Sequence record: PV806337.1
Origin: a phage
Length of the DNA stretch: 64,000 nt
Direction: 5' to 3' (one strand)
Numbering within the stretch: the stretch's first letter is position 1; every line of letters starts with the position of its first letter. The position numbers were made by a program, and so were the translations under genes. The notes beneath the pieces are model-generated. The model made no database searches. It saw nothing but the letters and a program-made list of their open reading frames with translations, and was not told the origin of the DNA. Positions 1 to 64,000 of this stretch are shown one piece after another.

Positions 1-1754
1 ACTAGGATAGATTTCTCACCCATCTCTAGAGAAGTCTGAAGTGCAACCCAAATACTGGATTCATCAGGGAACTCATAAGCATGAGCTTTTGATAGCATTT
101 TACGGTGATGATTATAAAATGCAACCGGTTTATCAAACTCAATCAAAGAACCATATGCTTCAATTGTTTCTGCACTAATATCCCCATCAGATAATATAAT
201 GATTTTTGCAGTTGCAAGAATATCCCGAAGAACCTGAATACATTCACGACGTTGTTTAACAACCGGGGCGAATAATAGGTCGTTCATTACTGCATCACAT
301 TCATCGATAAAGATTGCATCAATTTGACCAATAAAACTCTTGAACTTATGCAAAGAGTGAATAGTTGTGGACATACGGTCAATAGCACCACGCTTAAAAT
401 TAAGCATATCTACAGACTTATCGTATTGTCCTGCACTAAATTTCTTAGCATTTGAAGATACCAGTGCTCTAGTATTGGTAATTGCTAAAAAATTACCTTT
501 AATAACTCCTGAATCTAACCAACGCACAACCGCCGTGGTTTTACCTGTGCCTAAACTCGCTTTTACAAAAGTCATATAACCTTCTGGTGGCACAGTATTT
601 AGTTTCAAGAAATTATCAGTTTCTAGAGAATTAGTTTCTAGCTTTTTAAGTGGAATACCTTTTAAAATATCGGGTATATCGCGTTTAGAATTATTAACAA
701 ACGCTTTCAGAGCCTGCTTACGACCGTTATTAAAATAATCTTGAATATTACGACTGTTATCTTTAGTTGCGATATATTCTGATAAGGCTGGACGGATTTC
801 TTTTTCTAGCCATGCAAAATCAACACCATCCTCTAATGCTCTATGGTATAGTTTGGGGATAATACGCAAGTACACCCCATCCTCAGCTTCTTCTAGTTCG
901 CTGATAGTTTCCTCTACTTTATCAGAGGCAGCTTTTTTACCTTTAATTTGATCGAGTAAAGAGTAAAACTCCTCCTTAAACTCACCTCTAGTTGTTTCAT
1001 AGTCAACCAGATTATTTGGTAAATTTACTTTAGAACCTTTAACAAATACCAGACGTGAAGCACCCTCCGCTTTAAACGGATCTACTATACCATCGGTAAA
1101 TAACGGATCTGCAAAATAATGGAGCTGTACGGAAGAGTAATAAGCTAAGTCGGCAATATCAAAGCCGTACTTTTGTCTACTACTTTCATTGATAGATGTA
1201 AATAAGAATTTGATTTGACCCTGAGTTACTTTAACATTAGATTCTAGTATTAAGTGCATTCGGATACCTGGTTTTAGCCCAGCCGAAGACGATGCATGAG
1301 CGATAAACCCTGCATCAAGAGGAAACATATCCTCACTAATACTATTTAACATCCTAATAATATGTCGAGCCATGCCAACAAGATCAAACTTGTTACAACC
1401 ACCTGTATCTACAATACCATCCACGTCCATTGCAATTATATGACTTGGGTTAGATACATTAAAGTTGCCCTTCTTACGTCGCACATTATTTTTAGGTGCA
1501 AGACATCGACCTCGTACCGCAACGATATGAGGGTCAGACGTTAAACGTCTCATAAGAGGAAGCATTTCTACTAGGGTTTGAGGATCAACTTCATCAATTA
1601 CATCAAACTTGAAGGGCATTGAGGCTGGTTTACCTTCAGGATGCTTTGAGGAAAATCTTTTAGCAAAAAGATAGTCTTCTGCTTTAACTTCTCGCCAATT
1701 GCCTGTGGCTAAATCGCGATGAAATCCTGCATGACCTTGTAGGATTGAGAACAC
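1..1754 (-). CDS. P-loop NTPase, putative helicase-type replication protein (partial; 3' end beyond window start)
   Basis: Uninterrupted reverse-strand frame from GTG at 1754 (AGGAG 7 nt upstream) to window edge; Walker A GTGKTT and Walker B IFIDECD in translation; absent from ORF track because no in-window stop. Confidence 0.6.
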   Translation of the reverse strand, partial: MFSILQGHAGFHRDLATGNWREVKAEDYLFAKRFSSKHPEGKPASMPFKFDVIDEVDPQTLVEMLPLMRRLTSDPHIVAVRGRCLAPKNNVRRKKGNFNVSNPSHIIAMDVDGIVDTGGCNKFDLVGMARHIIRMLNSISEDMFPLDAGFIAHASSSAGLKPGIRMHLILESNVKVTQGQIKFLFTSINESSRQKYGFDIADLAYYSSVQLHYFADPLFTDGIVDPFKAEGASRLVFVKGSKVNLPNNLVDYETTRGEFKEEFYSLLDQIKGKKAASDKVEETISELEEAEDGVYLRIIPKLYHRALEDGVDFAWLEKEIRPALSEYIATKDNSRNIQDYFNNGRKQALKAFVNNSKRDIPDILKGIPLKKLETNSLETDNFLKLNTVPPEGYMTFVKASLGTGKTTAVVRWLDSGVIKGNFLAITNTRALVSSNAKKFSAGQYDKSVDMLNFKRGAIDRMSTTIHSLHKFKSFIGQIDAIFIDECDAVMNDLLFAPVVKQRRECIQVLRDILATAKIIILSDGDISAETIEAYGSLIEFDKPVAFYNHHRKMLSKAHAYEFPDESSIWVALQTSLEMGEKSIL

Positions 1755-2373
1755 AACAATACTCCTGTGTTGGAAATAAAATAAGTTTTCTTTAGGACTA
1801 TTCAGAAAGAATAGAACAACTGTTACTGTCAATTTCTCAACAAATTAATCGCAAATACTGAAGTGGGGTGGCAACTTCCACTTTCACGCTGCGCTGCTGC
1901 TTTGCTATATCGCACAAATCCTTGAGGATGGCCGCTAAGCCAGATTTGCTCACCTAATGCTTCATATACTAGCTCATACTAGATGCAATATAACTTACAG
2001 AATCACGTCTCGGAGTTTTTCACTCCTCCCATCTCACTTCACAACCACCTCATACTAGGTTGCTTCGAGGCCTTACCAGGGTTCCTATGGGACGCAGATC
2101 GCTAAGTATTCTATTAACTATTTGTTTAAAAACTAACACGTAACAGTTAAAACAACCCTTAATGGGGCAGCCTAACTGTTCCGTATCGCGGATTGTAAAC
2201 AAGAAAAATTAGCAAAATCAATTTTTACTAATGTCTCTCAATTCAATATAAATATTATATCAAGATTTTGGGCATCCTGCAAGTAAAATTTTCCGGATGG
2301 TGCTATCATTGGTCTTGAGTACGGATAAAACCGAGCCAAAATGACTCGGTAATCAGAGTTCAGCTAATAAAAA

Positions 2374-2766
2374 TCATTCATCATTTAAGCCTGGAACATA
2401 AATCCCAACACGGTTTAATTGTTCTTTAGCTTCTTTGAGAATATCTGGAGTGTACTCCCAAATATCATCTTCCACCTGTAAAAGATGGGGCGAACAACCA
2501 TCATCCGACACACGACATATGGCCAAACCACGTGGGTGGAACAAAGAGAAATTTAGGGCAACAATTAAACCCATAGCAGACAACTCATTCCAATCCAACT
2601 CCCATTCCCCCGCGTAGCCGGATAGGAAAACACCAACACAGGGATCATCTATTTGCTGCTCCGGAAAAGTGAAGGAGGCTTGTCTTACCCCCAACCAACG
2701 TTGTAGCAGCTTCTCCGCACGTTTCACCAAACTAGGATCAATCTGACGCCAATATACTTGTTCCAT
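2374..2766 (-). CDS. hypothetical protein, paralog of adjacent gene
   Basis: ORF track 130 aa; shares motifs (GL.VALN..LF.P, I.VPGL C-terminus) with 2776-3204 product. Confidence 0.55.
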   Translation of the reverse strand: MEQVYWRQIDPSLVKRAEKLLQRWLGVRQASFTFPEQQIDDPCVGVFLSGYAGEWELDWNELSAMGLIVALNFSLFHPRGLAICRVSDDGCSPHLLQVEDDIWEYTPDILKEAKEQLNRVGIYVPGLNDE

Positions 2767-2775
2767 TCTGCCTCC

Positions 2776-3204
2776 TTAAGCAGTTAAACCTGGGATCATA
2801 TACCCGAAACGTCGAAGTTTCTGAATCCCCTCATTTACTTCTTCCGGTGAGTAAGACCAACCATAACGTTCATTAACCTGAAAACCAGGAGATTCACTAG
2901 TTTTATAGTTAACAACAAGGCGATGCTTAGCAGGCATAAACAGCTTATAATTTAACGCAAAAACTAAGCCCATTTCGTCTAACTCTTTCCAGCCCACAAT
3001 CTCTTCAAGACCATCCTCTACCTGCACAATTAAACCAATACAGGGGGCCTCATCAATATCATCTTTAAAAGCAAAGGAGATTTCGTTATTCTCACACCAT
3101 ATTTTCAAGGAGTTAATAGCCTCATTATACAGGCTAGCCGGTAGAGTACGCCAAAAGTTAACCAAAATTGGGTTAGCTTCTTTAGAGAATACATTATTGA
3201 ACAT
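2776..3204 (-). CDS. hypothetical protein, paralog of adjacent gene
   Basis: ORF track 142 aa; tandem with 2374-2766 and similar in sequence. Confidence 0.55.
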   Translation of the reverse strand: MFNNVFSKEANPILVNFWRTLPASLYNEAINSLKIWCENNEISFAFKDDIDEAPCIGLIVQVEDGLEEIVGWKELDEMGLVFALNYKLFMPAKHRLVVNYKTSESPGFQVNERYGWSYSPEEVNEGIQKLRRFGYMIPGLTA

Positions 3205-3206
3205 AT

Positions 3207-3713
3207 TTACACCTTAAATTGTTGTAGGGCTTTACACATTTCAAGATCTGGACTAAATTCTAGCATATAGCTAACAGCCATTAAATCTTGAAGATTTATT
3301 CCAGTTCTACCGTTGACTATAACCGTTGGATACTGGTACATCATAGCACCAGCGTCATCCAGAACACACCAATGTTTGAGCTTATGCTTTTCAACGAAGC
3401 GAAGAACAGAATTACCCCTAGATAATCCACCCCCAGTAAAATCCGTTGTACCAAGAAAACGATCGATAAGACCTAATCCGGTCATAATCTGAACGTTCTC
3501 CATCTCATTCCTGACAGAGAACCATGAGGATACTCCAACAATCATTATCGGAGAAGGACGAATAAAGTCCTGAAAAGCCTTGAGAAGCGGTTTGAAAACC
3601 CAATCACTTCCAAAGAAAATCTTTTCGTCATCAGGTGCATGATGGTGGGAGATGCTCGAATTGAGCACCCCATCAATATCTAGAAAAATAATTGGAGTAT
3701 TACTTATTTCCAT
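3207..3713 (-). CDS. HAD-superfamily phosphatase-like protein
   Basis: ORF track 168 aa; N-terminal IIFLDIDGVLN motif (HAD motif I DxDGV). Confidence 0.6.
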   Translation of the reverse strand: MEISNTPIIFLDIDGVLNSSISHHHAPDDEKIFFGSDWVFKPLLKAFQDFIRPSPIMIVGVSSWFSVRNEMENVQIMTGLGLIDRFLGTTDFTGGGLSRGNSVLRFVEKHKLKHWCVLDDAGAMMYQYPTVIVNGRTGINLQDLMAVSYMLEFSPDLEMCKALQQFKV

Positions 3714-3909
3714 TTTTGTTCCTTTCTAAGAACCTATCATACTCAACCGTATCAACATATATAACACCATAGTCATCGGATTTATAGTCCATCTCCCACA
3801 GCTCACAGCGATAGCACCAACTACCATCCGCCCATACAAATATATCATCGGGGTGTGTATACACAGATTTAACTATGGACATACCTGTTTCCCTTGCTTC
3901 TCGACACAT
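3700..3909 (-). CDS. hypothetical small protein
   Basis: ORF track 69 aa, same strand as flanking operon, overlaps neighbours by a few codons. Confidence 0.4.
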   Translation of the reverse strand: MCREARETGMSIVKSVYTHPDDIFVWADGSWCYRCELWEMDYKSDDYGVIYVDTVEYDRFLERNKNGNK

Positions 3910-4705
3910 AAGGTCTACCCTCTAAATGAGCTTCTACACGAGCAATAAAATCAGGATCACTAAAAGCATCTACCGCACCTTTACTCCAGTAAGGGACACC
4001 ACGTTCTTCCAGCTGGTACATCTCACTACGAGTCATACCTTGATAGCCCGGTTCCGCCGCGAGGGCACTATCATAGTAGTTAACTACCATAAATTTCGCA
4101 GCAGTCCTATTAAGAACAGGAAATAATTCCCAGTAGAAGTTAATTACTTGGTTAGAGCAACCAACCACAATGATCATATCTTGACTGGTAATACCATCAA
4201 AAACATTATACATTTCTGCGTATGCAGGAGCATGCTCTCCAAAGAAGATTACATTAGGTTTAACCCATTTATAATCATCTGGATCAATAGAATTGTATCC
4301 TACATCAATAATCCGTTTATTGCTACTATTGTAGCTATCAGCTACAACAACCTCTTTTAAATATCCGTGAATATGCAGAATGTCACTATGTGGAACGCCA
4401 GCACGCTCAATAAGGTCATCAACGTTGGTAGTCAAGTTTACTACTTGACCTGGATATTGTTTATACCATTCACCAATACGCAAATGCGCAAGATTGGGTT
4501 CAACAGTTTTTAGCTCTTCACGACGCTTGTTGTAAAACATATGGGTTTTATGATAAAAATTACCACGAAAGGCATGAATATTACATACTTCTTCTAGATC
4601 ATAGTCATCCCACAATGCTTTACCACTAGCAGTATCAGTACGGAAGGCTCGTACACCACTTTCAACACTCAAACCCGCACCACTAATAATAATTAATCTA
4701 CGCAT
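3869..4705 (-). CDS. Sir2-family (sirtuin-like) NAD-dependent deacetylase / ADP-ribosyltransferase-like protein
   Basis: ORF track 278 aa; motifs GAGLSVESG..FR, TTNVDDL, IHG, VIFFGE, VVGCS match sirtuin core; no Zn-binding Cys pairs seen. Confidence 0.7.
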   Translation of the reverse strand: MRRLIIISGAGLSVESGVRAFRTDTASGKALWDDYDLEEVCNIHAFRGNFYHKTHMFYNKRREELKTVEPNLAHLRIGEWYKQYPGQVVNLTTNVDDLIERAGVPHSDILHIHGYLKEVVVADSYNSSNKRIIDVGYNSIDPDDYKWVKPNVIFFGEHAPAYAEMYNVFDGITSQDMIIVVGCSNQVINFYWELFPVLNRTAAKFMVVNYYDSALAAEPGYQGMTRSEMYQLEERGVPYWSKGAVDAFSDPDFIARVEAHLEGRPYVSRSKGNRYVHS

Positions 4706-4919
4706 TTTTCACCTGTTCTCTGAAGTTTTGCCCAATACTGTCTAATAGCTCAGCTAATTCTTTATTGCCTTTCTCCATTAAGGTATTAGCAATAACTTCT
4801 AGCATAGTAGCGCAGGATTCAACACCATCCTTATAGCCAGTTTCCCACTGCTGCATTAATGCATTTTCCAAAGCGGAGTTTAAACCCTTATCTGGTAGCA
4901 TCGGCTTCGAGAATGCCAT
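4698..4919 (-). CDS. hypothetical protein
   Basis: ORF track 73 aa in co-directional cassette. Confidence 0.45.
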   Translation of the reverse strand: MAFSKPMLPDKGLNSALENALMQQWETGYKDGVESCATMLEVIANTLMEKGNKELAELLDSIGQNFREQVKNA

Positions 4920-5112
4920 AAAGTTTCTCCTCTAGTTCCATAACACGATTTTCATAAGAGGCACGCAACTTTTCAATTGCCAGTGCACGCACTGTAACCT
5001 CATTAGAGTTAATAGCTAATTGGGCCAGATCTTCTGTTTCCATACGTCCGTTGTAAATTAATCGATATTTAAGGTGTTTCACATTCTTAGTCATTATTAA
5101 ACTCCACTGCAA
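4888..5112 (-). CDS. hypothetical protein
   Basis: ORF track 74 aa. Confidence 0.45.
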   Translation of the reverse strand: MQWSLIMTKNVKHLKYRLIYNGRMETEDLAQLAINSNEVTVRALAIEKLRASYENRVMELEEKLYGILEADATR

Positions 5113-5467
5113 CTGTTTCTAGGTCTTCGTCAGAAAAACTAGAGTATACATCTTTAAGATACTGTTTAATACTCCAAGTAATATCTTCGTACCCATTGGG
5201 GCTACGTTGGTATACTTTTAACACTCTATTATACACAAATTCAAGATTACATTTTACTTCATCTCTGTCTTCATCAAACAAGCAATATGGGTTATAAGGC
5301 GATACATCTAGATTTGTTCCCACCCAATCGCCAATAATGGTAGGGTATCCAACACCCTCTATATGCGAGTAATCACCTGTGGCAGCAAAGACAGCCTCAG
5401 CAATATCATCTACACCCAGATGGAAACTACCACATGTAGATTCAACTATATAGGGCTTTAATTCCAT
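5087..5467 (-). CDS. hypothetical protein
   Basis: ORF track 126 aa. Confidence 0.5.
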   Translation of the reverse strand: MELKPYIVESTCGSFHLGVDDIAEAVFAATGDYSHIEGVGYPTIIGDWVGTNLDVSPYNPYCLFDEDRDEVKCNLEFVYNRVLKVYQRSPNGYEDITWSIKQYLKDVYSSFSDEDLETVAVEFNND

Positions 5468-5566
5468 ATCTTTCTCCTCTCAAATTTATAAATCTATTAT
5501 ATATAAATTTTTGGCTGAAAGCAAATAAAATAAAAGCCAGGTCGACTAGCAACCCGGCTGATTAGC

Positions 5567-7414
5567 TTACTTAGCTCGAATATCCTGATGTTTCACCCTG
5601 CCCATAACCTCATGCTGTTTGCCTGGGTTAAATGGACGAGCACCTGGATTTCCAAGATACCCACAAACTCGACGAGTTACTTCAAGAGTTTCGGGGTCAT
5701 GATTACCACAGATAGGGCACTTAAATCCATCTTCGGATGCTATTGTTTCACCTAAGAATCCACATTTACCACAAGAATCCACTGGAGTATTAATACCGAA
5801 GTAATGAACTTTACTAGCAGCATAATTAATAACCCATTCTAGTGCATCTGGGAATCGTTTCATATCCGGTAGTTCTACATAGGAAATACACCCACCAGAA
5901 GCAATCGGAGTAAAGTTAGATTCATAATCAAATTTCACATTGGGAGCAACTTTACGTTCCACATCAAGGTGGTGAGAGTTAGTGTAGTATCCTTTGGACA
6001 GAATATCTTCATGCTCCGGGAAATATTCACGATCTAAACGGCAAAACCTATCACACAGGGACTCTGACGGTGTAGCATACAGGCTATAACCTAACTTAGT
6101 TTCTTCCTTCTTCTGATCGACTCTATCTCGCATGTACTGCAATACACGCTGAACAAACTTGATGCTGGTCTCGGACATTGTGTCTACATCTTTGCCAAAC
6201 ATGAACTGTAGCATTTCATGACAACCAATATATCCTAGAGATACAGAAGCACGGTTATAGAAATGATCGAATACGTATTCATCAGGCTCCAAGCGCAGTC
6301 CAAAGGCTCCTGACATATAGAGGATGGGTGCAGCTTTAGCTTGAATGTATTTTAAGCGATCAACTCTCCACTCCAACGCTTTTAATGCTGTATCCACACG
6401 TAGCTCAAGCAAATCAAAGAATAGATCAATATTTCCTTCAGCTTCGATAGCAATTCTAGGCAAGTTTACAGAAACAACACCTAAGTTATTACGACCTGCA
6501 GTTTCACCATCTTCTGTAGCAGCTAGGAATGAACGGCAGCCCATAGAAACTTTATAGTCACCAGTAACTTCCACAACCTTATCATAGCTGATATAATCTG
6601 GATACATACGTTCAGCAGTACATTTCATAGCTAACTTCTTGATGTCATAATTAACATCCCCTGGTTTCATATTAACGCCATCACGGAGTACAAATACCAG
6701 TTTAGGGAAGATAGCTGTACGCTTATTGATACCTAAACCATCCATGCGTACTTTCAGTATTGCTTTCTGTACTAGACGTGCTTCCCAAGAAGTTCCTAGA
6801 CCAAAACCAAAGGTAATAAATGGACTCTGCCCATTAGAGTTGAACATGGTATTGATTTCATATTCTAAACCCTGACAAGCGTCATAGACTTCTTTTTCAG
6901 TCATCTCCGTAGCCATTACGGATGCTTTGGCTTCATCCTTAGTCCAACGTTTTGCAAACGCATGATTTTTGTCATAAGATTTACGAACATAAGGGGCTAA
7001 TACTTCATCAAGGCGATCTACAGAAGTACCACCATACTGATGGGAGCTAACCTGAGTGATAATCTGAGCAGTAATAGCCGCCGCAGTAGTGATAGAGTTT
7101 GGAGTGCTAATTTCAGCATTACCAACCTTCATACCATTCTTCAACATATCTTCCAGAGCTACCAGGCAACAGTTAGTCATACCTAATGCAGCATAATCAG
7201 CATCATGGAAATGAATATCCCCAATCATATGAGCATTTCGAATCTGAATTGGCATTTCTTCTAAAATCAGATACTTACTCAATTCACCTGCAAGCATATC
7301 CCTTTGTGTAGGGAAACGTTCACTCGGTTTGTTCGCGTTATTAAAAAGTAACTCTTCATTGGCAGATCCCTCAATAATTTCCTTACAATTTCTAATCAAT
7401 TCATCTTTGTTCAT
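5567..7414 (-). CDS. nrdD: anaerobic ribonucleoside-triphosphate reductase (class III RNR)
   Basis: ORF track 615 aa; C-terminal Zn ribbon CGKCG..CPICG and glycyl-radical motif RRVCGYLG. Confidence 0.85.
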   Translation of the reverse strand: MNKDELIRNCKEIIEGSANEELLFNNANKPSERFPTQRDMLAGELSKYLILEEMPIQIRNAHMIGDIHFHDADYAALGMTNCCLVALEDMLKNGMKVGNAEISTPNSITTAAAITAQIITQVSSHQYGGTSVDRLDEVLAPYVRKSYDKNHAFAKRWTKDEAKASVMATEMTEKEVYDACQGLEYEINTMFNSNGQSPFITFGFGLGTSWEARLVQKAILKVRMDGLGINKRTAIFPKLVFVLRDGVNMKPGDVNYDIKKLAMKCTAERMYPDYISYDKVVEVTGDYKVSMGCRSFLAATEDGETAGRNNLGVVSVNLPRIAIEAEGNIDLFFDLLELRVDTALKALEWRVDRLKYIQAKAAPILYMSGAFGLRLEPDEYVFDHFYNRASVSLGYIGCHEMLQFMFGKDVDTMSETSIKFVQRVLQYMRDRVDQKKEETKLGYSLYATPSESLCDRFCRLDREYFPEHEDILSKGYYTNSHHLDVERKVAPNVKFDYESNFTPIASGGCISYVELPDMKRFPDALEWVINYAASKVHYFGINTPVDSCGKCGFLGETIASEDGFKCPICGNHDPETLEVTRRVCGYLGNPGARPFNPGKQHEVMGRVKHQDIRAK

Positions 7415-8072
7415 TAATTATTTCCTCAATAAACCTTGCTACTACTTCTGGCTCAATACTAAAAAATTCTGTAGCACCATCAAAATCTTTATATTGACAA
7501 TTATATTCCTTAAACTGTAAATGGGTTTCTCTCTCAATATGCATAGCTTTTGATCTATCTGAAAAGCTATACTCCTTAAATATTTTTAAATCATGTATGT
7601 TAGAGGAAGTTTTAATATCTCTGAGTCTATCTTTAGTTCTGCTAGACACACCTATTTTGGTTCCCACATTACTTACTAAAATATATACGTTAGTAGGATA
7701 ATTATCCTTCTCTAATAAACATATAGGACAACCAGAATTATGATTTCTAACACTATCAAGTGTAGACTCCCATTTATGATCATTCTCACAGCTGAACATG
7801 ATTTTACTCTTGGAATTGATATATTTACCTTCCATCTTTATTCCACGGGCAGCTAAAGATTCATTTACTTCTTTAAGATCTAAAGTACGGCTAGCACAAT
7901 AAGGGCAACCTCTACCACCTTTTACGTTATCTACTCTAGCCTCCCAACTATGCCCATTAGAGCACTTAAATATAGCCTTGGATTTAGCTGATACATACGT
8001 GCTTAGCATAACTATTCCTCTAGGAGCAAGTGCTAAGTTCACATCTTCTGTAGTTATTTTCTTTCTTACCAT
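7401..8072 (-). CDS. tandem zinc-ribbon + T5orf172 (GIY-YIG-like) domain protein
   Basis: ORF track 223 aa; two repeats with GCPYC/GCPIC; C-terminal YILVSN..KIGVS..R..GATEFF pattern. Confidence 0.6.
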   Translation of the reverse strand: MVRKKITTEDVNLALAPRGIVMLSTYVSAKSKAIFKCSNGHSWEARVDNVKGGRGCPYCASRTLDLKEVNESLAARGIKMEGKYINSKSKIMFSCENDHKWESTLDSVRNHNSGCPICLLEKDNYPTNVYILVSNVGTKIGVSSRTKDRLRDIKTSSNIHDLKIFKEYSFSDRSKAMHIERETHLQFKEYNCQYKDFDGATEFFSIEPEVVARFIEEIINEQR

Positions 8073-8294
8073 TAAATTCTCCTTAATTCACATATTATAC
8101 ATAATTCCACCCCATACGTCAACTACATTTTTCTAATACTATTTGACTTTTGATTTTTATCAATTTTTATTGATGCTATACAGCATAATATCTTTACATA
8201 TAAATAAATGATTATCTAGTATCATATTTCTACCTTTATAAGCAAGTAAATTTTTTATTTAAAAGCAATATCATAGGTTTATTTAAAATTATAC

Positions 8295-8323
8295 TTGCTT
8301 TTTGCTGTAAACCTTGTTATAAT
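8295..8323 (+). promoter_or_regulatory. T5-type sigma70 early promoter (TTGCTT-17-TATAAT) for phoH-nrdA operon
   Basis: -35 at 8295-8300, -10 at 8318-8323, A/T-rich upstream. Confidence 0.7.
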
Positions 8324-8399
8324 ATATTTGTAAGTTGATAAACAAGATCTCTTTGTTGATCCTCTGTTAGAAGCGAAGTACACTATAGGAGTGTTATTT

Positions 8400-9152
8400 A
8401 TGGGAAAAGCACGTCAAAAAAGAGAGAACCGCAATGGTTCAAGAAAGCGTGGCAACAAGTATGAGAATAACGTAATTCAGGCTGATTTTTCTAATGATTA
8501 CGCTAACCCAGTTGCTAAATCCCTAGTAGGTAAAAACCGCGAGCAAAAATCATATATCAATATGATCAAGAACAACACAGTGACTGTGGGCATCGGTGAG
8601 CCAGGTACTGGTAAAACCTTTATTCCGTCCGTTCTTGCAGCTCAGGAACTCGTAGACATTCACTCAGATATTGAGCAAGTGATCCTCGTACGTCCTAATG
8701 AACCTCTAGGTAAGTCTCTTGGTATGCTTCCTGGTGATCTAGCAGAAAAGCTAGAGCCTTGGTTGGAGCCAATAGCTGATGGTATGAAATGGGCCATCGG
8801 CGATCATGCCTATAAGGGATATGTCGAACGTCAGAAAATTAAATTTTTGGCTGTCGAACATGCTCGTGGCAGAACTTTCAACAACTCCTATGTAATTGTC
8901 GATGAAGCTCAGAATATTTCCGTTGAGGCAATGATTTGTCTTCTAACTCGTGTAGGGCAAGACTGCCGTTTAATTATCTGCGGAGATATAGCTCAGAAAG
9001 ACATTAAAGGTGACTCAGGTCTAGCACTCCTTATGGAAGTCTATGAGAAATACGAAAATGCCCCATTCTCAATGATCGAATTGATTGATAACGTTCGTTC
9101 TGTTGAGTCTAAAGCATTCTATGACATCTTTAAAGACATGGGGAAGGTGTAA
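8400..9152 (+). CDS. phoH: PhoH-like ATPase
   Basis: ORF track frame; ATG 8400 with AGGAG 8 nt upstream; Walker A GEPGTGKT and Walker B VIVDEAQN. Confidence 0.8.
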   Translation: MGKARQKRENRNGSRKRGNKYENNVIQADFSNDYANPVAKSLVGKNREQKSYINMIKNNTVTVGIGEPGTGKTFIPSVLAAQELVDIHSDIEQVILVRPNEPLGKSLGMLPGDLAEKLEPWLEPIADGMKWAIGDHAYKGYVERQKIKFLAVEHARGRTFNNSYVIVDEAQNISVEAMICLLTRVGQDCRLIICGDIAQKDIKGDSGLALLMEVYEKYENAPFSMIELIDNVRSVESKAFYDIFKDMGKV

Positions 9153-9153
9153 T

Positions 9154-9375
9154 ATGGGAAACGTCGTTCATCTGAGCCGTAAAACTAAAATACATCGTAC
9201 TTCACTGAGTGCTGCTAATATGATTACACGTAAGGAAGGGGAAGAAAGTCCTAAGACAACCCTAGCGTGGAAAATTGTAACCTCAAATCCAAATAAACCA
9301 TTCAATTATAACGAGTTGAGCACCTCCATAGATATTCTATTAAAAGAAGTAGCTAGAACTAAAGTAATTGAATAA
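9154..9375 (+). CDS. hypothetical protein
   Basis: In-frame ATG 9154 immediately after phoH stop within track ORF 9085-9375. Confidence 0.45.
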   Translation: MGNVVHLSRKTKIHRTSLSAANMITRKEGEESPKTTLAWKIVTSNPNKPFNYNELSTSIDILLKEVARTKVIE

Positions 9376-9517
9376 GCTAAAAAGCTAGACTGGTAATATA
9401 CAGGGCCTGGGTATGAAAATACTCGGGCCTTTTCTATCAGAAAATTTTATTTGCCTAATGACCGATAATAAAGTAGAATATTCCTTAAATCCTGATAACT
9501 ATAAAAAGGAAAGCCAA

Positions 9518-11848
9518 ATGAGCCATCGCATTGAAAAAGTAATTAAACGTGACGGTACTGTAGAAGACTTTGCTCCTGAAAAAATCAATGGTTGGGCAGA
9601 GTATGGTTGCAAAACAGTTGATGTAAGCTGGTCAGCCATTACTATGGCTGCTCAAAAAACTCTGCCTAAAGGGGTTGTAGATTCCGACACTCTGATGGAT
9701 GCATTAATTAAAGCTGCTGAAAGTCTTATTAAAGATAATCCAGCATACGATGTGCCAGCAAAGGAATTACGTCTTGCGCAAATGCGTAAACGCCTTTATG
9801 ACTCTTTCGAACCACCTTCTTTACGCTTCTTCCATGACCACATGGTTAGCGTAGGTGCATGGGAAGACATGAGTGCATGGATTACCGATGAGCAATTTGA
9901 AGCTCTGAATCAGGTTATCGACCATGATCGTGACCGTCTTTTTACTAGTGGTGGGCTGAAGCAGTTCTTTGATAAGTATTCCCGTCGTAATATAGCCACT
10001 GGTGAAATTTATGAAACCCCGCAATTCGCCTACATGGGTATGGCAATGGCGATGTTATCTCAACCTAACTGGACAATTCTAGATGCAATCGACCTCTACA
10101 ACGCAATGTCGCTCCACAAAATCAACGTTCCTACGCCGCCACTGGTTGGTCTGCGCTCTAGTGACCGTGGATTTGCTAGTTGCTGTCTCGTGGATTCCAC
10201 TGACACGTTGGATTCAATCGACACCGCCGAGCACATCGTCTTCAAAATGGTCGCAGCCAGAGCGGGAATCGGGTATCATCTTGAAAGCCGATCAATTGCT
10301 GATCCGGTGCGAAATGGGGCATTCCCGCATTCCGGAAAACTGCCATATTATCGACACATTGACCGCTCAGTAAAGGCCAATACTCAGCAAACTCGTGGTG
10401 GTTCTGCTACAGTGTCTTATCCATACTTCGACCCTGAAATCATTCAATTGATGCAGGTTAAGCAACAACGTGCTACAGATGAGAATAAAATCGATAAGAT
10501 GGATTATTCTCTGAGCTTTAACAATCTTTTGTTAAAACGTTATCTTAAAAACGAAGATATTACGCTAATGTCATACTTCTATGCTCCAGAAGTTCATGAA
10601 GCGTTTTATAGTGATGACGAGGCTAAATTTGAAGAAATCTACGTGGCAGCGGAGAAACGTGTGGCATCTCTTACAAAGATCGACCACGAAGGAAAAACAG
10701 TTCCTGCAGCTCCTAAAGTCTCTGCAAAAGAAATCCTAGATACTTGGCTACGTATCCGAATGGAAACAGGACGTATGTATGCTCACCACATTGGGGAATC
10801 TAATCGTCACGGTAACTTCCTTGATCCGATCCGTATGACAAACCTTTGTGTTGAAATTACTCAGCCTACACGCCCGTTCCATCACATTACAGAGCTGTAC
10901 AAGACAAAAGAGCAGCTTGATCAAATGAAGCCGGAGGATATTGGTGAAGTATCTCTGTGTAACTTAGGTGGTGTTGTACTTGGACGCATGGAATCTCTGG
11001 CTGAGTGGGAAAAAACTTGCTACATCCTTCTGAAGTTTGTTGATACAATTATTGAAATTCAGGATTATCCGTTCCCAACTATGGAATATACGGCCAAGAA
11101 ACGTCGTAATGTCGGTATTGGCCTAATGAACGCAGCAGGTGCAATGGCAGCAGAAGGTCTGGCTTACGAAGGTATTGAAGCTCGTAACTGGATCCACCGT
11201 GAGGCTGAAAAACTGTCTTACTTCCTGCATAAAGCCTCTGTACGCCTGGCTAAGGAACAGGGTGCATGTGAGTGGTTTGATCGTACTAAACCATCTAAAG
11301 GAATTCTGGTAATCGACACGTACAAGAAAACTGTTGATGAGCTGGTATCCGTAGGTCTAGAAATGGACTGGGAGTCTCTGCGTGCAGATATTCTGAAATA
11401 TGGTATGCGTAACTCTGTTCTGACTGCTCAGATGCCGGGAGAAAGTTCTTCTGTTCTGTTAGGTGTTACTAACTCTATCGAACCACCTCGTAAGATTGTA
11501 TCTATCAAGGGTAGTGCAGTAAATAAAGTAATTGCAATTGCTCCAGGTGCAACCGATTGGGAAACGTTAATGAGCTATAAATTGGCTTATGATGTAGATC
11601 GTATCGAGTGGATCAAATGGGTAGCAACTATGCAGAAATTCTTCAGCCAGTCTGTTAGTACTAATATGTACTACGACTACACCAAGTTTGAGAATGAAAT
11701 TATTCCTGGCCCAGTAGTAGTTCGTGATTTCATGACTGCTGTTAAATACGGGTGGAAAACTTGGTATTATGCTAACTTCAACACCGCAAATGGTGGTGGT
11801 GCTGGAGAAGAAGCAGCTGGTTGTGCATCAGGCGGTTGTACTATTTAA
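9518..11848 (+). CDS. nrdA: ribonucleoside-diphosphate reductase alpha subunit (class I RNR)
   Basis: Track ORF 9413-11848; ATG 9518 after AAAGGAAAG; N-terminal ATP-cone KRDGT, core motifs NLCVEI and C-terminal Cys pair. Confidence 0.9.
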   Translation: MSHRIEKVIKRDGTVEDFAPEKINGWAEYGCKTVDVSWSAITMAAQKTLPKGVVDSDTLMDALIKAAESLIKDNPAYDVPAKELRLAQMRKRLYDSFEPPSLRFFHDHMVSVGAWEDMSAWITDEQFEALNQVIDHDRDRLFTSGGLKQFFDKYSRRNIATGEIYETPQFAYMGMAMAMLSQPNWTILDAIDLYNAMSLHKINVPTPPLVGLRSSDRGFASCCLVDSTDTLDSIDTAEHIVFKMVAARAGIGYHLESRSIADPVRNGAFPHSGKLPYYRHIDRSVKANTQQTRGGSATVSYPYFDPEIIQLMQVKQQRATDENKIDKMDYSLSFNNLLLKRYLKNEDITLMSYFYAPEVHEAFYSDDEAKFEEIYVAAEKRVASLTKIDHEGKTVPAAPKVSAKEILDTWLRIRMETGRMYAHHIGESNRHGNFLDPIRMTNLCVEITQPTRPFHHITELYKTKEQLDQMKPEDIGEVSLCNLGGVVLGRMESLAEWEKTCYILLKFVDTIIEIQDYPFPTMEYTAKKRRNVGIGLMNAAGAMAAEGLAYEGIEARNWIHREAEKLSYFLHKASVRLAKEQGACEWFDRTKPSKGILVIDTYKKTVDELVSVGLEMDWESLRADILKYGMRNSVLTAQMPGESSSVLLGVTNSIEPPRKIVSIKGSAVNKVIAIAPGATDWETLMSYKLAYDVDRIEWIKWVATMQKFFSQSVSTNMYYDYTKFENEIIPGPVVVRDFMTAVKYGWKTWYYANFNTANGGGAGEEAAGCASGGCTI

Positions 11849-11855
11849 TAAAAAC

Positions 11856-11880
11856 AAGGAGATCTTCGGGTCTCCTTTTT
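11856..11880 (+). terminator. rho-independent terminator after nrdA
   Basis: Hairpin AGGAGATC-TTCG-GGTCTCCTT then T-run. Confidence 0.7.
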
Positions 11881-11894
11881 CTTTGAAATTTTAC

Positions 11895-11923
11895 TTGCTA
11901 ATCGCTACCAGATTTGCTATAAT
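11895..11923 (+). promoter_or_regulatory. T5-type promoter (TTGCTA-17-TATAAT) for nrdB-folA-thyA
   Basis: -35 at 11895-11900, -10 at 11918-11923, just after nrdA terminator. Confidence 0.7.
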
Positions 11924-11954
11924 ATTCCTGAAATAGTGAGAAAGAGGAAAATCA

Positions 11955-13100
11955 ATGACTACTTTACTAAACCTGAATTGGGATCATACTAACGCCGACC
12001 TTTTCCTGGGAGATTCTCTCGGTATCGCAGATTATGTACGTGTAGCACATCCAGAACTAGAACGTCTGGCACTTCTGCAGCGCTCTCAATTTTGGACTGA
12101 AACTGAAATCAGTCTGGAAGCAGATAAGAAACAATGGCCTAATCTCCCACGAGAAATTCAGGAAATTACACTCCTGAACTTAGCATGGCAAACTCAAACT
12201 GATTCCTTTATCAGTCGTGCCCCTGAAGCAGCTATTATGCCGCTTGTAAGTCGTCCAGAATTGGAAGGTATGCTCAAACAGTGGAGCTATTTTGAAGACC
12301 TGCATAGTCGTGCTTATAGCAATATTATTCGTAATGTGCTGACTGATCCAGCAGAATTTATTGATTCTGTAACCAAAAACCAAGAAGCATTCGCGCGCAT
12401 CGCTGATTCTGTTGAACTATTCGATGAACTGTACCAGTTAGGTCAGTATTTCATCGCAGTACGCGATCATCGTGGCGACAATACATATCCAGAAACTGAG
12501 TTCCCTGAAGTTAAACGTGAAACTCAGGCTAAACTATTAGACGCTTACTTTGCGATCTATGGTCTGGAAGCAATGCAGTTTTACGCATCCTTTGCATGTA
12601 CCTTTGCATTAGCAGAGAACGATATTCTGCAAGGTATTGCTAAAAATCTGCAATTAATCGCTAAAGATGAAGCTCTGCACACTCAGATGTCCAAAGCAAT
12701 CATCCAGATTATGTTTCAGCAATTTGACAAAGATCTGGTAGATGAAGCAGTGGCTAAAGCACCAGCACAGCTCCTGAAAACTCTGAAAACTGAAATTGAA
12801 TGGGGTCATTTCATTTTCAAAGGTCGTAGTCTGATTGGCTTGAATGCAGAACTTCTAGAAGAATATCTGTATTTTGTGGGACGTAATGCATTTATGCACA
12901 TCGGTGTAGAATGGCCTAGTCATTTACCAGTAATCACCAAAAACCCTATTCCGTGGATTATGAACTGGTTGGATACTACTTCTCTACAGCCTGCTCCACA
13001 AGAAATCCAGATTGGTGCAGCCTACCGTGTAGGTCAGGTAACTGAGACCTCTACTGATACTCTGAAAGATCTGGGTAATGAATTTGGAGATTTCTTATGA
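11955..13100 (+). CDS. nrdB: ribonucleoside-diphosphate reductase beta subunit
   Basis: ORF track 381 aa directly downstream of nrdA; ferritin-like di-iron type sequence. Confidence 0.85.
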   Translation: MTTLLNLNWDHTNADLFLGDSLGIADYVRVAHPELERLALLQRSQFWTETEISLEADKKQWPNLPREIQEITLLNLAWQTQTDSFISRAPEAAIMPLVSRPELEGMLKQWSYFEDLHSRAYSNIIRNVLTDPAEFIDSVTKNQEAFARIADSVELFDELYQLGQYFIAVRDHRGDNTYPETEFPEVKRETQAKLLDAYFAIYGLEAMQFYASFACTFALAENDILQGIAKNLQLIAKDEALHTQMSKAIIQIMFQQFDKDLVDEAVAKAPAQLLKTLKTEIEWGHFIFKGRSLIGLNAELLEEYLYFVGRNAFMHIGVEWPSHLPVITKNPIPWIMNWLDTTSLQPAPQEIQIGAAYRVGQVTETSTDTLKDLGNEFGDFL

Positions 13101-13630
13101 TTACAGCAATGTATGCAGTTGGGCCGAATGGGGAGTTCGGCCTCCGCGGTAAACTTCCATGGGGTTCCTTCAAAGAAGAACTAGATGCTTTCTATTCTCA
13201 ACTGGACGTGTTGAATCCAGATAACATCATCATTGGTGCGGGTACTTATTTAGCTCTTCCATACGCCGTTAGAGAACGTATGATTGGAGCTTCTGACCTA
13301 TTTATTCGTGCTGATCGTCCACTGCCAGATGATATTACACATGATATTTACACCCCAATTTCTAAGATTGGGGATGCTTTACCTACATTTCTGAAAGATC
13401 AGCAGACAGTAGTTCTAGGTGGTGCTAACCTTCTTCTAGAAATGTATCAATATGGTCATATTGAAAGTGCTTTTGTATCCACAATCTTTAGTAATCAAAA
13501 ACTAGAGGCAGATGTATATCTGGATAATACGATTCTAGATTACAACTATGAATCTACTCGTTTAGTTTACGCAACTGGCGCAAACAGTGATAACAGCCTG
13601 CGATTTGTACAGGAATTGGTTACTTATTAA
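13097..13630 (+). CDS. folA: dihydrofolate reductase
   Basis: ORF track 177 aa; stop/start overlap with nrdB and thyA; DHFR-like N-terminus (GKLPW). Confidence 0.7.
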
Positions 13631-14484
13631 TGGATCAGTATATAGAAGTTGGAAAACGTATTCTATCAGAAGGTCAGTGGGTAACGAATCCCAGAACAGG
13701 GGTTCGTTGCCTCACCATTATTGATGCAGATTTTACTTTTAACGTAGGTGCAGGTGAATTCCCACTTATTACTACTCGTAAGGCGTTTGCAAAACAAGCA
13801 ATAATGGAAATGATTGGGTATCTACGTGGGTATGATTCAGCAGCACAATTCCGCGCTATTGGTGTTAACACATGGAATGCTAATGCAAATGAAAACTTAG
13901 CTTGGCTAGACAATCCATACCGTAAAGGTGAGGATGATATGGGACGAGTCTATGGTGTTCAAGGACGTCAGTGGACTAATTCCGATGGTCTTATGTTTGA
14001 CCAACTAGTCAAGATTTATCATAATCTGAAAAAGGGCATTGATGATCGTGGGGAAATTCTAACCTTCTGGAATCCGGGGGAGTTCTCAAAGGGTTGCTTA
14101 CGTCCATGTATGCATACTCATCAGTTCTCTATTTTGGGAGATACATTATATCTGAACTCTTTCCAGAGATCTAATGACTTCCTGTTAGGCCAAGTATTTA
14201 ACATGGTTCAGTGCTATACGCTTCTAGCATTAATGGCACAGATTACAGGCCTTAAACCAGGAATTGCACGCCAGAAGATTATCAATCTTCATATCTATGA
14301 GGATCAGTATAATGTTTTGATGGAGCACAAGCAATTCGATCGTGAACCTTTTGCACTCCCAACTCTAGAAATTAATCCAAATATTAAGACTTTAGATGAC
14401 GTATTGACTTGGGTAAGTAAGGATGATTTTACTGTTCAAGGTTATGAACATCATCCAGCTATTGCATACCCATTCACTGTTTAA
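13630..14484 (+). CDS. thyA: thymidylate synthase
   Basis: ORF track 284 aa; active-site-like RPCMHTHQF and ThyA-like downstream block. Confidence 0.8.
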
Positions 14485-14497
14485 TTTAAAATATTAT

Positions 14498-14527
14498 TTG
14501 CTTTAATCCCAGTACTTATAGTATAAT
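14498..14527 (+). promoter_or_regulatory. T5-type promoter upstream of HNH endonuclease
   Basis: TTGCTT at 14498-14503, TATAAT at 14522-14527. Confidence 0.6.
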
Positions 14528-14558
14528 ATCTCCTATATACATTATAGGAGATATATTT

Positions 14559-15113
14559 ATGATCGTACAAGAGGGGTGGACAAAAGAATCCGCACGTAAT
14601 AGGTTTATCTATAATCCTCTTACTGGGGAGATTTTAAATAGAATTAACAGTGGTAGGGCTAAGAAAGGACAGATAGCCGGGTACCTAGACAAGTCTACTG
14701 GATATATTCGGGTAACATTGGCAGGAAAAAGAATGAAAGGACATCAGTTAGCCTTCTTATACATGGAAGGATATATACCTGATACTATAGATCACATCAA
14801 CAGAATAAAATCTGATAATAGATGGTGTAATTTAAGGGAATCTTCACCCCAAGAGAATGCTAGAAATATTAAAGCAAGAAGTAAATCTGGTTATTTAGGG
14901 GTTGGGTGGCATAAGCCAAGTCAAAAATGGTGGGTATATACTAAAGATGTAAAAGGAGCGCAGATTAATGGTGGTTACTTTGATTATACGAAATTAGAGG
15001 AAGCAGTCAATAAAGCTAATGAACTCCGTCAGCAATTACATGGACATACTGCTATTTTAGAAGTTTTTAATCCTGATCAACCAATACCTACCATAGAGGA
15101 ACTTAATAAATGA
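14559..15113 (+). CDS. HNH homing endonuclease with AP2-like DNA-binding domain
   Basis: ORF track 184 aa; IDHINRIKSDNRWCNLR (HNH) and SKSGYLGVGWHK (AP2-like); own promoter at 14498-14527. Confidence 0.75.
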   Translation: MIVQEGWTKESARNRFIYNPLTGEILNRINSGRAKKGQIAGYLDKSTGYIRVTLAGKRMKGHQLAFLYMEGYIPDTIDHINRIKSDNRWCNLRESSPQENARNIKARSKSGYLGVGWHKPSQKWWVYTKDVKGAQINGGYFDYTKLEEAVNKANELRQQLHGHTAILEVFNPDQPIPTIEELNK

Positions 15114-15586
15114 GTGTTTTCCACATTTACACAGATGGTGCTTGTAAGTCTAACCCAGGTCCAGGTGCTTGGGGATTTATTGTCTATGATGATAACGATG
15201 ATCGTTTAGGTTCTAAATCTGGATATAGTCCTAAAACTACAAATAATGAGATGGAACTCACGGCTATTGTAGAGGCTCTACGTTGGTCAGTTAAAAAAGA
15301 TAATAGACCAATTGTTATCTATACTGATTCTGCTTATTGCAAAAATGGTATGGAAAGTTGGATGTTTTCTTGGCAAAGGAAAGGCTGGAAGAAAGCAGAT
15401 GGTGAAGTTCCTCTTAATCTAGAACTTTGGCAGGAAGCATTTAAATTAACACAGCAGTATATCAACTTTCATAATACTAACCCTACCTTTATTAAGGTTA
15501 AAGGACATTCTGGTATTAGTGGTAATGAAGCTGTAGACGCCTTATGTAACACAGTTATTACTGAAGCTGAAATGGCTGAGATGTGA
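15110..15586 (+). CDS. rnhA: ribonuclease H
   Basis: ORF track 158 aa; N-terminal IYTDGACKSNPGPGAWG typical of RNase HI. Confidence 0.8.
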   Translation: MSVFHIYTDGACKSNPGPGAWGFIVYDDNDDRLGSKSGYSPKTTNNEMELTAIVEALRWSVKKDNRPIVIYTDSAYCKNGMESWMFSWQRKGWKKADGEVPLNLELWQEAFKLTQQYINFHNTNPTFIKVKGHSGISGNEAVDALCNTVITEAEMAEM

Positions 15587-15607
15587 TAAATAAATTAAAA
15601 AATTTTC

Positions 15608-15636
15608 TTGCTTAAAGCCCTCTAATTTAGTATAAT
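15608..15636 (+). promoter_or_regulatory. T5-type promoter
   Basis: TTGCTT 15608-15613, 17 bp, TATAAT 15631-15636. Confidence 0.7.
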
Positions 15637-15663
15637 ATTCGTATTGAAAGTGAGGAGGGCTTT

Positions 15664-15942
15664 ATGAGAATTTATAACTCAAATTCATTAGGATTTAAAC
15701 CGTTGAGAAAACGTGCACAATCACCTCGTCAAATAAGAAAGGCTAATATTGGTGAGCCAGAAACACGTCTTCCACCTCCTCCGGAACAACGTTTAGTTTA
15801 TCTGGATGAAGAATTAGCTGAACGCGAAAGAAAAGCTCAAGAAGAGATTGAGCGTAAGAAAATGTGTACTGCTCCAGCATATAATAAAGGAGCGTATCAA
15901 TATGTTTCCGATGCAGAACAAGCCAAGATGGTTGGTAGATAA
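15664..15942 (+). CDS. hypothetical protein
   Basis: ORF track 92 aa following promoter 15608-15636 and GAGGAGG RBS. Confidence 0.55.
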   Translation: MRIYNSNSLGFKPLRKRAQSPRQIRKANIGEPETRLPPPPEQRLVYLDEELAERERKAQEEIERKKMCTAPAYNKGAYQYVSDAEQAKMVGR

Positions 15943-15958
15943 TTTTTAAAAAATTCAT

Positions 15959-15987
15959 TTGCTAAACGCTTCAAATTCTCGTATAAT
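15959..15987 (+). promoter_or_regulatory. T5-type promoter with AAAAATTCATTTGCTA upstream block
   Basis: TTGCTA 15959-15964, 17 bp, TATAAT 15982-15987. Confidence 0.75.
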
Positions 15988-16025
15988 ATACTTCATAAAT
16001 TGATAAACAAAAAGGAAAATAAATA

Positions 16026-16541
16026 ATGGCTAAGCAGAAAAACGCAAAAACTCAAGCAGCCCCGGCAGTTAAAACTTTCCCTCAGACTGAGGCTAACCGC
16101 AAAGCTCGTCTGGAACGCCACCTGCGCAAGCACCCTACTGATGCTCAAGCTGCACAGGCACTGAATCGTCCGGCTCCGATTCGTCAAAAGCCGAAGGCTA
16201 AGAATACCACTCGTTCTGTAGTCCGCCTTGTGACCTATGTACAGGGTTATGGTCACAAATCTGTTCCAGTAGCACTGAGTTTCAATGCTGGAGCAGAATT
16301 GTTCCCTCGTAATGGCATGGCCATGAAAGATTACGAGAAAGCAGTTAACCAGAAACGCAAACCAACGGCAGATGTATTGCGTGATACTCGTGGACAGTTT
16401 GGTTCTGTTAAGCCAAATATCTTCGGTGTAGAGTATAGCAAAGATAATGTTCGTGCTCTATGTTACGGTGTAGGCATTAAGTTCACGGGTGATTCTGCTC
16501 GTAAATCTGCTAAACCAGCTCGTAAACGTAAAGCGAAGTAA
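16026..16541 (+). CDS. basic, Lys/Arg/Ala-rich protein (possible nucleic-acid-binding)
   Basis: ORF track 171 aa; promoter 15959-15987; highly basic termini. Confidence 0.6.
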   Translation: MAKQKNAKTQAAPAVKTFPQTEANRKARLERHLRKHPTDAQAAQALNRPAPIRQKPKAKNTTRSVVRLVTYVQGYGHKSVPVALSFNAGAELFPRNGMAMKDYEKAVNQKRKPTADVLRDTRGQFGSVKPNIFGVEYSKDNVRALCYGVGIKFTGDSARKSAKPARKRKAK

Positions 16542-16605
16542 TAGATAAATAGGGGCAGAAGCCCCTACAATCTACTAATTCTCTAACTAATCAAGGATAT
16601 TTTTT

Positions 16606-16821
16606 ATGTTCTCTAAGAAACCACGTTCCGTTACTGAAATCGTTGCTTCCTTTACCACTATCACTGATGAGCTTCAAGCTCGTATTGAGGCTGATCAAAA
16701 AATTGCGGCGGATATTCAGAAACAGCAGGAAGAACTCGCTTTAAAGTTGGCTGAAACCAACAAGAGTGAAAAATCTGCCCAAACTATTATGGAAAATATC
16801 CTTAAACTGCTGGGCAAGTGA
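16606..16821 (+). CDS. hypothetical protein
   Basis: ORF track 71 aa between two hairpins. Confidence 0.5.
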   Translation: MFSKKPRSVTEIVASFTTITDELQARIEADQKIAADIQKQQEELALKLAETNKSEKSAQTIMENILKLLGK

Positions 16822-16862
16822 TTTAAATCAGGGGGCGAAAGCCCCTCTTATTTGGAGAAACT

Positions 16863-17099
16863 ATGCGTAATTTTGTAGCAAAGAATGATTTTAACCGTGC
16901 TAGCACTCATAAGTCCGCTAGAGATTATACACGACTTTCTAGTCATGAGGTAATGGACACCTGTTATGAAGAGCTGGAAGGTAGCTGGAATGAATGGCCC
17001 GACTTCTCTATGGAAGAGAACTGGGATGTCAGTGAGGATATGCTTCCTGGCTTTAAAGACCCCAAGAAGTGGGAGTCTATTAAAGAGCTGTCTCTTTAA
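16863..17099 (+). CDS. hypothetical acidic protein
   Basis: ORF track 78 aa with GGAGA RBS; overlapping reverse ORF judged spurious. Confidence 0.5.
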   Translation: MRNFVAKNDFNRASTHKSARDYTRLSSHEVMDTCYEELEGSWNEWPDFSMEENWDVSEDMLPGFKDPKKWESIKELSL

Positions 17100-17127
17100 T
17101 AGTTTTCTACACAATAAAGGATAAGTT

Positions 17128-17829
17128 ATGAAAGTAAAACCATTTGGTATGCTAGATATTGAATCTCTGGGAACTCCAGGAGATTGTGGTACTACTCATA
17201 TCGCAATGCCTTCTTTCGCTTTTGTGGCTATGCATGGAATTGATAAAGACCCTGATCTAATATTTGTTACTTTGGATGTACAAGATCAGCTTAATTCTGG
17301 TGCCAAAGTTACAGCATCTACTCTAGCATTCTGGATGGATCAAGCTAAAAATAGCCCGTCTGCTATCCACATTATGGAAGCTATGAAGGAACGTAATCCA
17401 AAACTGATTGCCTTCCAAAATGGTAAACATCATTGCACTAATAAACTCGGCTCTAACTATGCTGCCTACTCTATGGCTAAAAATATTATGGAGTTGGCTT
17501 TAGGCGAAAATGCTTTGTATTATGGAAACGGTCCAGAGTTTGATATGACTATCTACTCTGCAAACACGTTCCATGCTGGAACCAATGAAGAGGTAGTTCC
17601 GTGGAAATTCTGGAATTTGGGTAATGTTCGATCTCTTCGTAACCTCTGGATGCAGGCTGGATACAGTTATAAAGCTCTAGAGACCGAAGGTATTAGCTGG
17701 GCAATAGCTAAAATGGAGAAGATGGACACCATTCGTTATGGGATCTATCCGGTTAAGCACGACCCAGCATTTGATGCCTTAGTTGAGAGCTATTGTGTTG
17801 CAGCTATGATCGAAAAAATGAAAATTTGA
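17128..17829 (+). CDS. DnaQ-like 3'-5' exonuclease
   Basis: ORF track 233 aa; Exo I-like MLDIESLG and Exo III-like HDPAFDAL motifs. Confidence 0.6.
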   Translation: MKVKPFGMLDIESLGTPGDCGTTHIAMPSFAFVAMHGIDKDPDLIFVTLDVQDQLNSGAKVTASTLAFWMDQAKNSPSAIHIMEAMKERNPKLIAFQNGKHHCTNKLGSNYAAYSMAKNIMELALGENALYYGNGPEFDMTIYSANTFHAGTNEEVVPWKFWNLGNVRSLRNLWMQAGYSYKALETEGISWAIAKMEKMDTIRYGIYPVKHDPAFDALVESYCVAAMIEKMKI

Positions 17830-17830
17830 T

Positions 17831-17859
17831 TTGCTTCCGGCTCCAAAATTCTGTATAAT
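17831..17859 (+). promoter_or_regulatory. T5-type promoter
   Basis: TTGCTT 17831-17836, 17 bp, TATAAT 17854-17859. Confidence 0.7.
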
Positions 17860-17899
17860 ATATTCATAAATTTGAGAAAACAATAAAAGGAAAACAAAT

Positions 17900-18082
17900 A
17901 TGCCAGTATCTAAAAATGTTCGTAAAAATGGTAAGAAAGCTACTCGTAATCTGGGTATCCGTCGTATGGCTGAACGTCAATCAGGTATCCAGAAAATCTT
18001 TGATCTGCTAAATCGTGCTAATCCTAAAATTGATAACAGTAACGATACTGTTCTGCGCACTCTGCTGGCAATTGGTCTGTAA
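17900..18082 (+). CDS. hypothetical small basic protein
   Basis: ORF track 60 aa after promoter 17831-17859. Confidence 0.5.
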   Translation: MPVSKNVRKNGKKATRNLGIRRMAERQSGIQKIFDLLNRANPKIDNSNDTVLRTLLAIGL

Positions 18083-18135
18083 TAGACCAACTTTAAACAA
18101 ATTCAAATCTCAAACTTCATATAAGGAAGCAAATA

Positions 18136-18774
18136 ATGACTACTCGTATCTCTAAAACTCGCGCTCTGGCAACTATCAAATCTCTGGAAGCTAAAATCCG
18201 TAAAGCTACTGAACAACAGCTTCTGATCGCTGTTGGTGAAGGTAAGGATAAAAATAAGGTTGTAGTTGGCGCTGCAATCGAAGTAGATGATTTATCTGAG
18301 CGTATTAAGACAGATTTCCAGTCCCTGCTGGATATGATGTCCCAGCGTGATCGTATCAAAGCTGCTCTGATTAAGAGCAATGCAGAAACGATCGTTGAGA
18401 TAGGCTCTCGTAAAATGACTGTTGCGGAAGCAATTGAAGCTAAGCGTTCTATGGAACTTAAAGCCCAACTGCTGGCTAACATGCGTAAGCAGTTCCATGC
18501 CGCCACGGTTAAGTTTAATACGCAGAAAGCACAGTTTGATGCTAAATATGAGCGTTTGCAGGATAGCATGGCTACCCGTGATAAGAAAACTTCCGAAGAT
18601 GAAGTTAAAATGCAGCTCAACCTGCTGGAACTCAAGAATACTCCATTCTTGATTGATCCGCTGGAACTGGAGAAGCTGATTAAGCAGCATGACGAGGAAT
18701 ACCAGGACTTTGCAACAAATGTTGATTTTGTTCTGTCCGAGTCTAACGCCTCTACCTTCATTGAAGTAGAGTAA
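18136..18774 (+). CDS. hypothetical protein
   Basis: ORF track 212 aa with AAGGAAG RBS; two overlapping reverse ORFs judged spurious. Confidence 0.6.
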   Translation: MTTRISKTRALATIKSLEAKIRKATEQQLLIAVGEGKDKNKVVVGAAIEVDDLSERIKTDFQSLLDMMSQRDRIKAALIKSNAETIVEIGSRKMTVAEAIEAKRSMELKAQLLANMRKQFHAATVKFNTQKAQFDAKYERLQDSMATRDKKTSEDEVKMQLNLLELKNTPFLIDPLELEKLIKQHDEEYQDFATNVDFVLSESNASTFIEVE

Positions 18775-19157
18775 TAATTTAAAAGCTAGTAAATCGGTAG
18801 ACGAAAGCCCAAGCATCTTACCTCGCAGCAGCGGTTGAAATACGAGGTTAAATAAGACCGCTGACCATACTATAAAGTATAATCTATTGGAGATTATGTT
18901 TATTACACCAGCCTTTTAAGCTGACACGTAAGAACAAAGCGTCGTTGATATTACCGACACAACTTCAAAGATCAACATTTAAGTATGAAAGCTGAAAAGT
19001 TTAAAGAACTCAAACTTCTAAACTTCTAAAGCTAAAAGATGCAAAGTATTCGTTGATGATTCAAACCCTAGATCAAAGGTACATGGCTCATAAGATATGG
19101 CCTGTGGCGCCTCTAGGCTGTTTATCGGTTTACTAGTTTCACAATTTAAAAATGTAT

Positions 19158-19186
19158 TTGCTAATTTACTAAGTTATCTGTATAAT
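19158..19186 (+). promoter_or_regulatory. T5-type promoter
   Basis: TTGCTA 19158-19163, 17 bp, TATAAT 19181-19186. Confidence 0.7.
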
Positions 19187-19216
19187 ATATTTTTAAATTG
19201 ATGAAACGAGGCTATT

Positions 19217-19534
19217 ATGACTTTTCATATTTTGATTGATGATGTGCGTAATCTTCACGGAATGGATATTATCATTCGAACCCCAGAAGCCGCTGTAGAG
19301 TTTCTGAATAAAACTGATACCACCGGCCATTTCGTTTATATGGATAATGACTTGGCTGTAGATGGTATGGAAGGTTATCAAATTCTTCGTTTACTCTTAG
19401 AATTTGGGCAGAGACCAAAGAAAGTGGTACTAGTAACCTCGAACCCAGTAGCTAAGCAAAATATGCGTAATGATTTGCTTGACTTAGGGTATAAAGAAAA
19501 TCCCAATCGTGTTGAATATGATTGGCAGGAGTAA
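19217..19534 (+). CDS. hypothetical protein
   Basis: ORF track 105 aa after promoter 19158-19186. Confidence 0.55.
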   Translation: MTFHILIDDVRNLHGMDIIIRTPEAAVEFLNKTDTTGHFVYMDNDLAVDGMEGYQILRLLLEFGQRPKKVVLVTSNPVAKQNMRNDLLDLGYKENPNRVEYDWQE

Positions 19535-19539
19535 AAAGA

Positions 19540-19989
19540 ATGAAGGCAGCTTTGCTTTTAGTAGCTGCCCTTACCTTCAGCTTTAGTAGTCAGGCATCGC
19601 ACGATGCAAAAGAAATAGATTGCATTGCTAAAAATATCTATTTCGAAAGTCGTGGTGAGGGCATAAAGGGAATGACGGCGATTGCACATGTTACTAAAAA
19701 CCGTGTAAACTCCGGTAAATTCCCAGATTCCTACTGTAAAGTAGTATATCAGTCTAACCAGTTCTCTTGGGTATCTAAGAGACCAAAAGTTGATAAAACT
19801 GATGAGGCTTGGCAAACCGCTAAGAATTTAGCTAGAGTGATATACTACGTTGATTTACCACAAGATCCTACATATGGAGCACTATACTTCCATAGTGGTA
19901 AAGATAAACCTTACTGGACAAAGAAGTTTAAGAAAACAACTAAGATTAAGGGACATACATTCTATAAACCTGTTGTCACTAAAACTTAA
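19540..19989 (+). CDS. secreted cell-wall hydrolase (SleB-like)
   Basis: In-frame ATG 19540 within track ORF; signal peptide; hydrolase-like core IYFESRGE. Confidence 0.6.
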   Translation: MKAALLLVAALTFSFSSQASHDAKEIDCIAKNIYFESRGEGIKGMTAIAHVTKNRVNSGKFPDSYCKVVYQSNQFSWVSKRPKVDKTDEAWQTAKNLARVIYYVDLPQDPTYGALYFHSGKDKPYWTKKFKKTTKIKGHTFYKPVVTKT

Positions 19990-19997
19990 AAATTTAC

Positions 19998-20026
19998 TTG
20001 CTTAGCTACTTAAATTTCTGTATAAT
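19998..20026 (+). promoter_or_regulatory. T5-type promoter
   Basis: TTGCTT 19998-20003, 17 bp, TATAAT 20021-20026. Confidence 0.7.
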
Positions 20027-20057
20027 ACTTTCATAAATTAATGAGAGGAAGCGAAAT

Positions 20058-20228
20058 ATGAAATCAGTTGTAATTATTGGTGTTAACACTCGCGGTATTC
20101 GTACTACGAAAACTGTTAAAACTTCTAACGTTGCTGAAATAACTACGAACCCTAAAAAGTTTGATTTCGCCAAAGTCTCAGCAGTTATGACAGAACAATC
20201 TTTTAACCAAGCATTGGGGATGAAATAA
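20058..20228 (+). CDS. hypothetical small protein
   Basis: 56-codon frame read by eye (below track cut-off); GAGAGGAAG RBS after promoter 19998-20026. Confidence 0.45.
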   Translation: MKSVVIIGVNTRGIRTTKTVKTSNVAEITTNPKKFDFAKVSAVMTEQSFNQALGMK

Positions 20229-20662
20229 TGGGTGAAAATATTCTAATGACCCTTCGTGGACTACTTAGTCTAGCACGTACTCACGGTGATAAGGAACGGG
20301 CACTTAATCTTCAGACCATGATTGGTGATCTGCAACGTATTGATAAAGACATTGTTACTCGAACCGAGTTCGTAGCCTATCTGAAAGCTCAGATTAAGGC
20401 TCTAGAAAATGCAAAACAACGCGCTATTAAAGTTGGTATGGAAGTTCCTACTGATGTAGACTATGAGCAACTGCTTTATTCCATGCTGCAAGAGTATCAG
20501 CCAAGTCAACTGACTGAGGTTCAGATTCGTGAGTATTTTGCAGAACTGGTTAAATTAAACCCAGGTATTACCAAAGCTCTATTAATGAAAACTATTAAGG
20601 CAGAATTTCCCGGACGTTATGACGGTAAAACAACTGCTTTGATTGCTAGTGAATTTTTCTAA
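20228..20662 (+). CDS. hypothetical protein
   Basis: ORF track 144 aa. Confidence 0.55.
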   Translation: MGENILMTLRGLLSLARTHGDKERALNLQTMIGDLQRIDKDIVTRTEFVAYLKAQIKALENAKQRAIKVGMEVPTDVDYEQLLYSMLQEYQPSQLTEVQIREYFAELVKLNPGITKALLMKTIKAEFPGRYDGKTTALIASEFF

Positions 20663-20670
20663 AAATTCAT

Positions 20671-20699
20671 TTGCTAAATGCTTATAAATTCTGTATAAT
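20671..20699 (+). promoter_or_regulatory. T5-type promoter driving ORF-free/tRNA segment
   Basis: TTGCTA 20671-20676, 17 bp, TATAAT 20694-20699. Confidence 0.7.
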
Positions 20700-20922
20700 A
20701 TATTCATAAATTAGGGAACAGCGAGCCGATTACGCTGAGTGCAGAATCCCAACCGGAGCGCATTGAATAGAGTCGGTGGGTTAGTTGTAAAACTAGTACA
20801 CAGGGGGCGGCAATCCCGGTTAGTGGCTAGAACGTGTAAAATGAGGCGTCTGAAACCTCTCCCCTAAACTCTTCTCTGATTTATAAATAGTGGGGTGTGG
20901 AAATCACTTATGTAGTAACACT

Positions 20923-20994
20923 GCCGTCCTAGTATAATTGGTATTATCAAGCCGTAACTGGTGGAAGATGTAGGTTCGAATCCTACGGTCGGTA
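20923..20994 (+). tRNA. tRNA-like gene, anticodon unresolved
   Basis: Canonical T-arm GTAGG-TTCGAAT-CCTAC followed by acceptor 3' strand; 5' acceptor pairs with one mismatch; no clean anticodon stem found by eye. Confidence 0.35.
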
Positions 20995-21496
20995 AGAACT
21001 GGATAACTGATGCTTTTAACATAAAAGCTTCCGAGGTTAGTTGCGCACTGCCTAAACCACGCGGTAGTTGGTTCCAGACTAACCAACCAGTCTGCTGAAT
21101 AGTTTTATTACGATTTAACTATGTCCAGGCTAAAGAAGAACTTTAGAAGGTATTCTAGGATAGTGAAGTTCTTTCTCCATATCGGAGTAGTTTTTCAAGC
21201 TATCCACAAAGTGGGAAATGCTGACATGAGAGATGTCACTAATGGTGCACAATAGCACAGGTAATTCGCGATAACTCCTGTTGAGTAGCAGCAAAAGGTG
21301 GGAAGTCATGACCCCAAGCCTAACCGAGTCCTCAATATACCGCAGGACATAACCACTAAGTCACCCTGACTTAAACTGGAAAATAATAGACGTTACTGTA
21401 TTTTGTCTTGAAATACTTAATGAGTGAGACTTATGACTCTCCCGGTATCGTCTGTATTTTTAAGAGTTTTTACGAGAGTTCTTAAAAATACTTAAA

Positions 21497-21571
21497 CGGG
21501 GTGTAGTCTAAGGGAGAGGCAGGAGTCTTCTAAATTCCTTTATGCAGGTTCGAATCCTGTCACCTCGGCCA
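21497..21571 (+). tRNA. tRNA-Arg (anticodon TCT)
   Basis: Acceptor CGGGGTG/CACCTCG, D-stem GTCT/AGGC, anticodon loop CTTCTAA, T-loop TTCGAAT, encoded CCA. Confidence 0.7.
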
Positions 21572-21605
21572 ATTTTATTAACTGTAACTAAAACAAAGGA
21601 AATAT

Positions 21606-22553
21606 ATGTTTGCTACTAAAAATATGAAAGAACTGACTTCTGAGCAGAAAGTAATTCGTACTATTAAACGTTGGGGTATTGGTGCTGTAGTTGGTTTAGC
21701 AGGTTTAATCCTAGCTTTTAATTCATATACTATTGTTTCTGATGGTACGGTTAAAACCCAAACATTCCTGGGTAAAGTAGACCCTAATCCAGTATTGCCG
21801 GGCTTCCATCTTGTAAACCCGTTTGCATCTTTCGATACTTTTAGTACAAAAGATATTGCTGTAAAATTAGATAAACTTCAGGTTCCTAGCCAGGATAAGT
21901 TTAAATCCACTGTTGACCTGACTGTTATGTTGCAGTTTGATGGTTCTAAAGCACCGATTAACCGTATTAACGCAGGTACTCAGGATCAGGCACTAGACAA
22001 GTATGTAACTGAAAAATTACTGTCTACTATTCGTGAGTTTGGTAAGTCTGTACCTAAAGCACAAGATTTATTTGATGCTAAAATTCAGGCTCAATTGCAA
22101 ACTGCAATTCAACAGGAAGTTGAAGAGTATGCGCGCCCATATGGTTACACAGTTAAGCAGGTATTCCTTCAGGATATTACCTTGCCGCCAGTAATCATGG
22201 AACAGGTACAGAATACCAAAGTTCGTGAAGAGCAAGTTAATGCTGCGAAAGCTGAACTTGCTCGCGTTGAACAGGAAGCACAGCAAAAAGTTAAACAAGC
22301 AGAAGCAGATCGTGAAGCTCGTAACAACCAAGCTATTGCTAATGAACGTGACGCAGATGCTAAACTGTACGCAGCTAAGAAAGAAGCTGAAGCTAACGCC
22401 GCATTGCAACGTACCATTACTCCTGAAATGATTCGTTGGAAACAACTGGAAGTTGAAATGATCCGTGCTCAGAAGTATCAAGGTGGTGTACCTCAGACTG
22501 TGGTAGGTACTGGCTACGATGGTCAAATGATCATGGATATGCGTAACAAGTAA
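21606..22553 (+). CDS. SPFH/band-7 (prohibitin/HflK-like) membrane protein
   Basis: ORF track 315 aa; N-terminal TM segment, SPFH-like core, Ala/Glu/Gln-rich coiled-coil tail. Confidence 0.65.
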   Translation: MFATKNMKELTSEQKVIRTIKRWGIGAVVGLAGLILAFNSYTIVSDGTVKTQTFLGKVDPNPVLPGFHLVNPFASFDTFSTKDIAVKLDKLQVPSQDKFKSTVDLTVMLQFDGSKAPINRINAGTQDQALDKYVTEKLLSTIREFGKSVPKAQDLFDAKIQAQLQTAIQQEVEEYARPYGYTVKQVFLQDITLPPVIMEQVQNTKVREEQVNAAKAELARVEQEAQQKVKQAEADREARNNQAIANERDADAKLYAAKKEAEANAALQRTITPEMIRWKQLEVEMIRAQKYQGGVPQTVVGTGYDGQMIMDMRNK

Positions 22554-22577
22554 TAGTTACACGTAATCTTCGAACCA

Positions 22578-22617
22578 AGCCCGCGTTTCCTACGAGAGCG
22601 CGGGCTTTTCTGTATTT
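22578..22617 (+). terminator. rho-independent terminator after SPFH gene
   Basis: Hairpin AAGCCCGCG...CGCGGGCTT then T-run. Confidence 0.7.
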
Positions 22618-22624
22618 AAGGCAA

Positions 22625-22665
22625 AAGAAAAAGCCCCTTACCTTTCGGCAGGGGCTTTTGTTTTT
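22625..22665. terminator. bidirectional terminator
   Basis: Hairpin AGCCCCTTACC-TTTCGG-CAGGGGCTT with A-run 5' and T-run 3'; lies between convergent gene sets. Confidence 0.65.
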
Positions 22666-22872
22666 GGTTTAGAACCATACTCTCGGTGTACAGCAACCAC
22701 CCATACGGGAGGCCAATCTTGACTGAAAATCTACTCTAGGGGGCAGGATAAGAGTAGGCTTAAAGGCAAAGGGATTGAACGCCGGTATTTGCGTAAACAT
22801 TGCTGGAGAGCAACAACGTGCTACAGGCACTGGGCAGCACGAAACAGATTTTCTGCAACACATATTTCCTCC

Positions 22873-23289
22873 TTAGGAGTTACTACCCCCATTTTGAGCT
22901 TTTGCAACTTGGCTTTGGCAGAAGCTATTAAACTTACCCATAAGTGATACAAGCTGTTTCCCATCCTCTGTCTTTGCGAAGTCTTCGAAAAGGGCTAGTA
23001 CTGCCTGTCCTTCCGCAGAAACCTGCGGTTGTTGGGTTTGTTGCTGAACTTGCTGCTGAGGCACCTGTTGCTGCATTTGTTGAGGCATTTGCGACTGCCC
23101 GCTCATTTGCTGCATCATTTGCATAGGACTCACACTTCCAGGGTTTTGCTGGAGTTGTTGCTGCATCTGTTGCGCTTCTGCTAAACGCTGTTGCAACTGT
23201 TGTAAGTAGGGGTTATCCAGACCCGGAATGGGCTGCTGGGAGCCCATACTTTGATTAAGTCCGTTATTTACAAAACCATATTTACTCAT
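22873..23289 (-). CDS. Gln-rich low-complexity protein
   Basis: ORF track 138 aa; GGAGGAG RBS upstream on reverse strand; long Q/M/P repeats. Confidence 0.55.
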   Translation of the reverse strand: MSKYGFVNNGLNQSMGSQQPIPGLDNPYLQQLQQRLAEAQQMQQQLQQNPGSVSPMQMMQQMSGQSQMPQQMQQQVPQQQVQQQTQQPQVSAEGQAVLALFEDFAKTEDGKQLVSLMGKFNSFCQSQVAKAQNGGSNS

Positions 23290-23310
23290 AATGGGCTCCT
23301 CCCCTTAATA

Positions 23311-24300
23311 TTAAGCCGGCAGTTTAGCCTGCAGACCAGCCAGAGTCTGAGTGATAGCACCAAGACTTAAAGCGATTTGATTAATTACCTGACCGTTAGC
23401 ACCGCTACCCGCAGCGATTGCTTCACGTAGGCGACATGCGTCTAACTCATCCTGGATACGCGCAGTAGTTACACCAGCGATCGCAGTCTGAAGTTCACAG
23501 CAACATTCAGCGATCTGACGTTCCAGAGAGTTCTGGTTAGCACACATCTGAGCCTGAACAGCGGCAAACTGGTTATTAGTTTGTAAAGTCTGCTGGAAAG
23601 CGATCTGTGCAGAATCAAACTTATCTTGTGCACGAGCTATCTGGTTAGCTGCGAAAGATTGATCAATCTGGCGAGAAAGATCGAACTGACCCTGAATAAC
23701 GTTGCGAGTTTCCTGGCAGATCTGATTAGACAGATTAGCACCTGTACCGTAGATCGTAGTTAGTACAGACTGAGTATCACGGCTCTGGTTTTGGGTTGTC
23801 TGGCTAAAACCATTGTTAACTGCGCTTAAAACAGCTCCAGTACCCTGGTTAGCCTCTGTACGAGTAGTGTTGATAGCTGCTAGAATACTAGCGGTATCTT
23901 GGTTCTGAAGTACTGCATCAACTGCGGTACCTTCACCAACTACACCACGTCCACCGAATCCACCGAAACCACCGAATCCGCCGGTTAATAGAGCACCGAT
24001 TAGGATAGCTCCGAATAGTCCCATACCTTCACCACCGAAAGCACCTGCGTTTGCTGGGTAACCACCCAGTAGGCCAGGGAAGCCACTAGTGAATACGTTT
24101 ACTGGTTCTTGCATTTTATGTTTTCCATATTTATGACAATGTTCATCATCGTCATCTTCTTCTTCATCATCGTGTTCACGATGTTTTTCTTCGTAGGCTC
24201 TGACCTTCTCCCACTTTTTCTTATCTGATTCCTCGTGACGGTGCAGTTCTGCTGCAACGCTAGCGACGGTCTCAGGACTCTTAGCTACTTCTTCTGTCAT
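23311..24300 (-). CDS. acidic N-terminus / Gly-rich hydrophobic / Gln-Asn-Thr-rich protein
   Basis: Track ORF 23311-24360; ATG at 24300 has AGGAGG RBS; GGFGGFGGFGG segment. Confidence 0.55.
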   Translation of the reverse strand: MTEEVAKSPETVASVAAELHRHEESDKKKWEKVRAYEEKHREHDDEEEDDDDEHCHKYGKHKMQEPVNVFTSGFPGLLGGYPANAGAFGGEGMGLFGAILIGALLTGGFGGFGGFGGRGVVGEGTAVDAVLQNQDTASILAAINTTRTEANQGTGAVLSAVNNGFSQTTQNQSRDTQSVLTTIYGTGANLSNQICQETRNVIQGQFDLSRQIDQSFAANQIARAQDKFDSAQIAFQQTLQTNNQFAAVQAQMCANQNSLERQIAECCCELQTAIAGVTTARIQDELDACRLREAIAAGSGANGQVINQIALSLGAITQTLAGLQAKLPA

Positions 24301-24507
24301 ATTTTGACACCTCCTAGTATATAGAAAATGTGTGTCTCTTTGATCACTCATCCATAACATATACTTTACACTACCCCAGCGAAAATGTCAAGGGGTCTTT
24401 AAAAATTGCCCCCGGATTTTTAGTGGGGTCACAAATTTTGGTCCTCCCCACTTATCTGCTACCCTTAAGTGCCCTATGATTTTCCTCTAAAAAGTTAAAA
24501 AATTTGA

Positions 24508-24536
24508 TTGCTTGAATGCTAAATTCTCTGTATAAT
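24508..24536 (+). promoter_or_regulatory. T5-type promoter
   Basis: TTGCTT 24508-24513, 17 bp, TATAAT 24531-24536. Confidence 0.7.
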
Positions 24537-24566
24537 ATATCTATAAATTTGAGAGAGGAACCAAAT

Positions 24567-25085
24567 ATGAATGTTGATGAGCTAACACAGCACCTCTTAT
24601 CCAGAGGATTTGATACAGATAAATATCATTGCTGGTTAAGTCCGGAAGGATGGCTAACAGTCCCGTTGTATGACTTCTCCGGGATGTTGCGAGGCTATCA
24701 GACGTATAATCCTTCTGCTCCAAAAGGTCATGGTAAGTGTCCCTTTGAAGCTAAATATTTTACTTATTCTACTACCCAGTGTGTATGGGGACTAGAAACT
24801 CTCAATGGAGATGAAAAAGTAGTATTGATCGCTGAATCTGTATTTAAGGCAGTTGCGCTACATAACGCTGGTTATCCAGCCCTGGCAATGTTAGGTTCTT
24901 CTCCAGGAAAAGCGTTATTAAAGCAACTGAAATTATTACCTTTTAAATTGGTAGCTGTCGGAGACAACGATCCTGCGGGTGAAAAATTTGCTAGAAAATT
25001 AAACGGCTTTGTTTCTCCCGTAGATGTGGATGAGATGTCTACCGAAAACTTGAAAAATTTTCTTGCTATGAAGCTAAATTTCTAA
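24567..25085 (+). CDS. Toprim-domain protein (primase-like)
   Basis: In-frame ATG 24567 after promoter 24508-24536; LIAESVF..VAVGDNDPAGEKFA resembles DnaG Toprim. Confidence 0.55.
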   Translation: MNVDELTQHLLSRGFDTDKYHCWLSPEGWLTVPLYDFSGMLRGYQTYNPSAPKGHGKCPFEAKYFTYSTTQCVWGLETLNGDEKVVLIAESVFKAVALHNAGYPALAMLGSSPGKALLKQLKLLPFKLVAVGDNDPAGEKFARKLNGFVSPVDVDEMSTENLKNFLAMKLNF

Positions 25086-25091
25086 TATAAT
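25063..25091 (+). promoter_or_regulatory. T5-type promoter embedded in 3' end of Toprim-like gene, driving tRNA cluster
   Basis: TTGCTA 25063-25068, 17 bp, TATAAT 25086-25091; tRNA-Ser starts at 25107. Confidence 0.65.
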
Positions 25092-25106
25092 ATATCTTAT
25101 AAATTC

Positions 25107-25195
25107 GGAAGAATAGCATAACGGTATTGCAGCAGATTGCTAATCTGTCGGTTTGAAATATAGCCTTGTGGGTTCGATTCCCACTTCTTCCGCCA
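25107..25195 (+). tRNA. tRNA-Ser (anticodon GCT)
   Basis: Acceptor GGAAGAA/TTCTTCC, anticodon loop TTGCTAA, long variable arm, T-loop TTCGATT, CCA. Confidence 0.75.
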
Positions 25196-25201
25196 AATTC
25201 T

Positions 25202-25279
25202 GGTTCTCAAGCTCATATGGTATGAGCACCCGGCTCATAACCGGAAGGTACGTAGGTTCGAATCCTCGGGGAGCCACCA
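25202..25279 (+). tRNA. tRNA with CAT anticodon (Met/fMet/Ile2 type)
   Basis: Acceptor GGTTCTC/GGGAGCC, D-stem GCTC/GAGC, anticodon loop CTCATAA, T-loop TTCGAAT with weak T-stem, CCA. Confidence 0.5.
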
Positions 25280-25299
25280 ACTTAATTAGGGGATTACAA

Positions 25300-25488
25300 G
25301 TGGAATTATACATAGTTTATGTTGTATTTATTCAAGATAGAGAATACCCGGATGAATATAAAAAAGGATATAGGTTAGCCAGAGCTACCTCTGAGGCCCA
25401 AGCTATGGATAAAGTGGCAGATTATATGATTATGGTAGAAAACGTATACTATATCGACTCCCTTGAAGCCTCAAAAGTAATTGACTAA
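25300..25488 (+). CDS. hypothetical small protein
   Basis: GTG 25300 downstream of tRNAs; 5' part of track ORF 25153-25488 overlaps two tRNAs and is rejected. Confidence 0.35.
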   Translation: MELYIVYVVFIQDREYPDEYKKGYRLARATSEAQAMDKVADYMIMVENVYYIDSLEASKVID

Positions 25489-25497
25489 GGAGACTAT

Positions 25498-25683
25498 ATG
25501 TCCAAGTTTCAAGAACTCAAGCAAGAGCTAGAAGAATGTGCCTGCCCTGAGTGTAGGGGAATTGGTGAAAGTTCTGATGCAGAAGCAGGAGATACTTTTT
25601 GCAATATCTGGATTTGTTCAAATTGCAACGGTACAGGTATTAATCCTAACTGCGGTGTTTCCCTAGATATTGAACGAGGATAA
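25498..25683 (+). CDS. Cys-rich putative zinc-binding small protein
   Basis: ORF track 61 aa; CxC..CPEC..CSNCNG pattern. Confidence 0.5.
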   Translation: MSKFQELKQELEECACPECRGIGESSDAEAGDTFCNIWICSNCNGTGINPNCGVSLDIERG

Positions 25684-25784
25684 TACCTGTGAAACTAAAA
25701 GATTATTATATTGGTTGGTTTGTGGGACTAGTAGTAGGATTTTCACTAGGCTATAATATGTATCAACTAATAAACTGATTACAT

Positions 25785-25861
25785 GGGGGTGTAATCGAAT
25801 TGGCATAGGTACTGGACTTAAAATTCAGGTTTTGTGGGTTCGAATCCCACCACCCCTACCA
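25785..25861 (+). tRNA. tRNA with TAA anticodon (Leu by anticodon) but short variable arm
   Basis: Acceptor GGGGGTG/CACCCCT, anticodon stem CTGGA/TTCAG, loop CTTAAAA, T-arm GTGGG-TTCGAAT-CCCAC, A73, CCA; variable region only 5 nt. Confidence 0.55.
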
Positions 25862-25876
25862 ACTTAAGGAAATAAG

Positions 25877-26044
25877 ATGTATAGACATCCACCTCCGCCA
25901 ACACGTCGTTCTAGGGAAGTCATCCTTATGGAATTGACTAAAAACTTCAAGGCAACTCTTGAAGATAGAGATTTAGGCACGGATGAAGACATTGATTTTA
26001 TTTGTAGACTATTAAAGATGAAACTGGAGAAACAACATGGCTAA
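25877..26044 (+). CDS. hypothetical small protein
   Basis: 55-codon frame read by eye; AAGGAAA RBS. Confidence 0.4.
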   Translation: MYRHPPPPTRRSREVILMELTKNFKATLEDRDLGTDEDIDFICRLLKMKLEKQHG

Positions 26045-26243
26045 TCCTGAAATTACCGCACAACGTTTCATGCTTAAAGGCATGATTGCTGAAGCAGGTA
26101 TGACTCAAGAGGTTGCAGACTTTCATAAGCAATTTCTTGATATTATAACTCTAGCTAAAGAGACTGGAGAAAGAGAACACGGTGCAGCAATTATGGCTAT
26201 ATCTCTTATTAGCCTAGACTTAGCTGAAGAATCTGGAATTTAG
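26037..26243 (+). CDS. hypothetical protein
   Basis: ORF track 68 aa. Confidence 0.5.
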   Translation: MANPEITAQRFMLKGMIAEAGMTQEVADFHKQFLDIITLAKETGEREHGAAIMAISLISLDLAEESGI

Positions 26244-26273
26244 CTCCTCCAAACAGAATTTTTAAAAATGTAC

Positions 26274-26303
26274 TTGCCTTTTGCTTTAAATTTCTGATAT
26301 AAT
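26274..26303 (+). promoter_or_regulatory. T5-type promoter
   Basis: TTGCCT 26274-26279, 18 bp, TATAAT 26298-26303. Confidence 0.6.
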
Positions 26304-26333
26304 AGTTATATAAATTGATGAAGGAGTTAACTA

Positions 26334-26609
26334 ATGCAAAATCGTGTTGTAGCAACTGGTATTGAAAGTGCAATCTGTAAATCCTGGGAAGGCTGGGAAG
26401 GTGAGATTGAATGGCTTTATTTCTATGATGTAGAACTTCTACCGGAAGTTAAAGCTAAATGTGTTGAAGCTGGCATGGCTCCAGATGCAAAAGCTGATAT
26501 TGATATTTCAATGTCTGAACTTAAAGGTCGTGTAATTACTGTTAGTGATGAGGGCGAAGAAGTCTTCGAACTTCCATTCTCCTTAACTGTCACTCCTAAG
26601 TTCGACTAA
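26334..26609 (+). CDS. hypothetical protein
   Basis: ORF track 91 aa after promoter 26274-26303. Confidence 0.55.
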   Translation: MQNRVVATGIESAICKSWEGWEGEIEWLYFYDVELLPEVKAKCVEAGMAPDAKADIDISMSELKGRVITVSDEGEEVFELPFSLTVTPKFD

Positions 26610-26645
26610 CTAATACAGCATTGGGTAAGTTCTTTAAAATTTGAC

Positions 26646-26674
26646 TTGCTCAGTGCCTTAAAACTTGGTATAAT
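26646..26674 (+). promoter_or_regulatory. T5-type promoter driving tRNA-Tyr/Glu/Trp/Phe group
   Basis: TTGCTC 26646-26651, 17 bp, TATAAT 26669-26674. Confidence 0.65.
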
Positions 26675-26737
26675 AGTTATCTAATTTGGAAACATATTTA
26701 AAAGTGTTTAAACTAGTATTTGAATACTTTTAAATAT

Positions 26738-26828
26738 GTTGGATTAGTATCGTAGAGGTAGCGAAGCAGACTGTAAATCTGCCGACTCGGAAGGGTCTCG
26801 GGTGGTTCGACTCCATCATCCAACACCA
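26738..26828 (+). tRNA. tRNA-Tyr (anticodon GTA)
   Basis: Acceptor GTTGGAT/ATCCAAC, anticodon stem GCAGA/TCTGC, loop CTGTAAA, long variable arm, T-loop TTCGACT, CCA. Confidence 0.8.
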
Positions 26829-26835
26829 AATTTAA

Positions 26836-26912
26836 GTCCTGTTAGACAAACTGGTAAAGTCACTACCCTTTCAAGGTAGGATTTGCGGGTTCGATCCCCG
26901 CACAGGACGCCA
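26836..26912 (+). tRNA. tRNA-Glu (anticodon TTC)
   Basis: Acceptor GTCCTGT/ACAGGAC, anticodon stem CTACC/GGTAG, loop CTTTCAA, T-arm GCGGG-TTCGATC-CCCGC, CCA. Confidence 0.8.
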
Positions 26913-26920
26913 TTTTCTGC

Positions 26921-26997
26921 ATTCCTAGAGTGTTACTGGACAGCATGTCGGTCTCCAAAACCGTACGGTCTAGGTTCGAGTCCTAGTAGGTTTGCCA
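26921..26997 (+). tRNA. tRNA-Trp (anticodon CCA)
   Basis: Anticodon loop CTCCAAA, T-arm CTAGG-TTCGAGT-CCTAG, CCA; acceptor stem has two U-U mismatches. Confidence 0.55.
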
Positions 26998-27003
26998 AAA
27001 TTT

Positions 27004-27078
27004 GCACCTTTAGCTGAGATGGATTAGCGCTTGCCTGAAGAGCTTGAGAGGTTGGATCGTTACCAACGGGGTGCTCCA
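27004..27078 (+). tRNA. tRNA-Phe-like (anticodon GAA), atypical
   Basis: Acceptor GCACCTT/GGGGTGC, anticodon loop CTGAAGA, non-canonical T-loop ATCGTTA, CCA; anticodon stem has two U-U mismatches. Confidence 0.45.
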
Positions 27079-27095
27079 AATTGAAGGAGCTGCTG

Positions 27096-27368
27096 ATGCA
27101 TCCTGAAAACTTCTTTATTTACTGCGCTGATAAGTCGCTGAAACGTAGAATTAACAAAGTCTATCATTATAGTGCTAGTCAACAGCCTTATGTATACGCT
27201 TTTGACGGTGATCACATTCCACTAGAACAATTATCTTGTGATTACATGATATTGAAGAACTTTGATGAGACGAAGATCTCGAGCGTTCACAATCGACAGA
27301 ATCCATTAACGTGGAAATATAAGAAGAAAAAGAAAGGCATCAAATTCTTAAAAAATGTAGTTGCTTAG
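27096..27368 (+). CDS. hypothetical protein
   Basis: ATG 27096 with GAAGGAG RBS, inside track ORF 27081-27368. Confidence 0.5.
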   Translation: MHPENFFIYCADKSLKRRINKVYHYSASQQPYVYAFDGDHIPLEQLSCDYMILKNFDETKISSVHNRQNPLTWKYKKKKKGIKFLKNVVA

Positions 27369-27389
27369 TTTCCAAAAGTTCTGTATAAT
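27361..27389 (+). promoter_or_regulatory. T5-type promoter driving tRNA-Cys
   Basis: TTGCTT 27361-27366, 17 bp, TATAAT 27384-27389. Confidence 0.7.
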
Positions 27390-27437
27390 AATTACATAAA
27401 TTGAACTGGAGAAGCAACATGACAGAACAAGATAAAC

Positions 27438-27513
27438 CGACCGTTGGCTGAATGGCTTAGGCGAAGGATTGCAAATCCTTTTTATGTGAGTTCAAATCTC
27501 ATGCGGTCGTCCA
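27438..27513 (+). tRNA. tRNA-Cys (anticodon GCA)
   Basis: Acceptor CGACCGT/GCGGTCG, anticodon stem AAGGA/TCCTT, loop TTGCAAA, T-loop TTCAAAT, CCA. Confidence 0.8.
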
Positions 27514-27534
27514 AATTACTAAAGGAAAGAAGTA

Positions 27535-28053
27535 GTGCATACAAAAGTTTTTGATAGTTTGGTAAAGAAAGGCGTTGTTACTAACGAGCCCTTCTATATA
27601 ACCGCAGAACTAATCCAGAGATTTATGGAAGAATATATAAATCTTTCAGGAACCAATGGTAATACCAAAAAGAATACAAATACTATGTATTCGAGAAAAC
27701 TTGCTGCACTTTCCTTTATAAAGTTTAAGCAGGAAAATAAACTTCCTATTTCTGAAGGTTTTGTATACTGTATTAGTAATCCTGCATGGAAAAATCAGTA
27801 TAAAATAGGTATGAGTCAAAATCCAAAAGAGAGATTAGCTCAATATCAGACTTATTCCCCTTATAGGGATTATAAGTTAGAGCATTGGTCTTTTTGGTTT
27901 GACAAACGAAAAGGTGAAAAACTAATTCACCAGTATTTCAAAGATTTAAAAGAACATGAGTGGTTTAGTATAAATTCTAGGGATCTTAGTAAATATCTAG
28001 AACGTATTAACTCTAGTTCTGACTTATATGGTTCCTTAGCTCTAATTGGTTAG
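27535..28053 (+). CDS. T5orf172 (GIY-YIG-like) domain protein
   Basis: ORF track 172 aa; FVYCISNP..YKIGMS..RL motif. Confidence 0.6.
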   Translation: MHTKVFDSLVKKGVVTNEPFYITAELIQRFMEEYINLSGTNGNTKKNTNTMYSRKLAALSFIKFKQENKLPISEGFVYCISNPAWKNQYKIGMSQNPKERLAQYQTYSPYRDYKLEHWSFWFDKRKGEKLIHQYFKDLKEHEWFSINSRDLSKYLERINSSSDLYGSLALIG

Positions 28054-28107
28054 AGCGGCATCTTGTTAAGTTGAGGGTTGCTGGTTCGAATCCTGCAGGA
28101 ACCGCCA
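28030..28107 (+). tRNA. tRNA-Asn (anticodon GTT)
   Basis: Acceptor GGTTCCT/AGGAACC perfect, D-arm GCTC-TAATTGGTTA-GAGC, anticodon loop TTGTTAA, T-loop TTCGAAT, CCA. Confidence 0.7.
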
Positions 28108-28209
28108 AATTCTGTGTAGAGTTAAGTAAACCGGTAGCCAACCAGCTATCATTGCTGACATCGAATTCAGCCATAGATACCATTTTCGTTAATAACTGAG
28201 GAAACAAGC

Positions 28210-28395
28210 ATGTCCAAGAATGTAATTGCGCAGCTAGAAGTTCATCGTGATAGCACTATCAACAATATTGAAGTTGAGAAGAAATACATAGAAGAACTTA
28301 AACATGATATACTGGTAAGTCTCAACCGTCTTAATGTACGAAAAGAGTTTCTTAAAGAACTTAATGCAGCTATTGAAAAACTCAAAGCTGAGTAA
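28210..28395 (+). CDS. hypothetical coiled-coil small protein
   Basis: ORF track 61 aa. Confidence 0.5.
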   Translation: MSKNVIAQLEVHRDSTINNIEVEKKYIEELKHDILVSLNRLNVRKEFLKELNAAIEKLKAE

Positions 28396-28404
28396 ATGAA
28401 TTAT

Positions 28405-28481
28405 GCGACCGGGGCTGGCTTGGTAATGGTACTCCCCTGTCACGGGAGAGAATGTGGGTTCAAATCCCATCGGTCGCGCCA
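28405..28481 (+). tRNA. tRNA-Asp (anticodon GTC)
   Basis: Acceptor GCGACCG/CGGTCGC, anticodon stem CTCCC/GGGAG, loop CTGTCAC, T-loop TTCAAAT, CCA. Confidence 0.8.
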
Positions 28482-28498
28482 AATAAGGTAGGTTAGCT

Positions 28499-28657
28499 AT
28501 GGAACGTAGGGAGTTTACTCCAGAAGAGATAGAGCAGATAAAAGAATCTGCTATGAAAAATGCTAGAATATCTCTGTCACTGGAAGGTATCATTATTAGT
28601 GATGTAAACTTTGAAAAAATCAAAGCCATAGCTGATGAACTGGAAAAAGTAATTTAA
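28499..28657 (+). CDS. hypothetical small protein
   Basis: 52-codon frame read by eye between tRNA-Asp and tRNA-Lys. Confidence 0.4.
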   Translation: MERREFTPEEIEQIKESAMKNARISLSLEGIIISDVNFEKIKAIADELEKVI

Positions 28658-28658
28658 T

Positions 28659-28734
28659 ACATCCATAGCTCAATGGTTAGAGCTACCGCCTCTTAAGCGG
28701 AGGGTTCTAGGTTCAAGTCCTAGTGGGTGTACCA
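28659..28734 (+). tRNA. tRNA-Lys (anticodon CTT)
   Basis: Acceptor ACATCCA/TGGGTGT, D-arm GCTC/GAGC, anticodon loop CTCTTAA, T-arm CTAGG-TTCAAGT-CCTAG, CCA. Confidence 0.6.
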
Positions 28735-28760
28735 AATTAAACTAGCACGAGAAATATGCT

Positions 28761-29108
28761 ATGATTAATGCTAAAGAAGAATTGTTACTTGCCCTAAAGA
28801 ATACTAATTCTGAAGTTAAGTGTATTAAGATAGAATTCGGTTATTATGGGGATAAAGAAGTTTGGGTATTACCCGTAGGTTATACAGAAAAAGATATTGA
28901 AGATTTTCTAGATAATCTAGACTTTAAATATGATTCTGGTTTCGGCGGACAATTGCTTTATGGTAACGTATGGTTTACCGATGGAACTTGGTTAGAACGT
29001 GGTGAATATGATGGTTCTGAATGGTGGGAATATAAGACTACACCAGCAATCCCAGAAGAATGCCGAACAATTAATGGTGAAGTAGATCGTACTTTACTAT
29101 TAAATTAA
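28761..29108 (+). CDS. hypothetical protein
   Basis: ORF track 115 aa. Confidence 0.55.
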   Translation: MINAKEELLLALKNTNSEVKCIKIEFGYYGDKEVWVLPVGYTEKDIEDFLDNLDFKYDSGFGGQLLYGNVWFTDGTWLERGEYDGSEWWEYKTTPAIPEECRTINGEVDRTLLLN

Positions 29109-29230
29109 CAAAATTTCAGTGCAGAACACGGAGCTAGCAATTCGGAAGTGCTGACTCATGATAAGCTGCCTATGTACTTGCGAAGCGGTCGTGTCCAAGA
29201 CTCGGACTCTTGCACTGAAAACAATCAAAC

Positions 29231-29352
29231 ATTCTAGCGTGGTTGATGGGGAAACCAGCTTGGCGAGGGCAGAAGCTCGTTCGATTCGAGTGAAAGAATG
29301 GTTCTCGTAAGTCCGCACAAGTGATAACAGGTTCGAGTCCTGTCTAGAATGA
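29231..29352 (+). ncRNA. 122-nt tRNA-like structured RNA (acceptor-like helix, D-arm, two T-arm hairpins)
   Basis: ATTCTAG (29231-29237) pairs perfectly with CTAGAAT (29346-29352); D-arm TGGT/ACCA; T-arm hairpins GCTCG-TTCGATT-CGAGT and ACAGG-TTCGAGT-CCTGT; no CCA; no ORF. Confidence 0.3.
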
Positions 29353-29500
29353 CACTATAAAGTTTACTTATTATGTAGGTTCCGATAGACCGGCGGGTCT
29401 ATTCTGGCATTTAAGAGAGGTCTCGCAAACTTCTTTGTCAGCCGTGGGGTTGGTAGCCTCCAGGTGGCCTACACAATAAGTAAATTTATTAAAAATTCAT

Positions 29501-29529
29501 TTGCTATTCTGCTTTATTATCTGTATAAT
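29501..29529 (+). promoter_or_regulatory. T5-type promoter
   Basis: TTGCTA 29501-29506, 17 bp, TATAAT 29524-29529. Confidence 0.7.
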
Positions 29530-29561
29530 ATATTTTATAAAGTGAAGAGAAGGAAAGCAAA

Positions 29562-29720
29562 ATGAAACACAAGATAGCTCAAGTTTTTATGGCATTATGG
29601 TGTATACCAATAGCTATAACAGCATTTAATCTAGATACTTTTACTATAGAAGAAAAATGTATCGGATTAGTTAGCGGTTTTATTATGCTGGGCTTATCTT
29701 TGCTGTGGTTAAAGAACTAA
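29562..29720 (+). CDS. small membrane protein
   Basis: 52-codon frame after promoter 29501-29529 and GAGAAGGAAAG RBS; hydrophobic. Confidence 0.45.
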   Translation: MKHKIAQVFMALWCIPIAITAFNLDTFTIEEKCIGLVSGFIMLGLSLLWLKN

Positions 29721-29724
29721 TATT

Positions 29725-29802
29725 CTCCGTGTAGCTCAGTTTGGCCAGAGCGTTTCGTTTGGGGCGATAGGGTCGGGGGTTCAAATCCTCCCACGGAGAC
29801 CA
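29725..29802 (+). tRNA. tRNA-Pro (anticodon TGG)
   Basis: Acceptor CTCCGTG/CACGGAG, D-arm GCTC/GAGC, anticodon loop TTTGGGG, T-loop TTCAAAT, CCA. Confidence 0.7.
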
Positions 29803-29808
29803 AACAAT

Positions 29809-29886
29809 TGCGGGTTAGATCTCTGGTAGAGATCGCTAGTCTCATAAGCTAGAAAGAGGTAGGTTCGATTCCTGCACCCGCTTCCA
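29809..29886 (+). tRNA. tRNA with CAT anticodon (Met/fMet/Ile2 type)
   Basis: D-arm GATC/GATC, anticodon stem CTAGT/GCTAG, loop CTCATAA, T-loop TTCGATT, CCA. Confidence 0.7.
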
Positions 29887-29906
29887 CTTTAATAGAGGAT
29901 TTCGAA

Positions 29907-30074
29907 ATGAAAGTATTTCGATTAGTAGTAAGTGACAAACGTTTAGGTAAGAATACCTCAAAATCCTTACTTGCTCATTATGGAAAAGATGAGAAAGAAG
30001 TAATGGCGGAGTTTGGGATTAATCACCCTTACTTGAAAGTTCACTCTATTAAAGAAGTATATAATGGTTACTAA
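29907..30074 (+). CDS. hypothetical small protein
   Basis: 55-codon frame read by eye between tRNA-CAT and tRNA-Lys. Confidence 0.4.
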   Translation: MKVFRLVVSDKRLGKNTSKSLLAHYGKDEKEVMAEFGINHPYLKVHSIKEVYNGY

Positions 30075-30075
30075 T

Positions 30076-30154
30076 AGATCGCTAGCTCAATAGGTTTAGT
30101 AGCATCCGACTTTTAATCGGAAGGTTCTGGGTTCGAGTCCCAGGCGATCTACCA
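30076..30154 (+). tRNA. tRNA-Lys (anticodon TTT)
   Basis: Acceptor AGATCGC/GCGATCT perfect, anticodon stem TCCGA/TCGGA, loop CTTTTAA, T-loop TTCGAGT, CCA. Confidence 0.8.
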
Positions 30155-30172
30155 ATTTCAAGAAAAACGCAG

Positions 30173-30201
30173 TTGCTTGATGCTTAATTTCTTGTTATAA
30201 T
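30173..30201 (+). promoter_or_regulatory. T5-type promoter driving ORF-free segment and tRNA-Ala
   Basis: TTGCTT 30173-30178, 17 bp, TATAAT 30196-30201. Confidence 0.7.
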
Positions 30202-30438
30202 ATTTATATAAATTGATGAGGAGAAATCCTCATCATAGTTCACTAAGGTATTAGCTCGACCTAGGACTGGCTACCAAAAAGCACGATCCCTACGATTTGG
30301 AGAAGTTCTAGATTAGTCCACTAGATTCAGCGGCAACTGAATAGTGTATTGGGTTTGCGAGATGACGCAGTTCCTTCCGCTCGAAGCGAAGGTGCTGTAG
30401 TTACGCCGAGCTAATAGCCTTAGTAAACTAAAGAATTT

Positions 30439-30517
30439 GGGGGATGGGTCTGCTAGGGGTGGACACCTCACTTGCACCGAGGACATCAGAACGATTCGAA
30501 TTCGTTATCCTCCACCA
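30439..30517 (+). tRNA. tRNA-Ala (anticodon TGC)
   Basis: Acceptor GGGGGAT/ATCCTCC, D-stem GTCT/GGAC, anticodon loop CTTGCAC, T-arm AACGA-TTCGAAT-TCGTT, CCA. Confidence 0.6.
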
Positions 30518-30522
30518 AATAC

Positions 30523-30599
30523 GCGTGATTGATGGAATTGGCATACATACCGTCCTTAGAAGTCGGGTTTTGAGGGTTCGAATCCCTTGTCACGCACCA
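30523..30599 (+). tRNA. tRNA with TAG anticodon (Leu by anticodon) but short variable arm
   Basis: Acceptor GCGTGAT/GTCACGC, anticodon loop CTTAGAA, T-arm GAGGG-TTCGAAT-CCCTT, A73, CCA; 5-nt variable region. Confidence 0.5.
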
Positions 30600-30724
30600 A
30601 ATTTGATGGTCAGAGTAAATTAAACCTACTATCTCGGTTGAGCTGTTTTAATGGGTTCGAATCCCAGCGAGGCGTAACTGCCTGGTGTGATAGAGGCATC
30701 ATTCCACTAACATTGGAAAAACTA

Positions 30725-30955
30725 ATGAAACGAAAATTAAAAAAGTCTTATATAATTAAGATAAATAAGCTACGAAGTAGGGCAAAAGGATGGCCACTTC
30801 GAATATTAATTGCGGATAACCATACTAGATACCATGCGGAACAACGTCATTACAAACAGTGGGAGTCATACTGCCGCTCAAAAGCAGGTCGTTTAGATGG
30901 ATCTTATGAGTTTCTATTTGGTAAGAAGCCTACTAGAGTAGCTTTAGGTAATTAA
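30725..30955 (+). CDS. small basic protein
   Basis: In-frame ATG inside track ORF 30587-30955; upstream part carries a tRNA T-arm-like motif. Confidence 0.4.
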   Translation: MKRKLKKSYIIKINKLRSRAKGWPLRILIADNHTRYHAEQRHYKQWESYCRSKAGRLDGSYEFLFGKKPTRVALGN

Positions 30956-30959
30956 TACT

Positions 30960-31050
30960 TGGAAGAGCAAATCGAATTGGCGACGAAAACCGCTTGGAAA
31001 GTGGCTGACTGGTAAAACGGCTTGAGAGTTCAAATCTCTCCTCTTCCGCC
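30960..31050 (+). tRNA. tRNA-Ser (anticodon GGA)
   Basis: Anticodon loop TTGGAAA, long variable arm, T-arm GAGAG-TTCAAAT-CTCTC, acceptor 3' CTCTTCC, CCA. Confidence 0.6.
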
Positions 31051-31062
31051 AAACAATTTATA

Positions 31063-31157
31063 TGGTAGGTCAATCCAATGGCTGGCGTGGGACTCCGACT
31101 TGAAATCGGTTGATCGTAGTGATACGGTGTAAGGGTTCGATCCCCTTACCTACCTCC
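31063..31157 (+). tRNA. tRNA-Ser (anticodon TGA)
   Basis: Acceptor GGTAGGT/ACCTACC perfect, anticodon stem CCGA/TCGG, loop CTTGAAA, long variable arm, T-loop TTCGATC, CCA. Confidence 0.7.
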
Positions 31158-31523
31158 AAATCTTGAAGTATGCCGGAATCGGTAGACGGGGCTGCCTAAA
31201 AGGTTTATAGGGAACATCCACTCCCTGCAACATACCTCATAAAGCGGCTGAGATAAATGGTCTATCTCGTGAAGGTTCAAGTCCTTCTGCTTCTTGATAT
31301 ATCTATGGCTCAAAGTGTAACGGTGCTATTTGATGCTCTTAGTAAGACTTTCCCGACATGCGTTCGGGAGTAAGCTGCTAAGGCTAGAGTAGAAGAGTTT
31401 CGGAGAGCCGCCACAATTGAAAATTCGTACTCGTCTTGAGCTGCGCGCAATAGGAGATAACTTGATTAGTATTCTAGAACATGCTAATTGAGGATGGTTT
31501 CGCTAACCCTGCGAGTTTTCAAT

Positions 31524-31600
31524 TGTGGCTATATCATAATTGGTTAATGATCCTGATTGTGAATCAGGCCTATGTGGATTCGAATTCCACTAGCCACCCC
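31524..31600 (+). tRNA. tRNA-His (anticodon GTG)
   Basis: Acceptor GTGGCTA/TAGCCAC, D-arm TCAT/ATGA, anticodon stem CCTGA/TCAGG, loop TTGTGAA, T-loop TTCGAAT, CCA. Confidence 0.8.
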
Positions 31601-31626
31601 AAATTAACTTAAACAGGAAATAAAAT

Positions 31627-31821
31627 ATGGCTGATTTCTGCAAACAATGCTCCATTGATATGTGGGGCAGAGATACTGGTGATCTTTCTGGTTTGATTAC
31701 AGAAGCTGAAGTTAAAGAAGGCTACGGTGCAGTTGTAGTTTGCGAAGGCTGTGGAGTTATTCGAGTAGATCATGAAGGCAAACGTTTAGAAGAACCTGGG
31801 CCAACTACTCTAATTCCATAG
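31627..31821 (+). CDS. putative zinc-ribbon small protein
   Basis: ORF track 64 aa; CKQC ... CEGC pairs. Confidence 0.55.
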   Translation: MADFCKQCSIDMWGRDTGDLSGLITEAEVKEGYGAVVVCEGCGVIRVDHEGKRLEEPGPTTLIP

Positions 31822-31833
31822 AGTAATAATTAT

Positions 31834-31909
31834 TGGGATGTAGATCAATTGGCAGATCGTCGGCCTCTGACTCCGAAGGTTCCACGTTCGATCCGTGGCA
31901 TCCCAGCCA
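31834..31909 (+). tRNA. tRNA-Gln (anticodon CTG)
   Basis: 76 nt; U1-A72, G73, anticodon positions 34-36 CTG, T-loop TTCGATC, CCA. Confidence 0.8.
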
Positions 31910-31915
31910 AACAAT

Positions 31916-31991
31916 TGGAGAGTAGTGTAACGGTTAGCACAACGGCCTTTGACTCCGTTAATGGTAGGTTCGATTCCTCCTTCTCCAGCCA
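31916..31991 (+). tRNA. tRNA-Gln (anticodon TTG)
   Basis: 76 nt; U1-A72, G73, D-stem GTGT/GCAC, anticodon loop CTTTGAC, T-loop TTCGATT, CCA. Confidence 0.8.
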
Positions 31992-31999
31992 AATAATAA

Positions 32000-32075
32000 G
32001 CGGTTAAGCACACGGGTTGTGTCGCAGGCCTTCCAAGCCTCGCTGAGTAGGGTTCGATTCCCTCTAGCCGCTCCA
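32000..32075 (+). tRNA. tRNA-Gly (anticodon TCC)
   Basis: Acceptor GCGGTTA/TAGCCGC, anticodon loop CTTCCAA, T-loop TTCGATT, U73, CCA. Confidence 0.8.
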
Positions 32076-32091
32076 ACTTTAAGGAAATGTT

Positions 32092-32313
32092 ATGCACGTT
32101 TTTGAGTTTCGTAATAAAAATACTGATAAGCGAGTTATCATTATTGGAGAAACATACCGAGCATATGAACAAACTGACGGCTCTGTTATCTTGAATGATG
32201 AGAAAGGAGGTTTTAGCTTTTATCCAGAAGAACCTTATGAAGAGTTTCGTACTAAGTTTCTTTTACCAGACTGGCTAGCAGTAGCTGAGCAACGAGAATC
32301 CGAAGATGGCTGA
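32092..32313 (+). CDS. hypothetical protein
   Basis: ORF track 73 aa. Confidence 0.5.
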   Translation: MHVFEFRNKNTDKRVIIIGETYRAYEQTDGSVILNDEKGGFSFYPEEPYEEFRTKFLLPDWLAVAEQRESEDG

Positions 32314-32470
32314 TAACCTAAAATTAAGGGTCGACAAACAAAAGAAATACATTGAGGTTGAATTAGGCGAAGAACGCTTAAAGCTAACTTTCGAGTTTCT
32401 TCAGCAGTTGGCAATGACAGTTATGACTGATAAGTCTCCTGTTATTGAAAAAGAAATCCCGTTGAAATAA
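32306..32470 (+). CDS. hypothetical small protein
   Basis: 54-codon frame overlapping previous stop. Confidence 0.4.
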   Translation: MADNLKLRVDKQKKYIEVELGEERLKLTFEFLQQLAMTVMTDKSPVIEKEIPLK

Positions 32471-32478
32471 CGGGTTCT

Positions 32479-32553
32479 GCTCCTAAAGCATTGCTGGCGA
32501 TGCAGTTGCCTTGTAAGCATCTGAACCGGGTTCGATTCCTGGTGGGAGCACCA
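32479..32553 (+). tRNA. tRNA-Thr (anticodon TGT)
   Basis: Acceptor GCTCCTA/TGGGAGC, D-arm GCAT/ATGC, anticodon loop CTTGTAA, T-loop TTCGATT, CCA. Confidence 0.75.
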
Positions 32554-32568
32554 AATTTAAAAATTCAT

Positions 32569-32597
32569 TTGCCTTCTCTCTTATTTCTTGTTATAAT
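32569..32597 (+). promoter_or_regulatory. T5-type promoter
   Basis: TTGCCT 32569-32574, 17 bp, TATAAT 32592-32597. Confidence 0.65.
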
Positions 32598-32627
32598 ATT
32601 TATATAAATTAATGAGAGGGAAACCAA

Positions 32628-32921
32628 ATGAAACGTTATCTTTCTGTAGTATTTCAAACTGGTGGTCAAAGATATACCTATGAATTTCCTAACTCTTGGA
32701 AAATCAAAGAAGGTGATCAAGTTGTTGTGTTAACACCACGTGAAGGATATAAAGTAGTAACTGTTAAACAAGTATTCCCAAAAGATCATGAACCAGCTAA
32801 AGGCATTTGCTATAAGATGATTCATGGTGTAGTTCGTCAAGTACCACGAGCGGAAGTCGAAATCAAAATAGATAAAGATGGTAAACTTAAATACACCTCC
32901 TGCTTAGACGAGTTGCTATAA
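32628..32921 (+). CDS. hypothetical protein
   Basis: ORF track 97 aa after promoter 32569-32597. Confidence 0.55.
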   Translation: MKRYLSVVFQTGGQRYTYEFPNSWKIKEGDQVVVLTPREGYKVVTVKQVFPKDHEPAKGICYKMIHGVVRQVPRAEVEIKIDKDGKLKYTSCLDELL

Positions 32922-33127
32922 TGAGGATTACTTTTACAGAAAAGATCATGAGTAATGGTGTTATGATCATTACCGCATGGGATGGTAATCAGTGGTGTAG
33001 TGTTTCAGGTATTAAACCTGAAGAACAAACACTAGAAAATATCTCAAAGATTAAGCGAAGAATGGCAGAACGTGCACGACTTCCAGGTGCACCCAGAAAT
33101 GGCAAACGTTCTGCAACTAAATGTTAA
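32921..33127 (+). CDS. hypothetical protein
   Basis: ORF track 68 aa, ATGA overlap with previous gene. Confidence 0.5.
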   Translation: MRITFTEKIMSNGVMIITAWDGNQWCSVSGIKPEEQTLENISKIKRRMAERARLPGAPRNGKRSATKC

Positions 33128-33128
33128 T

Positions 33129-33205
33129 GCTTCGGTAGCTTAGCGATCTAAAGCACTCGGCTGATAACCGAGAGATCGGGGGTTTAAATCCCTCCCGGAG
33201 TACCA
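33129..33205 (+). tRNA. tRNA-Ile (anticodon GAT)
   Basis: Anticodon stem CTCGG/CCGAG perfect, loop CTGATAA, atypical T-loop TTTAAAT, CCA. Confidence 0.7.
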
Positions 33206-33301
33206 AATTTAGGAATTAAGACTATGCGTCCAGGAAAGTTTAAAAAAGCTAATTGGTCTAAAGAGTATAAAGAATACTTACTTAGTCTAATAAAACATAA
33301 T

Positions 33302-33377
33302 AGTTAGTTGGCAGAGTGGTTATGCACCTCCTTCATACGGAGCGATTACAGTGGTTCAAATCCACTACTAACTACCA
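33302..33377 (+). tRNA. tRNA with CAT anticodon (Met/fMet/Ile2 type)
   Basis: Acceptor AGTTAGT/ACTAACT perfect, anticodon loop TTCATAC, T-arm AGTGG-TTCAAAT-CCACT, CCA. Confidence 0.7.
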
Positions 33378-33414
33378 TTAAAAGAGCTAGAGATAGCTAA
33401 ATATAGGAGCAGTT

Positions 33415-33609
33415 ATGTTAACAGTTAAAGTAATGGCCACTAATGGTGGTGAAGAAATTCATGACGGTACTAGTGTAGGATTTAATCCCAAAAATAAAAG
33501 TATTCATATTTCAGGATTAGATCAACCAATTTTCTTAAAAGAGAATGAAGTTGCCTATGTTATGAACCAAAATGGTAAAACTGTTTCCGTATACTATGGA
33601 AAAGTATAA
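33415..33609 (+). CDS. hypothetical protein
   Basis: ORF track 64 aa; hairpin plus T-run at 33620-33642. Confidence 0.5.
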   Translation: MLTVKVMATNGGEEIHDGTSVGFNPKNKSIHISGLDQPIFLKENEVAYVMNQNGKTVSVYYGKV

Positions 33610-33794
33610 AGAATAAAATATCAGGCCTTTGTGCCTGATTTCTATGTTTATTAAGCTGAATGGGACTATCAATCCACAAGCCGGACTACGAGCGATTATC
33701 GGGTATTCACTTAATAAACAGCCTGCCTTCCAGTTTTTATCTTGCTTCTGGGTTAACAAAAAGCTGAGCCAAATTCTAACATCGGGGAGATCTA

Positions 33795-34163
33795 ATGAAA
33801 GCATATCAAAATCTTAAATCTGGCGTAATTAACCTTGTTCATGAAAATCAGATTATTCAGCTGTACTCCGACAATGGTGAACTTAAACAGAAAGTTCTAG
33901 TTGAAGATCTAGAAGGTATCACACCACAATTCGATTCCGAAGCCTTCCGTGAAGTCAAAGTGGAAGTCGCTCCTCAAATCGAAGGTGGTCAGCACCTAAA
34001 TGTCAATGTGTTAAGCCGTGATCAGCTTTTGGATGCGCAGAAACATCCTGAAAAATATCCTCAGTTGACCATCCGTGTCTCTGGCTACGCTGTTCGATTT
34101 AATGCACTGACTCGCGAACAACAGAACGACGTTATTAGTCGTACGTTTACTCAGGCGATGTAA
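33795..34163 (+). CDS. grcA: autonomous glycyl-radical cofactor protein (GrcA/YfiD-like)
   Basis: ORF track 122 aa; C-terminal [27 protein letters not shown] matches glycyl-radical domain. Confidence 0.7.
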
Positions 34164-34244
34164 TGGGGTTTGGATACGATTTCTCCCAGCTACGCAAGGT
34201 AGTCGAGCAAACTCCATTTATCTCCCAAGTTTTAGGAGAAATGT

Positions 34245-34559
34245 GTGGATCGAGCATTAAGACGCCATCACCGGCAACGTATGAAGAACAACCGCAAGAA
34301 GTACTGGACAGTCTTTCCACATGAAGAAAGCCCTAAGCGGTTAGGTATCATCACTACTACTCCTTGCATCTGTTCTTGTTGGATGTGTGGGAACCCTCGC
34401 AAATATTATAAGAATAGTAAAGCAGGACTGAAAATTTCGGAGATTAGGAAAATGGAAGCAATGATTATGGGCATTTCAAATGATGAATTTGATGGCTTTG
34501 TAGGATTCGGAGAAGGAATCAGCTCAGGCTGTTTCGAAGATGAATGCCACGATCTGTAA
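34245..34559 (+). CDS. Cys-rich hypothetical protein
   Basis: ORF track 104 aa; terminator hairpin at 34569-34599. Confidence 0.5.
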   Translation: MDRALRRHHRQRMKNNRKKYWTVFPHEESPKRLGIITTTPCICSCWMCGNPRKYYKNSKAGLKISEIRKMEAMIMGISNDEFDGFVGFGEGISSGCFEDECHDL

Positions 34560-34568
34560 TTAATAACA

Positions 34569-34605
34569 AACCCCAGCTATTGAACAAGTAGTCTGGGGTT
34601 TTTCT
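34569..34605 (+). terminator. rho-independent terminator
   Basis: Hairpin CCCCAGCT...AGTCTGGGG then TTTTTCTG. Confidence 0.65.
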
Positions 34606-34680
34606 GTATACAGGTAAATAGTTTATGTATAATAAAATTCATCCACATTAGGTTAATTTAAAAGACTTAATGGAGGTAAT

Positions 34681-35028
34681 ATGAGCCGTACTTATCGTAA
34701 ACAATCTGGTGATCAGTGGTGGAAGTCTAAAGAACAATTCTCTCAAGAATATTCTTTCATCAAAGAAAATGGCTACTGGATTCGTGTTATTTATGCCAAA
34801 TCTTGGGACTACATCAAAAAAGAAATGAAGGAAGCAACCATTCGTAATGAGAAAAAGGATGGTTATAACTGGAATTCCATTAGTAAGAATGTTAAGTGGC
34901 ACTCTAATAAAATGGTTCGTCAAGGGAATCGTCAAGAACTCCACCGCGTGATGAAAGATACAGAAAATTATGATTATAATCGCGATCATGACATGCGTAA
35001 GCGTGGATTATGGTGGTGCTATGACTAA
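34681..35028 (+). CDS. hypothetical basic protein
   Basis: ORF track 115 aa with GGAGG RBS; opposing ORF 34648-34989 judged spurious. Confidence 0.5.
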   Translation: MSRTYRKQSGDQWWKSKEQFSQEYSFIKENGYWIRVIYAKSWDYIKKEMKEATIRNEKKDGYNWNSISKNVKWHSNKMVRQGNRQELHRVMKDTENYDYNRDHDMRKRGLWWCYD

Positions 35029-35044
35029 ATTCTGAAATAATTCA

Positions 35045-35073
35045 TTTGCTAAACCTCTCTTTTCTTGCTATAA
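35045..35073 (+). promoter_or_regulatory. T5-type promoter
   Basis: TTGCTA 35045-35050, 17 bp, TATAAT 35068-35073. Confidence 0.7.
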
Positions 35074-35104
35074 TATATTTATAAATTGATGGGAGAGGTT
35101 TGAA

Positions 35105-35386
35105 ATGAAAACTCGTCTAGACTGTGCCCTTCATGTTCTTGAGCATGATGTTGTGGGAACCTGTATGTCTTACCACGAAGCAGGTCGTTTAATTAAAGAA
35201 CGTGTGGCAGATGTGTGCGGATTGAAGATTACTGCTGAGGAATCTGAGGATCTTTTAGGTCAAGCACTGGAGAAAACCGAAATGTTTCTCTGCGATTCTT
35301 GTTCTTGGTGGTGTGAAGCTCACGAACGTTCTTTCAACGATTATGATGTATGTCGTGATTGTAGTGGGGAGGATGAAAATGAATAA
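35105..35386 (+). CDS. Cys-rich hypothetical protein
   Basis: ORF track 93 aa after promoter 35045-35073. Confidence 0.55.
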   Translation: MKTRLDCALHVLEHDVVGTCMSYHEAGRLIKERVADVCGLKITAEESEDLLGQALEKTEMFLCDSCSWWCEAHERSFNDYDVCRDCSGEDENE

Positions 35387-35678
35387 GTTTATTATTGCAC
35401 TGATGATCTCCGCAGTTAGTTTCGGTTCTATGGCGTCTACCAAAGTTTCTATGAAAAATGGCAGTGTTAAAGTCCAACAGAACGGCATTATTACCGAGTA
35501 TGGTAAAGTTCGTGATGTTAAAGAACGTAATGGTAAAGTAGAAATCTATACTAACAAAAACTTTTCTACTCCAGCTGTTACTATTGGCAAACGCGGTGAA
35601 ATAACCACTCAACGTACTAATAGCTCTAGTTCTTTTACTTGTCGTTATGATTGCGACTTTGAAGGTGAAGATGAATAA
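35379..35678 (+). CDS. secreted small protein
   Basis: ATG 35379 overlapping previous stop (ATGAATAA), inside track ORF; signal-peptide-like N-terminus. Confidence 0.5.
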   Translation: MNKFIIALMISAVSFGSMASTKVSMKNGSVKVQQNGIITEYGKVRDVKERNGKVEIYTNKNFSTPAVTIGKRGEITTQRTNSSSSFTCRYDCDFEGEDE

Positions 35679-36063
35679 TTTAGACCCTAGAATTAAATTT
35701 GCAATTACCGAAATCCAAGATCAAATTGATGAGGACTTTACTGTTTGGTCAAGGTCCGGTAACGGGGAATACTGCCAGCTTTATAGTATGAAAATGGGTA
35801 TCTCAATTGAGCTTAATATCAACTCTGAGGGTAGAGTTGAAGCCCAACCCATGTTCAGTGTTCCAGGCTTCTCTGGATTTGTTGCAGGTATAAAATTGTG
35901 CCTACCAAATAACCATCTTCATCGAGTTATTTGTCAGCTAGAGACTATTAAGCATTTCTTGCCAGAAGGTAATATTAATGACTACTACCATGAAGTTGTA
36001 GCAGCTCATATGATGAAAGAAAGTAAACGTCGGAGAGAAGAACGTGAAAAGACTAAACATTAA
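35671..36063 (+). CDS. hypothetical protein
   Basis: ATG 35671 overlapping previous stop (ATGAATAA), inside track ORF 35647-36063. Confidence 0.5.
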   Translation: MNNLDPRIKFAITEIQDQIDEDFTVWSRSGNGEYCQLYSMKMGISIELNINSEGRVEAQPMFSVPGFSGFVAGIKLCLPNNHLHRVICQLETIKHFLPEGNINDYYHEVVAAHMMKESKRRREEREKTKH

Positions 36064-36340
36064 CAGCACAGTGCAGATTCCAGCAACTAAGGATGTTTTA
36101 ACATTCCTACGAAGTGAAAACGCTCAGTTTTGGCATGATCATGTTGTAAAGAACGGTAGTATTCCAGATGTAGTTGCCTTTGCCAAAAAACGTATCGAAG
36201 AATATAAAGATCCAGAGATTAAAGATGGGATGATCACTATGCAATTGTGGGTAGCCATGAATACGTTTGGACCTACTATGAGTCTAGGAGTTACTCCACT
36301 GTTTACTAATATTCTAATTAATGAAAAGGATCTGAAATGA
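36044..36340 (+). CDS. hypothetical protein
   Basis: ORF track 98 aa. Confidence 0.5.
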   Translation: MKRLNINSTVQIPATKDVLTFLRSENAQFWHDHVVKNGSIPDVVAFAKKRIEEYKDPEIKDGMITMQLWVAMNTFGPTMSLGVTPLFTNILINEKDLK

Positions 36341-36621
36341 TTATCTCTCCATTTGCTCTTTGGTTCGTCATTGGATCTATAGTAGCTATTTACAGCTTGG
36401 TTGATGATCTGTATATTTCTAAGAATAAAGATGTAATATTATACGTTATACATAAAACTCGACCGTTAGATCTGCCTCCTCTTGATGATAAAACATTACT
36501 CAGATGTGCTAGATCTATGATATTTATTGTGGATATTCTTCTAGGCCCAACATCTGTGTTTTTCTTTTATAGAAAGACTCGTAATATGAAAAAATTTAAA
36601 GCTGAAATGCAGAATACCTAA
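36337..36621 (+). CDS. membrane protein
   Basis: ORF track 94 aa with hydrophobic segments. Confidence 0.5.
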   Translation: MIISPFALWFVIGSIVAIYSLVDDLYISKNKDVILYVIHKTRPLDLPPLDDKTLLRCARSMIFIVDILLGPTSVFFFYRKTRNMKKFKAEMQNT

Positions 36622-36731
36622 AGAACTCGCGTAGGACCGAGTTGCGTCACCTGCAACTGTTACGGATAAGGGAGTCGTGCCCCTTAGTGCGGTAAGTGGT
36701 GAGGTGGCTGCTAGCCATAACTGGAGATAAT

Positions 36732-37076
36732 ATGACTATATTACTAATTCTTGTTACAACTTGGTTTTTAATCGGTGCTGTATATGCGATAGCTATTATT
36801 AGACATTTGGATGAACATTCTGCTGAATGGTTTGTTAAGTATCTACGTATTGATGATCAAGAACAGAAGTTTAAAGATGAAAAGCAGAAAAAAGCAGTAA
36901 ATAATATGACAGCCAAAGAATGCTTGTTCTACATGCGTATTGTAGGGTTCTTTGGACTATTAGTTGCTGGCCCAATTGGTTCTACCATTGCTCCATATAA
37001 AGAAACAGTTGCTGACATCAAATTGTGGAGAAATGCAGGGGTACTACGCAAAGCTAGAGAAACTAATATTACATAA
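36732..37076 (+). CDS. membrane protein
   Basis: ATG 36732 with GGAG RBS, inside track ORF 36696-37076; two hydrophobic segments. Confidence 0.5.
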   Translation: MTILLILVTTWFLIGAVYAIAIIRHLDEHSAEWFVKYLRIDDQEQKFKDEKQKKAVNNMTAKECLFYMRIVGFFGLLVAGPIGSTIAPYKETVADIKLWRNAGVLRKARETNIT

Positions 37077-37119
37077 GATTGATACTAAATCAACTTACTA
37101 GCAAAAGCAAATAATGACA

Positions 37120-37156
37120 AAGCCCAGCCTGCACTTTTGCGACTGGGCTATTTTTA
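37120..37156 (+). terminator. rho-independent terminator
   Basis: Hairpin AGCCCAGCCTGCAC-TTTTGC-GACTGGGCT then T-run. Confidence 0.65.
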
Positions 37157-37170
37157 TAATAAAATTTTAG

Positions 37171-37199
37171 TTGCTTAGATGCCCAAACTTTTGTATAAT
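37171..37199 (+). promoter_or_regulatory. T5-type promoter
   Basis: TTGCTT 37171-37176, 17 bp, TATAAT 37194-37199. Confidence 0.7.
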
Positions 37200-37230
37200 A
37201 TGTTTATAGATTGAGGCAAGAGGATTAAAT

Positions 37231-37929
37231 ATGAGGATTATTTCTAAGTTCGCCGATGTGTATGATTTGCAGAACAGTTTGTTCGACCCAGATCGTGTTT
37301 GGGAGCGTAAAACTGAAGAGTTGCTGGTTAAAGTAACCGATGATGCAGAAAAGAACATTGTGCATACTCGCCAGGTATTTCGTGATGGCTCGCTATCTTT
37401 TCGTGGTGATTTCGAATATTTTGTAAACCCACTATTTGTTGCAGGTGAAGTTTACTGGTTGCACGAGCTGTACTGCTGGCATCCGGCATTTAGCTTCAAA
37501 ACGTTCAACCTCGACACTATGTTCGATAAAATGGAAGAGATGGGGTTGCATGCCCGCTCTTATTTAATGGATAAGAGTCGCGGAGATGTTCGTGAAACAA
37601 TGCGTGATTTGCTCGCTGAAGCAAAACCTAAAGCAGAACGTATCTTATCCGAACTGCGTGTACCGATTGCATATGTGAAAGGTATTAAAAAGAACGATAA
37701 CGATGATGTTCGTAACTTCGTGATTCAGACTAACATTCGTTTCCATCAGTCAGGTATTCCGTGGCAGGAAATTGAAAGTAACTTATACCGTTTACACCAA
37801 GTTCTCGAACAGTATATCTTCGGTGTACTAGGAACTGGTGAGCCTGATATGATTAAAGTATCAGATAAAGACAGGTTAGCAGCGCATGGATTTGATACAA
37901 AAACTTCTTTCAGGAATATGGCAAGGTAA
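37231..37929 (+). CDS. hypothetical protein
   Basis: ORF track 232 aa after promoter 37171-37199. Confidence 0.6.
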   Translation: MRIISKFADVYDLQNSLFDPDRVWERKTEELLVKVTDDAEKNIVHTRQVFRDGSLSFRGDFEYFVNPLFVAGEVYWLHELYCWHPAFSFKTFNLDTMFDKMEEMGLHARSYLMDKSRGDVRETMRDLLAEAKPKAERILSELRVPIAYVKGIKKNDNDDVRNFVIQTNIRFHQSGIPWQEIESNLYRLHQVLEQYIFGVLGTGEPDMIKVSDKDRLAAHGFDTKTSFRNMAR

Positions 37930-38335
37930 GTGGTATATCCTGGGAGCAGGTCTAGCGATAGGCATCGGGTTCGGTGCTTATCACTTAGTAGATAAAGTGG
38001 AGACTTTAGCAGGAGATCTTGCGGTAGCTACTAAAAAGATTTCTTCTCTAGAGACTTCCCTCAATAAGGTGAAAGCTGAAAGCGAACTTCGTGAGACTAG
38101 AATGAATCAGTATTTCACAATGAATAATATTTCGCAAGCAGATCTAGACAAAAAGATTAAGCAGTTAGACAAAGCTCTTAGTCGCCAAGATATTATAGCT
38201 GCAAAGCCTGGATTGGTAACATTAATTGCTAAAAAGCAGAGTAAAGAGTTCGAGGAAAGATTAGCATGTTTAACTGGAAACTTGGAATACTGCTCGCAGC
38301 CGCAATCACAATCACAGGCTGTGCAGAAGAAATAA
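37886..38335 (+). CDS. candidate i-spanin (N-terminal TM + coiled coil)
   Basis: ORF track 149 aa; single N-terminal hydrophobic segment then charged helical region. Confidence 0.45.
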   Translation: MDLIQKLLSGIWQGKWYILGAGLAIGIGFGAYHLVDKVETLAGDLAVATKKISSLETSLNKVKAESELRETRMNQYFTMNNISQADLDKKIKQLDKALSRQDIIAAKPGLVTLIAKKQSKEFEERLACLTGNLEYCSQPQSQSQAVQKK

Positions 38336-38619
38336 AACCAGAGCCATCTCATGAGTTAAAGCAAGCTCATGTAGACTGGCCTAAAGGACTTCAACCTTGT
38401 AGCTTTGACTTTAAGTTTGAAAAGAAAGTAGCTACAAATGGAGAAGATGGCGTAGTAGTTGTTGTACCATATAAAGATTGGAATATGTTGGCAAAATGCC
38501 GTGAGGCAGAATATTCATATATTTCACGACTGACAAGTATGGTTTGCTTCTATCGCCAAGATTTACAAGAAAAACGTTGCTTAGTTTACTATCCACCCAT
38601 TACAAATAGGAAAGATTAA
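38266..38619 (+). CDS. candidate o-spanin / outer-membrane lipoprotein
   Basis: ORF track 117 aa; lipobox AITITGC; starts inside 3' end of previous gene in another frame. Confidence 0.45.
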   Translation: MFNWKLGILLAAAITITGCAEEIKPEPSHELKQAHVDWPKGLQPCSFDFKFEKKVATNGEDGVVVVVPYKDWNMLAKCREAEYSYISRLTSMVCFYRQDLQEKRCLVYYPPITNRKD

Positions 38620-39371
38620 TGTCAGTATTAGTCGGTTTACATGGTGAAGCTGGTTCGGGAAAAGATACCGTTGCAAAATTAATTATCGATTGGTGTAATG
38701 ACACGTATCCAACGTGTTTACCCCGTCGTTATAGTTTTGCTAAGCCCGTTTATGAACTTGCATCCGTAATCCTCGGTGTAACTCCAGAGTTTCTAGGAGA
38801 GCGCAGGGGAAAAGAGGTTGACCAATGGTTTACGGTCACACAATCTCAATTGGAGCGAGCCAGAGATGTGTGGTTTAAGTACGGTATCGATAAGTTTGAA
38901 GACTTCTCGTACGTTTGGCCTATTTTTGAGGAAAAATATCTTAATCCTCAACAACTTATCTCAGAGAGTAAAAAAGACGGACTTTATAGTTTATTTATTT
39001 CTCCGAGAAAAATGTTACAGCTCGTAGGAACTGAGCTAGGAAGGCAGCTGGTGCATGAACGCATTTGGCTCATAATTCTGGAGCAATCCATCGCTAAAGA
39101 CGACCCAGACGTCGCCGTAATAACAGATGTTAGATTCCCCAATGAAGGAGAGTTACTCAGAGAAACAAACCATTTAGATATGGATTCTTTGATAGTAAAT
39201 GTAGTACCCGCTGAGCAGAAGTTCACTATTAAATCAGATCATCCATCTGAAAGTGGTATTCCTGCAAAATATATTACTCACGAATTAGTTAATAAATTCG
39301 ATGGTATCAATAACCTTAAACTAGAAGTTTATAACTTCTGTGACTTAGAGCTAGAACCACTAGTTGGATAA
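38619..39371 (+). CDS. dnk: deoxynucleoside monophosphate kinase
   Basis: ORF track 250 aa; P-loop GEAGSGKDT at N-terminus. Confidence 0.7.
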   Translation: MSVLVGLHGEAGSGKDTVAKLIIDWCNDTYPTCLPRRYSFAKPVYELASVILGVTPEFLGERRGKEVDQWFTVTQSQLERARDVWFKYGIDKFEDFSYVWPIFEEKYLNPQQLISESKKDGLYSLFISPRKMLQLVGTELGRQLVHERIWLIILEQSIAKDDPDVAVITDVRFPNEGELLRETNHLDMDSLIVNVVPAEQKFTIKSDHPSESGIPAKYITHELVNKFDGINNLKLEVYNFCDLELEPLVG

Positions 39372-39383
39372 TCAAGGATCGCT

Positions 39384-39983
39384 ATGACTAATAAAAAAGA
39401 AGAAAAGACTAACCTGTTTCACTCCATTCGCCAATCTAATGAGTATACCTTTTTCTTTGATGAAGAATTAGGTCCACCTGATGAATACCGTGATTTATCA
39501 ATGGTACTTATGCAGGCAAATGAGGACGACGAAATTAATCTGATGATTAATGGCCCGGGTGGTTATGTTGATACTGCCGCACAGTTATCTAACTTAATTG
39601 CTAATTGCCGTGGAACAGTTATAGGACACCTGATTGGTCCTAGTGCTTCTGCTTACTGCACAATTTTCCTATCTTGTCATGGATGGGTAGTACACCCACA
39701 TGCTACGCTAATGGGACACACGTTCTCTGGCGGGTTCTGTGAGAAAGGTCAAGAAATCAAGAAAGCCTATGAATCTTACAACAAGTTCGTAGAAGATATG
39801 ATGCTAGATGTCTACTATCCATTCTTCTCAATAGATGAAATCGACGAGATGGTAAAAGACAACAAAAATATCTATCTAGATAGCAAGGAAATACATAAGC
39901 GTATTGAAATCTTGGCAAAATATCGATCTGAGCAATATAATAAAATGCAGTTACCTCAATCCGAGGGGCACAACGAAGAGTAA
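39384..39983 (+). CDS. ClpP-like serine protease
   Basis: ORF track 199 aa; INGPGGYV ... GPSAS ... HP resembles ClpP catalytic core. Confidence 0.6.
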   Translation: MTNKKEEKTNLFHSIRQSNEYTFFFDEELGPPDEYRDLSMVLMQANEDDEINLMINGPGGYVDTAAQLSNLIANCRGTVIGHLIGPSASAYCTIFLSCHGWVVHPHATLMGHTFSGGFCEKGQEIKKAYESYNKFVEDMMLDVYYPFFSIDEIDEMVKDNKNIYLDSKEIHKRIEILAKYRSEQYNKMQLPQSEGHNEE

Positions 39984-39992
39984 GTAATTTTA

Positions 39993-40022
39993 AGCCAGGG
40001 TTAAGTACCCTGGCTTTTCTTT
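39993..40022 (+). terminator. rho-independent terminator after ClpP-like gene
   Basis: Hairpin GCCAGGGTTAAGTACCCTGGC then TTTTCTTTT. Confidence 0.7.
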
Positions 40023-40085
40023 TATCTAAAATTCTTCTTGACAACGACATAATTTTGTGCTCCAAGTGTAACATTTAAAAACCCA

Positions 40086-40114
40086 TTGAAATTTTCCTCC
40101 AAAATTAGTATAAT
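40086..40114 (+). promoter_or_regulatory. sigma70-type promoter of lysis cassette
   Basis: TTGAAA 40086-40091, 17 bp, TATAAT 40109-40114; holin start TTG 40140. Confidence 0.55.
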
Positions 40115-40139
40115 GGTACTGGTTAGAGGAGGTTACAAA

Positions 40140-40796
40140 TTGGAAAAGTTCTTACAATTATTAACAGTACTGCTCCAAGAAGCGAAAGACCCAGCATCGC
40201 TTCTTAAACGTCTGCTAACTATCTTAGTTGCTGTCATTATTTTCTTATTTGTTAGTAATACTAGTGAAGTGATGTCATTCTTAAAGACTTTTTCCACGTC
40301 TGCAGTTTTACAGGATTTACAAACCCAGAGGATAGATAACTTCCCTAATGTGGCGAGGGAAAAGAGCATGGTTCTCTTCTCTCAGACGGGTGCAGATGCT
40401 GTTTTTGTAGTCAAGTATAAACCAGATGCTATCAATGACTATTCCAATATTATTGCATGGGAAAGTAATGCGCAATTAGATAGGGCTGACTTGGCCGATA
40501 AAGCGGTAAATAAAACGTCTGAATTATACAGACGTCATTTAGAGGGCTTTAACTACGCATCGGATCTAAGTGTAAGAGTAAATAAATATATGGGGTTAAA
40601 TATACCTGCGTTTAAAAACGTTACTTTTAATTACATATACACTTGTCCATACTTCAATCTAAAAAATATCTATGCTGGGTACATTGGTATTGCTTGGAAA
40701 GATAATCCGGTAGATACAGCTGATTCTGAACAGTTCAAGGAATATTTAGCAAAGCTCTGTTCCCCACAACAGAGATCTTTAGGTAGATCAATATGA
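40140..40796 (+). CDS. holin-like membrane protein
   Basis: TTG 40140 with GAGGAGG RBS after promoter 40086-40114; 218 codons; N-terminal TM; immediately upstream of endolysin. Confidence 0.55.
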   Translation: MEKFLQLLTVLLQEAKDPASLLKRLLTILVAVIIFLFVSNTSEVMSFLKTFSTSAVLQDLQTQRIDNFPNVAREKSMVLFSQTGADAVFVVKYKPDAINDYSNIIAWESNAQLDRADLADKAVNKTSELYRRHLEGFNYASDLSVRVNKYMGLNIPAFKNVTFNYIYTCPYFNLKNIYAGYIGIAWKDNPVDTADSEQFKEYLAKLCSPQQRSLGRSI

Positions 40797-41206
40797 GTTT
40801 TAAATTTGGTAAAAATAGTGAAAAACAATTAGCTACCGTTAAGCCCGAACTACAAAAAGTAGCTCGTAGGGCTTTAGAACTATCTCCGTATGATTTCACA
40901 ATCGTGCAAGGTATTCGTACAGTAGCACAAAGTGCCCAGAACATTGCTAATGGTACTTCATTTCTAAAAGATCCTAGTAAAAGCAAACATATTACTGGGG
41001 ATGCTATTGATTTTGCTCCATATATTAATGGCAAAATTGATTGGAATGACTTAGAAGCATTTTGGGCAGTTAAAAAGGCTTTTGAACAAGCTGGTAAAGA
41101 GCTAGGCATTAAACTTCGTTTTGGTGCTGATTGGAATGCTTCGGGAGATTATCACGACGAAATAAAACGTGGTACCTATGATGGCGGTCATGTCGAACTA
41201 GTTTAA
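40793..41206 (+). CDS. lys: endolysin, L-alanyl-D-glutamate peptidase (M15/VanY-like)
   Basis: ORF track 137 aa; SKHITGDAIDF and DGGHVEL zinc-peptidase motifs; terminator at 41214-41241. Confidence 0.8.
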   Translation: MSFKFGKNSEKQLATVKPELQKVARRALELSPYDFTIVQGIRTVAQSAQNIANGTSFLKDPSKSKHITGDAIDFAPYINGKIDWNDLEAFWAVKKAFEQAGKELGIKLRFGADWNASGDYHDEIKRGTYDGGHVELV

Positions 41207-41213
41207 TTAATAA

Positions 41214-41241
41214 CTGAGGCGGGAATATTCCCGCCTTTTTA
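41214..41241 (+). terminator. rho-independent terminator after endolysin
   Basis: Hairpin GGCGGGAATATTCCCGCC then TTTTT. Confidence 0.7.
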
Positions 41242-41283
41242 GGCAAAGGGGGCTTTAATAATTTTTGAAGATAGGAGAAAGCC

Positions 41284-41700
41284 ATGTTTGCAGAACTATT
41301 CACTATGATGCTGCTAGGTATCTGGAAAATAAGTCTAGTAGTATTCGTTTTAATGATAGTCTTTACTATCATTGCATTAACTACCCGAAATAGCTTATTA
41401 ATAAAGGTTATTCACGGACTAGAGTATATAATTATGGGTTCATTCGGCGTTTGTAAATGCAATTGCCATAGAGATACGAAATATTGTTGGTTATGGATGG
41501 AACTAGAGAATCCTATATCCATAGCTTTGGCTGTTTCATTCGGTATGATTCTTATGGCCCTTACTCTAGCATTAATACCTTTGATGTTAGCTGGGGGAGT
41601 TACAGCGTATTTCACCCTTTTCTCCCCGATACTTATGTACTCAATTTACCCAATAACTATGTATCTAGTTAGGAAAAAATTTATACATACAGTAGATTAA
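41284..41700 (+). CDS. multi-pass membrane protein
   Basis: ORF track 138 aa, several hydrophobic segments. Confidence 0.5.
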   Translation: MFAELFTMMLLGIWKISLVVFVLMIVFTIIALTTRNSLLIKVIHGLEYIIMGSFGVCKCNCHRDTKYCWLWMELENPISIALAVSFGMILMALTLALIPLMLAGGVTAYFTLFSPILMYSIYPITMYLVRKKFIHTVD

Positions 41701-41713
41701 GATAAAAAAGTAG

Positions 41714-41742
41714 TTGACTTTTAGCCCTAGTTATTATATAAT
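41714..41742 (+). promoter_or_regulatory. sigma70-type promoter
   Basis: TTGACT 41714-41719, 17 bp, TATAAT 41737-41742. Confidence 0.65.
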
Positions 41743-41775
41743 ATATACATAAATTAGTTAAGAGAGGTATATATT

Positions 41776-42207
41776 ATGTCTGATCGTTTCTATACTCAAA
41801 TGGCGGAACATTTTCGTATACCACATTACGAGCTAAACATTGCACTCCGTGATCATGACTCTCCTGAGTACAAAAAGCTCGAAAAGAAAGCGGAAAAATC
41901 TATTGATACAAAGGTAGGTGCATCTATGTCTAAGGGCAAAAAGTTAACTCGTCTTGATCTTAATAAAATTTTAACTGAACTTTTGGGTACTGATATTGAA
42001 GGTGCTAAATTACCGCTTCTTGTACTAGAGACTATGATTAAAAAGGTCAAAAATAAAGAATATAAGAAGGTAGAAGTGCCAGAAGGCAGATTGAAGGCTC
42101 CTTATCAGGAAGCATTAACCGAGTGTTTGGGTGTAAATCTTGATCTAAGCACCGCAACCGTAAAAACTATGAAAAACTTCTTAGAGGCCATTAATAACTA
42201 TGAGTAA
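41776..42207 (+). CDS. hypothetical protein
   Basis: ORF track 143 aa after promoter 41714-41742. Confidence 0.55.
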   Translation: MSDRFYTQMAEHFRIPHYELNIALRDHDSPEYKKLEKKAEKSIDTKVGASMSKGKKLTRLDLNKILTELLGTDIEGAKLPLLVLETMIKKVKNKEYKKVEVPEGRLKAPYQEALTECLGVNLDLSTATVKTMKNFLEAINNYE

Positions 42208-42490
42208 ATTAGTATATCTATTGAAAGGTTCCACTTGCAATCCTTGCAAAATGTTTGAGCCAGTATTTGATAAAGTAGTCAATGACTATAATTTGGAAAT
42301 CCATAAAGAGACTGATAATACAGAATTAATGCAGAAATTTGGTGTGCGCCAAGTTCCTGTAGTAGTTCTGGCAGATCGCTTACCTAATGGTCGAGTAGAA
42401 GCTAATCATATTCTGATTGGACGTCAGCTTCGTAAAGAAACTATGCACGAAGCTATTAAAAATTTCCTGGATGATAATCCAGAGGACTAA
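42200..42490 (+). CDS. thioredoxin-like protein
   Basis: ORF track 96 aa; CNPC motif near N-terminus. Confidence 0.5.
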   Translation: MSKLVYLLKGSTCNPCKMFEPVFDKVVNDYNLEIHKETDNTELMQKFGVRQVPVVVLADRLPNGRVEANHILIGRQLRKETMHEAIKNFLDDNPED

Positions 42491-42497
42491 TAAACAA

Positions 42498-42530
42498 AGC
42501 CTGATCTTAGCGGATCAGGCTTTTATTTTA
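42498..42530 (+). terminator. rho-independent terminator
   Basis: Hairpin AGCCTGATC-TTAGC-GGATCAGGCT then TTTTATTTT. Confidence 0.7.
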
Positions 42531-42531
42531 C

Positions 42532-42560
42532 TTGCTTTTTGCTAAAAATTTTGGTATAAT
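42532..42560 (+). promoter_or_regulatory. T5-type promoter
   Basis: TTGCTT 42532-42537, 17 bp, TATAAT 42555-42560. Confidence 0.7.
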
Positions 42561-42587
42561 ATTTATATAAATTGATCGGAGGATTAA

Positions 42588-42833
42588 ATGTTAGCGGAAC
42601 AGGCAAAACGTTTAGCCAGAATAAATAGAGCTGCACTTCTTAAAAGCAGAAAGAAACAATATAAGTATGTTAAAAAGAGAATAGTTTCTTCTGTGGGGAT
42701 TGGAGGTTCTTTTGTACAGTTTAATCGTGATGAAATTGGTTATGAAGCTATAAAAGCCCTCTATAAAGAGGGTTATACCCTCCAACTATCTAATGATTAT
42801 GGCACAACTATTTTAACTGTTATTTGGGAATAA
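42588..42833 (+). CDS. hypothetical protein
   Basis: ORF track 81 aa after promoter 42532-42560. Confidence 0.5.
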   Translation: MLAEQAKRLARINRAALLKSRKKQYKYVKKRIVSSVGIGGSFVQFNRDEIGYEAIKALYKEGYTLQLSNDYGTTILTVIWE

Positions 42834-42835
42834 TT

Positions 42836-43699
42836 ATGAAAAAAGAATTTAATGTACATAAAACTCTAGTAGTGCCGGATGATGCCAACTTGTTTTTCGT
42901 TGGTGATATTCATGGGTGCAACGATTTGCTAGAAGATGCGTTAAAATTAGCTGGGTATAATAGCAAAAAAGATTGCGTAGTATGTGTTGGTGACTTAATT
43001 GACCGAGGCACACAAAACTTACAAGTTTTAGCCAAATTCCTGTATAATCCACGCTTTATCAGTGTCCGTGGCAATCATGACCAATTTATGATTGTGGGAG
43101 ATTGGGCTAACTGGATGTATAATGGTGGTATGTGGGCCATGAATGAACTAGATGCTGACACCATTAAAAATATTGCCGAAGATATGGCTGAAAAAATGCC
43201 AGTATTCCTAACTGTTAGACATCGTGGTAAGAAGTTTGGTGTTGTTCATGGTGGTATACCTTTTACATACAAAGAATGTGGTAATGAAGTAGAAACCCCA
43301 GTATGGGATAATCTTATTGCACAAGTAGAAGCAACTAAGGAAGACCCACATGACCATCCGGGATACCATGTTGAACCATATTTATGGGATCGAGATGTAA
43401 TCCAAGAAATAGGCTTCTACTTGTCCAAAAATGGTGAGGAACACCCATATTTCCAGCGTTATGCAGGATTTAAAGAAAAATACATGGTAGAAGTGCCTGA
43501 AGTTAAAGGGGTAGATTTCGTGTTTCACGGGCATACTGGGGTCCCTTACCCACTTCTTTATAAAAACCGTGTTTATCTTGATACTGGCGGTGTTTTCAAC
43601 GGGCAGTTGACGGTTGCGCAGGTTAATGATGAAACGGGCAAAATCACCACATTTACTACACTCCGGGAAGATAGCTGTGGTGTACAGAGGATTCTTTAA
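42836..43699 (+). CDS. serine/threonine protein phosphatase (calcineurin-like metallophosphatase)
   Basis: In-frame ATG of track ORF; GDIHGC, GDLIDRG, GNHD motifs. Confidence 0.75.
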   Translation: MKKEFNVHKTLVVPDDANLFFVGDIHGCNDLLEDALKLAGYNSKKDCVVCVGDLIDRGTQNLQVLAKFLYNPRFISVRGNHDQFMIVGDWANWMYNGGMWAMNELDADTIKNIAEDMAEKMPVFLTVRHRGKKFGVVHGGIPFTYKECGNEVETPVWDNLIAQVEATKEDPHDHPGYHVEPYLWDRDVIQEIGFYLSKNGEEHPYFQRYAGFKEKYMVEVPEVKGVDFVFHGHTGVPYPLLYKNRVYLDTGGVFNGQLTVAQVNDETGKITTFTTLREDSCGVQRIL

Positions 43700-43998
43700 T
43701 GAATGATAGAATGAAAGAAGTACGAGAAGAATTACGAGCAATGCGTATTGATGCCCTTCGTTGGAGGGCATTAGTTAATGCTTTCGTCAAAGGAGATACT
43801 GGGGTAATATATTCTGGGATAGCAGTCAATTTTTGTTTTAATTCTCCTACTGAAATAGAGGTAGAAACAAGGCTTACTACCTATCTTAATGAGGTAGACC
43901 TTAAGGAAGGAGAGACTTCCGAGGAGTTTAAAACCAAAGTGTTAACCTCTTGGGTTGATAGTTTAATACAGAATAAGGAAAAGAGTAATGAAAGTTAA
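43699..43998 (+). CDS. hypothetical protein
   Basis: ORF track 99 aa. Confidence 0.5.
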   Translation: MNDRMKEVREELRAMRIDALRWRALVNAFVKGDTGVIYSGIAVNFCFNSPTEIEVETRLTTYLNEVDLKEGETSEEFKTKVLTSWVDSLIQNKEKSNES

Positions 43999-44578
43999 AT
44001 TCTGGTCAGACTTGCACCTAGACCACCCTGGAGCGTTACGTTTCCGTCCGTGGTTTAAGAACATGAAGGAGCACGATGAGTATATTCTAGACACTTTGTC
44101 CAAGCATATTGGTAAACGAACAAAACTTATTTTGCTAGGAGATATTGCAGTAGGTCGTGAAGGTCTGGCCAAGTTAAAGTCGGTTATCCACAATGTCCCT
44201 AATCAACTCATTATGGGTAATCATGATGCGGAGCGTCAAGGACTGAGTATTAGGGACTTAGCGGAAGTTTATGACGATATTCAAGCTCTAGGCAAACAGA
44301 CTGGAGGTGGCAAAAAGTTTTGGCTATCTCACTGCCCTTTGCATCCCAATGAACTTCGTGGCAAACTAAATATTCACGGACATGTACATACTACTTCTTT
44401 ACGTGACCCACGTTATATTAATGTCTCATTTGAAATGAGTAGAACTCCAATTCCACTAGAGGATATTGTGTCTGGTAAGTTTACTAGTTACGATAGAGTG
44501 GTTAATTGTACTACCGGCGAGGTATTACAAATAGGAGAAGACGTAGCTGCTGTATTGCGTGGCGATATAAATGTCTAA
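43988..44578 (+). CDS. metallophosphoesterase
   Basis: ORF track 196 aa; DLHLDH, GDIAVG, GNHD motifs. Confidence 0.6.
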   Translation: MKVKFWSDLHLDHPGALRFRPWFKNMKEHDEYILDTLSKHIGKRTKLILLGDIAVGREGLAKLKSVIHNVPNQLIMGNHDAERQGLSIRDLAEVYDDIQALGKQTGGGKKFWLSHCPLHPNELRGKLNIHGHVHTTSLRDPRYINVSFEMSRTPIPLEDIVSGKFTSYDRVVNCTTGEVLQIGEDVAAVLRGDINV

Positions 44579-44686
44579 GTATATAGCTGAGGTTATTATT
44601 AAACGAATCATACAGGCGATAGCAATACTTATAATCATTTGTATTGCTATTGGCACAGGATTAGGCATTTTAATTAAAAGTTTTAT

Positions 44687-44715
44687 TTGCTAAAATGCTT
44701 AAGTTTCTGTATAAT
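44687..44715 (+). promoter_or_regulatory. T5-type promoter
   Basis: TTGCTA 44687-44692, 17 bp, TATAAT 44710-44715. Confidence 0.7.
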
Positions 44716-44745
44716 TGCTGTATAAATTGATGAGAAGGAATCAAA

Positions 44746-45177
44746 ATGAACAAAGTTGATAAAGCTCTAGTTTTCGCAGCAGCAGATAAGTTTGAACAAG
44801 TTAAGGCAACTTTCCGAACCCTGTTTCAGTCTTACGTACAGGATAAGTCTAATCCTATTTCTGAACGCTTGATGGTTTGGGAGTGTCATGCTTGCAATGC
44901 CTTATTAATTGCGGATTATCGTAGCGATATAGATAAAGATCTATGCGAAATTCTTATCGCTGAGGAGGCAGAACGTTATCAGTTAGTCTCTTTCCAAGAT
45001 TTGGCGGAGCATATCATTCCCGATGATCTTTGGGATAAATACTATGGTGATCCTGAAGATGAAGGAATGACTCCAGAAGCATGTATTGAGCTGATCTGCA
45101 AAGATCATCCTGAAATTGCAGAGAAATTTGAAAAAGTTTTTGCTTCTGAGTTCTCCGGCGTTGTTAACGATTGGTAA
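44746..45177 (+). CDS. hypothetical acidic protein
   Basis: ORF track 143 aa after promoter 44687-44715. Confidence 0.55.
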   Translation: MNKVDKALVFAAADKFEQVKATFRTLFQSYVQDKSNPISERLMVWECHACNALLIADYRSDIDKDLCEILIAEEAERYQLVSFQDLAEHIIPDDLWDKYYGDPEDEGMTPEACIELICKDHPEIAEKFEKVFASEFSGVVNDW

Positions 45178-45194
45178 GTAATTAAAAAATTCAG

Positions 45195-45223
45195 TTGCTT
45201 TAAGCCTTAAAATTCTGTATAAT
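45195..45223 (+). promoter_or_regulatory. T5-type promoter
   Basis: TTGCTT 45195-45200, 17 bp, TATAAT 45218-45223. Confidence 0.7.
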
Positions 45224-45255
45224 AAGTTCATAAATTAATGAGAGAGGAAATTCTA

Positions 45256-45507
45256 ATGGAAAACATGACTAAAAACGAAATGGCTAACGTTCTGGCAATT
45301 CTCCTCGACATGCAGGGTTTTGAAGGACAGCTCATGAAGATGTCTATTCCGGCGATGAAAAAGATGTATGATTCTCTGAATAAGAATGCTATGGCGTTCA
45401 ACCTTGCAAAACAGGAAGCTCGTTTTGCTAAAGAGCATCAAGCGACTGCCGAACGTCGTGCAGCATCTTTTGAGCGTGAAGTTAAGCAACTGAAAGGTAA
45501 GAAATAA
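45256..45507 (+). CDS. hypothetical protein
   Basis: ATG 45256 after promoter 45195-45223 and GAGAGAGGAAA leader. Confidence 0.5.
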   Translation: MENMTKNEMANVLAILLDMQGFEGQLMKMSIPAMKKMYDSLNKNAMAFNLAKQEARFAKEHQATAERRAASFEREVKQLKGKK

Positions 45508-45529
45508 GGACTAAGGGAGTATATAATTA

Positions 45530-45811
45530 ATGTTGATTGAAATTCTTATTGGGTTACTAGTTCTTACTACGCTAGTAGCGATTGGCGGAGTTATTGGGAT
45601 TGTGAATGCACGAAAAAGCATGGAAAATATGCTTATTACTAATGATGGACTACACCACCGTTTGCTAGAGCAAGAGCAGGATATTGAATTAGCACAAAGA
45701 CGCTCGGATATTCTTAAGGAAAAATTAAATAATATAGAAGCAGTAGTTGGGAATAATAAATTACCTGCTAAAGTAATGCGTACACAGATAATCACGGAGA
45801 TTAAAAAATGA
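45530..45811 (+). CDS. membrane-anchored coiled-coil protein
   Basis: ORF track 93 aa. Confidence 0.5.
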   Translation: MLIEILIGLLVLTTLVAIGGVIGIVNARKSMENMLITNDGLHHRLLEQEQDIELAQRRSDILKEKLNNIEAVVGNNKLPAKVMRTQIITEIKK

Positions 45812-46053
45812 TGATGTTTATCCTAGCATTTTATTTGATTGTGGTAGGGGTTCTAGTTACTAAGTACCACATATGGGCACCAAATAATGTAGGTAAGGTA
45901 GCACTGTTTGTTATCCCAGTTCCACTTATTATACTTTCTATGTTACTGGTGATGTTAATAGGTAAAGTAACAAAAACAGATGTTAAGCGCATTGCTGACG
46001 AATTGCAACAGTCCTGTGATATGGTTGAGGATATTCTTAAAGATGAAGTTTAA
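45808..46053 (+). CDS. membrane protein
   Basis: ORF track 81 aa. Confidence 0.5.
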   Translation: MMMFILAFYLIVVGVLVTKYHIWAPNNVGKVALFVIPVPLIILSMLLVMLIGKVTKTDVKRIADELQQSCDMVEDILKDEV

Positions 46054-46369
46054 TTTTAATGAATTAAATACCTTACATGAGATATTACAGTTTGTGAATA
46101 ATAATATTAGTATTCCAGATGATACACTAGAAGTTCTCATGTTAATCGAGAAAAAGGTAGGAATTGAAATTGAGGATTCTTGGAAACCACTTTCTGTATT
46201 AACACCTCTTAATATGAAAGTGATAGTTAAAAATATTGATACTGGTGAAGAGTGTGAAATGATTCGTAAAGAACTAGCTGATAGCTACTCACCAAAGTCT
46301 GTAGTAATGTACCATGATGATACCGCTAAGACTCTACAGACAGCTAATTACGTATGGCGTCTCCCATGA
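46043..46369 (+). CDS. hypothetical protein
   Basis: In-frame ATG 46043 inside track ORF 45980-46369. Confidence 0.45.
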   Translation: MKFNFNELNTLHEILQFVNNNISIPDDTLEVLMLIEKKVGIEIEDSWKPLSVLTPLNMKVIVKNIDTGEECEMIRKELADSYSPKSVVMYHDDTAKTLQTANYVWRLP

Positions 46370-46468
46370 TTAATTTAGTACCAATTACTGCGTGGCTAAT
46401 AGCACTATTAGTGCTCGCAGTTTTTATTATTGTGGAGCAGGCCAAAGTAATAAGGAGACTTAAAAACA

Positions 46469-46669
46469 ATGATAAAACGTCTTGTTTATCAGGCACCAAA
46501 GATTGTAACTGAGTATTTTGTATTACTGCCTCAGATTGTATTTCTAACAGCATTATTTAATATACTTTTTCGACATCTAGGAATAACGGAAAATATCTTC
46601 TACACTTCTGGACTACTTCCTTTTATGTACGAAGGCATTATCGTGGCAATTAACGGAGTTCGTAAATGA
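46469..46669 (+). CDS. membrane protein
   Basis: ORF track 66 aa. Confidence 0.45.
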   Translation: MIKRLVYQAPKIVTEYFVLLPQIVFLTALFNILFRHLGITENIFYTSGLLPFMYEGIIVAINGVRK

Positions 46670-47127
46670 CAGCACTACAACAACTACAGAATTACTGGTT
46701 TGATAACCAATTTAACGATCTTTTCATCCAGTTGTTTGTCGAAACGAACGGACGCTTCAACTACCGATTCTTTAACAAGTTTCACGAAACAAAATTCTCG
46801 CATACAGAAATTAATGCAGCGATCCAAGACCTAACTGGTTCTAAAGTAGTTCAATATCGTGAAGTAGACTTTACACCAGATTGTTTTGGGTTTGAGTTGT
46901 TTAAGAAAGCATATAAATTTGGTAAGTTTGAGGATGCTCGTCAATGGGTTCATGATTTCTGGTACAACACTGATATTGTTCCTAGTCGTGTACTGATTCT
47001 TAACTGGATTGCTAAACAACATCCGCCTAAAGCTCAATCATCCTTCTTACCAACTGACACAGGAAACCTCTACCATGACAGAAAAGAAAAATCCATTATT
47101 GGAGCAGATGAAGGAGTGGGAGAGTAA
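46666..47127 (+). CDS. hypothetical protein
   Basis: ORF track 153 aa. Confidence 0.55.
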   Translation: MTALQQLQNYWFDNQFNDLFIQLFVETNGRFNYRFFNKFHETKFSHTEINAAIQDLTGSKVVQYREVDFTPDCFGFELFKKAYKFGKFEDARQWVHDFWYNTDIVPSRVLILNWIAKQHPPKAQSSFLPTDTGNLYHDRKEKSIIGADEGVGE

Positions 47128-47446
47128 TATTGAATCTGGTCTAGTAGACGGAGAAGATATTGTTAACTCCATGCTAGAAGTAACAGTAGATAATATTAAT
47201 CCTATTTTGGCCAAAGAAACCTCCGATCTTATAGGACTCTCTAGCACATTTGATTCTTTAGCTAAATTAGCCTTAGATGACGAAGAGATAACCAAAGAAG
47301 ATCTCGCCTCAGCTATGAATATGGCTATTAACGCTTACATTGGTAAACGTACCGATGAACTTGGTAAACAGATCAATAAGCGTGATGCTACGCTAGGTCT
47401 TATGGAAACGGCCACTATGTTAAGAAGTGGTAAACAACTTCATTAA
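47075..47446 (+). CDS. hypothetical acidic protein
   Basis: ATG 47075 inside track ORF 47009-47446; terminator 47454-47481. Confidence 0.5.
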   Translation: MTEKKNPLLEQMKEWESNIESGLVDGEDIVNSMLEVTVDNINPILAKETSDLIGLSSTFDSLAKLALDDEEITKEDLASAMNMAINAYIGKRTDELGKQINKRDATLGLMETATMLRSGKQLH

Positions 47447-47453
47447 TTCTAGA

Positions 47454-47481
47454 GGCCAGGACTTAATTGTTCTGGCCTTTT
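47454..47481 (+). terminator. rho-independent terminator
   Basis: Hairpin GGCCAGGAC...TTCTGGCC then TTTTG. Confidence 0.65.
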
Positions 47482-47505
47482 GAGTACATATAAAAGGAGA
47501 CTATA

Positions 47506-47739
47506 GTGGAAATTGTATTAGTTATTCTTGCAATAGCACTATTATTCGCAATCAGCGTATCTATTAAAAAGACTCGTGATCTTAATAGGACTATAGATGA
47601 TAACAGAAAACTACGTGGTGAAAAGGCTAGGCTTAACCTACAACATGAAGCTCTGAAGTTATTTGTAGTTCAGGGCAATAGAAACCATACTCCTGAAGAC
47701 TTTATTAAACAGCTTAAAAAGCACTTAGGGCTCAAATAA
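47506..47739 (+). CDS. small membrane-anchored protein
   Basis: ORF track 77 aa; AAGGAG RBS. Confidence 0.5.
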   Translation: MEIVLVILAIALLFAISVSIKKTRDLNRTIDDNRKLRGEKARLNLQHEALKLFVVQGNRNHTPEDFIKQLKKHLGLK

Positions 47740-47924
47740 TGGAAACTCTTTTTCTTTTAATGCTCGTAGGTTCTCTGTTACTAATACTAGCACTTCTACT
47801 AATCTGCAATATTCTTAATAATAAGAATCTAGAGCTAAAGTGTGAGAACCAAATCCTTAACCGTGAACTTAAACAATATAATCTAGCAGCCTATAAACTG
47901 TTAGACAAACTGGAGAATAAATAA
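47739..47924 (+). CDS. small membrane protein
   Basis: ORF track 61 aa. Confidence 0.45.
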   Translation: METLFLLMLVGSLLLILALLLICNILNNKNLELKCENQILNRELKQYNLAAYKLLDKLENK

Positions 47925-48526
47925 TGACTTTTAATGCGCAACAATCTATTCAAGTAGTGCCAGATCATGAACTGAACACATGGGATTATAGCTTTAAAGA
48001 TTTAACCGCTACTGTACAATTTAAATCTATGAAGCTAACATTTGCACACACTGACCTTAGAGCATGTAAAGGTCTTGAGGATAAGCTCGAAGATGCTCGC
48101 AAGATTTTTGGTAAGGCTCGCATCCCAGCTGATAATCTAATTAACGCATTAATCGATGCAGGGTACAAACTTGTGAAGACTGAGGTGAACCGCCCTAGTA
48201 CTCCAGTGACTATTAGAGATCCGTGGCAGTCAGGGACAATCGCAATGCTGAATAAATCATCGGATTTGCACAATGTTCCTTGTGGGGGTGTGATAAGTAG
48301 TACGCAGTCATATAAGTTTGGGGAAGATTACGGCCCTTCTGTACAGTTGAAACATACTCAAGAAGCTTTTGAATCTGATATGCGAAGCGTAGCACCTGCG
48401 GATGCTGAAGGTTTTAGAAGTCCCATCTATGTTACTCACTTTAATAATCTTAGGCCTGGGAGTATAAATGATGCTATCCTTGAAGCGTTGGGAGCTGCTA
48501 TTAATGAAGATAAGAGGGGTAATTAA
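47924..48526 (+). CDS. hypothetical protein
   Basis: ORF track 200 aa; internal reverse ORFs judged spurious. Confidence 0.55.
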   Translation: MTFNAQQSIQVVPDHELNTWDYSFKDLTATVQFKSMKLTFAHTDLRACKGLEDKLEDARKIFGKARIPADNLINALIDAGYKLVKTEVNRPSTPVTIRDPWQSGTIAMLNKSSDLHNVPCGGVISSTQSYKFGEDYGPSVQLKHTQEAFESDMRSVAPADAEGFRSPIYVTHFNNLRPGSINDAILEALGAAINEDKRGN

Positions 48527-49251
48527 TGAGTATAAAAAAGAATTTAGCAGAGATTATTAAGTTAGCTAGAGCTTGTAATGGAAAATGTGTTTCTCAGCTT
48601 AATGAACTAGAAGCACATGCAGTAGCATTTTGTGCAGAGTTTTATCCTGCATACCTTAATGCTAGTGGGCAACCTAAATATAATAAGGATGCCGAAGAAG
48701 TTACGTTAGCTCCTTCATATATTAGCTTGCGTCGTTTAATTCAAACCGTTGATCCTACTATTAAAGGATTCTCAGCAGATTCATTCCACGTCTTTGCAGA
48801 TAAAGAACTCCCGTATTTTAAAGAAGGAAATGCAAAGTCATGTTTAGAATGTTATCCTAATATACTGATGATTCCTCAAAAGCAATGTAAATACGATCAT
48901 CTTCCTAGACTTACAAAGAAAGTAGCACCACCTTATTCTTCTCTATCTGAATTAAAGCTAGGAATTGTATCTACACTTGCGCAGATTCATCTAAGTATAG
49001 TTGACGACTCAACAACATCTAACCCTATTCTAGATGCTGCTCACTTTGAAATTTTACGTGATCCTGAACAAGCTAGAAAAGTTGCTAAGTCTGTTAAGTT
49101 TGATATATCAACAATTCTTGACACTAAACAAGAAACTAGACCTAGAGGAAGTGTAGATTATTCTGCGCTAAATTCCGAGTCATCTTACTTAGCAACATTC
49201 CTTTTCATGGCGTCAAAAGGGGTTATTCTAAAGGTTAATAAAGATGGATGA
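48526..49251 (+). CDS. hypothetical protein
   Basis: ORF track 241 aa. Confidence 0.55.
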   Translation: MSIKKNLAEIIKLARACNGKCVSQLNELEAHAVAFCAEFYPAYLNASGQPKYNKDAEEVTLAPSYISLRRLIQTVDPTIKGFSADSFHVFADKELPYFKEGNAKSCLECYPNILMIPQKQCKYDHLPRLTKKVAPPYSSLSELKLGIVSTLAQIHLSIVDDSTTSNPILDAAHFEILRDPEQARKVAKSVKFDISTILDTKQETRPRGSVDYSALNSESSYLATFLFMASKGVILKVNKDG

Positions 49252-49972
49252 TTTACGTGCTGAAATTAATAAAAAGTTACGAGAGGAAGCCCGGAGGTTT
49301 CCTCTTAAAAACTTTTTGAAGTCAAATGGCTCTACTAATATAACGAAGATTAGGCAACTTCACCCTGACTTCCAACAAGAGGCCTTAAACCTTATCTTTA
49401 TTAGGAAAGCTTTAAAAGTCCAGAAAGAAGAGTATGGGTATGAAAGAGTTAATTATAAGACAGCCAATCAGTTAGTAGAGATATGGTGCTATAAACATAA
49501 AGGATACTTTATGCAAACTGCTAGATCTCACCTAGATGGGCACGGTTGTTTACAATGTGCTAGGGAAAGCAACCTAAATACACCTATCGAGAAACCGGAG
49601 GTAGAAGAAGATGTTCAGTCCCCCACATATCTCTATATCTTCTCTAATAAAGATCAGTCTAGGAAGAAATTAAAGACAAAGATTGGGGTTTCTAGAGAGC
49701 CACATCAAAGGTTTAAGAATCTAGAGTATGATAAATTGCGTGTGCCGGGTTTTGAAGATATGGAAGTATTTGGTATCTACCAGTATAAGAAAGGATCGAA
49801 AGAACTCGCTTACAAAATAGAACACCAAGCACATAAATTTTTCGAGAATAAATTTGCTAACCATTATAAATTCGATGGAGCAAAAGAGATATTCAACATT
49901 AAAGCTGTAGAGGCAGAAGAATATCTATTAAGTCAAGGTTGCATAAAAATTTACCCAACTCCAAACTCATGA
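49244..49972 (+). CDS. zinc-ribbon + T5orf172 (GIY-YIG-like) domain protein
   Basis: ORF track 242 aa; GHGCLQC ribbon; YLYIFSN..KIGVS..FDGAKEIF pattern. Confidence 0.6.
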   Translation: MDDLRAEINKKLREEARRFPLKNFLKSNGSTNITKIRQLHPDFQQEALNLIFIRKALKVQKEEYGYERVNYKTANQLVEIWCYKHKGYFMQTARSHLDGHGCLQCARESNLNTPIEKPEVEEDVQSPTYLYIFSNKDQSRKKLKTKIGVSREPHQRFKNLEYDKLRVPGFEDMEVFGIYQYKKGSKELAYKIEHQAHKFFENKFANHYKFDGAKEIFNIKAVEAEEYLLSQGCIKIYPTPNS

Positions 49973-49999
49973 CAAAAATTTAAAAGTAACGAAATCTGC

Positions 50000-50029
50000 T
50001 TGACATTCGTGAGAATAATGTGTTATAAT
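50000..50029 (+). promoter_or_regulatory. consensus sigma70 promoter (TTGACA-18-TATAAT) with no ORF downstream
   Basis: TTGACA 50000-50005, TATAAT 50024-50029; next about 300 nt lack a credible ORF and lead into the repeat field. Confidence 0.6.
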
Positions 50030-50369
50030 AATCTCATAGATTAAAAACATCAACTTGTTTTTACCTCTAGGCCGTAGATTTACATCATTCCTCGTAGGAA
50101 AACACTTGATGACGGTTCTGCTCGCAGGTTCTCGTCAATTGTTCTTCCACACCGAGACTTAGGAGGATGTATCAAATCGCACGCGCCTAGAGGGGCTAAC
50201 TCTCATGAAATGGGGGTATATTTACTTTTAAATAACTAAAAAATATTTAAAGGCAATATCTGTGTTCAAGATGATACACCTGTTGCCGCTCTCCATCTCT
50301 AGGATCACATACACTTTCCTAGAAACTCCAGAGTTCTCACTAAATACTCACGAAATATCACACTTCTAG

Positions 50370-50442
50370 TGGGCGGTTCTCCTAAGTTTCTAGGAACATA
50401 TACTAGGCGGTTAATATAGGGCGGTTAATATAGGGCGGTTAT
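50370..50442. repeat. tandem GGCGGTT-containing direct repeats (TAGGGCGGTTAATA x3 plus variant)
   Basis: Copies at 50405-50417, 50417-50430, 50431-50442, variant 50370-50380. Confidence 0.8.
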
Positions 50443-50485
50443 TTCTAGGAGACATTTTTCCAAAACACATTTCCAGAAATTACTA

Positions 50486-51085
50486 TCGGATTTGCACATT
50501 GTGTTTCTAGAAATTTATGGTCGGATTTGCACAAACGCCTAAGTTTTTAGGAACTCTTACTCCCCTGAAAATGGCAGCATTATTTCGGGCCGAAGGCCCA
50601 TAATTGCCTGAGTTTTTAGAGCCACAGAAATTTTCACTTGTCAAGCTATTTTGCCCCATTTTGCTAATAAAATTTTACTTTATCTCCACTAATCTCAAAT
50701 TAACCCAAATCTTCTCAACTCTTCCCCAAAAACGCAGCAAATCAGGCGTTGCACGCCACCCATGCTGCTCCTCCAGTTTCTCCCCTTATTTTCTCTCGCT
50801 CTCTCATCTTCTCCTCAAACCCATACAATCACACACCCTCTCATCGAAGTCACAAAAATCTTGTCGGATTCGCACATCTTAATCCTAGAAAAACCGTGTC
50901 GGATTTGCACATACCCCACAGGATTCGAACGCAGTTCGTGATTGCTGGAGTTTTTAGGAAAATTCATTGTCGGATTTGCACACTATAAAAATTTTTCGGG
51001 TCGGATTTGCACACTACCAAAAATTGTCGGATTTGCACACACACGCCCACGCGTAATCCATGGGGGCAAATGTCGGTTTTGCACA
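50486..51085. repeat. dispersed 14-bp direct repeat GTCGGATTTGCACA, 8 copies (injection-stop-signal-like region)
   Basis: Copies near 50486, 50520, 50863 (variant), 50898, 50969, 51000, 51026, 51072 (variant), irregular spacing. Confidence 0.8.
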
Positions 51086-51119
51086 AAAGCGCAGGGCAAT
51101 TGCCCTGCTCGCCTGAATG

Positions 51120-51300
51120 CGAATGATAATGAGAATGATTCTCATTTAAAAAGCGGAATGAGAATGATAATAATTCGCATTTAAGAATGGAAGTGAGAAT
51201 TATTCAGGAAGTGAAACGATTCTCATTTAAAAAGCAGAATGATTCTCATTTAGAAAGTGGAACGCAAATAATAGTGATTCGTATTTAAGAACGGAAGTGA
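51120..51300. repeat. palindromic repeat family (GAATGAGAATGATTCTCATTTAAAAAGC-like)
   Basis: Several similar ~25-bp units, each a near-palindrome around GAGAATGATTCTC; further copy at 51623-51643. Confidence 0.7.
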
Positions 51301-51426
51301 GAAACACTATTATTTAAGTTATCCACAGACTTATTAACAGCACGATTTGACTTGACAGAATCCTAGCCATTTTGGGGTGTTATTAACAGACTTATCCACA
51401 GCTTATCCTACTGTATAAATATACAG
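51297..51426. repeat. left arm of ~130-bp imperfect inverted repeat with two DnaA-box motifs
   Basis: TTATCCACA at 51319-51327 and 51392-51400; ends in palindrome CTGTATAAATATACAG; reverse complement matches 55251-55380. Confidence 0.8.
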
Positions 51427-51794
51427 TATTCCTACGCAGTGAATAATTCTAATATAGCGTTAAAACGTCCTAGATCGCATTCTAACGCGTTTAATTTTGG
51501 TGGAGATACTAAAACAAGGGCAAAATTGGAGGAGGCTTGAAAATTAGTTAGCTCGCTAACGATCACACAAGGCGACACGTAACACCCTAATCATTAGCAG
51601 GCTAACCATCGCGGGCGCGGTCAAATGAGAATGATTCTCATTTGAGAATTGGGGGCACTTCCCGATAGTTGCGCCCCGTGATTATTATAGTAGCGGGCAA
51701 CCGTTACGCTTTGCCCACTCCCGCCACTCATCTTGATGCCTAGACTTGCGACGGCGTACTAAAAACCGCTTGTACCAGTGATTAAACCATCGTT

Positions 51795-51998
51795 TCATAA
51801 ACCCTCCTCCGGTAGTCGATGCGTGATCTTCTCCTCCTCCCCGTAGGAATCCACCAAATACTGATAATAACCATCGTGATCATAAATCACTTTATCATAT
51901 TCGCCCCGCTCGACCGCTTGCCGATTCTCCGGCGTATCTGGCACGTAAAAAACATCAACCATTGTACTGATTTTGGTTACAATAATTTTATTGCTCAT
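51795..51998 (-). CDS. hypothetical protein (pre-early block)
   Basis: ORF track 67 aa in GC-richer block between inverted repeats. Confidence 0.45.
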   Translation of the reverse strand: MSNKIIVTKISTMVDVFYVPDTPENRQAVERGEYDKVIYDHDGYYQYLVDSYGEEEKITHRLPEEGL

Positions 51999-52221
51999 AA
52001 TAACGCTCCGTTATTAAAAATTACCATATATTCCCGGCCAAATTTTACTAGTAACATAAGTTACTATTCCTGCCGTAATTATGCTATAAACTACTAATAA
52101 GGTAAACATTAAACCAGACATAATAACTCCTAGTAAATATATTTTTGCCAATGGTGGCGAACGTTGTCGCCACCAGCGGAATCATTAGCTGCCTTAACAT
52201 TACCAACGAAAATATATAATC

Positions 52222-52581
52222 TCATTGCGCCACCTTTCGAAATGCTGTTTCAATACTTTCCGCAGTTGATTGAATATACACGCCTTTCATTATCAAGCGC
52301 TCAGTGCATACCTTACGGAAAATATTAATAAAATCCTCTTCATTTTCCGCGATTAATGCCTCACCCATAACCTGAACGTCACAAGATGCAAAGGTCAAAA
52401 ATTGAAATGCTAGTTCACGGGCAACGACCGCATTAATTTTATAATGCGCCTTTCCCTCATAAATATTAATAACGCCCTTATAAGCTGGGGAAAGCTGGTT
52501 TAAATAGTTTGCTAATAATGCCGGACGGCAATTAGCAACAAAGCGATTGCCTTCATAAATTATCATTTGCATAGCTCCCAA
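52222..52581 (-). CDS. hypothetical protein (pre-early block)
   Basis: ORF track 119 aa. Confidence 0.5.
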   Translation of the reverse strand: MGAMQMIIYEGNRFVANCRPALLANYLNQLSPAYKGVINIYEGKAHYKINAVVARELAFQFLTFASCDVQVMGEALIAENEEDFINIFRKVCTERLIMKGVYIQSTAESIETAFRKVAQ

Positions 52582-52681
52582 ATAGTTCCGCCGATGATCA
52601 TTAGCTGACTAATAATTATCAGAATAAAACCAATTGAAGGCAGGACGCCCCAAAAACGAAAAGCCGTTTTAATTTGCTGAA

Positions 52682-52894
52682 TCATAATACCCCACGAAAA
52701 GCAGCGTAAAAGGTGGCAAAATGTTTAACTGTTTCAGCTATCACGTTGCCGCGCTTATCAAATTTTTTCTCGGTAACACGAAAGGCATTTTTGTTACGTG
52801 CTACATATTCGATTTTACAATCTTCCCGCTCGAACGTGTTAACATCCACCAGCTTAAAGCCTTTCGAACGTGCAAGGGAAACGTTGCGGATCAT
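52682..52894 (-). CDS. hypothetical protein (pre-early block)
   Basis: ORF track 70 aa; overlapping forward ORFs judged spurious. Confidence 0.45.
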   Translation of the reverse strand: MIRNVSLARSKGFKLVDVNTFEREDCKIEYVARNKNAFRVTEKKFDKRGNVIAETVKHFATFYAAFRGVL

Positions 52895-53095
52895 TTTTAT
52901 TCTCCTTTACTAGTCATGCAGCCCAGCAGATAAGAAAACGCAGCAATGCCAGCGCCAATAATAACAGCGTGAACGCCGAAAGCTATCGCAAATAACGATA
53001 AAATAGCGCCCAAGATACCCGCTAAAATAGATCGAAAAATAACCATTTGTGATAGCCTCCTAGTTATCGGGGCGAAAGTAACGCCCCGTTATTAA

Positions 53096-53404
53096 TTACA
53101 TTAAAACAATTTTAGCGGCTTGTTTTTTAGTGCAATGTTCAGCTTTCAGGGTATCCAGTAAAAAGCCAGCCGTTTGCTGATCGATTTTATCGGCGTTATA
53201 TAGTTCCTGAATGGTATTATAAGTTTTAGCAATGCCGAACTCCTGCACCATTTCATAGATGACAGCACGATTAGATACCCAGCCTTGCGCGGTAAACAGA
53301 TGACTAGCAGAAGAATAAGCAACCATTTTAAGCCTCCAAATTTTTGGGAAAATTTTCAATCCACCGTTTTGGTGTAAAAGCATTATAACAAAAAAGGCCA
53401 CCAT
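53096..53404 (-). CDS. hypothetical protein (pre-early block)
   Basis: ORF track 102 aa. Confidence 0.5.
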   Translation of the reverse strand: MVAFFVIMLLHQNGGLKIFPKIWRLKMVAYSSASHLFTAQGWVSNRAVIYEMVQEFGIAKTYNTIQELYNADKIDQQTAGFLLDTLKAEHCTKKQAAKIVLM

Positions 53405-53431
53405 AAAAGGCGACCTTTACAAAACTTTACA

Positions 53432-53926
53432 TTAGACTACTTGCAGGGATTCAATATTGAAACATCGTTTCAATTCGTCATGCAAAACAGCGTATTCATC
53501 CCATCGGGTACTATCAGGAATATAAACAAGCTGTTTTAATCGGTTTGCGTATATTACCGCTTTGTTATCAATTATCTCGACGCCACCATATTTAATAATT
53601 AATTTCATGACGGAATTAATAGGATCGCCGCCGTTTACATATGTGCCGGATTTACTTAGCTGATAATGATAAAGGCTTGCATATACGTTTTCATTTTCAT
53701 ACCATTCGCCAGTTTCTTCGTCTTCATAGCCATCGCTACCAAAACGAGAAGCATTATCAATAGCCATTTCATGAGCGAAAGCGTCCAGATCCGTACCAGC
53801 AGGAACAAAGTATTCTTCGGTGTTCCCTTCTCCGCAATAGCCAGTATGACAATCGACTAAAATGATCATATCATGTTTAGCCGTGCTCACTTCTCCTAGC
53901 GAGAAGCCGTATTTTTCCTCAGCCAT
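53432..53926 (-). CDS. hypothetical acidic protein (pre-early block)
   Basis: ORF track 164 aa. Confidence 0.55.
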   Translation of the reverse strand: MAEEKYGFSLGEVSTAKHDMIILVDCHTGYCGEGNTEEYFVPAGTDLDAFAHEMAIDNASRFGSDGYEDEETGEWYENENVYASLYHYQLSKSGTYVNGGDPINSVMKLIIKYGGVEIIDNKAVIYANRLKQLVYIPDSTRWDEYAVLHDELKRCFNIESLQVV

Positions 53927-53991
53927 TAGTTAGCCTCCTATTAATTAACAAGGGAATAGTAAAGTGGGGAAATAATCCCCACTAAATATTA

Positions 53992-54984
53992 TTACTCGAT
54001 TTCGGTGCTAGTGGTAAAAGTAGAAATATCAATACCTTTCACCATTTCATCAATCATTTCAGCGATGTTAAAACTTTGCACCATTTCCAGCATTGCCGCT
54101 TCCATAGCCGCCCCTGCTACCGCTTTCGCTTTCTGGTTAGTCGGTGCGTACTGGTCAACCGCTACACTTAGCAGGTTAGCAATCACTACTCGACCAATCG
54201 GCGTATCAATATAGCCTTTAATCATGAACGGTGCTTTTTTAGCCGCTACTTTCGTGATTTGAGTCAGTGCAATTTTACCCGCTTCCAGTTTTGCAGCATT
54301 TACAACAGCAGACTTATTGGCGGCAACGATATTAGCGATCTTGGTCATGGTATTTTTTCCTTTGTTTTCAGTAGTTTGAGTGTTAACGCTTTGAGTGTTA
54401 GAATTTACAGCATGTTTTTCGATGTTGTCAATAGGCTGATCTTCCTCCTTCCAGAAAGTAAAACCAGCCTCCTCTATTAAATCATTATATACATACGGGT
54501 ATAATTCCGACGGTAGCAAAAAATTACCGTTATCATCAAAAGCCATTATAGCCGCAAAACGATACCCGTGATAATCTGATCGATTCCACCCAATTGATAA
54601 ATAACGCCAAAATGAATCGAGAAAATTTTCTACGTCATAAAGATCCTTATCATAAGGCTCATAATTTTCTATCGTGAAAACTTCTAAGCCCATCCCCGCA
54701 TCATAGGCTTTTACTGTACTGCCTTTCACTATAATAAAATCAGTATCTGGCCCTCGACTAGTAAGCAAGTGAGATTCCTGATTATATAAAACAAGCGTTG
54801 CCCCTTGATTATATAACGGTAGAAAACTATTCATATTATAAGCATCGTAATCATCAAGAAAATTACGATGAATAGTTTCAATATTGAAAACAAAATGTTT
54901 AATGCTGGTTGTTCTGCTACCGTCCAGCAGGTTACGCAGCGCGCCTTTTAAGACGGTTGCGTTATCTGGTTTATACAGCCTCAT
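53992..54984 (-). CDS. hypothetical protein (pre-early block)
   Basis: ORF track 330 aa. Confidence 0.55.
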   Translation of the reverse strand: MRLYKPDNATVLKGALRNLLDGSRTTSIKHFVFNIETIHRNFLDDYDAYNMNSFLPLYNQGATLVLYNQESHLLTSRGPDTDFIIVKGSTVKAYDAGMGLEVFTIENYEPYDKDLYDVENFLDSFWRYLSIGWNRSDYHGYRFAAIMAFDDNGNFLLPSELYPYVYNDLIEEAGFTFWKEEDQPIDNIEKHAVNSNTQSVNTQTTENKGKNTMTKIANIVAANKSAVVNAAKLEAGKIALTQITKVAAKKAPFMIKGYIDTPIGRVVIANLLSVAVDQYAPTNQKAKAVAGAAMEAAMLEMVQSFNIAEMIDEMVKGIDISTFTTSTEIE

Positions 54985-55250
54985 TTGTTGGCCTCCCTCG
55001 TTAATCGGTGAGTGAATGATAAAGGTAATTTTCTAGCATGGGCAAATATTATTTTACCTTTTTATTTTCCTTGCCTAACGCCTAGTTTTATGCTAACCGC
55101 GCAGCGGTGCAATAAAGAGCAAAACACGGCGAAGCCACCAGGGCGACGCGTTGCGGCTTTACTTTAACATTACCCTACAGCATTTTGCTCGTTAGAAAGC
55201 GATTTAGGCCGCTTAAAATTGATTGCAGTTGTTAACACTACCTTTTTACC

Positions 55251-55380
55251 CTGTATATTTATACAGTAGGATAACCTGTGGATAAGTCTGTGTAAAAGTC
55301 CTTATATCGCCGCCTATCGTGTCAAGTCAAAAAGTGCTGTGGATAACTTTGTGTATAACTTAAATGATAGTGGTTCTCAC
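55251..55380. repeat. right arm of ~130-bp imperfect inverted repeat with two DnaA-box motifs
   Basis: TGTGGATAA at 55277-55285 and 55338-55346; starts with CTGTATATTTATACAG; inner ~40 bp nearly identical to left arm, outer part diverged. Confidence 0.8.
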
Positions 55381-55900
55381 TTAGCTAGATGATTTCTTAT
55401 AGTTATTATTTCTCATTAATTTATATGTATATTATATATCATGAAATAGTTAGTTGGCTAATGAGATTTTTCCGTGATTAATAGTCTGCTAATAATTCAG
55501 GTCGTTACAATCCACCAGCATGATTATCATTCTAGCAATTATTAGTCTGCTATCTTTCCGATGCATACTAACAAATAAAAGTCAATTAATTTATTTCATA
55601 AAATAAGTAGTTATCCACTGGAAAATAAAAGTCAAGTGGATAACTAGGAAAATTTCATTTTTGCTTTTGGGGATAAGTTATCAACAAGGCTAGAATGCGC
55701 CTAAAACGCTCCAGAACGCAATAAAGTTTTTAGCCATCCCATCATAAGGGGATAAGCCGTTTATCGTTACCACGAGCTTTTTAGATTTTGTCAAGTAGGG
55801 CAAAGCAAATATAAATGAAAAAATTACTTGCCTATTTGCTTTATTTTGTGGTATTCGCGCGCCCGTTTCTTTTAATTTTAGGCCGTCGCCGCACGGTGTC
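55380..55900. promoter_or_regulatory. AT-rich non-coding control region with further DnaA-box-like motifs upstream of pre-early genes
   Basis: TTATCCACT (~55610) and GTGGATAAC (~55637) in inverted orientation; repeated AATAAAAGTCAA; no ORF. Confidence 0.45.
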
Positions 55901-56090
55901 CGGTGAGTTTTACCTTTACATTTCTTTACAAAAATAAGGTTGCGCCATTTTCGGGAATCCCCTATTATTTATCTCGTAGGGCGGCAATGACGAACTACAC
56001 GGCGGGAAGTTTACCGCCACGCTCTTTAAAAATTGGGTATATCTTAAAGCCTATCGGCGGTAAACTTATTCATTATAAGGAATCGACGAT

Positions 56091-56294
56091 ATGAAACAAA
56101 CGCTTTTGATCACTGGCAAGCCTAGCAAGGCACTAGATAGCAAAACAAAAAACTTGTTGACAGTAGCGCAAAATTCTGTAAAATGGCGATTCAAGCAATA
56201 TTTGCAAGGTCGCCAGCAAGGTTTAGAAATGATCTGGCGAAACATTATGATTGACCTGAAGGAAAATCATAAAAAATCTCAAAAAATTGTTTGA
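56091..56294 (+). CDS. hypothetical small protein
   Basis: ORF track 67 aa. Confidence 0.4.
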   Translation: MKQTLLITGKPSKALDSKTKNLLTVAQNSVKWRFKQYLQGRQQGLEMIWRNIMIDLKENHKKSQKIV

Positions 56295-56520
56295 CAGCCT
56301 AGCCGATAGGTTTTAAGATGTACCCAGTTCGAAAAGAGCGATAACTTGATAAAATTTGACGGTCGGTGCTTACCATAATGCATCCCGCCCCCTAACGGGA
56401 TATAGCGGCCTACGTGGAGTTCTTTAAATTGATTAAACTGGCGAGCGGATTGTTACTTATTACCTGCTACTTTCTAGCAGGTAATGCGGAACAATCCCCA
56501 AATAACTAGGAGTTTATATT

Positions 56521-56772
56521 ATGCAAAACGTTATTACCGCGCCTAAAATTGGTCAATCCGTTTTTATTCCTTTCGTTACTAAAACGGACGAATTAACCGG
56601 AAAAGCCGAACGTATTAAAGGTGCGGCGCTTATGCCGTTCGATACAATCGACGCGGTATACACTGAAAATGAACGCAGTAACAACGGCAAGCCCGTTTTT
56701 AGCGTTCGCGTTAAATCCGGCGATGTTGTAAAGGTTGTTCAACGCAACGAAAAATGGGAAGCTGTTTTATAA
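56521..56772 (+). CDS. hypothetical protein
   Basis: ORF track 83 aa with AGGAG RBS. Confidence 0.5.
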   Translation: MQNVITAPKIGQSVFIPFVTKTDELTGKAERIKGAALMPFDTIDAVYTENERSNNGKPVFSVRVKSGDVVKVVQRNEKWEAVL

Positions 56773-56870
56773 TTTAGTGCTAACTTTATATCCCTCTTAT
56801 TTCAGGGGGATATAACGATTAACATTAAGTTAATCTAATCCCTTAAATTAAACTAATAGGAGTTTTTACC

Positions 56871-57278
56871 ATGACTAACGCAAAAACCGCAAAATTCGCA
56901 TGGAATGAAGAAAACACTCAGAAAGCTGTTACCATGTACCAGCAGTTAATCAACGAAAACGGTTTAGATTTTGCAAATAGCGACGGCCTGAAAGAGATTG
57001 CAAAAGCAGTAGGCGCGGCCTCCCCCGTATCCGTTCGCTCAAAATTGACCAGTGCAAAAGCCTATCAAAAAAGCGATAAGCCGCGTAAAGTTGGCGGCGG
57101 TAGCTCTGTGCGTAAAGCTCACTATGTGCGCGTTATCGCTAAACATGCTATTGATTCCGGCATTATCAAAGACGCCGATGATTTGGCAAGCCTTGAAAGT
57201 GCAAAACTTGAAACGCTGGACGCAGTAGCGCAATTGTTAGGCGTTGCCGATGAAGTAAAACAGGCCGCAGGCGAATAA
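56871..57278 (+). CDS. hypothetical protein
   Basis: ORF track 135 aa with AGGAG RBS; terminator hairpin 57291-57311. Confidence 0.55.
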   Translation: MTNAKTAKFAWNEENTQKAVTMYQQLINENGLDFANSDGLKEIAKAVGAASPVSVRSKLTSAKAYQKSDKPRKVGGGSSVRKAHYVRVIAKHAIDSGIIKDADDLASLESAKLETLDAVAQLLGVADEVKQAAGE

Positions 57279-57290
57279 TAGTTATATCTT

Positions 57291-57315
57291 GCCCCCTTTT
57301 AGTGAGGGGGCAATA
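57291..57315 (+). terminator. rho-independent terminator-like hairpin
   Basis: GCCCCCTTTTAGTGAGGGGGC palindrome after 56871-57278 gene. Confidence 0.5.
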
Positions 57316-57368
57316 ATATAACTGTTTAGCGATAGTTATTTTCTTCCCTTAAATCAGGAGTTTTAAAA

Positions 57369-57566
57369 ATGGTTTTCTTCCCTACTGAATCTTTAATTCT
57401 AGGCTTATTTATTATGGCGGCCTCTCTATTATTCGCTTATTTTCAAAATGATTTAGATTCATATTATTTTAAACGCAAATCTAAATTGGCAAAGCGTTTG
57501 GGCTTACTTTGTTTTATCGCTGCCGTTGCTTGTGGTGTTAGTTCTAGCCTAGTGCCTTTAAATTAA
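57369..57566 (+). CDS. small membrane protein
   Basis: ORF track 65 aa. Confidence 0.45.
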   Translation: MVFFPTESLILGLFIMAASLLFAYFQNDLDSYYFKRKSKLAKRLGLLCFIAAVACGVSSSLVPLN

Positions 57567-57656
57567 TGTTGCAAATTATAACGCCTATTGTTCGAGGCGT
57601 TATATTTGGCAATATTGCCGTTATTAACCTAATCCCTTTAATGGAGTTTTATTACT

Positions 57657-59327
57657 ATGATTATTTCCGCAGAAAAACAAACCGTTATCCTGAAAATGGC
57701 CGCTGACTTTAATTTCTATGGTAAACGTCTGCGCGCTACTAAGCTGGAAGTCTGCGACGATATATCAAAAGCGGTTTACGATACTACAAAACACTCCACC
57801 GCCATTTGTGATTGGTTGGAAGCAAATAAACCAGCGAAACCAAAAGCGGCAAAAGTAGCAAAAGCCATTAAAAATGATGAGCGCCCAGAAGCGGCTGGGA
57901 TTGTTTCTAGTACGGTGGAGCAATGGGAAGTAAAACAAGGTAAACGCTTTATTATTACATCGATTCAGAATAATACTTTCCCACATAAAAACTTTTTAGC
58001 CTCACTGGAGCAATTTGCTAAATATATCGGTGCTGATTTGCTTGTTTCTAAGTATATTTATAATAAAAACGGTTTTCAAAATGGGGAAGGTGCGGATGGA
58101 ATCAAATATGATTCCGCGTTCGATAAATATATTTGCAGCAAAAACGTGTTTTTAAATAACCGCCGCTTTGCTTTTATGGCTGAAATTAATGTTTTGCCAA
58201 CCGCAGATTATCCGCTTTCTGGATTCGCTGAAACTGCAACGGCGCTTAATCTTGAAGGTCTGGCAATTGGTCACGCCAAAATTACCGCCGAAAGCGTGCC
58301 AGCTTTAAAAGGTGAAGTAGTGCGCCGCATGTATTCAACCGGAACGGCAACGCTCAAAAACTACATTCAGCAGAAAGCAGGGCAAAAAGCCGAAGCGCTG
58401 CATAATTTCGGTGCGCTTATTGTTGAGTTCGACGAGGACGGGGAATTTTTTGTTCGCCAGCTTGAAACAATGGACGAAAGCGGGGTGTTTTATGATCTGA
58501 ACGTTTGCGCTACTCCTGCCGGATGCTATGAGACATCGGGGCATGTTTTAGGCTTGCAGTATGGCGATATTCACGCCGAAAAATTAGATGAGGAGTGCGC
58601 CGCCGCATCTTGGGGGCATGGTGATACTTATGGGCTAGTAGATATTCTTAAACCAAAATATCAGTTTGTGCATGACGTTCATGATTTTACATCCCGCAAT
58701 CATCATAACCGCGCATCCGGTGTATTCCTAGCGAAACAATATGCCGCCGGACGTGATAAAGTTCTGGATGATCTTATCGATACGGGGCGCGTACTGGAAT
58801 CAATGGAGCGCGATTTTAGTCAAACAATCATTGTTGAATCGAATCACGATTTGGCGCTATCCCGTTGGCTTGATGATCGTAATGCTAACATCAAAGACGA
58901 TCCAGCAAACGCCGAGTTATATCACCGCCTGAATGCTGCAATTTACGCGGCAATCGGTGAACACGACGAAACGTTTAACGTGCTAGATTATGCGTTGCGC
59001 AAGGTTGCAGGTTGTGAATTTAACGCCATTTTCCTGACCACTGATCAATCTTTCAAGATTGCAGGCATTGAATGCGGCGTACACGGTCACAATGGCATTA
59101 ACGGCAGTCGTGGCAATCCTAAACAATTTAAAAAATTGGGCAAGTTAAACACGGGGCATACCCATACCGCCAGCATTTATGGCGGCGTATATACCGCTGG
59201 CGTAGCTGGTAGTCTGGATATGGGCTACAACGTTGGCGCGTCAAGTTGGACGCAGACGCATTTAATTACCTATGCAAACGGTCAACGCACTTTGATCGAC
59301 TTTAAAAACGGTAAATTCTTTGCGTAA
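57657..59327 (+). CDS. A1: pre-early A1-like protein (metallophosphoesterase-type)
   Basis: ORF track 556 aa (matches recalled size of T5 A1); GDIHAEK and GHNGINGSRGN phosphoesterase-like motifs; next to A2- and dmp-like genes. Confidence 0.6.
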   Translation: MIISAEKQTVILKMAADFNFYGKRLRATKLEVCDDISKAVYDTTKHSTAICDWLEANKPAKPKAAKVAKAIKNDERPEAAGIVSSTVEQWEVKQGKRFIITSIQNNTFPHKNFLASLEQFAKYIGADLLVSKYIYNKNGFQNGEGADGIKYDSAFDKYICSKNVFLNNRRFAFMAEINVLPTADYPLSGFAETATALNLEGLAIGHAKITAESVPALKGEVVRRMYSTGTATLKNYIQQKAGQKAEALHNFGALIVEFDEDGEFFVRQLETMDESGVFYDLNVCATPAGCYETSGHVLGLQYGDIHAEKLDEECAAASWGHGDTYGLVDILKPKYQFVHDVHDFTSRNHHNRASGVFLAKQYAAGRDKVLDDLIDTGRVLESMERDFSQTIIVESNHDLALSRWLDDRNANIKDDPANAELYHRLNAAIYAAIGEHDETFNVLDYALRKVAGCEFNAIFLTTDQSFKIAGIECGVHGHNGINGSRGNPKQFKKLGKLNTGHTHTASIYGGVYTAGVAGSLDMGYNVGASSWTQTHLITYANGQRTLIDFKNGKFFA

Positions 59328-59383
59328 TTAAATTATTTCCCTAGCGGCTTGAAATATAGCCGCTATTACAGGAGTCACAAAAA

Positions 59384-59641
59384 ATGAAAGTTACATTACC
59401 CAAAACATTGGACGAAAAAGTATTCATTTCACCGGATGAAATGGAATCTGATAAAGTTTACAGCTTCGGGCCTATCCTAGCCGCTAAAACTAATACTGAT
59501 GGTATTATTTCCGTCGATTCCCGTGATAATGATGTTGTTCCTTTTGATGACGATGGCGCTTTTTATGAGTGGCTAAGCGATAATAATTTACCCGTAAACG
59601 GTGAATTAACGCCGTACCAGATGCAGATTATTATCAAATAA
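59384..59641 (+). CDS. hypothetical acidic protein
   Basis: ORF track 85 aa. Confidence 0.5.
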   Translation: MKVTLPKTLDEKVFISPDEMESDKVYSFGPILAAKTNTDGIISVDSRDNDVVPFDDDGAFYEWLSDNNLPVNGELTPYQMQIIIK

Positions 59642-59679
59642 ATTAAATCCATTATTAAACTAATTGGGGTTTTATAAAT

Positions 59680-60072
59680 ATGAAAAAGCAAAATATTCCA
59701 TTCGATCGCGCTCAATCTTCCATTGTTCTGGTTTATTCTAATGGCGAACGTTACCACGTCGAGGCGGGGCACGTTATTGATGAACTACTAGACTTTAATG
59801 ACGCTTTGCAGGTTACTACCTTTGCCTATACGCAAGGCCGCGCAAGTAGTTACATTAAGGCCGCAGGCGTTTATGTTGACACGGTGAAACAAGAAACGAT
59901 TATCATCGACGCCGTAAAATCCGGCCTAGCCTTTGCAGTTGTCGCGCCTTGCCCCGCTTGCCTTGATGATCAATTGATCAGCGCAAAAGTATATACTTGT
60001 GCGGGGATTCGTTCCAGCGTATCCGGTGAAGATGTTAGTTTTATTGCCGATGCGTTGGCTTATGGTCTTTAA
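59680..60072 (+). CDS. A2: pre-early A2-like protein
   Basis: ORF track 130 aa; position between A1-like and dmp-like genes; assignment by synteny and size only. Confidence 0.45.
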   Translation: MKKQNIPFDRAQSSIVLVYSNGERYHVEAGHVIDELLDFNDALQVTTFAYTQGRASSYIKAAGVYVDTVKQETIIIDAVKSGLAFAVVAPCPACLDDQLISAKVYTCAGIRSSVSGEDVSFIADALAYGL

Positions 60073-60151
60073 TAGTTAATTTATTATTACCCGCTTATAA
60101 ATAGCGGGTAATGCTGAATAAACTAAATCCCTTTAACGGAGAATGTAACAA

Positions 60152-60886
60152 ATGAGTAAAGCTATTATGAATATTTCCCGCAGCTTCCCGCATATTTCCC
60201 GCGTCATGATTTGGGATCTGGACGGCACTATCATTAATTCTTTCCATCGTGTAGCACCCTGCTTTGATAGCGAGGGCAATTTAGATTTAAATAAGTATAA
60301 AAATGAAGCCTGCAAACATGATTTAATAATGCAAGATACTTTATTGCCCCTTGTTACATATATGCGCCAGTGCATGAATGACGCAAATACATTAAACATT
60401 ATTTGCACCGCTCGACTGATGAGCAAGTCGGATTATTATTTCTTGCGTAAACAAGGCTTGCGCGGTCGTGATAAAAGCAATATCCGCGTTTTTTCCCGCG
60501 ACACACTGCATAAATATTTTGAAGCTGATAAAGTTAGCGAAATTTACCATAGTAAAGACGCTATATATAAAAGCCATTATTTTGAGCTATTTAAACAGTT
60601 ATATCCGAACGCTGATTTTACGATGATTGACGATCATAAAGGTGTGCTATCGGCGGCGGCATCATACGGATTTAAAACGCTGGACGCGCAAGCTATTAAC
60701 GATATTCTATCGATTGGGGTTACATTGATAGGTGAAACCTTTATTGATGAATCTCTTGAGGATGATAATGATTATCAGTTCCTAGCCGACCGCCTGCAAT
60801 TATGTTGGGAAGGTATGACCGAAGAAGAACGCGCAGAATATAGTTGCAGCCCGCAACAATATATTGAGAAATTAAAAGTTGCGTAA
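60152..60886 (+). CDS. dmp: 5'-deoxyribonucleotidase (HAD-like)
   Basis: ORF track 244 aa; N-terminal MIWDLDGTIINS HAD motif; size and synteny as recalled for T5 dmp. Confidence 0.6.
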   Translation: MSKAIMNISRSFPHISRVMIWDLDGTIINSFHRVAPCFDSEGNLDLNKYKNEACKHDLIMQDTLLPLVTYMRQCMNDANTLNIICTARLMSKSDYYFLRKQGLRGRDKSNIRVFSRDTLHKYFEADKVSEIYHSKDAIYKSHYFELFKQLYPNADFTMIDDHKGVLSAAASYGFKTLDAQAINDILSIGVTLIGETFIDESLEDDNDYQFLADRLQLCWEGMTEEERAEYSCSPQQYIEKLKVA

Positions 60887-60902
60887 TAATTAAAGTTGAA
60901 AT

Positions 60903-60937
60903 AGTCACGGTGTGTAATGATAACATGCCGTGACTAT
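60903..60937. terminator. hairpin between convergent dmp-like and reverse small genes
   Basis: TAGTCACGG...CCGTGACTA inverted repeat. Confidence 0.5.
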
Positions 60938-61037
60938 TAGCCTGCTAAGTACCGGGCGGTAATGAGACTCATTCTCATCTGGAGGACCACTGGACACACC
61001 TCCATGTGTAATCTTATGAAATTTGGCAAAAGTCAAA

Positions 61038-61283
61038 TTAGCGCATAGAAGGGTCATCAAACCTGTGTTCTGGTCTGAACTCACGGAATCTCTTTCGCGA
61101 CGCCCGAGATCCATCCGACCACTCCCGCTCAAACTCCGCACGTTTCTCATCAAACTTCCGCTCCCTTTCCGCAATCTCCCGCGATACTTCCGCAGTATAC
61201 TTACGATGCTTGTTAATAGCCGCAGTCATTCCGAAAACTCCCGCGAGTACCCCGATAATAAAAGCAATTACAATACTAAACAT
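61038..61283 (-). CDS. small membrane protein
   Basis: ORF track 81 aa; N-terminal TM then charged tail. Confidence 0.45.
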   Translation of the reverse strand: MFSIVIAFIIGVLAGVFGMTAAINKHRKYTAEVSREIAERERKFDEKRAEFEREWSDGSRASRKRFREFRPEHRFDDPSMR

Positions 61284-61470
61284 CTAATTCCCTCTCAATT
61301 TGCAGAATACGGGTACTATCACAACGTTGGAGTTCTACTAATTTTTCTATGGCAAATTGTTGCTGCTTTACCTGGGCCTCTAGAGTTTTTAGGCGAACAT
61401 ACGCGGTGTAAGAAATAATGAAAACTGCCCAGACTAGTATTACTATTAGTGTAGCTACCACTTCCATCAT
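61276..61470 (-). CDS. small membrane protein
   Basis: ORF track 64 aa; N-terminal TM. Confidence 0.45.
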   Translation of the reverse strand: MMEVVATLIVILVWAVFIISYTAYVRLKTLEAQVKQQQFAIEKLVELQRCDSTRILQIERELDV

Positions 61471-61880
61471 TTACGTTTCTCCAATAATAAGGTTTCAATT
61501 CTAGCTAAGTGATTATCTAAAATACATTGCCCAGTAATAACAACCCCTAGTAGTGCAATAATTATCCATTCCATTAAATCCACCCCGCCATAGCTGCTAA
61601 CCAAAAACCTACGAAAATAAAGAATAGGATAGTTCCGAATCCAAAGCTATTAATCCAGCTATCGTACACTTCTCCACGTCTGCTCTTTCTTTTGTTTGAC
61701 ATATCTTTCATGCTCCTATAAATATGGTATTTTAAAATATTTTATAATTTGTGTAATAACCAACCATGCTTGTGACTTCCTAGAAGGACTTCTACTTTTC
61801 TTACATAGTGGTTTCTGCCAATATACCATCCAAAAAATAAAAAATTTAGTTTACTTGGATGTCTTTTTGCTTTATACTAA

Positions 61881-62147
61881 TTACAGGTAGTTAGATTGCT
61901 CTAGTTTAAATTTACAATCACCATATTTAAGGTCAAACTGACTGAGATCCCACCACCCAAACTTAGTACGGAGCTGTACTACTGGGAAGCGATCTCCCTT
62001 AATACGAACTTTTTGAATCTTGAGGCCGTAATGTTCTTCTCCCGCACCGCCAAAAGATTTTACAAATCCAGTACAAAATGGTTTGGGAGCAGGTGCACAA
62101 CCAGATAACATAACTGCGGCAACTAGTGCAATCACAAACTTTTTCAT
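61881..62147 (-). CDS. llp: lytic-conversion-type lipoprotein (Llp-like)
   Basis: ORF track 88 aa; lipobox MLSGC; GGAGAG RBS; divergent from adjacent receptor-binding gene. Confidence 0.6.
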   Translation of the reverse strand: MKKFVIALVAAVMLSGCAPAPKPFCTGFVKSFGGAGEEHYGLKIQKVRIKGDRFPVVQLRTKFGWWDLSQFDLKYGDCKFKLEQSNYL

Positions 62148-62232
62148 ATTTATCTCTCCATTTCTAATTTATGAATCTATTATAGCAAAATAGAGGGATG
62201 AAAGCAAATACATTTTTATAATAGGAGATTAT

Positions 62233-63990
62233 ATGGGTTTTTTCGCTGGAAAATATAGCGATGGTAAGACCGTACTATCCTTAAATACTGAATCTGGTGG
62301 TGACATTAATCGTCACTATAGTCCAAATAATAATAGTATTTTTCATAGTGATATGCCATTTGTTCTAGTTGATGGTACTTATGAGGTAGGATTAGGTGAT
62401 GCCGGGAATGGGTTTTTCGTATGTCAGATGCCTCCTGATATAGTAAATATTAAATCTAATGATCCTGGTAGAGTTATACTAACTGCTATTGAAATTAACG
62501 GCACTCACAGAGCTTTTCTTAATGGTACTCAGAGTAAGGTTGGTCAAACTATAGTTGCCACTCAAGCAGATCCCTTTAGATCTTTTGCTAGTGTTTCTCA
62601 AACCAGTGGATTTGCCTTTGGTAATAGTCTAGCATCCGGCACTTATAATTATAATCCCTCTCTAGGGCACGAAGAATCTATCTCTAGGAGTGGTACAGGG
62701 GGTACTACGTTACATAGTACCTACCATGGGATAGTTAGGCCCGGTGCGGGAGCTCCTGTAGGTATTACTGTTGCAGAAGCTTTTGCACAATTAGGTTTTC
62801 CTACTAATAGTAGCACAGTACCTATAGATGGCAATAACCCGTACTATTGGGATCCTGGATGGATATCACCTCTAGGAGCAGCGCATAGAGGGCATGATTG
62901 GTTTTATGTCTGCAATTCTAATATACGTGGATATGGTGGGGTTAGGCAAGGGCTCCCAGGTAATGTAAATACTATGTACCACGACGGTGGGAACAGATTT
63001 GTTTGTAGGGGATCTACTACTAATCTGGCCAACCAGTCTGGCAATCCTACGGTAATACAGGACTGGTATAATATAACTCCTACTAAGGTTATTTGGTATG
63101 TTCTTAATTTAAGGTACTCTAATGGTGGAATGAGTATTTCAGGCAACCCCTTTACTGGTTCTGATATTCTTATATCGCCTTCTAACTTCATAATTAAAGG
63201 GGTGAGTCTCCCTAATACCGGATATAAATTTATAAATCAGAATGCTTTTGGTAACCTAGGTTACCGTCCTGATATGGAGTATATAGGAAATAACGCAGCG
63301 TATACCGGGGTTTTTGGTGATACCACGGCAAGATGTGAACTTGTAGGGTCTAGTAATGGAGGGTTGTGGTCTCCTGTAGATTATGGAGGAGCTAAATCTC
63401 AAATTAGTATTTATAGATTCGGAGTAGGTAAACAGTGGTATGTAAACTCTAACGATAATACTATTGGTAATGAGCATGGAGTTGTTTGGGGACCCTCAGC
63501 AGTTCCACTGCGACTTTTTGGTGGAAATGTAGGTAGTTCTTATATGGGAGATGATATTACTCCCAGCTACCCAGGAACGGGTGATAGATACGTTGGTTTA
63601 TCAACTATTGGGCTAGGTATACCAGGCGGAAATGCTACAGTAATTCTTACTACTGAAGTTATATCAGGTAATCTTAATTGTGCGGGTGTTCCAGCTAATA
63701 CATGGAATAATGGTGTGTTTCAAGTGCAAGGAAGAAGAGCATATAGCTATAGCGGCGGGGATGCAATATTCCACCAGATTTTAACGCTACCTGTGGGCTA
63801 TCTAGTACCTTTTCATACTACATCTGCTTTTAGATATACACCTAACAATGCTCTAAGTAGAAACAGTTTTATATACACTGTTAAAAATTTAGGAAATGGA
63901 AATGTAGAGTTAGGAGTAGTTATGCACGTGAGTTTGGGTAGTGCAGTTTTCCTACCTAGATTAAGAGTAACAGTTCAACGCCTTACCTAA
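62233..63990 (+). CDS. oad: receptor-binding tail protein (pb5/Oad-like)
   Basis: ORF track 585 aa; AGGAG RBS; Gly/Asn/Ser/Thr-rich; N-terminus MGFFAGK..IFHSDM, internal KVIWYV.NL and FIIKGV, C-terminal QRLT resemble T5 pb5 as recalled. Confidence 0.65.
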   Translation: MGFFAGKYSDGKTVLSLNTESGGDINRHYSPNNNSIFHSDMPFVLVDGTYEVGLGDAGNGFFVCQMPPDIVNIKSNDPGRVILTAIEINGTHRAFLNGTQSKVGQTIVATQADPFRSFASVSQTSGFAFGNSLASGTYNYNPSLGHEESISRSGTGGTTLHSTYHGIVRPGAGAPVGITVAEAFAQLGFPTNSSTVPIDGNNPYYWDPGWISPLGAAHRGHDWFYVCNSNIRGYGGVRQGLPGNVNTMYHDGGNRFVCRGSTTNLANQSGNPTVIQDWYNITPTKVIWYVLNLRYSNGGMSISGNPFTGSDILISPSNFIIKGVSLPNTGYKFINQNAFGNLGYRPDMEYIGNNAAYTGVFGDTTARCELVGSSNGGLWSPVDYGGAKSQISIYRFGVGKQWYVNSNDNTIGNEHGVVWGPSAVPLRLFGGNVGSSYMGDDITPSYPGTGDRYVGLSTIGLGIPGGNATVILTTEVISGNLNCAGVPANTWNNGVFQVQGRRAYSYSGGDAIFHQILTLPVGYLVPFHTTSAFRYTPNNALSRNSFIYTVKNLGNGNVELGVVMHVSLGSAVFLPRLRVTVQRLT

Positions 63991-64000
63991 AGGAGGAAAT

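What the first reader, a model, noticed from the sequence alone, without database searches (positions are those of the whole stretch)
30202..30438. Strong promoter followed by ~240 nt with no ORF before tRNA-Ala
The promoter at 30173-30201 begins a transcript that starts with a perfect hairpin (GATGAGGAGAAATCCTCATC, 30213-30232) and has no ORF until tRNA-Ala at 30439. The leader is either a processed precursor segment or an independent small RNA.
Basis: seen in the sequence. Interest (0 to 1): 0.5.

Follow-up and report, generated by a model that had tools for sequence, protein, structure and literature searches.

The report
Phage T5 stable RNA "RNA2H"
The "empty" 240 bases between a phage promoter and a tRNA gene encode RNA2H, a small stable RNA of phage T5 that has been on record for about 20 years with no known function; here it proves to be a conserved, pseudoknotted RNA that is probably cut out of a tRNA transcript by RNase III.

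Summary
The window is a T5-like phage (Tequintavirus) tRNA region. There is a T5-type early promoter (TTGCTT-17-TATAAT, 30173-30201; 94.6% identical to annotated T5 promoter P13b). A 9-bp GAAA hairpin follows at 30214-30235. There is no credible ORF, and a weak, non-canonical tRNA-Ala lies at 30439-30517.

Bases 30249-30419 are 97.7% identical to rna2H of T5 (GenBank AY543070: "stable RNA with unknown functions"; also annotated in BF23 and DT571/2).

What this analysis adds:
- 47 distinct homologues from five Demerecviridae lineages support a five-helix fold with a loop-to-strand pseudoknot. 95.6% of cells pair, against 32-42% when partners are slid.
- No Rfam family matches. There is no copy in 5,426 E. 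coli genomes, and a motif scan of bacterial genomes found none.
- The annotated mature ends lie inside a conserved ~21-bp leader-trailer stem, with a 2-nt 3' stagger across two invariant G-C pairs. This is the RNase III signature, and T5 RNAIII and RNAIV share it.

T5 mutants that lack the region are viable, so the RNA is accessory. Its function remains unknown.

The parts
30173..30201 (+). Early promoter, orthologue of T5 P13b: -35 TTGCTT (30173-78), 17-nt spacer, -10 TATAAT (30196-201). Expected transcription start about 30207-30209.
   Evidence: Sequence. 30154-30227 is 94.6% identical to the annotated P13b of AY543070. Not listed by the consensus scan because the -35 matches at only 3 of 6 positions.
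30214..30235 (+). 5' leader hairpin, 9 bp with a GAAA tetraloop. It lies outside the mature RNA.
   Evidence: -13.8 kcal/mol. Hairpins of different sequence at the same place in KKP3711, L239 and DU_PP_V. Absent in Sugarlandvirus and phage 1-23.
30237..30248 (+). Leader strand of the processing stem: P1x AGUU (30237-40), C30241 mismatch, P1a ACUAAGG (30242-48). Pairs with 30418-30429.
   Evidence: every pair is 100% paired. Pairs 6/280 and 7/279 change on both sides. The two pairs next to the cut (G-C, G-C) are invariant in 47 sequences.
30249..30419 (+). Mature RNA2H (171 nt here, 172 nt in T5).
   Evidence: 97.7% identical over the full length of the rna2H feature of AY543070. CM score 203 bits on the + strand against 31 bits on the - strand.
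30249..30258 (+). P1b 5' strand UAUUAGCUCG. Pairs with 30407-30416.
   Evidence: six of the 10 pairs change on both sides in at least one lineage.
30264..30269 (+). Pseudoknot 5' strand GGACUG. Pairs with the P3 loop UAGUCC (30314-30319).
   Evidence: helix 2: 100% paired and 4 of 6 pairs change on both sides. Variants are GGACUG/UAGUCC, GAACCG/UGGUUC, GAGCCG/UGGCUC and GAGUCG/UGACUC, with a U.G intermediate in L131. RNAalifold chose this helix unprompted.
30274..30284 (+). Invariant junction strand CCAAAAAGCAC (CCAAAAAACAC in Klebsiella phages). GCAC (30281-84) may pair with GUGU (30344-47).
   Evidence: helix 3: 100% paired, but only one one-sided change, so the pairing is unproven.
30287..30301 (+). 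P2, a peripheral arm of variable length: 3 bp here, 4 bp in T5, extended by 20-30 nt in Epseptimavirus and Sugarlandvirus.
   Evidence: helix 4.
30307..30325 (+). P3 hairpin: UCUAG (30307-11) pairs with CUAGA (30321-25). The 9-nt loop AUUAGUCCA donates the pseudoknot strand.
   Evidence: helix 5: all 5 pairs change on both sides (for example UCUAG/CUAGA becomes UCUGA/UCAGA in bobsandoy and SB13).
30326..30341 (+). P4 hairpin UUCAG / CUGAA with loop CGGCAA (CUGGUAA in other lineages).
   Evidence: helix 6. The stem sequence differs in every lineage: UUCAG, AGGU, GGG, ACGC.
30342..30356 (+). Conserved junction UAGUGUAUUGGGUUU. AGUGUA and UUUG are invariant.
30357..30406 (+). P5, a long composite arm: 3-bp base GCG/CGC, an internal loop, then helices of 3 and 8 bp and a variable tip.
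   Evidence: helices 7 and 8: 9 of 14 pairs change on both sides between Tequintavirus and the other lineages.
30407..30429 (+). 3' strand of the closing and processing stem: P1b CGAGCUAAUA (30407-16), bulged G30417, P1a CCUUAGU (30418-24), A30425, P1x AACU (30426-29). The annotated mature 3' end falls after C30419.
30430..30438 (+). 9-nt spacer (AAAGAAUUU) before tRNA-Ala, presumably removed by RNase P.
   Evidence: Sequence; inference.
30439..30517 (+). Non-canonical tRNA-Ala(UGC), G3.U70, CCA encoded.
   Evidence: relaxed ARAGORN. Orthologues are annotated or scored as tRNA-Ala.

Best explanation
The stretch is the gene for RNA2H, one of the small stable RNAs encoded in the tRNA region of phage T5 and its relatives.

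Transcription (shown by homology to the annotated T5 and BF23 features). The early promoter P13b drives a polycistronic transcript: a short leader with a hairpin, then RNA2H, tRNA-Ala, tRNA-Leu and further genes.

Fold (shown here by comparative analysis). RNA2H is a compact structured RNA. A long closing stem (P1) encloses four arms (P2-P5). The loop of P3 pairs with the strand that leaves P1, forming a pseudoknot. Several junction strands are invariant: CCAAAAAGCAC, AGUGUA and UUUG.

Processing (inferred, about 0.6). The RNA is released by RNase III. The leader and trailer extend P1 to about 21 bp. The annotated ends are staggered by 2 nt, with a 3' overhang, across two invariant G-C pairs beside a bulged G. 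RNase P then removes the remaining 19-nt stub from tRNA-Ala.

Function (inferred, about 0.5). The released RNA acts in trans as a non-essential accessory factor, a scaffold or decoy for a host or phage protein or RNA, in the same anti-defence and host-takeover region as the T5 tRNAs. What it binds is unknown.
For: Identity:
- The window matches T5-like phages at up to 98% identity.
- 30249-30419 is 97.7% identical to rna2H of AY543070, which is annotated 'stable RNA with unknown functions', with P13b upstream and tRNA-Ala downstream.
- The same annotation appears in BF23 and DT571/2.

Structure:
- MFE z-score is -7.2.
- On 47 distinct sequences, 95.6% of cells pair, against 32-42% with slid partners. 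34 of 59 pairs change on both sides. The pseudoknot is 100% paired.
- RNAalifold recovers P1, the pseudoknot and P5 independently.
- G.U pairs and the CM scores (203 against 31 bits) fix the strand.

Independence from context:
- The same module is found without the hairpin (Sugarlandvirus).
- It is found without an adjacent promoter (phage 1-23, CRW-SP5).
- It is followed by tRNA-Leu (DU_PP_V, L239) or by an ORF (EPS7, CRW-SP5).

RNase III:
- The stem outside the annotated ends covaries.
- The ends give a 2-nt 3' overhang, and the same holds for T5 RNAIV and RNAIII.
- The two base pairs between the cuts are invariant G-C. A neighbouring bulge gives a 3-nt dangling end. Both fit the in vivo E. 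coli rules (PMC6212723).

Accessory status:
- T5-123 (deletion 29191-32442) and T5Mos (deletion 30661-38625) lack rna2H (31808-31979) and still grow (PMC11464382).
Against: - No RNA-level data are available for this window. Stability and ends rest on GenBank annotations whose experimental basis I could not read. If the ends were inferred by the annotators rather than mapped, the RNase III argument is partly circular.
- The homologues fall into only about five lineages, so few substitutions are independent. An all-against-all column test is swamped by phylogeny (504 pairs pass). The support is at the level of helices and register, not single pairs.
- The Px pairing (GCAC/GUGU) has no compensatory change.
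- Nothing found here indicates a binding partner or a phenotype.
- No literature on RNA2H was found in the searchable library.
Confidence: 0.8

Rival explanations
1. It is a cis-acting processing and stability module. The long stem exists only to provide an RNase III site that separates and matures the downstream tRNAs (or protects the transcript). The excised piece is a by-product with no activity of its own.
For: The leader-trailer stem is conserved and covaries. The RNA is co-transcribed with tRNAs in most lineages. RNAIII and RNAIV share the same stem architecture.
Against: A processing site needs only the stem, yet the ~150-nt interior is maintained across lineages that are 25-30% divergent. 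That interior includes a covarying pseudoknot, four arms and invariant single-stranded motifs. The module also occurs in front of ORFs rather than tRNAs. It is annotated as accumulating as a stable species.
Confidence: 0.12
2. It is an ordinary 5' leader or spacer of a tRNA precursor, degraded after RNase P cleavage. The apparent structure is fortuitous.
For: It lies directly upstream of a tRNA and has no ORF.
Against: z = -7.2. The helices are conserved in register and the pseudoknot covaries. The region is more conserved than its flanks and keeps its identity when the flanks are swapped. It is annotated as a stable RNA in T5 and BF23.
Confidence: 0.02
3. It is a tRNA-like or tmRNA-like molecule. 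RNase P makes the 5' end at 30249. The 3' end ...AAUA-GCC is completed to GCCA, so a 10-bp acceptor-like stem with discriminator G is charged or bound by tRNA enzymes.
For: The 3' overhang GCC resembles N73-CC. P5 abuts the 3' strand of P1 as a T arm does. The RNA lies among tRNAs. T5 annotators call three other stable RNAs 'tRNA-like'.
Against: No tRNA or tmRNA signal from ARAGORN or Rfam, even at E<=10. CCA is not encoded, although the tRNA genes read end in an encoded CCA. GCC is fully explained by pairing with the leader GG, and that pairing is part of a covarying stem. The annotators did not label RNA2H tRNA-like.
Confidence: 0.04
4. It is a riboswitch-like sensor that controls read-through into the downstream tRNA genes.
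For: It has the look of an aptamer: a multi-helix junction closed by P1, a pseudoknot, invariant junction nucleotides and variable peripheral arms. It lies just after a promoter.
Against: No terminator or alternative expression platform follows it; the first + strand terminator-like site is at 31271. No Rfam riboswitch matches. In some phages it is not promoter-proximal. It is annotated as a processed stable RNA.
Confidence: 0.03

Closest known systems
RNA2H (rna2H) of phage T5, BF23 and DT571/2 (GenBank AY543070, AJ604530, NC_047749)
   Same: Orthologue. 97.7% identity over the full 172 nt, the same promoter (P13b) upstream, and the same position in the tRNA cluster.
   Different: The window copy has a 1-nt deletion that shortens P2 to 3 bp. 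The neighbours differ: T5's tRNA-Val upstream is missing, and a non-canonical tRNA-Ala replaces the canonical T5 tRNA-Ala downstream.
T5 stable RNAs RNAIII and RNAIV
   Same: They are encoded in the same tRNA region and annotated 'stable RNA with unknown functions'. Their annotated ends also lie in long leader-trailer stems with a 2-nt 3' overhang. Both are present in the window.
   Different: No sequence or structure homology. The RNA2H model gives only hairpin-level scores there (about 12 bits at 29361-29486). They are smaller (103-106 nt), and I did not look for a pseudoknot in them.
T4 species 1 and 2 RNAs (rnaC, rnaD)
   Same: Small stable RNAs of unknown function, co-transcribed with a phage tRNA cluster.
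   Different: Not homologous. The RNA2H covariance model finds nothing at rnaC or rnaD with filters off.
RNase III processing stems (rRNA precursor stems, T7 early RNA sites)
   Same: A leader-trailer duplex of about two helical turns. A staggered double cut leaves a 2-nt 3' overhang, with G-C pairs between the cuts (rules in PMC6212723).
   Different: Cleavage here is inferred, not shown. The excised product is a ~170-nt pseudoknotted RNA rather than rRNA or mRNA.
GOLLD and ROOL, large structured RNAs reported in phages and prophages, often next to tRNA genes (from my own knowledge)
   Same: Complex-folded non-coding RNAs of unknown function in phage genomes, near tRNAs.
   Different: Several times larger and not homologous (no Rfam match). 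RNA2H was found only in T5-like phages.

Membership tests
T5 RNA2H (rna2H) | Sequence homology to the annotated rna2H feature over its full length | tested here: met
   97.7% identity, 172 of 172 nt, window 30249-30419. Hit H39 carries the rna2H annotation.
T5 RNA2H (rna2H) | Synteny: promoter P13b upstream, tRNA-Ala and tRNA-Leu downstream, inside the tRNA cluster | tested here: met
   P13b orthologue at 30154-30227. tRNA-Ala at 30439 and tRNA-Leu at 30523.
T5 RNA2H (rna2H) | Accumulates as a discrete stable RNA of about 172 nt in infected cells | not testable with these tools
   Rests on the GenBank annotation only. No paper describing it could be retrieved.
RNase III substrate (double cleavage in an intramolecular stem) | Duplex of about 20 bp or more around the cleavage sites | tested here: met
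   P1x (4 bp), P1a (7 bp) and P1b (10 bp) give 21 bp, with one mismatch and one bulge. 99.9% of cells pair in 47 sequences.
RNase III substrate (double cleavage in an intramolecular stem) | Ends staggered to leave a 2-nt 3' overhang, with the two intervening positions paired and including G-C | tested here: met
   Annotated T5 ends projected on the fold. The two intervening pairs are G-C in 47 of 47 sequences. Rule taken from PMC6212723. Caveat: the ends come from annotation.
RNase III substrate (double cleavage in an intramolecular stem) | Cleavage depends on RNase III (rnc) | not testable with these tools
   Needs end mapping in rnc+ and rnc- hosts.
tRNA / tRNA-like | Cloverleaf recognised by tRNA models; encoded or added CCA | tested here: not met
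   No ARAGORN or Rfam tRNA hit in 30202-30438, even at E<=10. The 3' end is GCC followed by U.
tmRNA | tRNA-Ala-like domain plus a tag reading frame | tested here: not met
   ARAGORN's tmRNA search is negative. No Rfam tmRNA hit on the RNA2H stretch.
Any Rfam 15 family (riboswitches, ribozymes, RNase P, 6S, Y RNA/YrlA, GOLLD, ROOL, HEARO and others) | Covariance-model score near the family threshold | tested here: not met
   Nothing credible on the window copy at E<=10, nor on seven loci holding diverged homologues at E<=5.
T4 rnaC / rnaD | Homology in sequence and structure | tested here: not met
   RNA2H model R1, filters off, on the T4 tRNA region gives no hit at rnaC or rnaD.
Protein-coding gene | Conserved ORF | tested here: not met
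   Only a 21-aa + strand ORF and a 57-aa minus-strand ORF that overlaps the tRNA. The P2 arm differs in length between lineages by 20-30 nt, including lengths that are not multiples of three, and the substitutions preserve base pairs.

The most novel reading that the evidence does not exclude
RNA2H is the first member of an undescribed class of phage-encoded, pseudoknotted effector RNAs that act in trans on host machinery or defence. For example, it could be a decoy or sensor that binds a tRNA-directed nuclease or a tRNA. The invariant junction strand reads AAA-AAG (AAA-AAA in Klebsiella phages), which are the lysine codons, and the gene lies next to the tRNA-Lys(UUU) that neutralises PARIS. 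Alternatively it could be a small ribozyme or ligand-binding RNA. T5 RNAIII and RNAIV would then be further RNase III-released effectors.
Probability: 0.15. Interest if true: 0.75.

Novelty: already known. Interest (0 to 1): 0.4.

Why it matters
The existence of the RNA is not new. It has been annotated in the T5 GenBank record, submitted in the mid-2000s, as a stable RNA of unknown function.

It matters because the tRNA region of T5 has recently been shown to be an anti-defence locus, for example the T5 tRNA-Lys that neutralises PARIS. The handful of orphan stable RNAs interspersed there have not been revisited.

This analysis supplies what is needed to test RNA2H:
- a comparative secondary structure with a pseudoknot;
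- the invariant nucleotides to mutate;
- a family of homologues across Tequintavirus, Epseptimavirus, Sugarlandvirus and a Pectobacterium phage, which could seed an Rfam entry;
- a specific, falsifiable maturation model (RNase III), which appears to be shared by RNAIII and RNAIV.

Tried and rejected
- Rfam at gathering and E-value thresholds, on the window copy and on seven loci holding diverged homologues: nothing for RNA2H.
- ARAGORN tRNA and tmRNA search: nothing in 30202-30438.
- Literature searches for RNA2H and T5 stable RNAs: no relevant paper. The Glukhov 2018 deletion-mutant paper is not held.
- Motif scan GGCTNCCAAAAAGCAC in IMG/VR: 114 stretches, but only T5-like phages are true homologues.
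- Composite motif scan CCAAAAARCAC...AGTGTA...TTTG:
  - IMG/VR: only T5-like phages.
  - Metagenomes: 11 further T5-like contigs, the rest chance matches.
  - 185,579 bacterial and archaeal genomes: 95 chance matches and no homologue.
- BLAST against 5,426 complete E. coli genomes: no match.
- Covariance-model search of the whole window and of the T4 tRNA/rnaC/rnaD region with filters off: a single copy, no paralogue, no T4 relative.
- The MFE helix CUAGGACU/AGUUCUAG was rejected in favour of P3 plus the pseudoknot, which covary.
- An alternative RNAalifold helix (columns 139-145 with 156-164) conflicts with the covarying P5 base and shows only one-sided changes, so it was not adopted.
- An all-against-all covariation screen for extra tertiary pairs was uninformative, because there are too few independent lineages.
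- A resemblance of GAACCGGCUACC to RNase P region CR-V was considered and dropped, because no RNase P model scores.

Full report
**What the window is.** The 471 bases around the finding match several hundred T5-like phages (Escherichia and Salmonella phages of the Demerecviridae) at up to 98% identity. The window carries 21 ARAGORN tRNA genes on the + strand between 21.5 and 33.4 kb. This is the tRNA gene region of a Tequintavirus.

**Checking the observation.**
- The promoter is as described: TTGCTT (30173-78), 17 nt, TATAAT (30196-201).
- The consensus scanner does not flag it, because TTGCTT matches TTGACA at only 3 of 6 positions.
- However, 30154-30227 is 94.6% identical to the annotated T5 promoter P13b, and related promoter sequences recur through the window.
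With the flanking pair it forms 9 bp and a GAAA loop at 30214-30235, -13.8 kcal/mol.
- No credible ORF exists. The longest + strand ORF in the interval is 21 aa.
- The tRNA-Ala at 30439-30517 is real but marginal. ARAGORN at default settings and the Rfam tRNA model miss it. Relaxed ARAGORN finds a tRNA-Ala(UGC) with G3.U70 and an A.C mismatch in the anticodon stem. Orthologous copies without the mismatch score 36-39 bits.
- The whole 237-nt stretch folds at -85.3 kcal/mol, z = -7.2.

**What it is.**
- A sensitive BLAST of 30202-30438 hits 428 phage records. In T5 (AY543070), BF23 (AJ604530) and DT571/2 the match carries the feature "rna2H: RNA2H".
- The T5 record annotates, in order: promoter P13b, misc_RNA rna2H (172 nt, "stable RNA with unknown functions"), tRNA-Ala and tRNA-Leu. 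BF23 is annotated the same way.
- The rna2H feature maps to window 30249-30419 at 97.7% identity.
- I found no paper on RNA2H in the searchable library.

**Structure.**
- I collected homologues from GenBank phages and by motif scans of IMG/VR and metagenomes.
- They fall into about five lineages:
  - Tequintavirus;
  - Epseptimavirus, with three variants of one arm;
  - Enterobacter phage KKP_3711 with a metagenomic relative;
  - Klebsiella Sugarlandvirus;
  - Pectobacterium phage DU_PP_V (Mccorquodalevirinae).
- I built a covariance model from 21 of them. It aligned 50 copies, 47 of them distinct.
- On that alignment my proposed structure has 59 pairs in 8 helices. It is 95.6% paired, against 32-42% when the 3' partners are slid by 1-3 columns. 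34 pairs change on both sides.
- The architecture in window coordinates is:
  - a closing stem P1b (30249-58 with 30407-16);
  - P2 (30287-30301), an arm of variable length;
  - P3 (30307-11 with 30321-25);
  - P4 (30326-30 with 30337-41);
  - a long composite P5 (30357-30406).
- The 9-nt loop of P3 pairs through UAGUCC (30314-19) with GGACUG (30264-69), just 3' of P1. This pseudoknot is paired in every sequence and takes four forms: GGACUG/UAGUCC, GAACCG/UGGUUC, GAGCCG/UGGCUC and GAGUCG/UGACUC. One Klebsiella phage shows a U.G intermediate.
- RNAalifold picked this helix unprompted.
- The junction strands CCAAAAAGCAC (30274-84), AGUGUA and UUUG are invariant or nearly so.
- A possible GCAC/GUGU helix has no compensatory change and remains unproven.
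- Caveat: with so few lineages, single-column covariation is not independent evidence. 504 arbitrary column pairs pass a naive test. The case rests on contiguous, in-register helices and the slide control.

**It is a module, not a leader.** The conserved unit is the RNA with its stem.
- Sugarlandvirus has the promoter directly before the stem and no 5' hairpin.
- Phages 1-23 and CRW-SP5 have neither that promoter nor the hairpin upstream.
- Downstream one finds tRNA-Ala (most lineages), tRNA-Leu (DU_PP_V, L239) or an ORF (EPS7, CRW-SP5).
- The hairpin is therefore an optional leader element, present in four lineages with different sequences. It is not part of the RNA.

**How it is made (inferred).**
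- The leader (30237-48) and trailer (30418-29) extend P1 to about 21 bp, with one C.A mismatch and a bulged G30417. This extension lies outside the annotated mature RNA, yet it is 100% paired and covaries.
- Projecting the T5 annotated ends on the fold puts the 5' end after the leader GG and the 3' end after CC. This is a 2-nt 3' overhang in helical register, plus the bulged G.
- The annotated ends of T5 RNAIV and RNAIII show the same geometry inside 9-12 bp leader-trailer extensions.
- Transcriptome-wide mapping in E. coli found that RNase III makes double cuts leaving 2-nt 3' overhangs. It also found that the two intervening positions are usually paired with at least one G-C, and that a nearby bulge gives 2- and 3-nt dangling ends (PMC6212723).
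- Here the two intervening pairs are G-C in 47 of 47 sequences.
- I therefore propose RNase III excision, followed by RNase P removal of the 19-nt stub from tRNA-Ala.
- This depends on the annotated ends being experimental, which I could not verify.

**Function.**
- The function is unknown.
- The RNA matches no Rfam family, on the window copy or on diverged homologues.
- It is not tRNA- or tmRNA-like.
- It has no paralogue in the window and no relative at T4 rnaC or rnaD.
- It is absent from 5,426 E. coli genomes. A motif scan of 185,579 prokaryotic genomes found no homologue.
- T5 mutants deleted for the region (T5-123, T5Mos) are viable, and the same region carries the tRNA-Lys that neutralises PARIS (PMC11464382).
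- The most likely reading is a non-essential, trans-acting structured RNA involved in host interaction. A purely cis-acting processing role is the main rival.

**Verdict.** The feature is an already annotated but uncharacterised phage RNA. The new content is the comparative structure with its pseudoknot, the family distribution and the RNase III model. Interest is moderate.

Noticed in passing
window 30076-30154: The tRNA-Lys(UUU) immediately upstream of the promoter is the counterpart of the T5 tRNA-Lys reported to neutralise the PARIS defence system (PMC11464382). The tRNA-Val that lies between tRNA-Lys and promoter P13b in T5 and BF23 is absent from this window.
   Followed up: partly
window 30439-30517: This tRNA-Ala(UGC) is a non-canonical type. 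It has one nucleotide between the acceptor and D stems, a 7-nt variable loop, and here an A.C mismatch in the anticodon stem. It falls below ARAGORN and Rfam thresholds. The same odd type follows RNA2H in Epseptimavirus and Sugarlandvirus. T5 has a canonical tRNA-Ala at this position, and phage atrejo has both.
   Followed up: partly
window 28110-28182, 29230-29354, 29373-29475, 31162-31306, 31307-31413, 31418-31523: Orthologues of the other T5 stable RNAs of unknown function are present: RNA3, RNA2, RNAIV, RNA1, RNAI and RNAIII (86-99% identity). In T5, the annotated ends of RNAIV and RNAIII lie in long leader-trailer stems with a 2-nt 3' overhang, as for RNA2H. This suggests a shared RNase III maturation route.
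   Followed up: partly
window 29482-29556, 32553-32616, 26255-26326, 42532-42583, 35061-35096, 24498-24560: There is a family of similar promoter sequences, 75-89% identical to T5 P13a or P13b, scattered through the window. They are presumably the T5 early promoters.
   Followed up: no
window 20923-20994, 25202-25276, 27004-27075: The Rfam tRNA model scores 31-40 bits here, but ARAGORN calls no gene. These may be further atypical or degenerate phage tRNAs, or the 'tRNA-like' RNAs.
   Followed up: no
window 30313-30486 (- strand): A 57-aa ORF lies antisense to RNA2H and tRNA-Ala. Several GenBank records annotate 'hypothetical protein' CDSs over the RNA2H locus (for example SB13, Kpn02, Roth49). 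These are almost certainly over-calls on a non-coding RNA gene.
   Followed up: partly
window 30600-30672: The stretch after tRNA-Leu ends in a T-arm-like GGGTTCGAATCCC and resembles the sequence that follows tRNA-Leu in Pectobacterium phage DU_PP_V (L089). It may be a truncated or degenerate tRNA. No tool called it.
   Followed up: no

What the first reader, a model, noticed from the sequence alone, without database searches (positions are those of the whole stretch)
30523..30599. Second tRNA with Leu-type anticodon UAG and short variable arm
Anticodon loop CTTAGAA (anticodon UAG, reads CUA), A73 discriminator, 5-nt variable region, and a U-U mismatch in the anticodon stem. It repeats the atypical pattern seen at 25785-25861, which argues for a real class of compact Leu-type tRNAs in this phage rather than a one-off misfold. 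It is not an amber suppressor, which would need anticodon CUA.
Basis: seen in the sequence. Interest (0 to 1): 0.5.

Follow-up and report, generated by a model that had tools for sequence, protein, structure and literature searches.

The report
Phage leucine tRNA lacking long arm
This is a real leucine tRNA gene of a T5-like phage that lacks the long extra arm every bacterial leucine tRNA normally has, and it belongs to a large, apparently undescribed class of such compact leucine tRNAs carried by many unrelated phages.

Summary
The window is a T5-like Tequintavirus. The tRNA has a class I outline but keeps the E. coli LeuRS identity set: A73, U8:A14, A15:U48, G18G19, A20a, and the 3-bp D-stem with G13/A22 typical of class II tRNA-Leu.

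It is not a one-off. IMG/VR scans returned more than 100 distinct compact tRNAs with this D-arm. 51 of 60 in an anticodon-agnostic sample carry one of the six Leu anticodons, all with A73. 19 of 20 stem pairs show compensatory changes. Ser and Tyr tRNAs in the same clusters keep their long arms. BF23, DT57C, Felix O1 and Av-05 carry compact versions. Reference T5 carries a canonical 85-nt tRNA-Leu(UAG) at the same locus, so the two forms are interchangeable alleles.

CUA is about six times more frequent in the phage than in an E. coli sample, and it aligns with Leu in conserved enzymes. The most likely role is a LeuRS-charged decoder of CUA.

The gene is already annotated. I found no description of the class. 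One paper reports that E. coli LeuRS fails on a Streptomyces type I tRNA-Leu, so charging needs a direct test.

The parts
30523..30599 (+). Compact (type-I-shaped) tRNA-Leu(UAG) gene, 74 nt plus encoded CCA
   Evidence: ARAGORN. Rfam RF00005 scores 47.5 bits, E = 1.2e-7. Annotated tRNA-Leu(tag) in the 99.4%-identical phage vB_Eco_mar004NP2 and in BF23 and DT57C.
30523..30529 (+). Acceptor stem 5' strand GCGTGAT. It pairs with 30589-30595 (GTCACGC), giving G1-C72, C2-G71, G3-C70 and U7.G66
   Evidence: Read from the sequence and the ARAGORN drawing. All 7 acceptor pairs covary in the family. C2:G71 is present in 48 of 51 family members.
30530..30549 (+). U8 and G9, then a Leu-type D-arm: 3-bp stem ATG/CAT, and the loop G13 A14 A15 U16 U17 G18 G19 C20 A20a U21 A22, followed by A26
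   Evidence: Same length and layout as E. coli leuW. The motif occurs only at the two Leu genes in the window. The numbering and core triples come from PMC12360207.
30550..30566 (+). Anticodon arm: stem CCGTC/GTCGG with the U30.U40 mismatch (30553/30563), loop CTTAGAA, anticodon TAG at 30557-30559, and A37
   Evidence: An identical arm is found in Seunavirus GEC_vB_MG. 30:40 is G:C in 48 of 51 family members.
30567..30571 (+). 5-nt variable region GTTTT (G44 to U48). U48 is the partner of A15
   Evidence: U48 is invariant in 118 of 118 compact family members. This region aligns to the long allele of T5 and polluks with a single 8-nt gap here.
30572..30588 (+). T-arm GAGGG / TTCGAAT / CCCTT
   Evidence: Four of the 5 pairs covary.
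30596..30599 (+). Discriminator A73 and the encoded CCA end
   Evidence: A73 is present in 51 of 51 compact tRNAs with Leu anticodons in the anticodon-agnostic sample.
25785..25861 (+). Paralogous compact tRNA-Leu(UAA), with loop CTTAAAA and the same D-arm and variable region
   Evidence: (57.4 bits). It is about 82% identical to the UAG gene over positions 10-64.
30439..30517 (+). tRNA-Ala(UGC), an aberrant allele lying 5 nt upstream, probably in the same transcription unit
   Evidence: Annotated tRNA-Ala(tgc) in the closest relative. G3.U70 was read from the sequence. Missed by ARAGORN and Rfam.

Best explanation
The locus encodes a functional leucine tRNA with anticodon UAG that has lost the class II long variable arm. 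It keeps the tertiary-core and acceptor elements that E. coli-type LeuRS reads.

**Proposed mechanism**
1. It is transcribed with the upstream tRNA-Ala, and the CCA end is encoded. (Inferred.)
2. Host LeuRS charges it with leucine through A73, U8:A14, A15:U48, G18G19 and A20a. The arm is dispensable for this enzyme but not for SerRS or bacterial TyrRS, so only Leu tRNAs can shed it. (Inferred; the identity elements are shown to be present.)
3. It decodes CUA, and probably CUG by wobble. CUA is rare in the host and common in this AT-rich phage. The compact tRNA-Leu(UAA) does the same for UUA.

The gene is one allele of a swappable cassette. Other T5-like phages, including T5 itself, have a canonical long-arm tRNA-Leu(UAG) in the same place.
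For: **Gene and structure**
- Two predictors agree.
- The family cloverleaf is supported by 260 compensatory cells in 19 of 20 pairs.

**Leu identity**
- The D-arm has the same length and design as E. coli leuW and as the long phage alleles. In the window it occurs only in the two Leu genes.
- The E. coli Leu identity set is A73, A15-U48, G18G19, A20a and the D/T-loop tertiary pairs. The long arm and the anticodon are not required, and variants lacking the arm remain active (review PMC9976931). All of these elements are present here.
- In an anticodon-agnostic IMG/VR scan for this D-arm in a compact frame, 51 of 60 unique tRNAs carry one of the six Leu anticodons, and all 51 have A73. The 9 exceptions are separate Glu and Gln families with their own acceptor signatures.
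- U48 is invariant in 118 of 118.
- The arm loss is specific to Leu. In 145 viral loci with a compact Leu, 117 of 122 Ser and 55 of 57 Tyr stay long.

**Functional equivalence**
- T5 and polluks have an 85-nt class II tRNA-Leu(UAG) at the same locus, with near-identical flanks.

**Demand**
- CUA is 16.4 per 1000 codons in the phage against 2.7 per 1000 in an E. coli sample. UUA is 23.3 against 10.3.

**Meaning of CUA**
- CUA sites in NrdD, NrdA, NrdB and ThyA align with Leu in 48% of cases and with L/I/V/M/F in 81%, like the other Leu codons.
Against: - No aminoacylation or expression data for this allele were found.
- PMC6614811 reports that E. coli LeuRS could not charge the type I tRNA-Leu(CAA) of Streptomyces coelicolor, and states that EcLeuRS 'only charges type II tRNALeu'. 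That tRNA has C48 and a different variable loop (ACAGC), so the failure may not transfer. It does show that a short arm can matter.
- An abstract on M. tuberculosis LeuRS says the C-terminal domain of prokaryotic LeuRS contacts the long arm.
- The U30.U40 mismatch weakens the anticodon stem. The MFE fold of the unmodified sequence does not give the cloverleaf (z = -1.4).
- Position 37 is A, not the G (m1G37) of the host CUN-reading tRNA-Leu.
- The codon-usage match is a correlation only.
Confidence: 0.8

Rival explanations
1. The tRNA still serves as tRNA-Leu, but the compact form is kept mainly for a different reason: it escapes something that acts on the host's class II tRNA-Leu. That could be a defence or competitor tRNase, or dependence on host modification such as m1G37. 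On this view the tRNA keeps CUA and UUA decoding alive when host tRNA-Leu is attacked or depleted. This overlaps with the best explanation rather than excluding it.
For: - Phage tRNAs are proposed to evade anticodon nucleases through anticodon-loop changes (PMC10264068).
- The Sf14 study notes that phage tRNA-Leu-TAG differs from the host at three loop positions. The same is seen here: C32, A37 and A38 against U32, G37 and U38 in leuW.
- The compact form is essentially phage-borne. A compact-specific pattern found only 18 stretches in 185,579 species' genomes, all in MAG contigs, and the tRNA has no match in 5,426 E. coli genomes.
- In two MAG tRNA arrays, compact Leu genes sit next to an RtcB tRNA-repair ligase.
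- A prophage terminase that fragments tRNA-Leu in Salmonella is reported (abstract of PMC11610961).
Against: - None of the papers read here describes a bacterial nuclease that recognises the long variable arm.
- The one bacterial Schlafen studied cuts class I tRNAs at position 30/31 and is not type-II-specific.
- 44 viral loci carry both compact and long Leu tRNAs.
- The long and compact alleles both persist among T5-likes that infect the same hosts.
- A37 is also present in the long T5 allele, so the loop changes are not tied to arm loss.
Confidence: 0.2
2. The tRNA is charged with an amino acid other than leucine. It would then recode CUA or make it ambiguous, as the yeast mitochondrial tRNA-Thr(UAG) does for CUN.
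For: It has a class I shape with a Leu anticodon. G1-C72 and C2-G71 resemble the acceptor determinants of ThrRS (my own recollection of the identity rules, not tested). The isotype call by ARAGORN rests on the anticodon alone.
Against: - CUA sites align with Leu or hydrophobic residues exactly like the other Leu codons. Thr aligns at only 1 of 27 sites.
- The anticodon loop is a normal 7 nt.
- There is no G3.U70 (Ala determinant). G73 and the long arm (Ser determinants) are absent.
- The other synthetases that accept A73 read anticodon bases that are absent here (identity rules in PMC9976931).
- A canonical tRNA-Leu(UAG) occupies the same locus in sister phages.
- The host's own leuW reads CUA as Leu, so mischarging would make decoding ambiguous.
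Confidence: 0.03
3. The gene is a decaying or non-translational tRNA-like element, for example a processing signal or a stable RNA like the several 'tRNA-like stable RNAs' annotated in the T5 tRNA region.
For: - T5 has several annotated tRNA-like stable RNAs of unknown function in this region.
- The anticodon stem carries a U.U mismatch.
- The neighbouring tRNA-Ala allele is aberrant enough to be missed by two predictors.
- A 3'-half tRNA remnant lies just downstream.
Against: - The sequence is 100% identical in many independent phage isolates.
- All universal tRNA positions, the CCA end, A73 and U33 are intact.
- The family shows pervasive compensatory evolution, and its anticodons are restricted to Leu. 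This is not expected for a non-decoding element.
Confidence: 0.04

Closest known systems
Canonical bacterial and phage class II tRNA-Leu (E. coli leuW tRNA-Leu(UAG); phage T5 'tRNAL1(UAG)')
   Same: - Same anticodon and A73.
- Same D-arm design: 3-bp stem, purine 13, AAUUGG, N20, A20a and A22.
- U8:A14, the A15:U48 pair and the T-loop are also shared.
- The T5 long allele sits at the same genomic locus, between the same flanks, and also has A37.
   Different: - The 13-nt variable arm is replaced by 5 nt (GUUUU), which aligns as an 8-nt gap.
- Position 21 is U, where long forms mostly have the G that forms the 13-21-22 triple.
- Compared with host leuW, the loop is C32/A37/A38 rather than U32/G37/U38.
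Type I tRNA-Leu(CAA) of Streptomyces coelicolor (PMC6614811)
   Same: It is a tRNA-Leu from the bacterial world with a 5-nt variable loop, and it coexists with type II tRNA-Leu. It has been shown experimentally to be leucylated by a single bacterial LeuRS. A minimum of five variable-loop nucleotides, including nucleotide 48, is needed.
   Different: - Its variable loop is ACAGC with C48, against RUUUU with invariant U48 here.
- In Streptomyces, A73 is not an identity element and a special LeuRS leucine-specific domain is needed.
- EcLeuRS did not charge the Streptomyces tRNA.
- The phage family is carried by phages of enterobacteria and many unknown hosts, and it keeps the E. coli-type identity set.
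Animal mitochondrial tRNA-Leu (UUR and CUN), which are type I
   Same: It has a short variable loop. Identity rests on A73 and A14 rather than on the arm (PMC9976931).
   Different: Mitochondrial tRNAs have degenerate D/T-loop interactions and a dedicated mitochondrial LeuRS. The phage tRNA has a fully canonical elbow (G18G19, T54 T55 C56) and must rely on the host's cytoplasmic LeuRS.
Engineered E. coli tRNA-Leu variants lacking the variable arm (Larkin 2002, Asahara 1998 and Tocchini-Valentini 2000, as summarised in PMC9976931)
   Same: They show that E. coli LeuRS does not need the long arm, provided A73 and the D/T-loop tertiary structure are intact. The natural phage tRNA has exactly that layout.
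   Different: Those are laboratory constructs. The phage tRNAs are natural, evolutionarily maintained versions. I could not read the primary papers, so I could not compare kinetic penalties.

Membership tests
tRNA (Rfam RF00005) | Cloverleaf with a 7-bp acceptor stem, D, anticodon and T arms, scoring above the family threshold | tested here: met
   47.5 bits against a gathering score of 29. ARAGORN structure. 19 of 20 pairs covary in the family.
tRNA (Rfam RF00005) | Universal nucleotides: U8, A14, G18G19, U33, G53 T54 T55 C56, A58 and C61, with a 7-nt anticodon loop | tested here: met
   All are present in the sequence and invariant in the 51-sequence family table.
tRNA-Leu as recognised by E. 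coli-type LeuRS | Discriminator A73 | tested here: met
   A at 30596. A73 is present in 51 of 51 compact tRNAs with Leu anticodons. The identity rule is from PMC9976931.
tRNA-Leu as recognised by E. coli-type LeuRS | Tertiary core: U8:A14, the A15:U48 Levitt pair, G18G19 in the Leu-specific position of the D-loop, and A20a | tested here: met
   The sequence from position 8 to 26 is UG-AUG-GAAUUGGCAUA-CAU-A, the same length and register as leuW. U48 is present in 118 of 118. The triples are defined in PMC12360207. Only the nucleotides were checked, not the 3D contacts.
tRNA-Leu as recognised by E. coli-type LeuRS | C2-G71, an antideterminant against SerRS | tested here: met
   C30524 pairs with G30594. 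C2:G71 is present in 48 of 51 family members. The rule is from PMC9976931.
tRNA-Leu as recognised by E. coli-type LeuRS | Actual leucylation by host LeuRS | not testable with these tools
   No charging data for this allele were found. EcLeuRS failed on a different type I tRNA-Leu (PMC6614811).
Class II (type II) tRNA | Long variable arm of more than 10 nt that forms a stem-loop | tested here: not met
   The variable region is 5 nt, GTTTT. There is an 8-nt gap relative to the T5 and polluks long allele. The Ser and Tyr tRNAs in the window are 89-95 nt.
Host-type CUN-reading tRNA-Leu | G37, the substrate for m1G37 | tested here: not met
   The loop is CUUAGAA, so position 37 is A. leuW has UUUAGGU with G37. 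The long T5 allele also has A37.
Type I tRNA-Leu (Streptomyces coelicolor type) | 5-nt variable loop including nucleotide 48, with a Leu anticodon | tested here: met
   The loop sequence differs (GUUUU against ACAGC).
Type I tRNA-Leu (Streptomyces coelicolor type) | Common descent or sequence similarity with ScotRNA-Leu(CAA) | not tested
Amber suppressor tRNA | Anticodon CUA | tested here: not met
   The anticodon is TAG on the + strand, which is UAG and reads CUA/CUG codons.
CUN-reassigning tRNA (yeast mitochondrial tRNA-Thr(UAG) type) | Enlarged 8-nt anticodon loop, and CUN positions that behave as Thr | tested here: not met
   The loop is 7 nt. CUA sites align with Leu at 13 of 27 positions and with Thr at 1 of 27.

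The most novel reading that the evidence does not exclude
Loss of the long variable arm from tRNA-Leu is a recurrent, phage-specific innovation. It is found for all six Leu anticodons across many phage lineages, but almost never in cellular genomes. On this reading it is maintained because it makes the phage's Leu decoding independent of something that acts on host class II tRNA-Leu, such as a defence or competitor tRNase, or a host modification or processing step.

A corollary follows. Enterobacterial LeuRS would then naturally charge type I tRNA-Leu, contrary to the published statement that EcLeuRS only charges type II.
Probability: 0.18. Interest if true: 0.7.

Novelty: new variant of a known kind. 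Interest (0 to 1): 0.5.

Why it matters
Textbooks, and the 2019 Streptomyces study, treat bacterial tRNA-Leu as class II almost without exception. [quoted passage not shown]

Here classical coliphages and Salmonella phages (BF23, DT57C, Felix O1, Av-05) and more than 100 distinct metagenomic phage sequences carry arm-less tRNA-Leu genes that are under clear purifying and compensatory selection. If host LeuRS charges them, three things follow:
- They are natural proof that the arm is dispensable in vivo.
- They define the minimal natural Leu identity set.
- They offer a compact scaffold for tRNA engineering.

The natural pair of long and compact alleles at one locus in T5-like phages is a ready-made experimental system. 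It can be used to ask why phages shed the arm: economy, escape from nucleases, or independence from host modification.

There is also a practical point. Annotation is inconsistent ('tRNA-OTHER', unannotated, or overlapped by protein calls), so isotype-specific tRNA models are likely to mis-score this class.

Tried and rejected
- **Host capture.** blastn of the tRNA against 5,426 E. coli genomes gave no match even at E <= 10. It is not a recent host capture or an E. coli prophage gene.
- **Thermodynamic folding.** The MFE structure of the unmodified sequence is not the cloverleaf and is not unusually stable (z = -1.4). This is uninformative for tRNAs, so I relied on covariation instead.
- **Promoter and terminator scan** of 29900-31200: no promoter-like site, and one weak terminator-like site on the minus strand. 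Uninformative.
- **Schlafen idea.** I considered that bacterial Schlafen nucleases, like human SLFN11, target long-arm tRNAs. I rejected this as stated. The characterised RorSlfn5 cleaves class I tRNAs (Lys, Met, and T5 tRNA-Ala) between nucleotides 30 and 31, and no supplementary tables were held.
- **My early assumption that T5 itself carries this gene was wrong.** Reference T5 has the long allele. The T5 tRNA-Ala discussed in the Schlafen paper is therefore also not the aberrant Ala allele of this window.
- **Literature.** Ten searches found no description of arm-less phage tRNA-Leu. Larkin 2002 (PMC115294) and Scherberg & Weiss 1970 (PMC283332) are not held. I therefore could not verify the kinetic cost of arm deletion or the classical charging data.
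- **Recoding of CUA.** Rejected on the alignment test.
- **Census limits.** The proportions given are for samples, not a census.

Full report
**1. The observation**

The sequence at 30523-30599 reads GCGTGAT TG ATG GAATTGGCATA CAT A CCGTC CTTAGAA GTCGG GTTTT GAGGG TTCGAAT CCCTT GTCACGC A CCA.
- ARAGORN calls it tRNA-Leu(tag) at exactly these coordinates. Its drawing shows a 7-bp acceptor stem, a 3-bp D-stem with an 11-nt D-loop, an anticodon stem with a t.t mismatch, a 5-nt variable region and a normal T-arm.
- The Rfam tRNA model gives 47.5 bits (threshold 29), E = 1.2e-7.

**2. Source and annotation**

The window is 99.4% identical over this region to Escherichia phage vB_Eco_mar004NP2 (Demerecviridae, Tequintavirus). 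That record annotates tRNA-Ala(tgc) followed 5 nt later by tRNA-Leu(tag). BF23 and DT57C carry the identical or near-identical gene, annotated tRNA-Leu(UAG). Other records label it 'tRNA-OTHER', leave it unannotated, or overlay a protein call. The gene itself is therefore already in public annotation.

**3. Does the body of the tRNA look like tRNA-Leu?**

ARAGORN names the isotype from the anticodon, so the body had to be checked separately.

A recent review gives the E. coli identity rules (PMC9976931). A73 is crucial. The A15-U48 pair, G18G19, A20a and the D/T-loop tertiary pairs matter. The anticodon and the long variable arm do not, and variants lacking the arm stay active. C2-G71 is an antideterminant against SerRS.

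The phage tRNA has all of these. From position 8 to 26 it has the same length and register as host leuW: UG-AUG-G-AAUUGG-C-A-U-A-CAU-A against UG-GCG-A-AAUUGG-U-A-G-A-CGC-A.

Crystal structures of type II tRNA-Leu define the core triples U8-A14-A20a, G/A13-G21-A22 and G9-G12-C23, with A20a standing in for the A21 of class I tRNAs (PMC12360207). So the phage tRNA keeps a class II-type D-arm joined to a class I-type variable loop. In the window this D-arm motif occurs only in the two Leu genes.

**4. A family, not a one-off**

- blastn finds the 77-mer in 569 phage records. 162 are at least 95% identical (T5-likes). Several hundred more are 75-88% identical and belong to Felixounavirus, Vequintavirinae (Seunavirus GEC_vB_MG, Avunavirus Av-05) and others.
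- It finds nothing in 5,426 E. coli genomes.
- An IMG/VR scan used a pattern that fixes only the D-loop and the CTTAGAA anticodon loop. It returned 112 tRNA-Leu(tag) genes: 77 compact (61 unique) and 35 long-arm (31 unique).
- In 51 unique 74-nt compact sequences, several positions the pattern did not constrain are conserved: A73 51/51, U48 51/51, U8 51/51 and C2:G71 48/51.
- On a 46-sequence alignment, 99.0% of cells are paired and 19 of 20 pairs show changes on both sides (260 cells). 0 of 500 shuffles match this. Sliding the 3' partners by 1-3 columns drops pairing to 35-44%.
- Caveat: I kept only sequences with at least 17 of 20 pairs, which inflates the percentage paired. It does not inflate the count of compensatory changes.

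**5. Is the Leu-type body tied to Leu anticodons?**

A second IMG/VR scan fixed the D-arm and the compact spacing to the T-arm, but left the anticodon free.
- Among the 80 listed loci there are 60 unique cloverleaf-consistent tRNAs. 51 carry a Leu anticodon: UAG 22, UAA 16, AAG 5, CAA 4, CAG 3, GAG 1. All 51 have A73.
- The nine others are a Glu(UUC) group with G2.U71, Gln(UUG) with U1 (one with G73), and one UCA. Seven of the nine have G instead of U at position 21.

So the compact Leu-type body evolves by anticodon changes within the Leu box. That is what is expected if LeuRS, which ignores the anticodon, is the cognate enzyme.

**6. Why only Leu?**

I ran ARAGORN on 209 viral loci (1.9 Mb, 2,530 tRNAs). 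In the 145 loci that hold a compact Leu, 117 of 122 tRNA-Ser and 55 of 57 tRNA-Tyr keep long arms and none of the Tyr are short, while 215 of 280 Leu are compact.

This fits the identity rules. [quoted passage not shown] For bacterial TyrRS the use of the arm is my own recollection and was not checked here. For LeuRS the arm is dispensable.

There is also a correlated change in the core. Position 21 is U in 114 of 144 compact Leu tRNAs and G in 43 of 56 long ones (odds ratio 12.6, not corrected for phylogeny). This is the nucleotide of the 13-21-22 triple. The switch suggests the core is rebuilt when the arm is lost, but that is an inference.

**7. Allelic replacement at the locus**

- Salmonella phage polluks and reference T5 (NC_005859, 'tRNAL1(UAG)') have an 85-nt class II tRNA-Leu(UAG) in exactly this position.
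- A three-way alignment shows near-identical flanks up to the tRNA boundaries. The Ala and Leu genes themselves are divergent. The compact gene aligns to the long one with a single 8-nt gap at the variable arm.
- The long allele occurs at 90% identity or more in 55 phage records. The compact allele occurs at 95% or more in 162.
- The region is rich in HNH homing endonucleases in T5, which gives a plausible route for cassette exchange. That route is an inference.
- T5 also lacks the compact tRNA-Leu(UAA). A homing-endonuclease gene sits there instead.

That a canonical tRNA-Leu(UAG) and the compact gene substitute for each other in sister phages of the same hosts is good indirect evidence that they do the same job.

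**8. Function**

- The window has 39% G+C. In 58 long ORFs (12.5 k codons) CUA is 16.4 per 1000 (19% of Leu codons) and UUA is 23.3 per 1000 (28%). In 49 annotated genes from a 50-kb E. coli K-12 sample the values are 2.7 (2.6%) and 10.3 (10%). The two phage Leu anticodons therefore match the two Leu codons most enriched in the phage.
- I tested recoding by aligning phage NrdD, NrdA, NrdB and ThyA with their E. coli homologues (33-55% identity). The 27 CUA sites align with Leu in 48% of cases and with L/I/V/M/F in 81%. That matches CUU, CUG and UUA, and is unlike the Ile, Val, Thr, Ser and Ala control codons.

**9. What speaks against charging, and what is unknown**

- The one experimental study of a bacterial type I tRNA-Leu is on S. 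coelicolor tRNA-Leu(CAA), whose variable loop is ACAGC. Its own LeuRS charges it, but E. coli LeuRS does not. The authors describe EcLeuRS as charging only type II (PMC6614811).
- That tRNA lacks U48, and in that system A73 is not an identity element. The phage family conserves both absolutely. So the negative result may not apply here, but it means leucylation by enterobacterial LeuRS must be shown, not assumed.
- I found no expression or charging data for this allele. The classical T5 papers were not available, and in any case concern a phage with the long allele.
- The U30.U40 mismatch is unusual for the family, where 30:40 is G:C in 48 of 51. It is conserved in an identical anticodon arm in the unrelated Seunavirus GEC_vB_MG. 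Weak 30:40 pairs (G.U, U.G) occur in S124 and Xanthomonas phage X1. Its meaning is unknown.

**10. Distribution outside phages**

A compact-specific pattern found only 18 stretches in one genome each of 185,579 bacterial and archaeal species. All are in MAG contigs. Those examined lie in dense arrays of 4-23 tRNAs, where the other Leu genes are also 77-78 nt. Two arrays on contigs larger than 1 Mb are flanked by an RtcB tRNA ligase and an SPFH/Band-7 protein. I had no matched count for long-arm forms, so this supports 'essentially phage- or mobile-element-borne' only qualitatively.

**11. Comparison with what is known, and verdict**

- The object is a tRNA (membership met) and very probably a tRNA-Leu. 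All sequence-level identity elements are met, but charging is untested.
- It is not a class II tRNA (tested, not met), not an amber suppressor, and not a CUN-reassigning tRNA.
- It works like the engineered arm-less E. coli tRNA-Leu variants. In outline it resembles the type I tRNA-Leu of mitochondria and Streptomyces. It differs from both by keeping the class II-type D-arm and the E. coli identity set.
- Ten full-text searches found no description of arm-less tRNA-Leu in phages. The only paper using the phrase 'type I tRNALeu' is the Streptomyces one, and it does not mention phages. The library lacks most subscription-journal papers, including the 1980s T5 and BF23 tRNA sequencing work, so earlier notice cannot be excluded.
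- I rate it a new variant of a known kind. As a single gene it is ordinary and already annotated. It is interesting because it points to a broad, testable and apparently overlooked class.

Noticed in passing
window 30439-30517 (+): The tRNA-Ala(UGC) 5 nt upstream of the Leu gene is an aberrant allele. G3.U70 is intact, but it has G at position 8, an A31.C39 mismatch and an apparent 7-nt variable region (ACATCAG). ARAGORN and Rfam (E <= 1) both miss it, yet the closest relative annotates it as tRNA-Ala(tgc). T5, polluks, BF23 and DT57C have different, canonical-length Ala alleles between the same flanks.
   Followed up: partly
window 30600-30700 (+): Just downstream of the Leu gene is a T-arm-like TGGGTTCGAATCCCA followed by GCGAGGC, with no matching 5' acceptor strand. 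It looks like the 3' half of a tRNA. It is conserved in phage polluks but replaced by the hegC homing-endonuclease gene in T5. The fold is not significant (z = -0.3).
   Followed up: partly
window 25202-25276, 27004-27075, 31999-32072, 20923-20994 (+): Rfam finds tRNAs here that ARAGORN misses. By synteny with the curated T5 record, the first three correspond to tRNA-Ile2(CAU), tRNA-Phe(GAA) and tRNA-Gly(UCC). The Gly only scores as a weak tRNA-Sec-like hit. 20923-20994 (35.5 bits) was not identified.
   Followed up: partly
window about 30300-30430 (+): This region is nearly identical to the 3' part of T5 'RNA2H', annotated as a stable RNA of unknown function. It lies directly upstream of the tRNA-Ala/tRNA-Leu pair.
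   Followed up: no
window 21606-22553 (+); L122:917-4018; L137:2813-7483: An SPFH/Band-7 protein gene lies beside the tRNA cluster in the window. SPFH/Band-7 together with an RtcB tRNA ligase flank tRNA arrays that carry compact Leu genes on two MAG contigs larger than 1 Mb. This may be a recurrent tRNA-array / RtcB / SPFH module.
   Followed up: partly
L140, L142, L150, L156, L158, L227, L228 (IMG/VR loci): Compact tRNA-Leu genes with anticodon AAG (A34, loop CTAAGAA). From my own recollection, A34 is unusual in bacterial-type tRNA-Leu and raises the question of inosine formation or direct A34 decoding of CUU.
   Followed up: no
L129:5882-5956 and 6983-7072 (Anaeroplasmatales MAG contig): The 18-tRNA array that contains a compact tRNA-Leu(UAG) also holds a tRNA with anticodon CUA (ARAGORN calls it 'tRNA-Pyl'; it is an amber suppressor type) and a long-arm tRNA with anticodon ACU. 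This hints at a stop-codon-recoding phage or mobile element.
   Followed up: no
L148, L153, L160, L165, L169, L178, L208, L214, L215 (IMG/VR loci): A family of 74-nt tRNA-Glu(UUC) genes shares the Leu-like D-loop GAATTGGTAGAG on a 3-bp stem. Most have G2.U71 and A73.
   Followed up: no
L236:147-224 (Salmonella phage FO1a / Felix O1): Felix O1 has a 78-nt compact tRNA-Leu(UAG) variant with one extra nucleotide in the D region (TGATGGTAATTGGTAAACCT). It is not annotated in that record.
   Followed up: partly

What the first reader, a model, noticed from the sequence alone, without database searches (positions are those of the whole stretch)
31158..31523. ORF-free segment with an orphan T-arm hairpin between tRNA-Ser and tRNA-His
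About 365 nt without an ORF contains GAAGG-TTCAAGT-CCTTC (about 31270-31290), a canonical T-arm, preceded by an anticodon-arm-like hairpin GAGATA-AATGGTC-TATCTC. No acceptor-stem partner is evident. It could be a decayed tRNA, a D-arm-less tRNA-like RNA, or part of a larger structured RNA.
Basis: seen in the sequence. Interest (0 to 1): 0.55.

Follow-up and report, generated by a model that had tools for sequence, protein, structure and literature searches.

The report
Known phage T5 tRNA-like stable RNAs
The "orphan" T-arm belongs to RNA1, a complete tRNA-shaped RNA of T5-like phages that cannot decode; it is followed by two more small stable RNAs, all already annotated in phage T5 and all still without a known function.

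Summary
The window comes from a T5-like phage. The ORF-free interval is 91.5% identical to a stretch of phage T5 (AY543070) that is annotated as three stable RNAs. These are RNA1 ("tRNA-like stable RNA with unknown functions"), RNAI and RNAIII, followed directly by tRNA-His.

An acceptor partner exists, and so does a D arm. The hairpin called "anticodon-like" is in fact a long variable arm.

RNA1 (31162-31306) is a full Leu-like cloverleaf. Its 7-nt anticodon loop is replaced by a 48-nt helical module with an invariant ACAUCCAC loop, and it has no encoded CCA. Across 31 distinct homologues, 96% of cells pair and 15 of 38 pairs show compensatory changes, so it is conserved rather than decaying. 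The apparent anticodon differs between lineages, so it does not decode.

RNAI is a rod-shaped hairpin ending in GCCA. RNAIII is a spacer hairpin whose 18-bp base helix is conserved while its interior is swapped between lineages. Its T5-annotated ends leave a 2-nt 3' overhang, which is the geometry RNase III produces.

Function is unknown, and a published T5 deletion spanning the locus is viable. Large phages carry tRNA-like RNAs of the same design with different inserts. Verdict: already known, moderate interest.

The parts
31064..31158 (+). tRNA-Ser(UGA), upstream neighbour; ends in an encoded CCA
   Evidence: ARAGORN. The homologue is annotated tRNAS1 in T5.
31162..31306 (+). RNA1: tRNA-like stable RNA (145 nt here, 144 nt in T5)
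   Evidence: Mapped from the T5 AY543070 rna1 feature by alignment. Covariance model R1 scores 179.7 bits and finds a single copy in the window.
31165..31170 (+). RNA1 acceptor helix, 5' strand (GAAGUA). It pairs with 31288-31293 (UGCUUC). The helix continues through U.U mismatches to 31160-31162/31296-31298, and no CCA follows.
   Evidence: the count of structure pairs helix 1: 92% of cells paired, 6 of 9 pairs changed on both sides.
31173..31189 (+). RNA1 D arm, Leu type (CCG-GAAUCGGUAGA-CGG), preceded by U8 G9
   Evidence: The stem and G18 G19 are invariant in 31 sequences. RNAalifold prefers an alternative local hairpin, and covariation does not decide between the two.
31191..31248 (+). 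RNA1 elongated anticodon arm. Anticodon stem 31191-95/31244-48; helix P2 31201-04/31234-37; apical hairpin 31208-13/31222-27 with invariant loop ACAUCCAC 31214-21. This 48-nt module replaces a 7-nt anticodon loop.
   Evidence: Helices 3-5: 8 of 15 pairs changed on both sides. Loop columns are invariant except one A/G position. ARAGORN -i reads the module as a 40-41-nt 'intron', with the anticodon varying between lineages.
31250..31268 (+). RNA1 long variable arm (GAGAUA-AAUGGUC-UAUCUC).
   Evidence: Helix 6: 100% paired, A-U / U-A / C-G exchange at one pair. The loop is nearly invariant.
31271..31287 (+). RNA1 T arm (GAAGG-UUCAAGU-CCUUC).
   Evidence: Helix 7: 100% paired. T-loop motif statistics.
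31307..31413 (+). RNAI: 107-nt rod-like hairpin closed by GGCUC/GAGCC, with a single-stranded 3' GCCA
   Evidence: Mapped from the T5 rnaI feature. Both ends are conserved, while the middle differs between Tequintavirus and Epseptimavirus types and still forms hairpins.
31410..31427 (+). 5' strand of an 18-bp base helix that pairs with 31512-31529. It encloses the RNAI 3' GCCA and tRNA-His G-1 to C4.
   Evidence: MFE fold. A base helix of 13-21 bp is predicted around five unrelated interiors of 43-148 nt, with a compensatory change in phage DU_PP_V.
31418..31523 (+). RNAIII: 106-nt spacer hairpin lying between RNAI and tRNA-His
   Evidence: Mapped from the T5 rnaIII feature. The annotated 5' end U31418 pairs with A31521 and the 3' end is U31523, giving a 2-nt 3' overhang (read from the sequence; inference).
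31525..31601 (+). tRNA-His(GUG) with encoded G-1 and CCA, downstream neighbour
   Evidence: ARAGORN and Rfam.

Best explanation
SHOWN. The interval is the RNA1-RNAI-RNAIII cluster of small stable RNAs of T5-like phages. The T-arm belongs to RNA1, a complete cloverleaf derived from a tRNA-Leu-like gene. It has an acceptor helix, U8, a D arm, a long variable arm, a T arm and all the nucleotides that form the tRNA elbow. Its anticodon loop is replaced by a conserved 48-nt helical module. No CCA is encoded, and the acceptor helix continues beyond position 1/72. It therefore cannot read a codon.

INFERRED. The three RNAs are transcribed with the neighbouring tRNAs as one precursor and cut out by host enzymes. 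RNase P or RNase E would cut at G31307. RNase III would cut both strands of the 18-bp base helix to release RNAIII and free the 5' end of tRNA-His. Exonucleases would then trim RNAI back to its CCA.

MOST LIKELY MECHANISM FOR RNA1. The tRNA body serves as a processing and stability scaffold. The inserted module, with its invariant ACAUCCAC loop, is the working part and is recognised by a host or phage factor. RNA1 would then be a tRNA-shaped decoy or adaptor acting in trans, and accessory rather than essential. RNAIII is most likely a processing by-product, of which only the base helix matters.

Confidence by step:
- Identity and anatomy: about 0.95.
- Non-decoding: about 0.9.
- Processing scheme: about 0.5.
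- Trans-acting scaffold-plus-payload role: about 0.5.
- Specifically an anti-defence decoy: about 0.15-0.2.
For: Identity:
- The interval is 91.5% identical to T5, where it is annotated rna1, rnaI and rnaIII. The BF23 record carries the same annotation.

Structure:
- In 31 distinct sequences, 96.1% of cells pair, against 38-49% when the 3' partners are slid by 1-3 columns.
- 15 of 38 pairs change on both sides.
- 0 of 500 shuffles reach the observed covariation score. RNAalifold agrees except for the D arm.

Leu-like origin:
- After RNA1 itself, the best hits of model R1 in the window are the phage's own tRNA-Leu(UAA) at 30.6 bits and tRNA-Leu(UAG) at 20.7 bits.

Not decoding:
- ARAGORN finds a cloverleaf only when introns are allowed. 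The 'anticodon' is then AAA, UAA or AAC depending on the lineage, and the 'intron' position shifts.
- Public records label it tRNA-Leu (JLBYU40), tRNA-Phe (JLBYU43), a hypothetical protein, or nothing.
- CCA is encoded after the neighbouring tRNAs read here (both tRNA-Ser, tRNA-His, both tRNA-Gln) but not after RNA1.

Selection:
- The RNA1 core is the only part alignable with Klebsiella Sugarlandvirus phages, at 81% identity with unrelated flanks.
- It is present in about 500 phage records.
- The 8-nt apical loop is invariant apart from one A/G position.

Processing:
- The units abut, with gaps of 3, 0, 4 and 1 nt.
- The base helix is kept around five unrelated interiors.
- The T5-annotated RNAIII ends leave a 2-nt 3' overhang (plus the sequence).

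Recurring design:
- T5 RNA2, at window 29231-29351, is a second tRNA-like RNA with a 48-nt insert.
- A family of 170-192-nt elements in large phages and in cyanophage S-CRM01 has the same layout, with 28 of its 43 predicted pairs showing compensatory changes.

Accessory role:
- The viable T5 mutant T5123 (deletion 29191-32442) appears to span the locus, which lies at 30284-30644 in AY543070 (PMC11464382).
Against: - There are no expression or end-mapping data for this phage. I could not read the papers behind the T5 annotation, so the experimental basis of the annotated ends is unverified. The RNase III argument depends on those ends.
- No binding partner or target was found. Complements of the conserved loops do not recur in the window beyond chance. 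Matches to E. coli rRNAs are at chance level.
- Outside T5-like phages the apical loop is not conserved. A payload-only model built from the large-phage family does not find the RNA1 insert. The payload is therefore lineage-specific, and the kinship of the two families rests on the scaffold. That evidence is partly circular, because those elements were retrieved using RNA1's own D-arm pattern.
- In the PARIS study the rescuing plasmid carried Fragment 1 (31885-32870), which lies outside the RNA1 locus. RNA1 is therefore not what rescued infection in that experiment.
- Stable accumulation is also what an inert tRNA-shaped by-product would show.
Confidence: 0.6

Rival explanations
1. Cis-acting processing element only. 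RNA1, RNAI and RNAIII exist to fold the polycistronic precursor so that host RNases release the neighbouring tRNAs correctly, especially tRNA-His with its G-1. The stable RNAs are leftovers with no activity of their own.
For: The units abut each other and the tRNAs. The base helix enclosing tRNA-His G-1 to C4 is kept while the RNAIII interior is replaced or shrunk to 43 nt. The middle of RNAI is likewise swapped. The locus appears dispensable in the laboratory.
Against: A folding aid does not need an invariant 8-nt apical loop, nor covarying helices inside the insert. In Klebsiella phages RNA1 is kept without RNAI, RNAIII or an adjacent tRNA-His. Most tRNAs in the same cluster manage without such elements.
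Confidence: 0.2
2. Decaying tRNA pseudogene: a tRNA-Leu gene inactivated by an insertion and drifting without function.
For: It resembles tRNA-Leu, lacks a usable anticodon loop and CCA, and sits in a dispensable, mosaic region.
Against: 96% of cells pair, with 15 compensated pairs, across lineages whose flanks no longer align. The element is retained in about 500 genomes from three genera plus a Pectobacterium phage.
Confidence: 0.08
3. A genuine intron-containing tRNA (Leu or Phe, as some GenBank records label it) that is spliced, receives CCA and is charged.
For: ARAGORN -i and the annotation pipelines behind JLBYU40 and JLBYU43 call it a tRNA with an intron. T5 itself retains CUUAAAA next to the 3' strand of the anticodon stem.
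Against: The inferred anticodon and intron position differ between lineages. At 41 nt the insert is far too small for a group I intron, and no Rfam family matches the region at E up to 10. From general knowledge, bacteria have no splicing endonuclease for such an insert. Position 1:72 is a U.U mismatch, the discriminator is U, and no CCA is encoded.
Confidence: 0.03
4. The interval encodes small proteins, as many phage records annotate 'hypothetical protein' there.
For: ORFs of 27-55 aa overlap the interval, and several deposited genomes annotate CDSs there.
Against: The curated T5 and BF23 annotations have no CDS there. Substitutions come as compensating pairs in helices, not in a codon pattern. 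Indels and module swaps between lineages are not compatible with one conserved reading frame across the interval.
Confidence: 0.03
5. One larger RNA of about 365 nt, such as a tmRNA or permuted tmRNA, which has a similar size and a T arm.
For: The size is close to that of a tmRNA and a T arm is present.
Against: ARAGORN's tmRNA search finds nothing. Rfam gives no tmRNA or other match at E up to 10. The three modules occur independently in homologues. There is no G3.U70 pair and no tag reading frame.
Confidence: 0.02

Closest known systems
Phage T5 / BF23 genes rna1, rnaI, rnaIII (GenBank AY543070, NC_042564)
   Same: Direct homologues: 91.5% identity over the interval, with the same order tRNA-Ser(UGA) - RNA1 - RNAI - RNAIII - tRNA-His. 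This is the same thing.
   Different: T5 and BF23 have a 57-aa ORF (T5.063 in T5) between tRNA-Ser and RNA1, which this phage lacks. There are a few compensated substitutions and a 1-nt indel in the insert.
Phage T5 RNA2 ('tRNA-like stable RNA', window 29231-29351) and RNA3
   Same: Same design in the same gene cluster: acceptor, D arm and T arm, a 48-nt insert in the anticodon arm, and no CCA.
   Different: No detectable sequence relation to RNA1; model R1 does not hit it. It has a short variable region and a different insert.
Phage T4 species 1 and species 2 RNAs (rnaC 139 nt, rnaD 119 nt)
   Same: Small stable RNAs of unknown function at the end of a phage tRNA cluster. rnaC has a T arm, a variable-arm-like hairpin, a long arm in place of the anticodon arm, and a terminal helix with tandem U.U mismatches. 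The DNA right after the annotated rnaD reads CCA, like the end of RNAI.
   Different: No homology is detectable with models R1 or R2. rnaC has no recognisable D arm.
tRNA-like elements with large anticodon-arm inserts in large phages and in cyanophage S-CRM01 (unannotated; found here)
   Same: Leu-type D arm, retained anticodon stem, inserted helical module, long variable arm, T arm, no CCA, and location inside tRNA clusters. The structure has 28 compensated pairs of 43. A model built from them scores RNA1 at 51.8 bits, against 24 bits or less for the true tRNAs of the window.
   Different: The inserts are 60-80 nt with other conserved motifs. A payload-only model does not find the RNA1 insert. 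The shared D arm is partly an artefact of how they were retrieved.
Engineered 'tRNA scaffold' RNAs, in which a payload is inserted in the anticodon stem for stable expression in E. coli (from general knowledge, not tested here)
   Same: The architecture is identical. An intact tRNA body gives processing and nuclease resistance, and the payload replaces the anticodon loop.
   Different: Those are artificial and carry CCA. RNA1 is natural, lacks CCA and has an extended terminal helix.
tmRNA tRNA-like domain, bacterial YrlA (Y-RNA-like) and mascRNA (general knowledge)
   Same: Non-decoding RNAs that keep the tRNA elbow and are handled by tRNA-processing enzymes.
   Different: tmRNA and YrlA lack the anticodon arm altogether or are circularly permuted. 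No Rfam family, tmRNA included, matches the region.

Membership tests
T5 RNA1 (rna1) tRNA-like stable RNA | Sequence homology to the annotated T5/BF23 rna1 gene | tested here: met
   86% identity over RNA1 and 91.5% over the whole interval to AY543070. The rna1 features are listed.
T5 RNA1 (rna1) tRNA-like stable RNA | Position between tRNA-Ser(UGA) and RNAI/RNAIII/tRNA-His | tested here: met
   same order, with the units abutting.
T5 RNA1 (rna1) tRNA-like stable RNA | Accumulates as a discrete stable RNA in infected cells | not testable with these tools
   Only the wording of the GenBank note is available. The primary papers are not in the library.
Canonical decoding tRNA | Cloverleaf with acceptor, D and T arms and the elbow nucleotides | tested here: met
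Canonical decoding tRNA | 7-nt anticodon loop with an anticodon conserved among orthologues | tested here: not met
   A 48-nt module replaces the loop. ARAGORN -i gives AAA, UAA or AAC depending on the lineage.
Canonical decoding tRNA | Recognised by standard tRNA detectors | tested here: not met
   ARAGORN default mode and Rfam RF00005 give no call, even at E up to 10.
Canonical decoding tRNA | Single-stranded 3' NCCA (encoded, as in the neighbouring tRNAs read here) and a paired 1:72 | tested here: not met
   The sequence after the acceptor strand is UUGAUAUAUC. Position 1:72 is U.U in 28 of 31 sequences, and the helix continues beyond it. Post-transcriptional CCA addition cannot be excluded.
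Decaying tRNA pseudogene | Uncompensated substitutions that erode the stems | tested here: not met
   96.1% of cells pair and 15 pairs are compensated.
tmRNA (standard or permuted) | tRNA-like domain with a G3.U70 pair, a tag reading frame and pseudoknots; detection by ARAGORN or Rfam | tested here: not met
   (-m) find none. Position 3:70 is A-U or G-C.
Group I intron-containing tRNA-Leu(UAA) | Self-splicing intron with a catalytic core (about 200 nt or more) in the anticodon loop | tested here: not met
   The insert is 40-41 nt. No Rfam family, intron families included, matches at E up to 10.
T4 species 1 RNA (rnaC) | Detectable homology in sequence or structure | tested here: not met
   Models R1 and R2 give no hit on rnaC. 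Only the layout is similar.
RNase III-excised spacer hairpin (applies to RNAIII) | Long uninterrupted double helix at the base | tested here: met
   An 18-bp helix, 31410-31427 with 31512-31529. A base helix is kept in all five spacer types.
RNase III-excised spacer hairpin (applies to RNAIII) | Product ends staggered with a 2-nt 3' overhang | tested here: inconclusive
   The overhang holds for the ends annotated in T5 and BF23, but I could not check how those ends were determined.
RNase III-excised spacer hairpin (applies to RNAIII) | Cleavage depends on host rnc | not testable with these tools
   Needs Northern blots or end mapping in an rnc mutant.

The most novel reading that the evidence does not exclude
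RNA1 may be the founding, overlooked example of a widespread class of phage RNAs. In this class a tRNA-Leu-like body, processed and stabilised by the host's tRNA machinery, displays a lineage-specific module in place of the anticodon loop. Other candidates are T5 RNA2, the 170-190-nt elements of large phages and cyanophage S-CRM01, and possibly T4 species 1 RNA. Such RNAs would act in trans on a tRNA-binding host factor. One example would be an uncleavable decoy that blocks tRNA-targeting immune nucleases; another would be a modulator of tRNA processing or translation. That would be an RNA-based counterpart to the phage tRNAs already known to defeat such defences.
Probability: 0.18. Interest if true: 0.8.

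Novelty: already known. Interest (0 to 1): 0.38.

Why it matters
The element itself is not new.

What remains open is its function. About 500 T5-like genomes keep a perfectly folded tRNA look-alike that cannot decode. Most deposited genomes either leave it blank or mislabel it as tRNA-Leu, tRNA-Phe or a hypothetical protein.

T5 tRNAs have recently been shown to neutralise tRNA-cleaving defences (PARIS, retron Ec78). A conserved non-cleavable tRNA mimic in the same cluster is therefore a cheap, testable candidate for a further layer of that conflict.

The analysis here supplies three things an experimenter would need:
- a covariation-backed structure for RNA1;
- a processing model for the cluster;
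- evidence that other tRNA-rich phages carry RNAs of the same design.

Tried and rejected
- **Rfam.** At gathering thresholds, and at E up to 10 on 30900-31650, there is no family for any of the three RNAs. The same holds for the Klebsiella and GSW6 loci.
- **tmRNA.** ARAGORN finds none.
- **Antisense targets.** Complements of the apical loop and of the variable-arm loop do not recur in the window above chance.
- **rRNA mimicry or pairing.** The apical loop shares ACAUCCAC with 16S rRNA and is complementary to GGAGUGGA in 23S rRNA. However, 17% of shuffled loops give a match of 9 nt or more, so this is chance level.
- **Bacterial genomes.** A pattern scan of one genome per species gave 4 hits, a number I calculated to be no more than chance would give. 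None of those sites matched model R1, so RNA1 appears to be phage-specific.
- **Homology of the RNA1 insert with the large-phage inserts.** A payload-only model found nothing in the window, even with filters off.
- **T4 rnaC as a homologue.** No hit.
- **RNAI as a cloverleaf.** ARAGORN -i finds nothing and the fold is a rod.
- **Literature.** The original T5 RNA papers and Glukhov et al. 2018 are not in the library.
- **Promoters and terminators.** The consensus scan shows no + strand promoter between 29501 and 32569. The only + strand 'terminators' in the interval are the T arm and an RNAIII hairpin, both taken to be false positives.

Full report
**Context.** The window is a T5-like phage (Tequintavirus). 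The region 30900-31650 is 98.5% identical to Escherichia phage HildyBeyeler and Salmonella phage Tennessee. It lies in the phage's tRNA cluster: ARAGORN finds 21 tRNAs on the + strand and Rfam 23. The finding's interval, 31159-31524, sits between tRNA-Ser(UGA) at 31064-31158 and tRNA-His at 31525-31601.

**The observation.** GAAGG-TTCAAGT-CCTTC is at 31271-31287 and GAGATA-AATGGTC-TATCTC is at 31250-31268. Only ORFs of 55 aa or fewer overlap the interval. The T-loop motif GGTTCRANTCC occurs 21 times in the window against 0.16 expected, always on the + strand of the tRNA region, so this is a tRNA-type T arm and not a chance hairpin.

The statement that no acceptor partner exists is wrong. GAAGUA (31165-31170) pairs with UGCUUC (31288-31293). 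It is followed by U8 G9 and a Leu-type D arm, CCG-GAAUCGGUAGA-CGG. The hairpin called "anticodon-like" is the long variable arm of a type-II cloverleaf.

**What it is.** A blastn search with the 366-nt interval finds 500 phage records. In the curated phage T5 record AY543070 the homologous stretch, at 91.5% identity, carries three misc_RNA features followed directly by tRNA-His:
- rna1, 144 nt, "tRNA-like stable RNA with unknown functions";
- rnaI, 107 nt, "stable RNA with unknown functions";
- rnaIII, 106 nt, same note.

The BF23 tRNA-region record has the same three features. Mapped onto the window, the layout is:

| RNA | Window coordinates |
|---|---|
| RNA1 | 31162-31306 |
| RNAI | 31307-31413 |
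| RNAIII | 31418-31523 |
| tRNA-His, starting at G-1 | from 31525 |

The whole interval is therefore filled by three abutting, previously described RNAs. The T5 record lists further such species in the same cluster: RNA2, RNA3, RNA2H and RNAIV.

**Anatomy of RNA1.** I collected 31 distinct homologues from Tequintavirus, Epseptimavirus, Klebsiella Sugarlandvirus and Pectobacterium phage DU_PP_V. I then counted pairs for the cloverleaf I had read from the sequence.
- 96.1% of cells form standard pairs, against 38.6-48.7% when the 3' partners are slid by 1-3 columns.
- 15 of the 38 pairs change on both sides.
- None of 500 column shuffles reaches the observed covariation score.

RNAalifold recovers the same helices on its own, except that it prefers a local hairpin for the D region. 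That stem never varies, so covariation cannot decide between the two.

From 5' to 3' the structure is:
1. A terminal helix of 6 bp, extended through U.U mismatches by 2-3 more pairs. In the Klebsiella phages it is fully paired over about 13 bp.
2. U8 G9.
3. The D arm, with invariant G18 G19.
4. A 5-bp anticodon stem.
5. In place of the 7-nt loop, a 48-nt module: an A-rich internal loop, a 4-bp helix, a second internal loop, and a 6-bp hairpin. The hairpin's 8-nt loop, ACAUCCAC, is invariant apart from one A/G position.
6. A 6-bp variable arm with a nearly invariant loop.
7. The T arm, with invariant UUC and A58.

No CCA follows. CCA is encoded after the neighbouring tRNAs read here (both tRNA-Ser, tRNA-His and both tRNA-Gln).

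**Is it a tRNA?** ARAGORN in default mode and the Rfam tRNA model do not call it. With introns allowed, ARAGORN calls a complete cloverleaf with a 40-41-nt "intron" in all six lineages tested. The anticodon, however, is AAA in this phage, Sepoy, GSW6 and the Klebsiella phage; UAA in T5; and AAC in DU_PP_V. The intron position shifts as well. Public records label it accordingly as tRNA-Leu, tRNA-Phe, a hypothetical protein, or nothing.

An anticodon that is not conserved, a U.U pair at 1:72, a U discriminator and no CCA all argue that RNA1 does not decode. It is not a pseudogene either, because its helices are maintained by compensation. It is also the only part of the interval still alignable with the Klebsiella phages, at 81% identity with unrelated flanks.

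Its scaffold is most like the phage's own tRNA-Leu genes. After RNA1 itself (179.7 bits), model R1's best hits in the window are tRNA-Leu(UAA) at 30.6 bits and tRNA-Leu(UAG) at 20.7 bits.

**RNAI and RNAIII.** RNAI folds as a rod closed by GGCUC/GAGCC, with a free 3' (G/A)CCA. About 20 nt at each end are conserved. The middle differs completely between the Tequintavirus and Epseptimavirus types but forms hairpins in both. It is not a cloverleaf.

RNAIII is a spacer hairpin. Its interior comes in five unrelated versions, with spacer lengths of 43, 78, 121, 132 and 148 nt. In every version an uninterrupted base helix of 13-21 bp is predicted, and DU_PP_V shows a compensatory change in it. In this window the helix is 18 bp, 31410-31427 with 31512-31529. 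It contains the GCCA end of RNAI and G-1 to C4 of tRNA-His.

With the ends annotated in T5 and BF23, the RNAIII 5' nucleotide (U31418) pairs with A31521 and its 3' end is U31523. That is a 2-nt 3' overhang on both cuts, the signature of RNase III. This step is an inference, and I could not verify how those ends were determined.

It suggests the following scheme. RNase III excises RNAIII. This leaves RNAI with a 4-nt tail that exonucleases trim back to CCA. It leaves tRNA-His with a 1-nt leader. RNase P or RNase E cuts at G31307, which at once defines the RNA1 3' end. RNAIII would then be a by-product of which only the base helix matters.

**Function.** None is known, and I found no direct clue.
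- Complements of the conserved loops do not recur in the window.
- 8-nt identities or complementarities with E. coli 16S and 23S rRNA are at chance level.
- The element is absent from one genome per bacterial species.

The viable T5 mutant T5123 carries a deletion of 29191-32442, which appears to span the locus at 30284-30644. Only the plasmid-borne Fragment 1 (31885-32870), which lies outside the RNA1 locus, is reported to rescue that mutant on PARIS-carrying cells (PMC11464382; coordinates). RNA1 is therefore accessory in the laboratory and is not what rescued infection in that experiment.

Several things remain to be explained: the intact tRNA elbow, the covarying helices inside the insert, the invariant apical loop, and retention in about 500 genomes. 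The reading that fits them best treats the tRNA body as a scaffold for processing and stability, and the insert as a module recognised by some factor. That makes RNA1 a trans-acting tRNA mimic. I put about 0.5 on this, about 0.2 on a purely cis-acting processing role, and less than 0.1 each on a pseudogene or a real tRNA.

**A recurring design.** The window holds a second example. T5 RNA2, at 29231-29351, has an acceptor helix, a D arm, a T arm, a 48-nt insert and no CCA.

A scan of IMG/VR with RNA1's D-arm pattern, followed by model R1, found further cases inside the tRNA clusters of 80-519-kb phage contigs. These are 170-192-nt elements with the same layout. A homologue lies in an unannotated gap of cyanophage S-CRM01. 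Their structure has 28 compensated pairs of 43. They have no consistent anticodon and no Rfam match.

A model built only from these elements scores RNA1 at 51.8 bits, against 24 bits or less for the true tRNAs of the window. Part of that score is circular, because the elements were seeded with RNA1's D arm. A payload-only model does not find the RNA1 insert. The design and scaffold are therefore shared, but the inserts are not.

T4 species 1 RNA (rnaC) has a comparable layout but no detectable homology.

**Verdict.** The finding is real but already known. It is the RNA1-RNAI-RNAIII cluster of T5-like phages. The open question is what the mimic does.

Noticed in passing
window 29231-29351 (+): A second tRNA-like RNA with a 48-nt insert in the anticodon arm, an 8-bp acceptor helix, a T arm at 29326-29344 and no CCA. 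It is found only by ARAGORN with introns allowed and a lowered threshold ('tRNA-Arg(ccg) i(34,48)'). By its position in the gene order it appears to correspond to T5 gene rna2, annotated 'tRNA-like stable RNA with unknown functions'.
   Followed up: partly
L130:878-1049, L133:8200-8373, L148:5938-6129, L111:2474-2649(-), L095:1663-1835, L170:13875-14063, L165:3638-3810, L174:3953-4128(-), L154:5024-5193(-), L157:791-962(-); L178:1484-1655 (S-CRM01): An unannotated family of 170-192-nt tRNA-like RNAs, absent from Rfam, in the tRNA clusters of large phages and of Synechococcus phage S-CRM01. They have a Leu-type D arm, a 60-80-nt structured insert replacing the anticodon loop, a long variable arm with a conserved loop, a T arm and no CCA. 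28 of 43 pairs are compensated. The insert is unrelated to that of T5 RNA1.
   Followed up: partly
L114:604-742(-); L104:1288-1408(-) = L126:397-517; L110:3094-3208; L107:11142-11290(-) = L118:2646-2794; L046:1296-1429(-): Further viral tRNA-like genes with inserts of 17-40 nt, or an 11-nt anticodon loop, that standard ARAGORN misses. L114, from a 276-kb contig, resembles RNA1 of the Klebsiella phages in its acceptor and T arm and has a GGU/ACC helix in the insert.
   Followed up: no
window 30961-31050, 30439-30517, 32000-32075; also 20923-20994, 25202-25276, 27004-27075: Real tRNAs that ARAGORN's default mode misses. Homologues of tRNA-Ser(GGA), tRNA-Ala(UGC) and tRNA-Gly(UCC) are annotated in T5 and HildyBeyeler; Ala and Gly are recovered at a relaxed threshold. 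Three more are called only by Rfam. The cluster therefore holds more tRNAs than the 21 listed.
   Followed up: partly
window 30654-30664, inside ORF 30587-30955 (122 aa): A T-loop motif (TGGGTTCGAATCCCA) just downstream of tRNA-Leu(UAG), inside a 122-aa ORF. T5 has the HNH endonuclease gene hegC (TflI) between tRNA-Leu and tRNA-Ser at this place. The motif could be a tRNA remnant or a truncated endonuclease locus.
   Followed up: no
L008:941-1057 and L019 (GSW6-type Epseptimavirus): In some Salmonella phages about 115 nt of unrelated, strongly structured sequence is inserted between RNA1 and RNAI. S130/S131/S116-type phages show two-piece matches, suggesting other insertions. The RNA cluster is a mosaic hot spot.
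   Followed up: no
L007:549-1140 (Klebsiella phage K7_rec14, Sugarlandvirus): RNA1 lies in the middle of a ~590-nt stretch that looks non-coding despite short annotated CDSs. The stretch follows tRNA-Ile/Met/Val, ends in a terminator-like hairpin and has a promoter-like sequence just after it. It holds several other hairpins but no RNAI, RNAIII or tRNA-His.
   Followed up: no
L095:1545-1653: Immediately upstream of the large-phage tRNA-like element there is a weak tmRNA-model match (28.4 bits, below the gathering score of 47). It overlaps an ARAGORN 'tRNA-Ala' call and may be another non-canonical tRNA-like gene.
   Followed up: no
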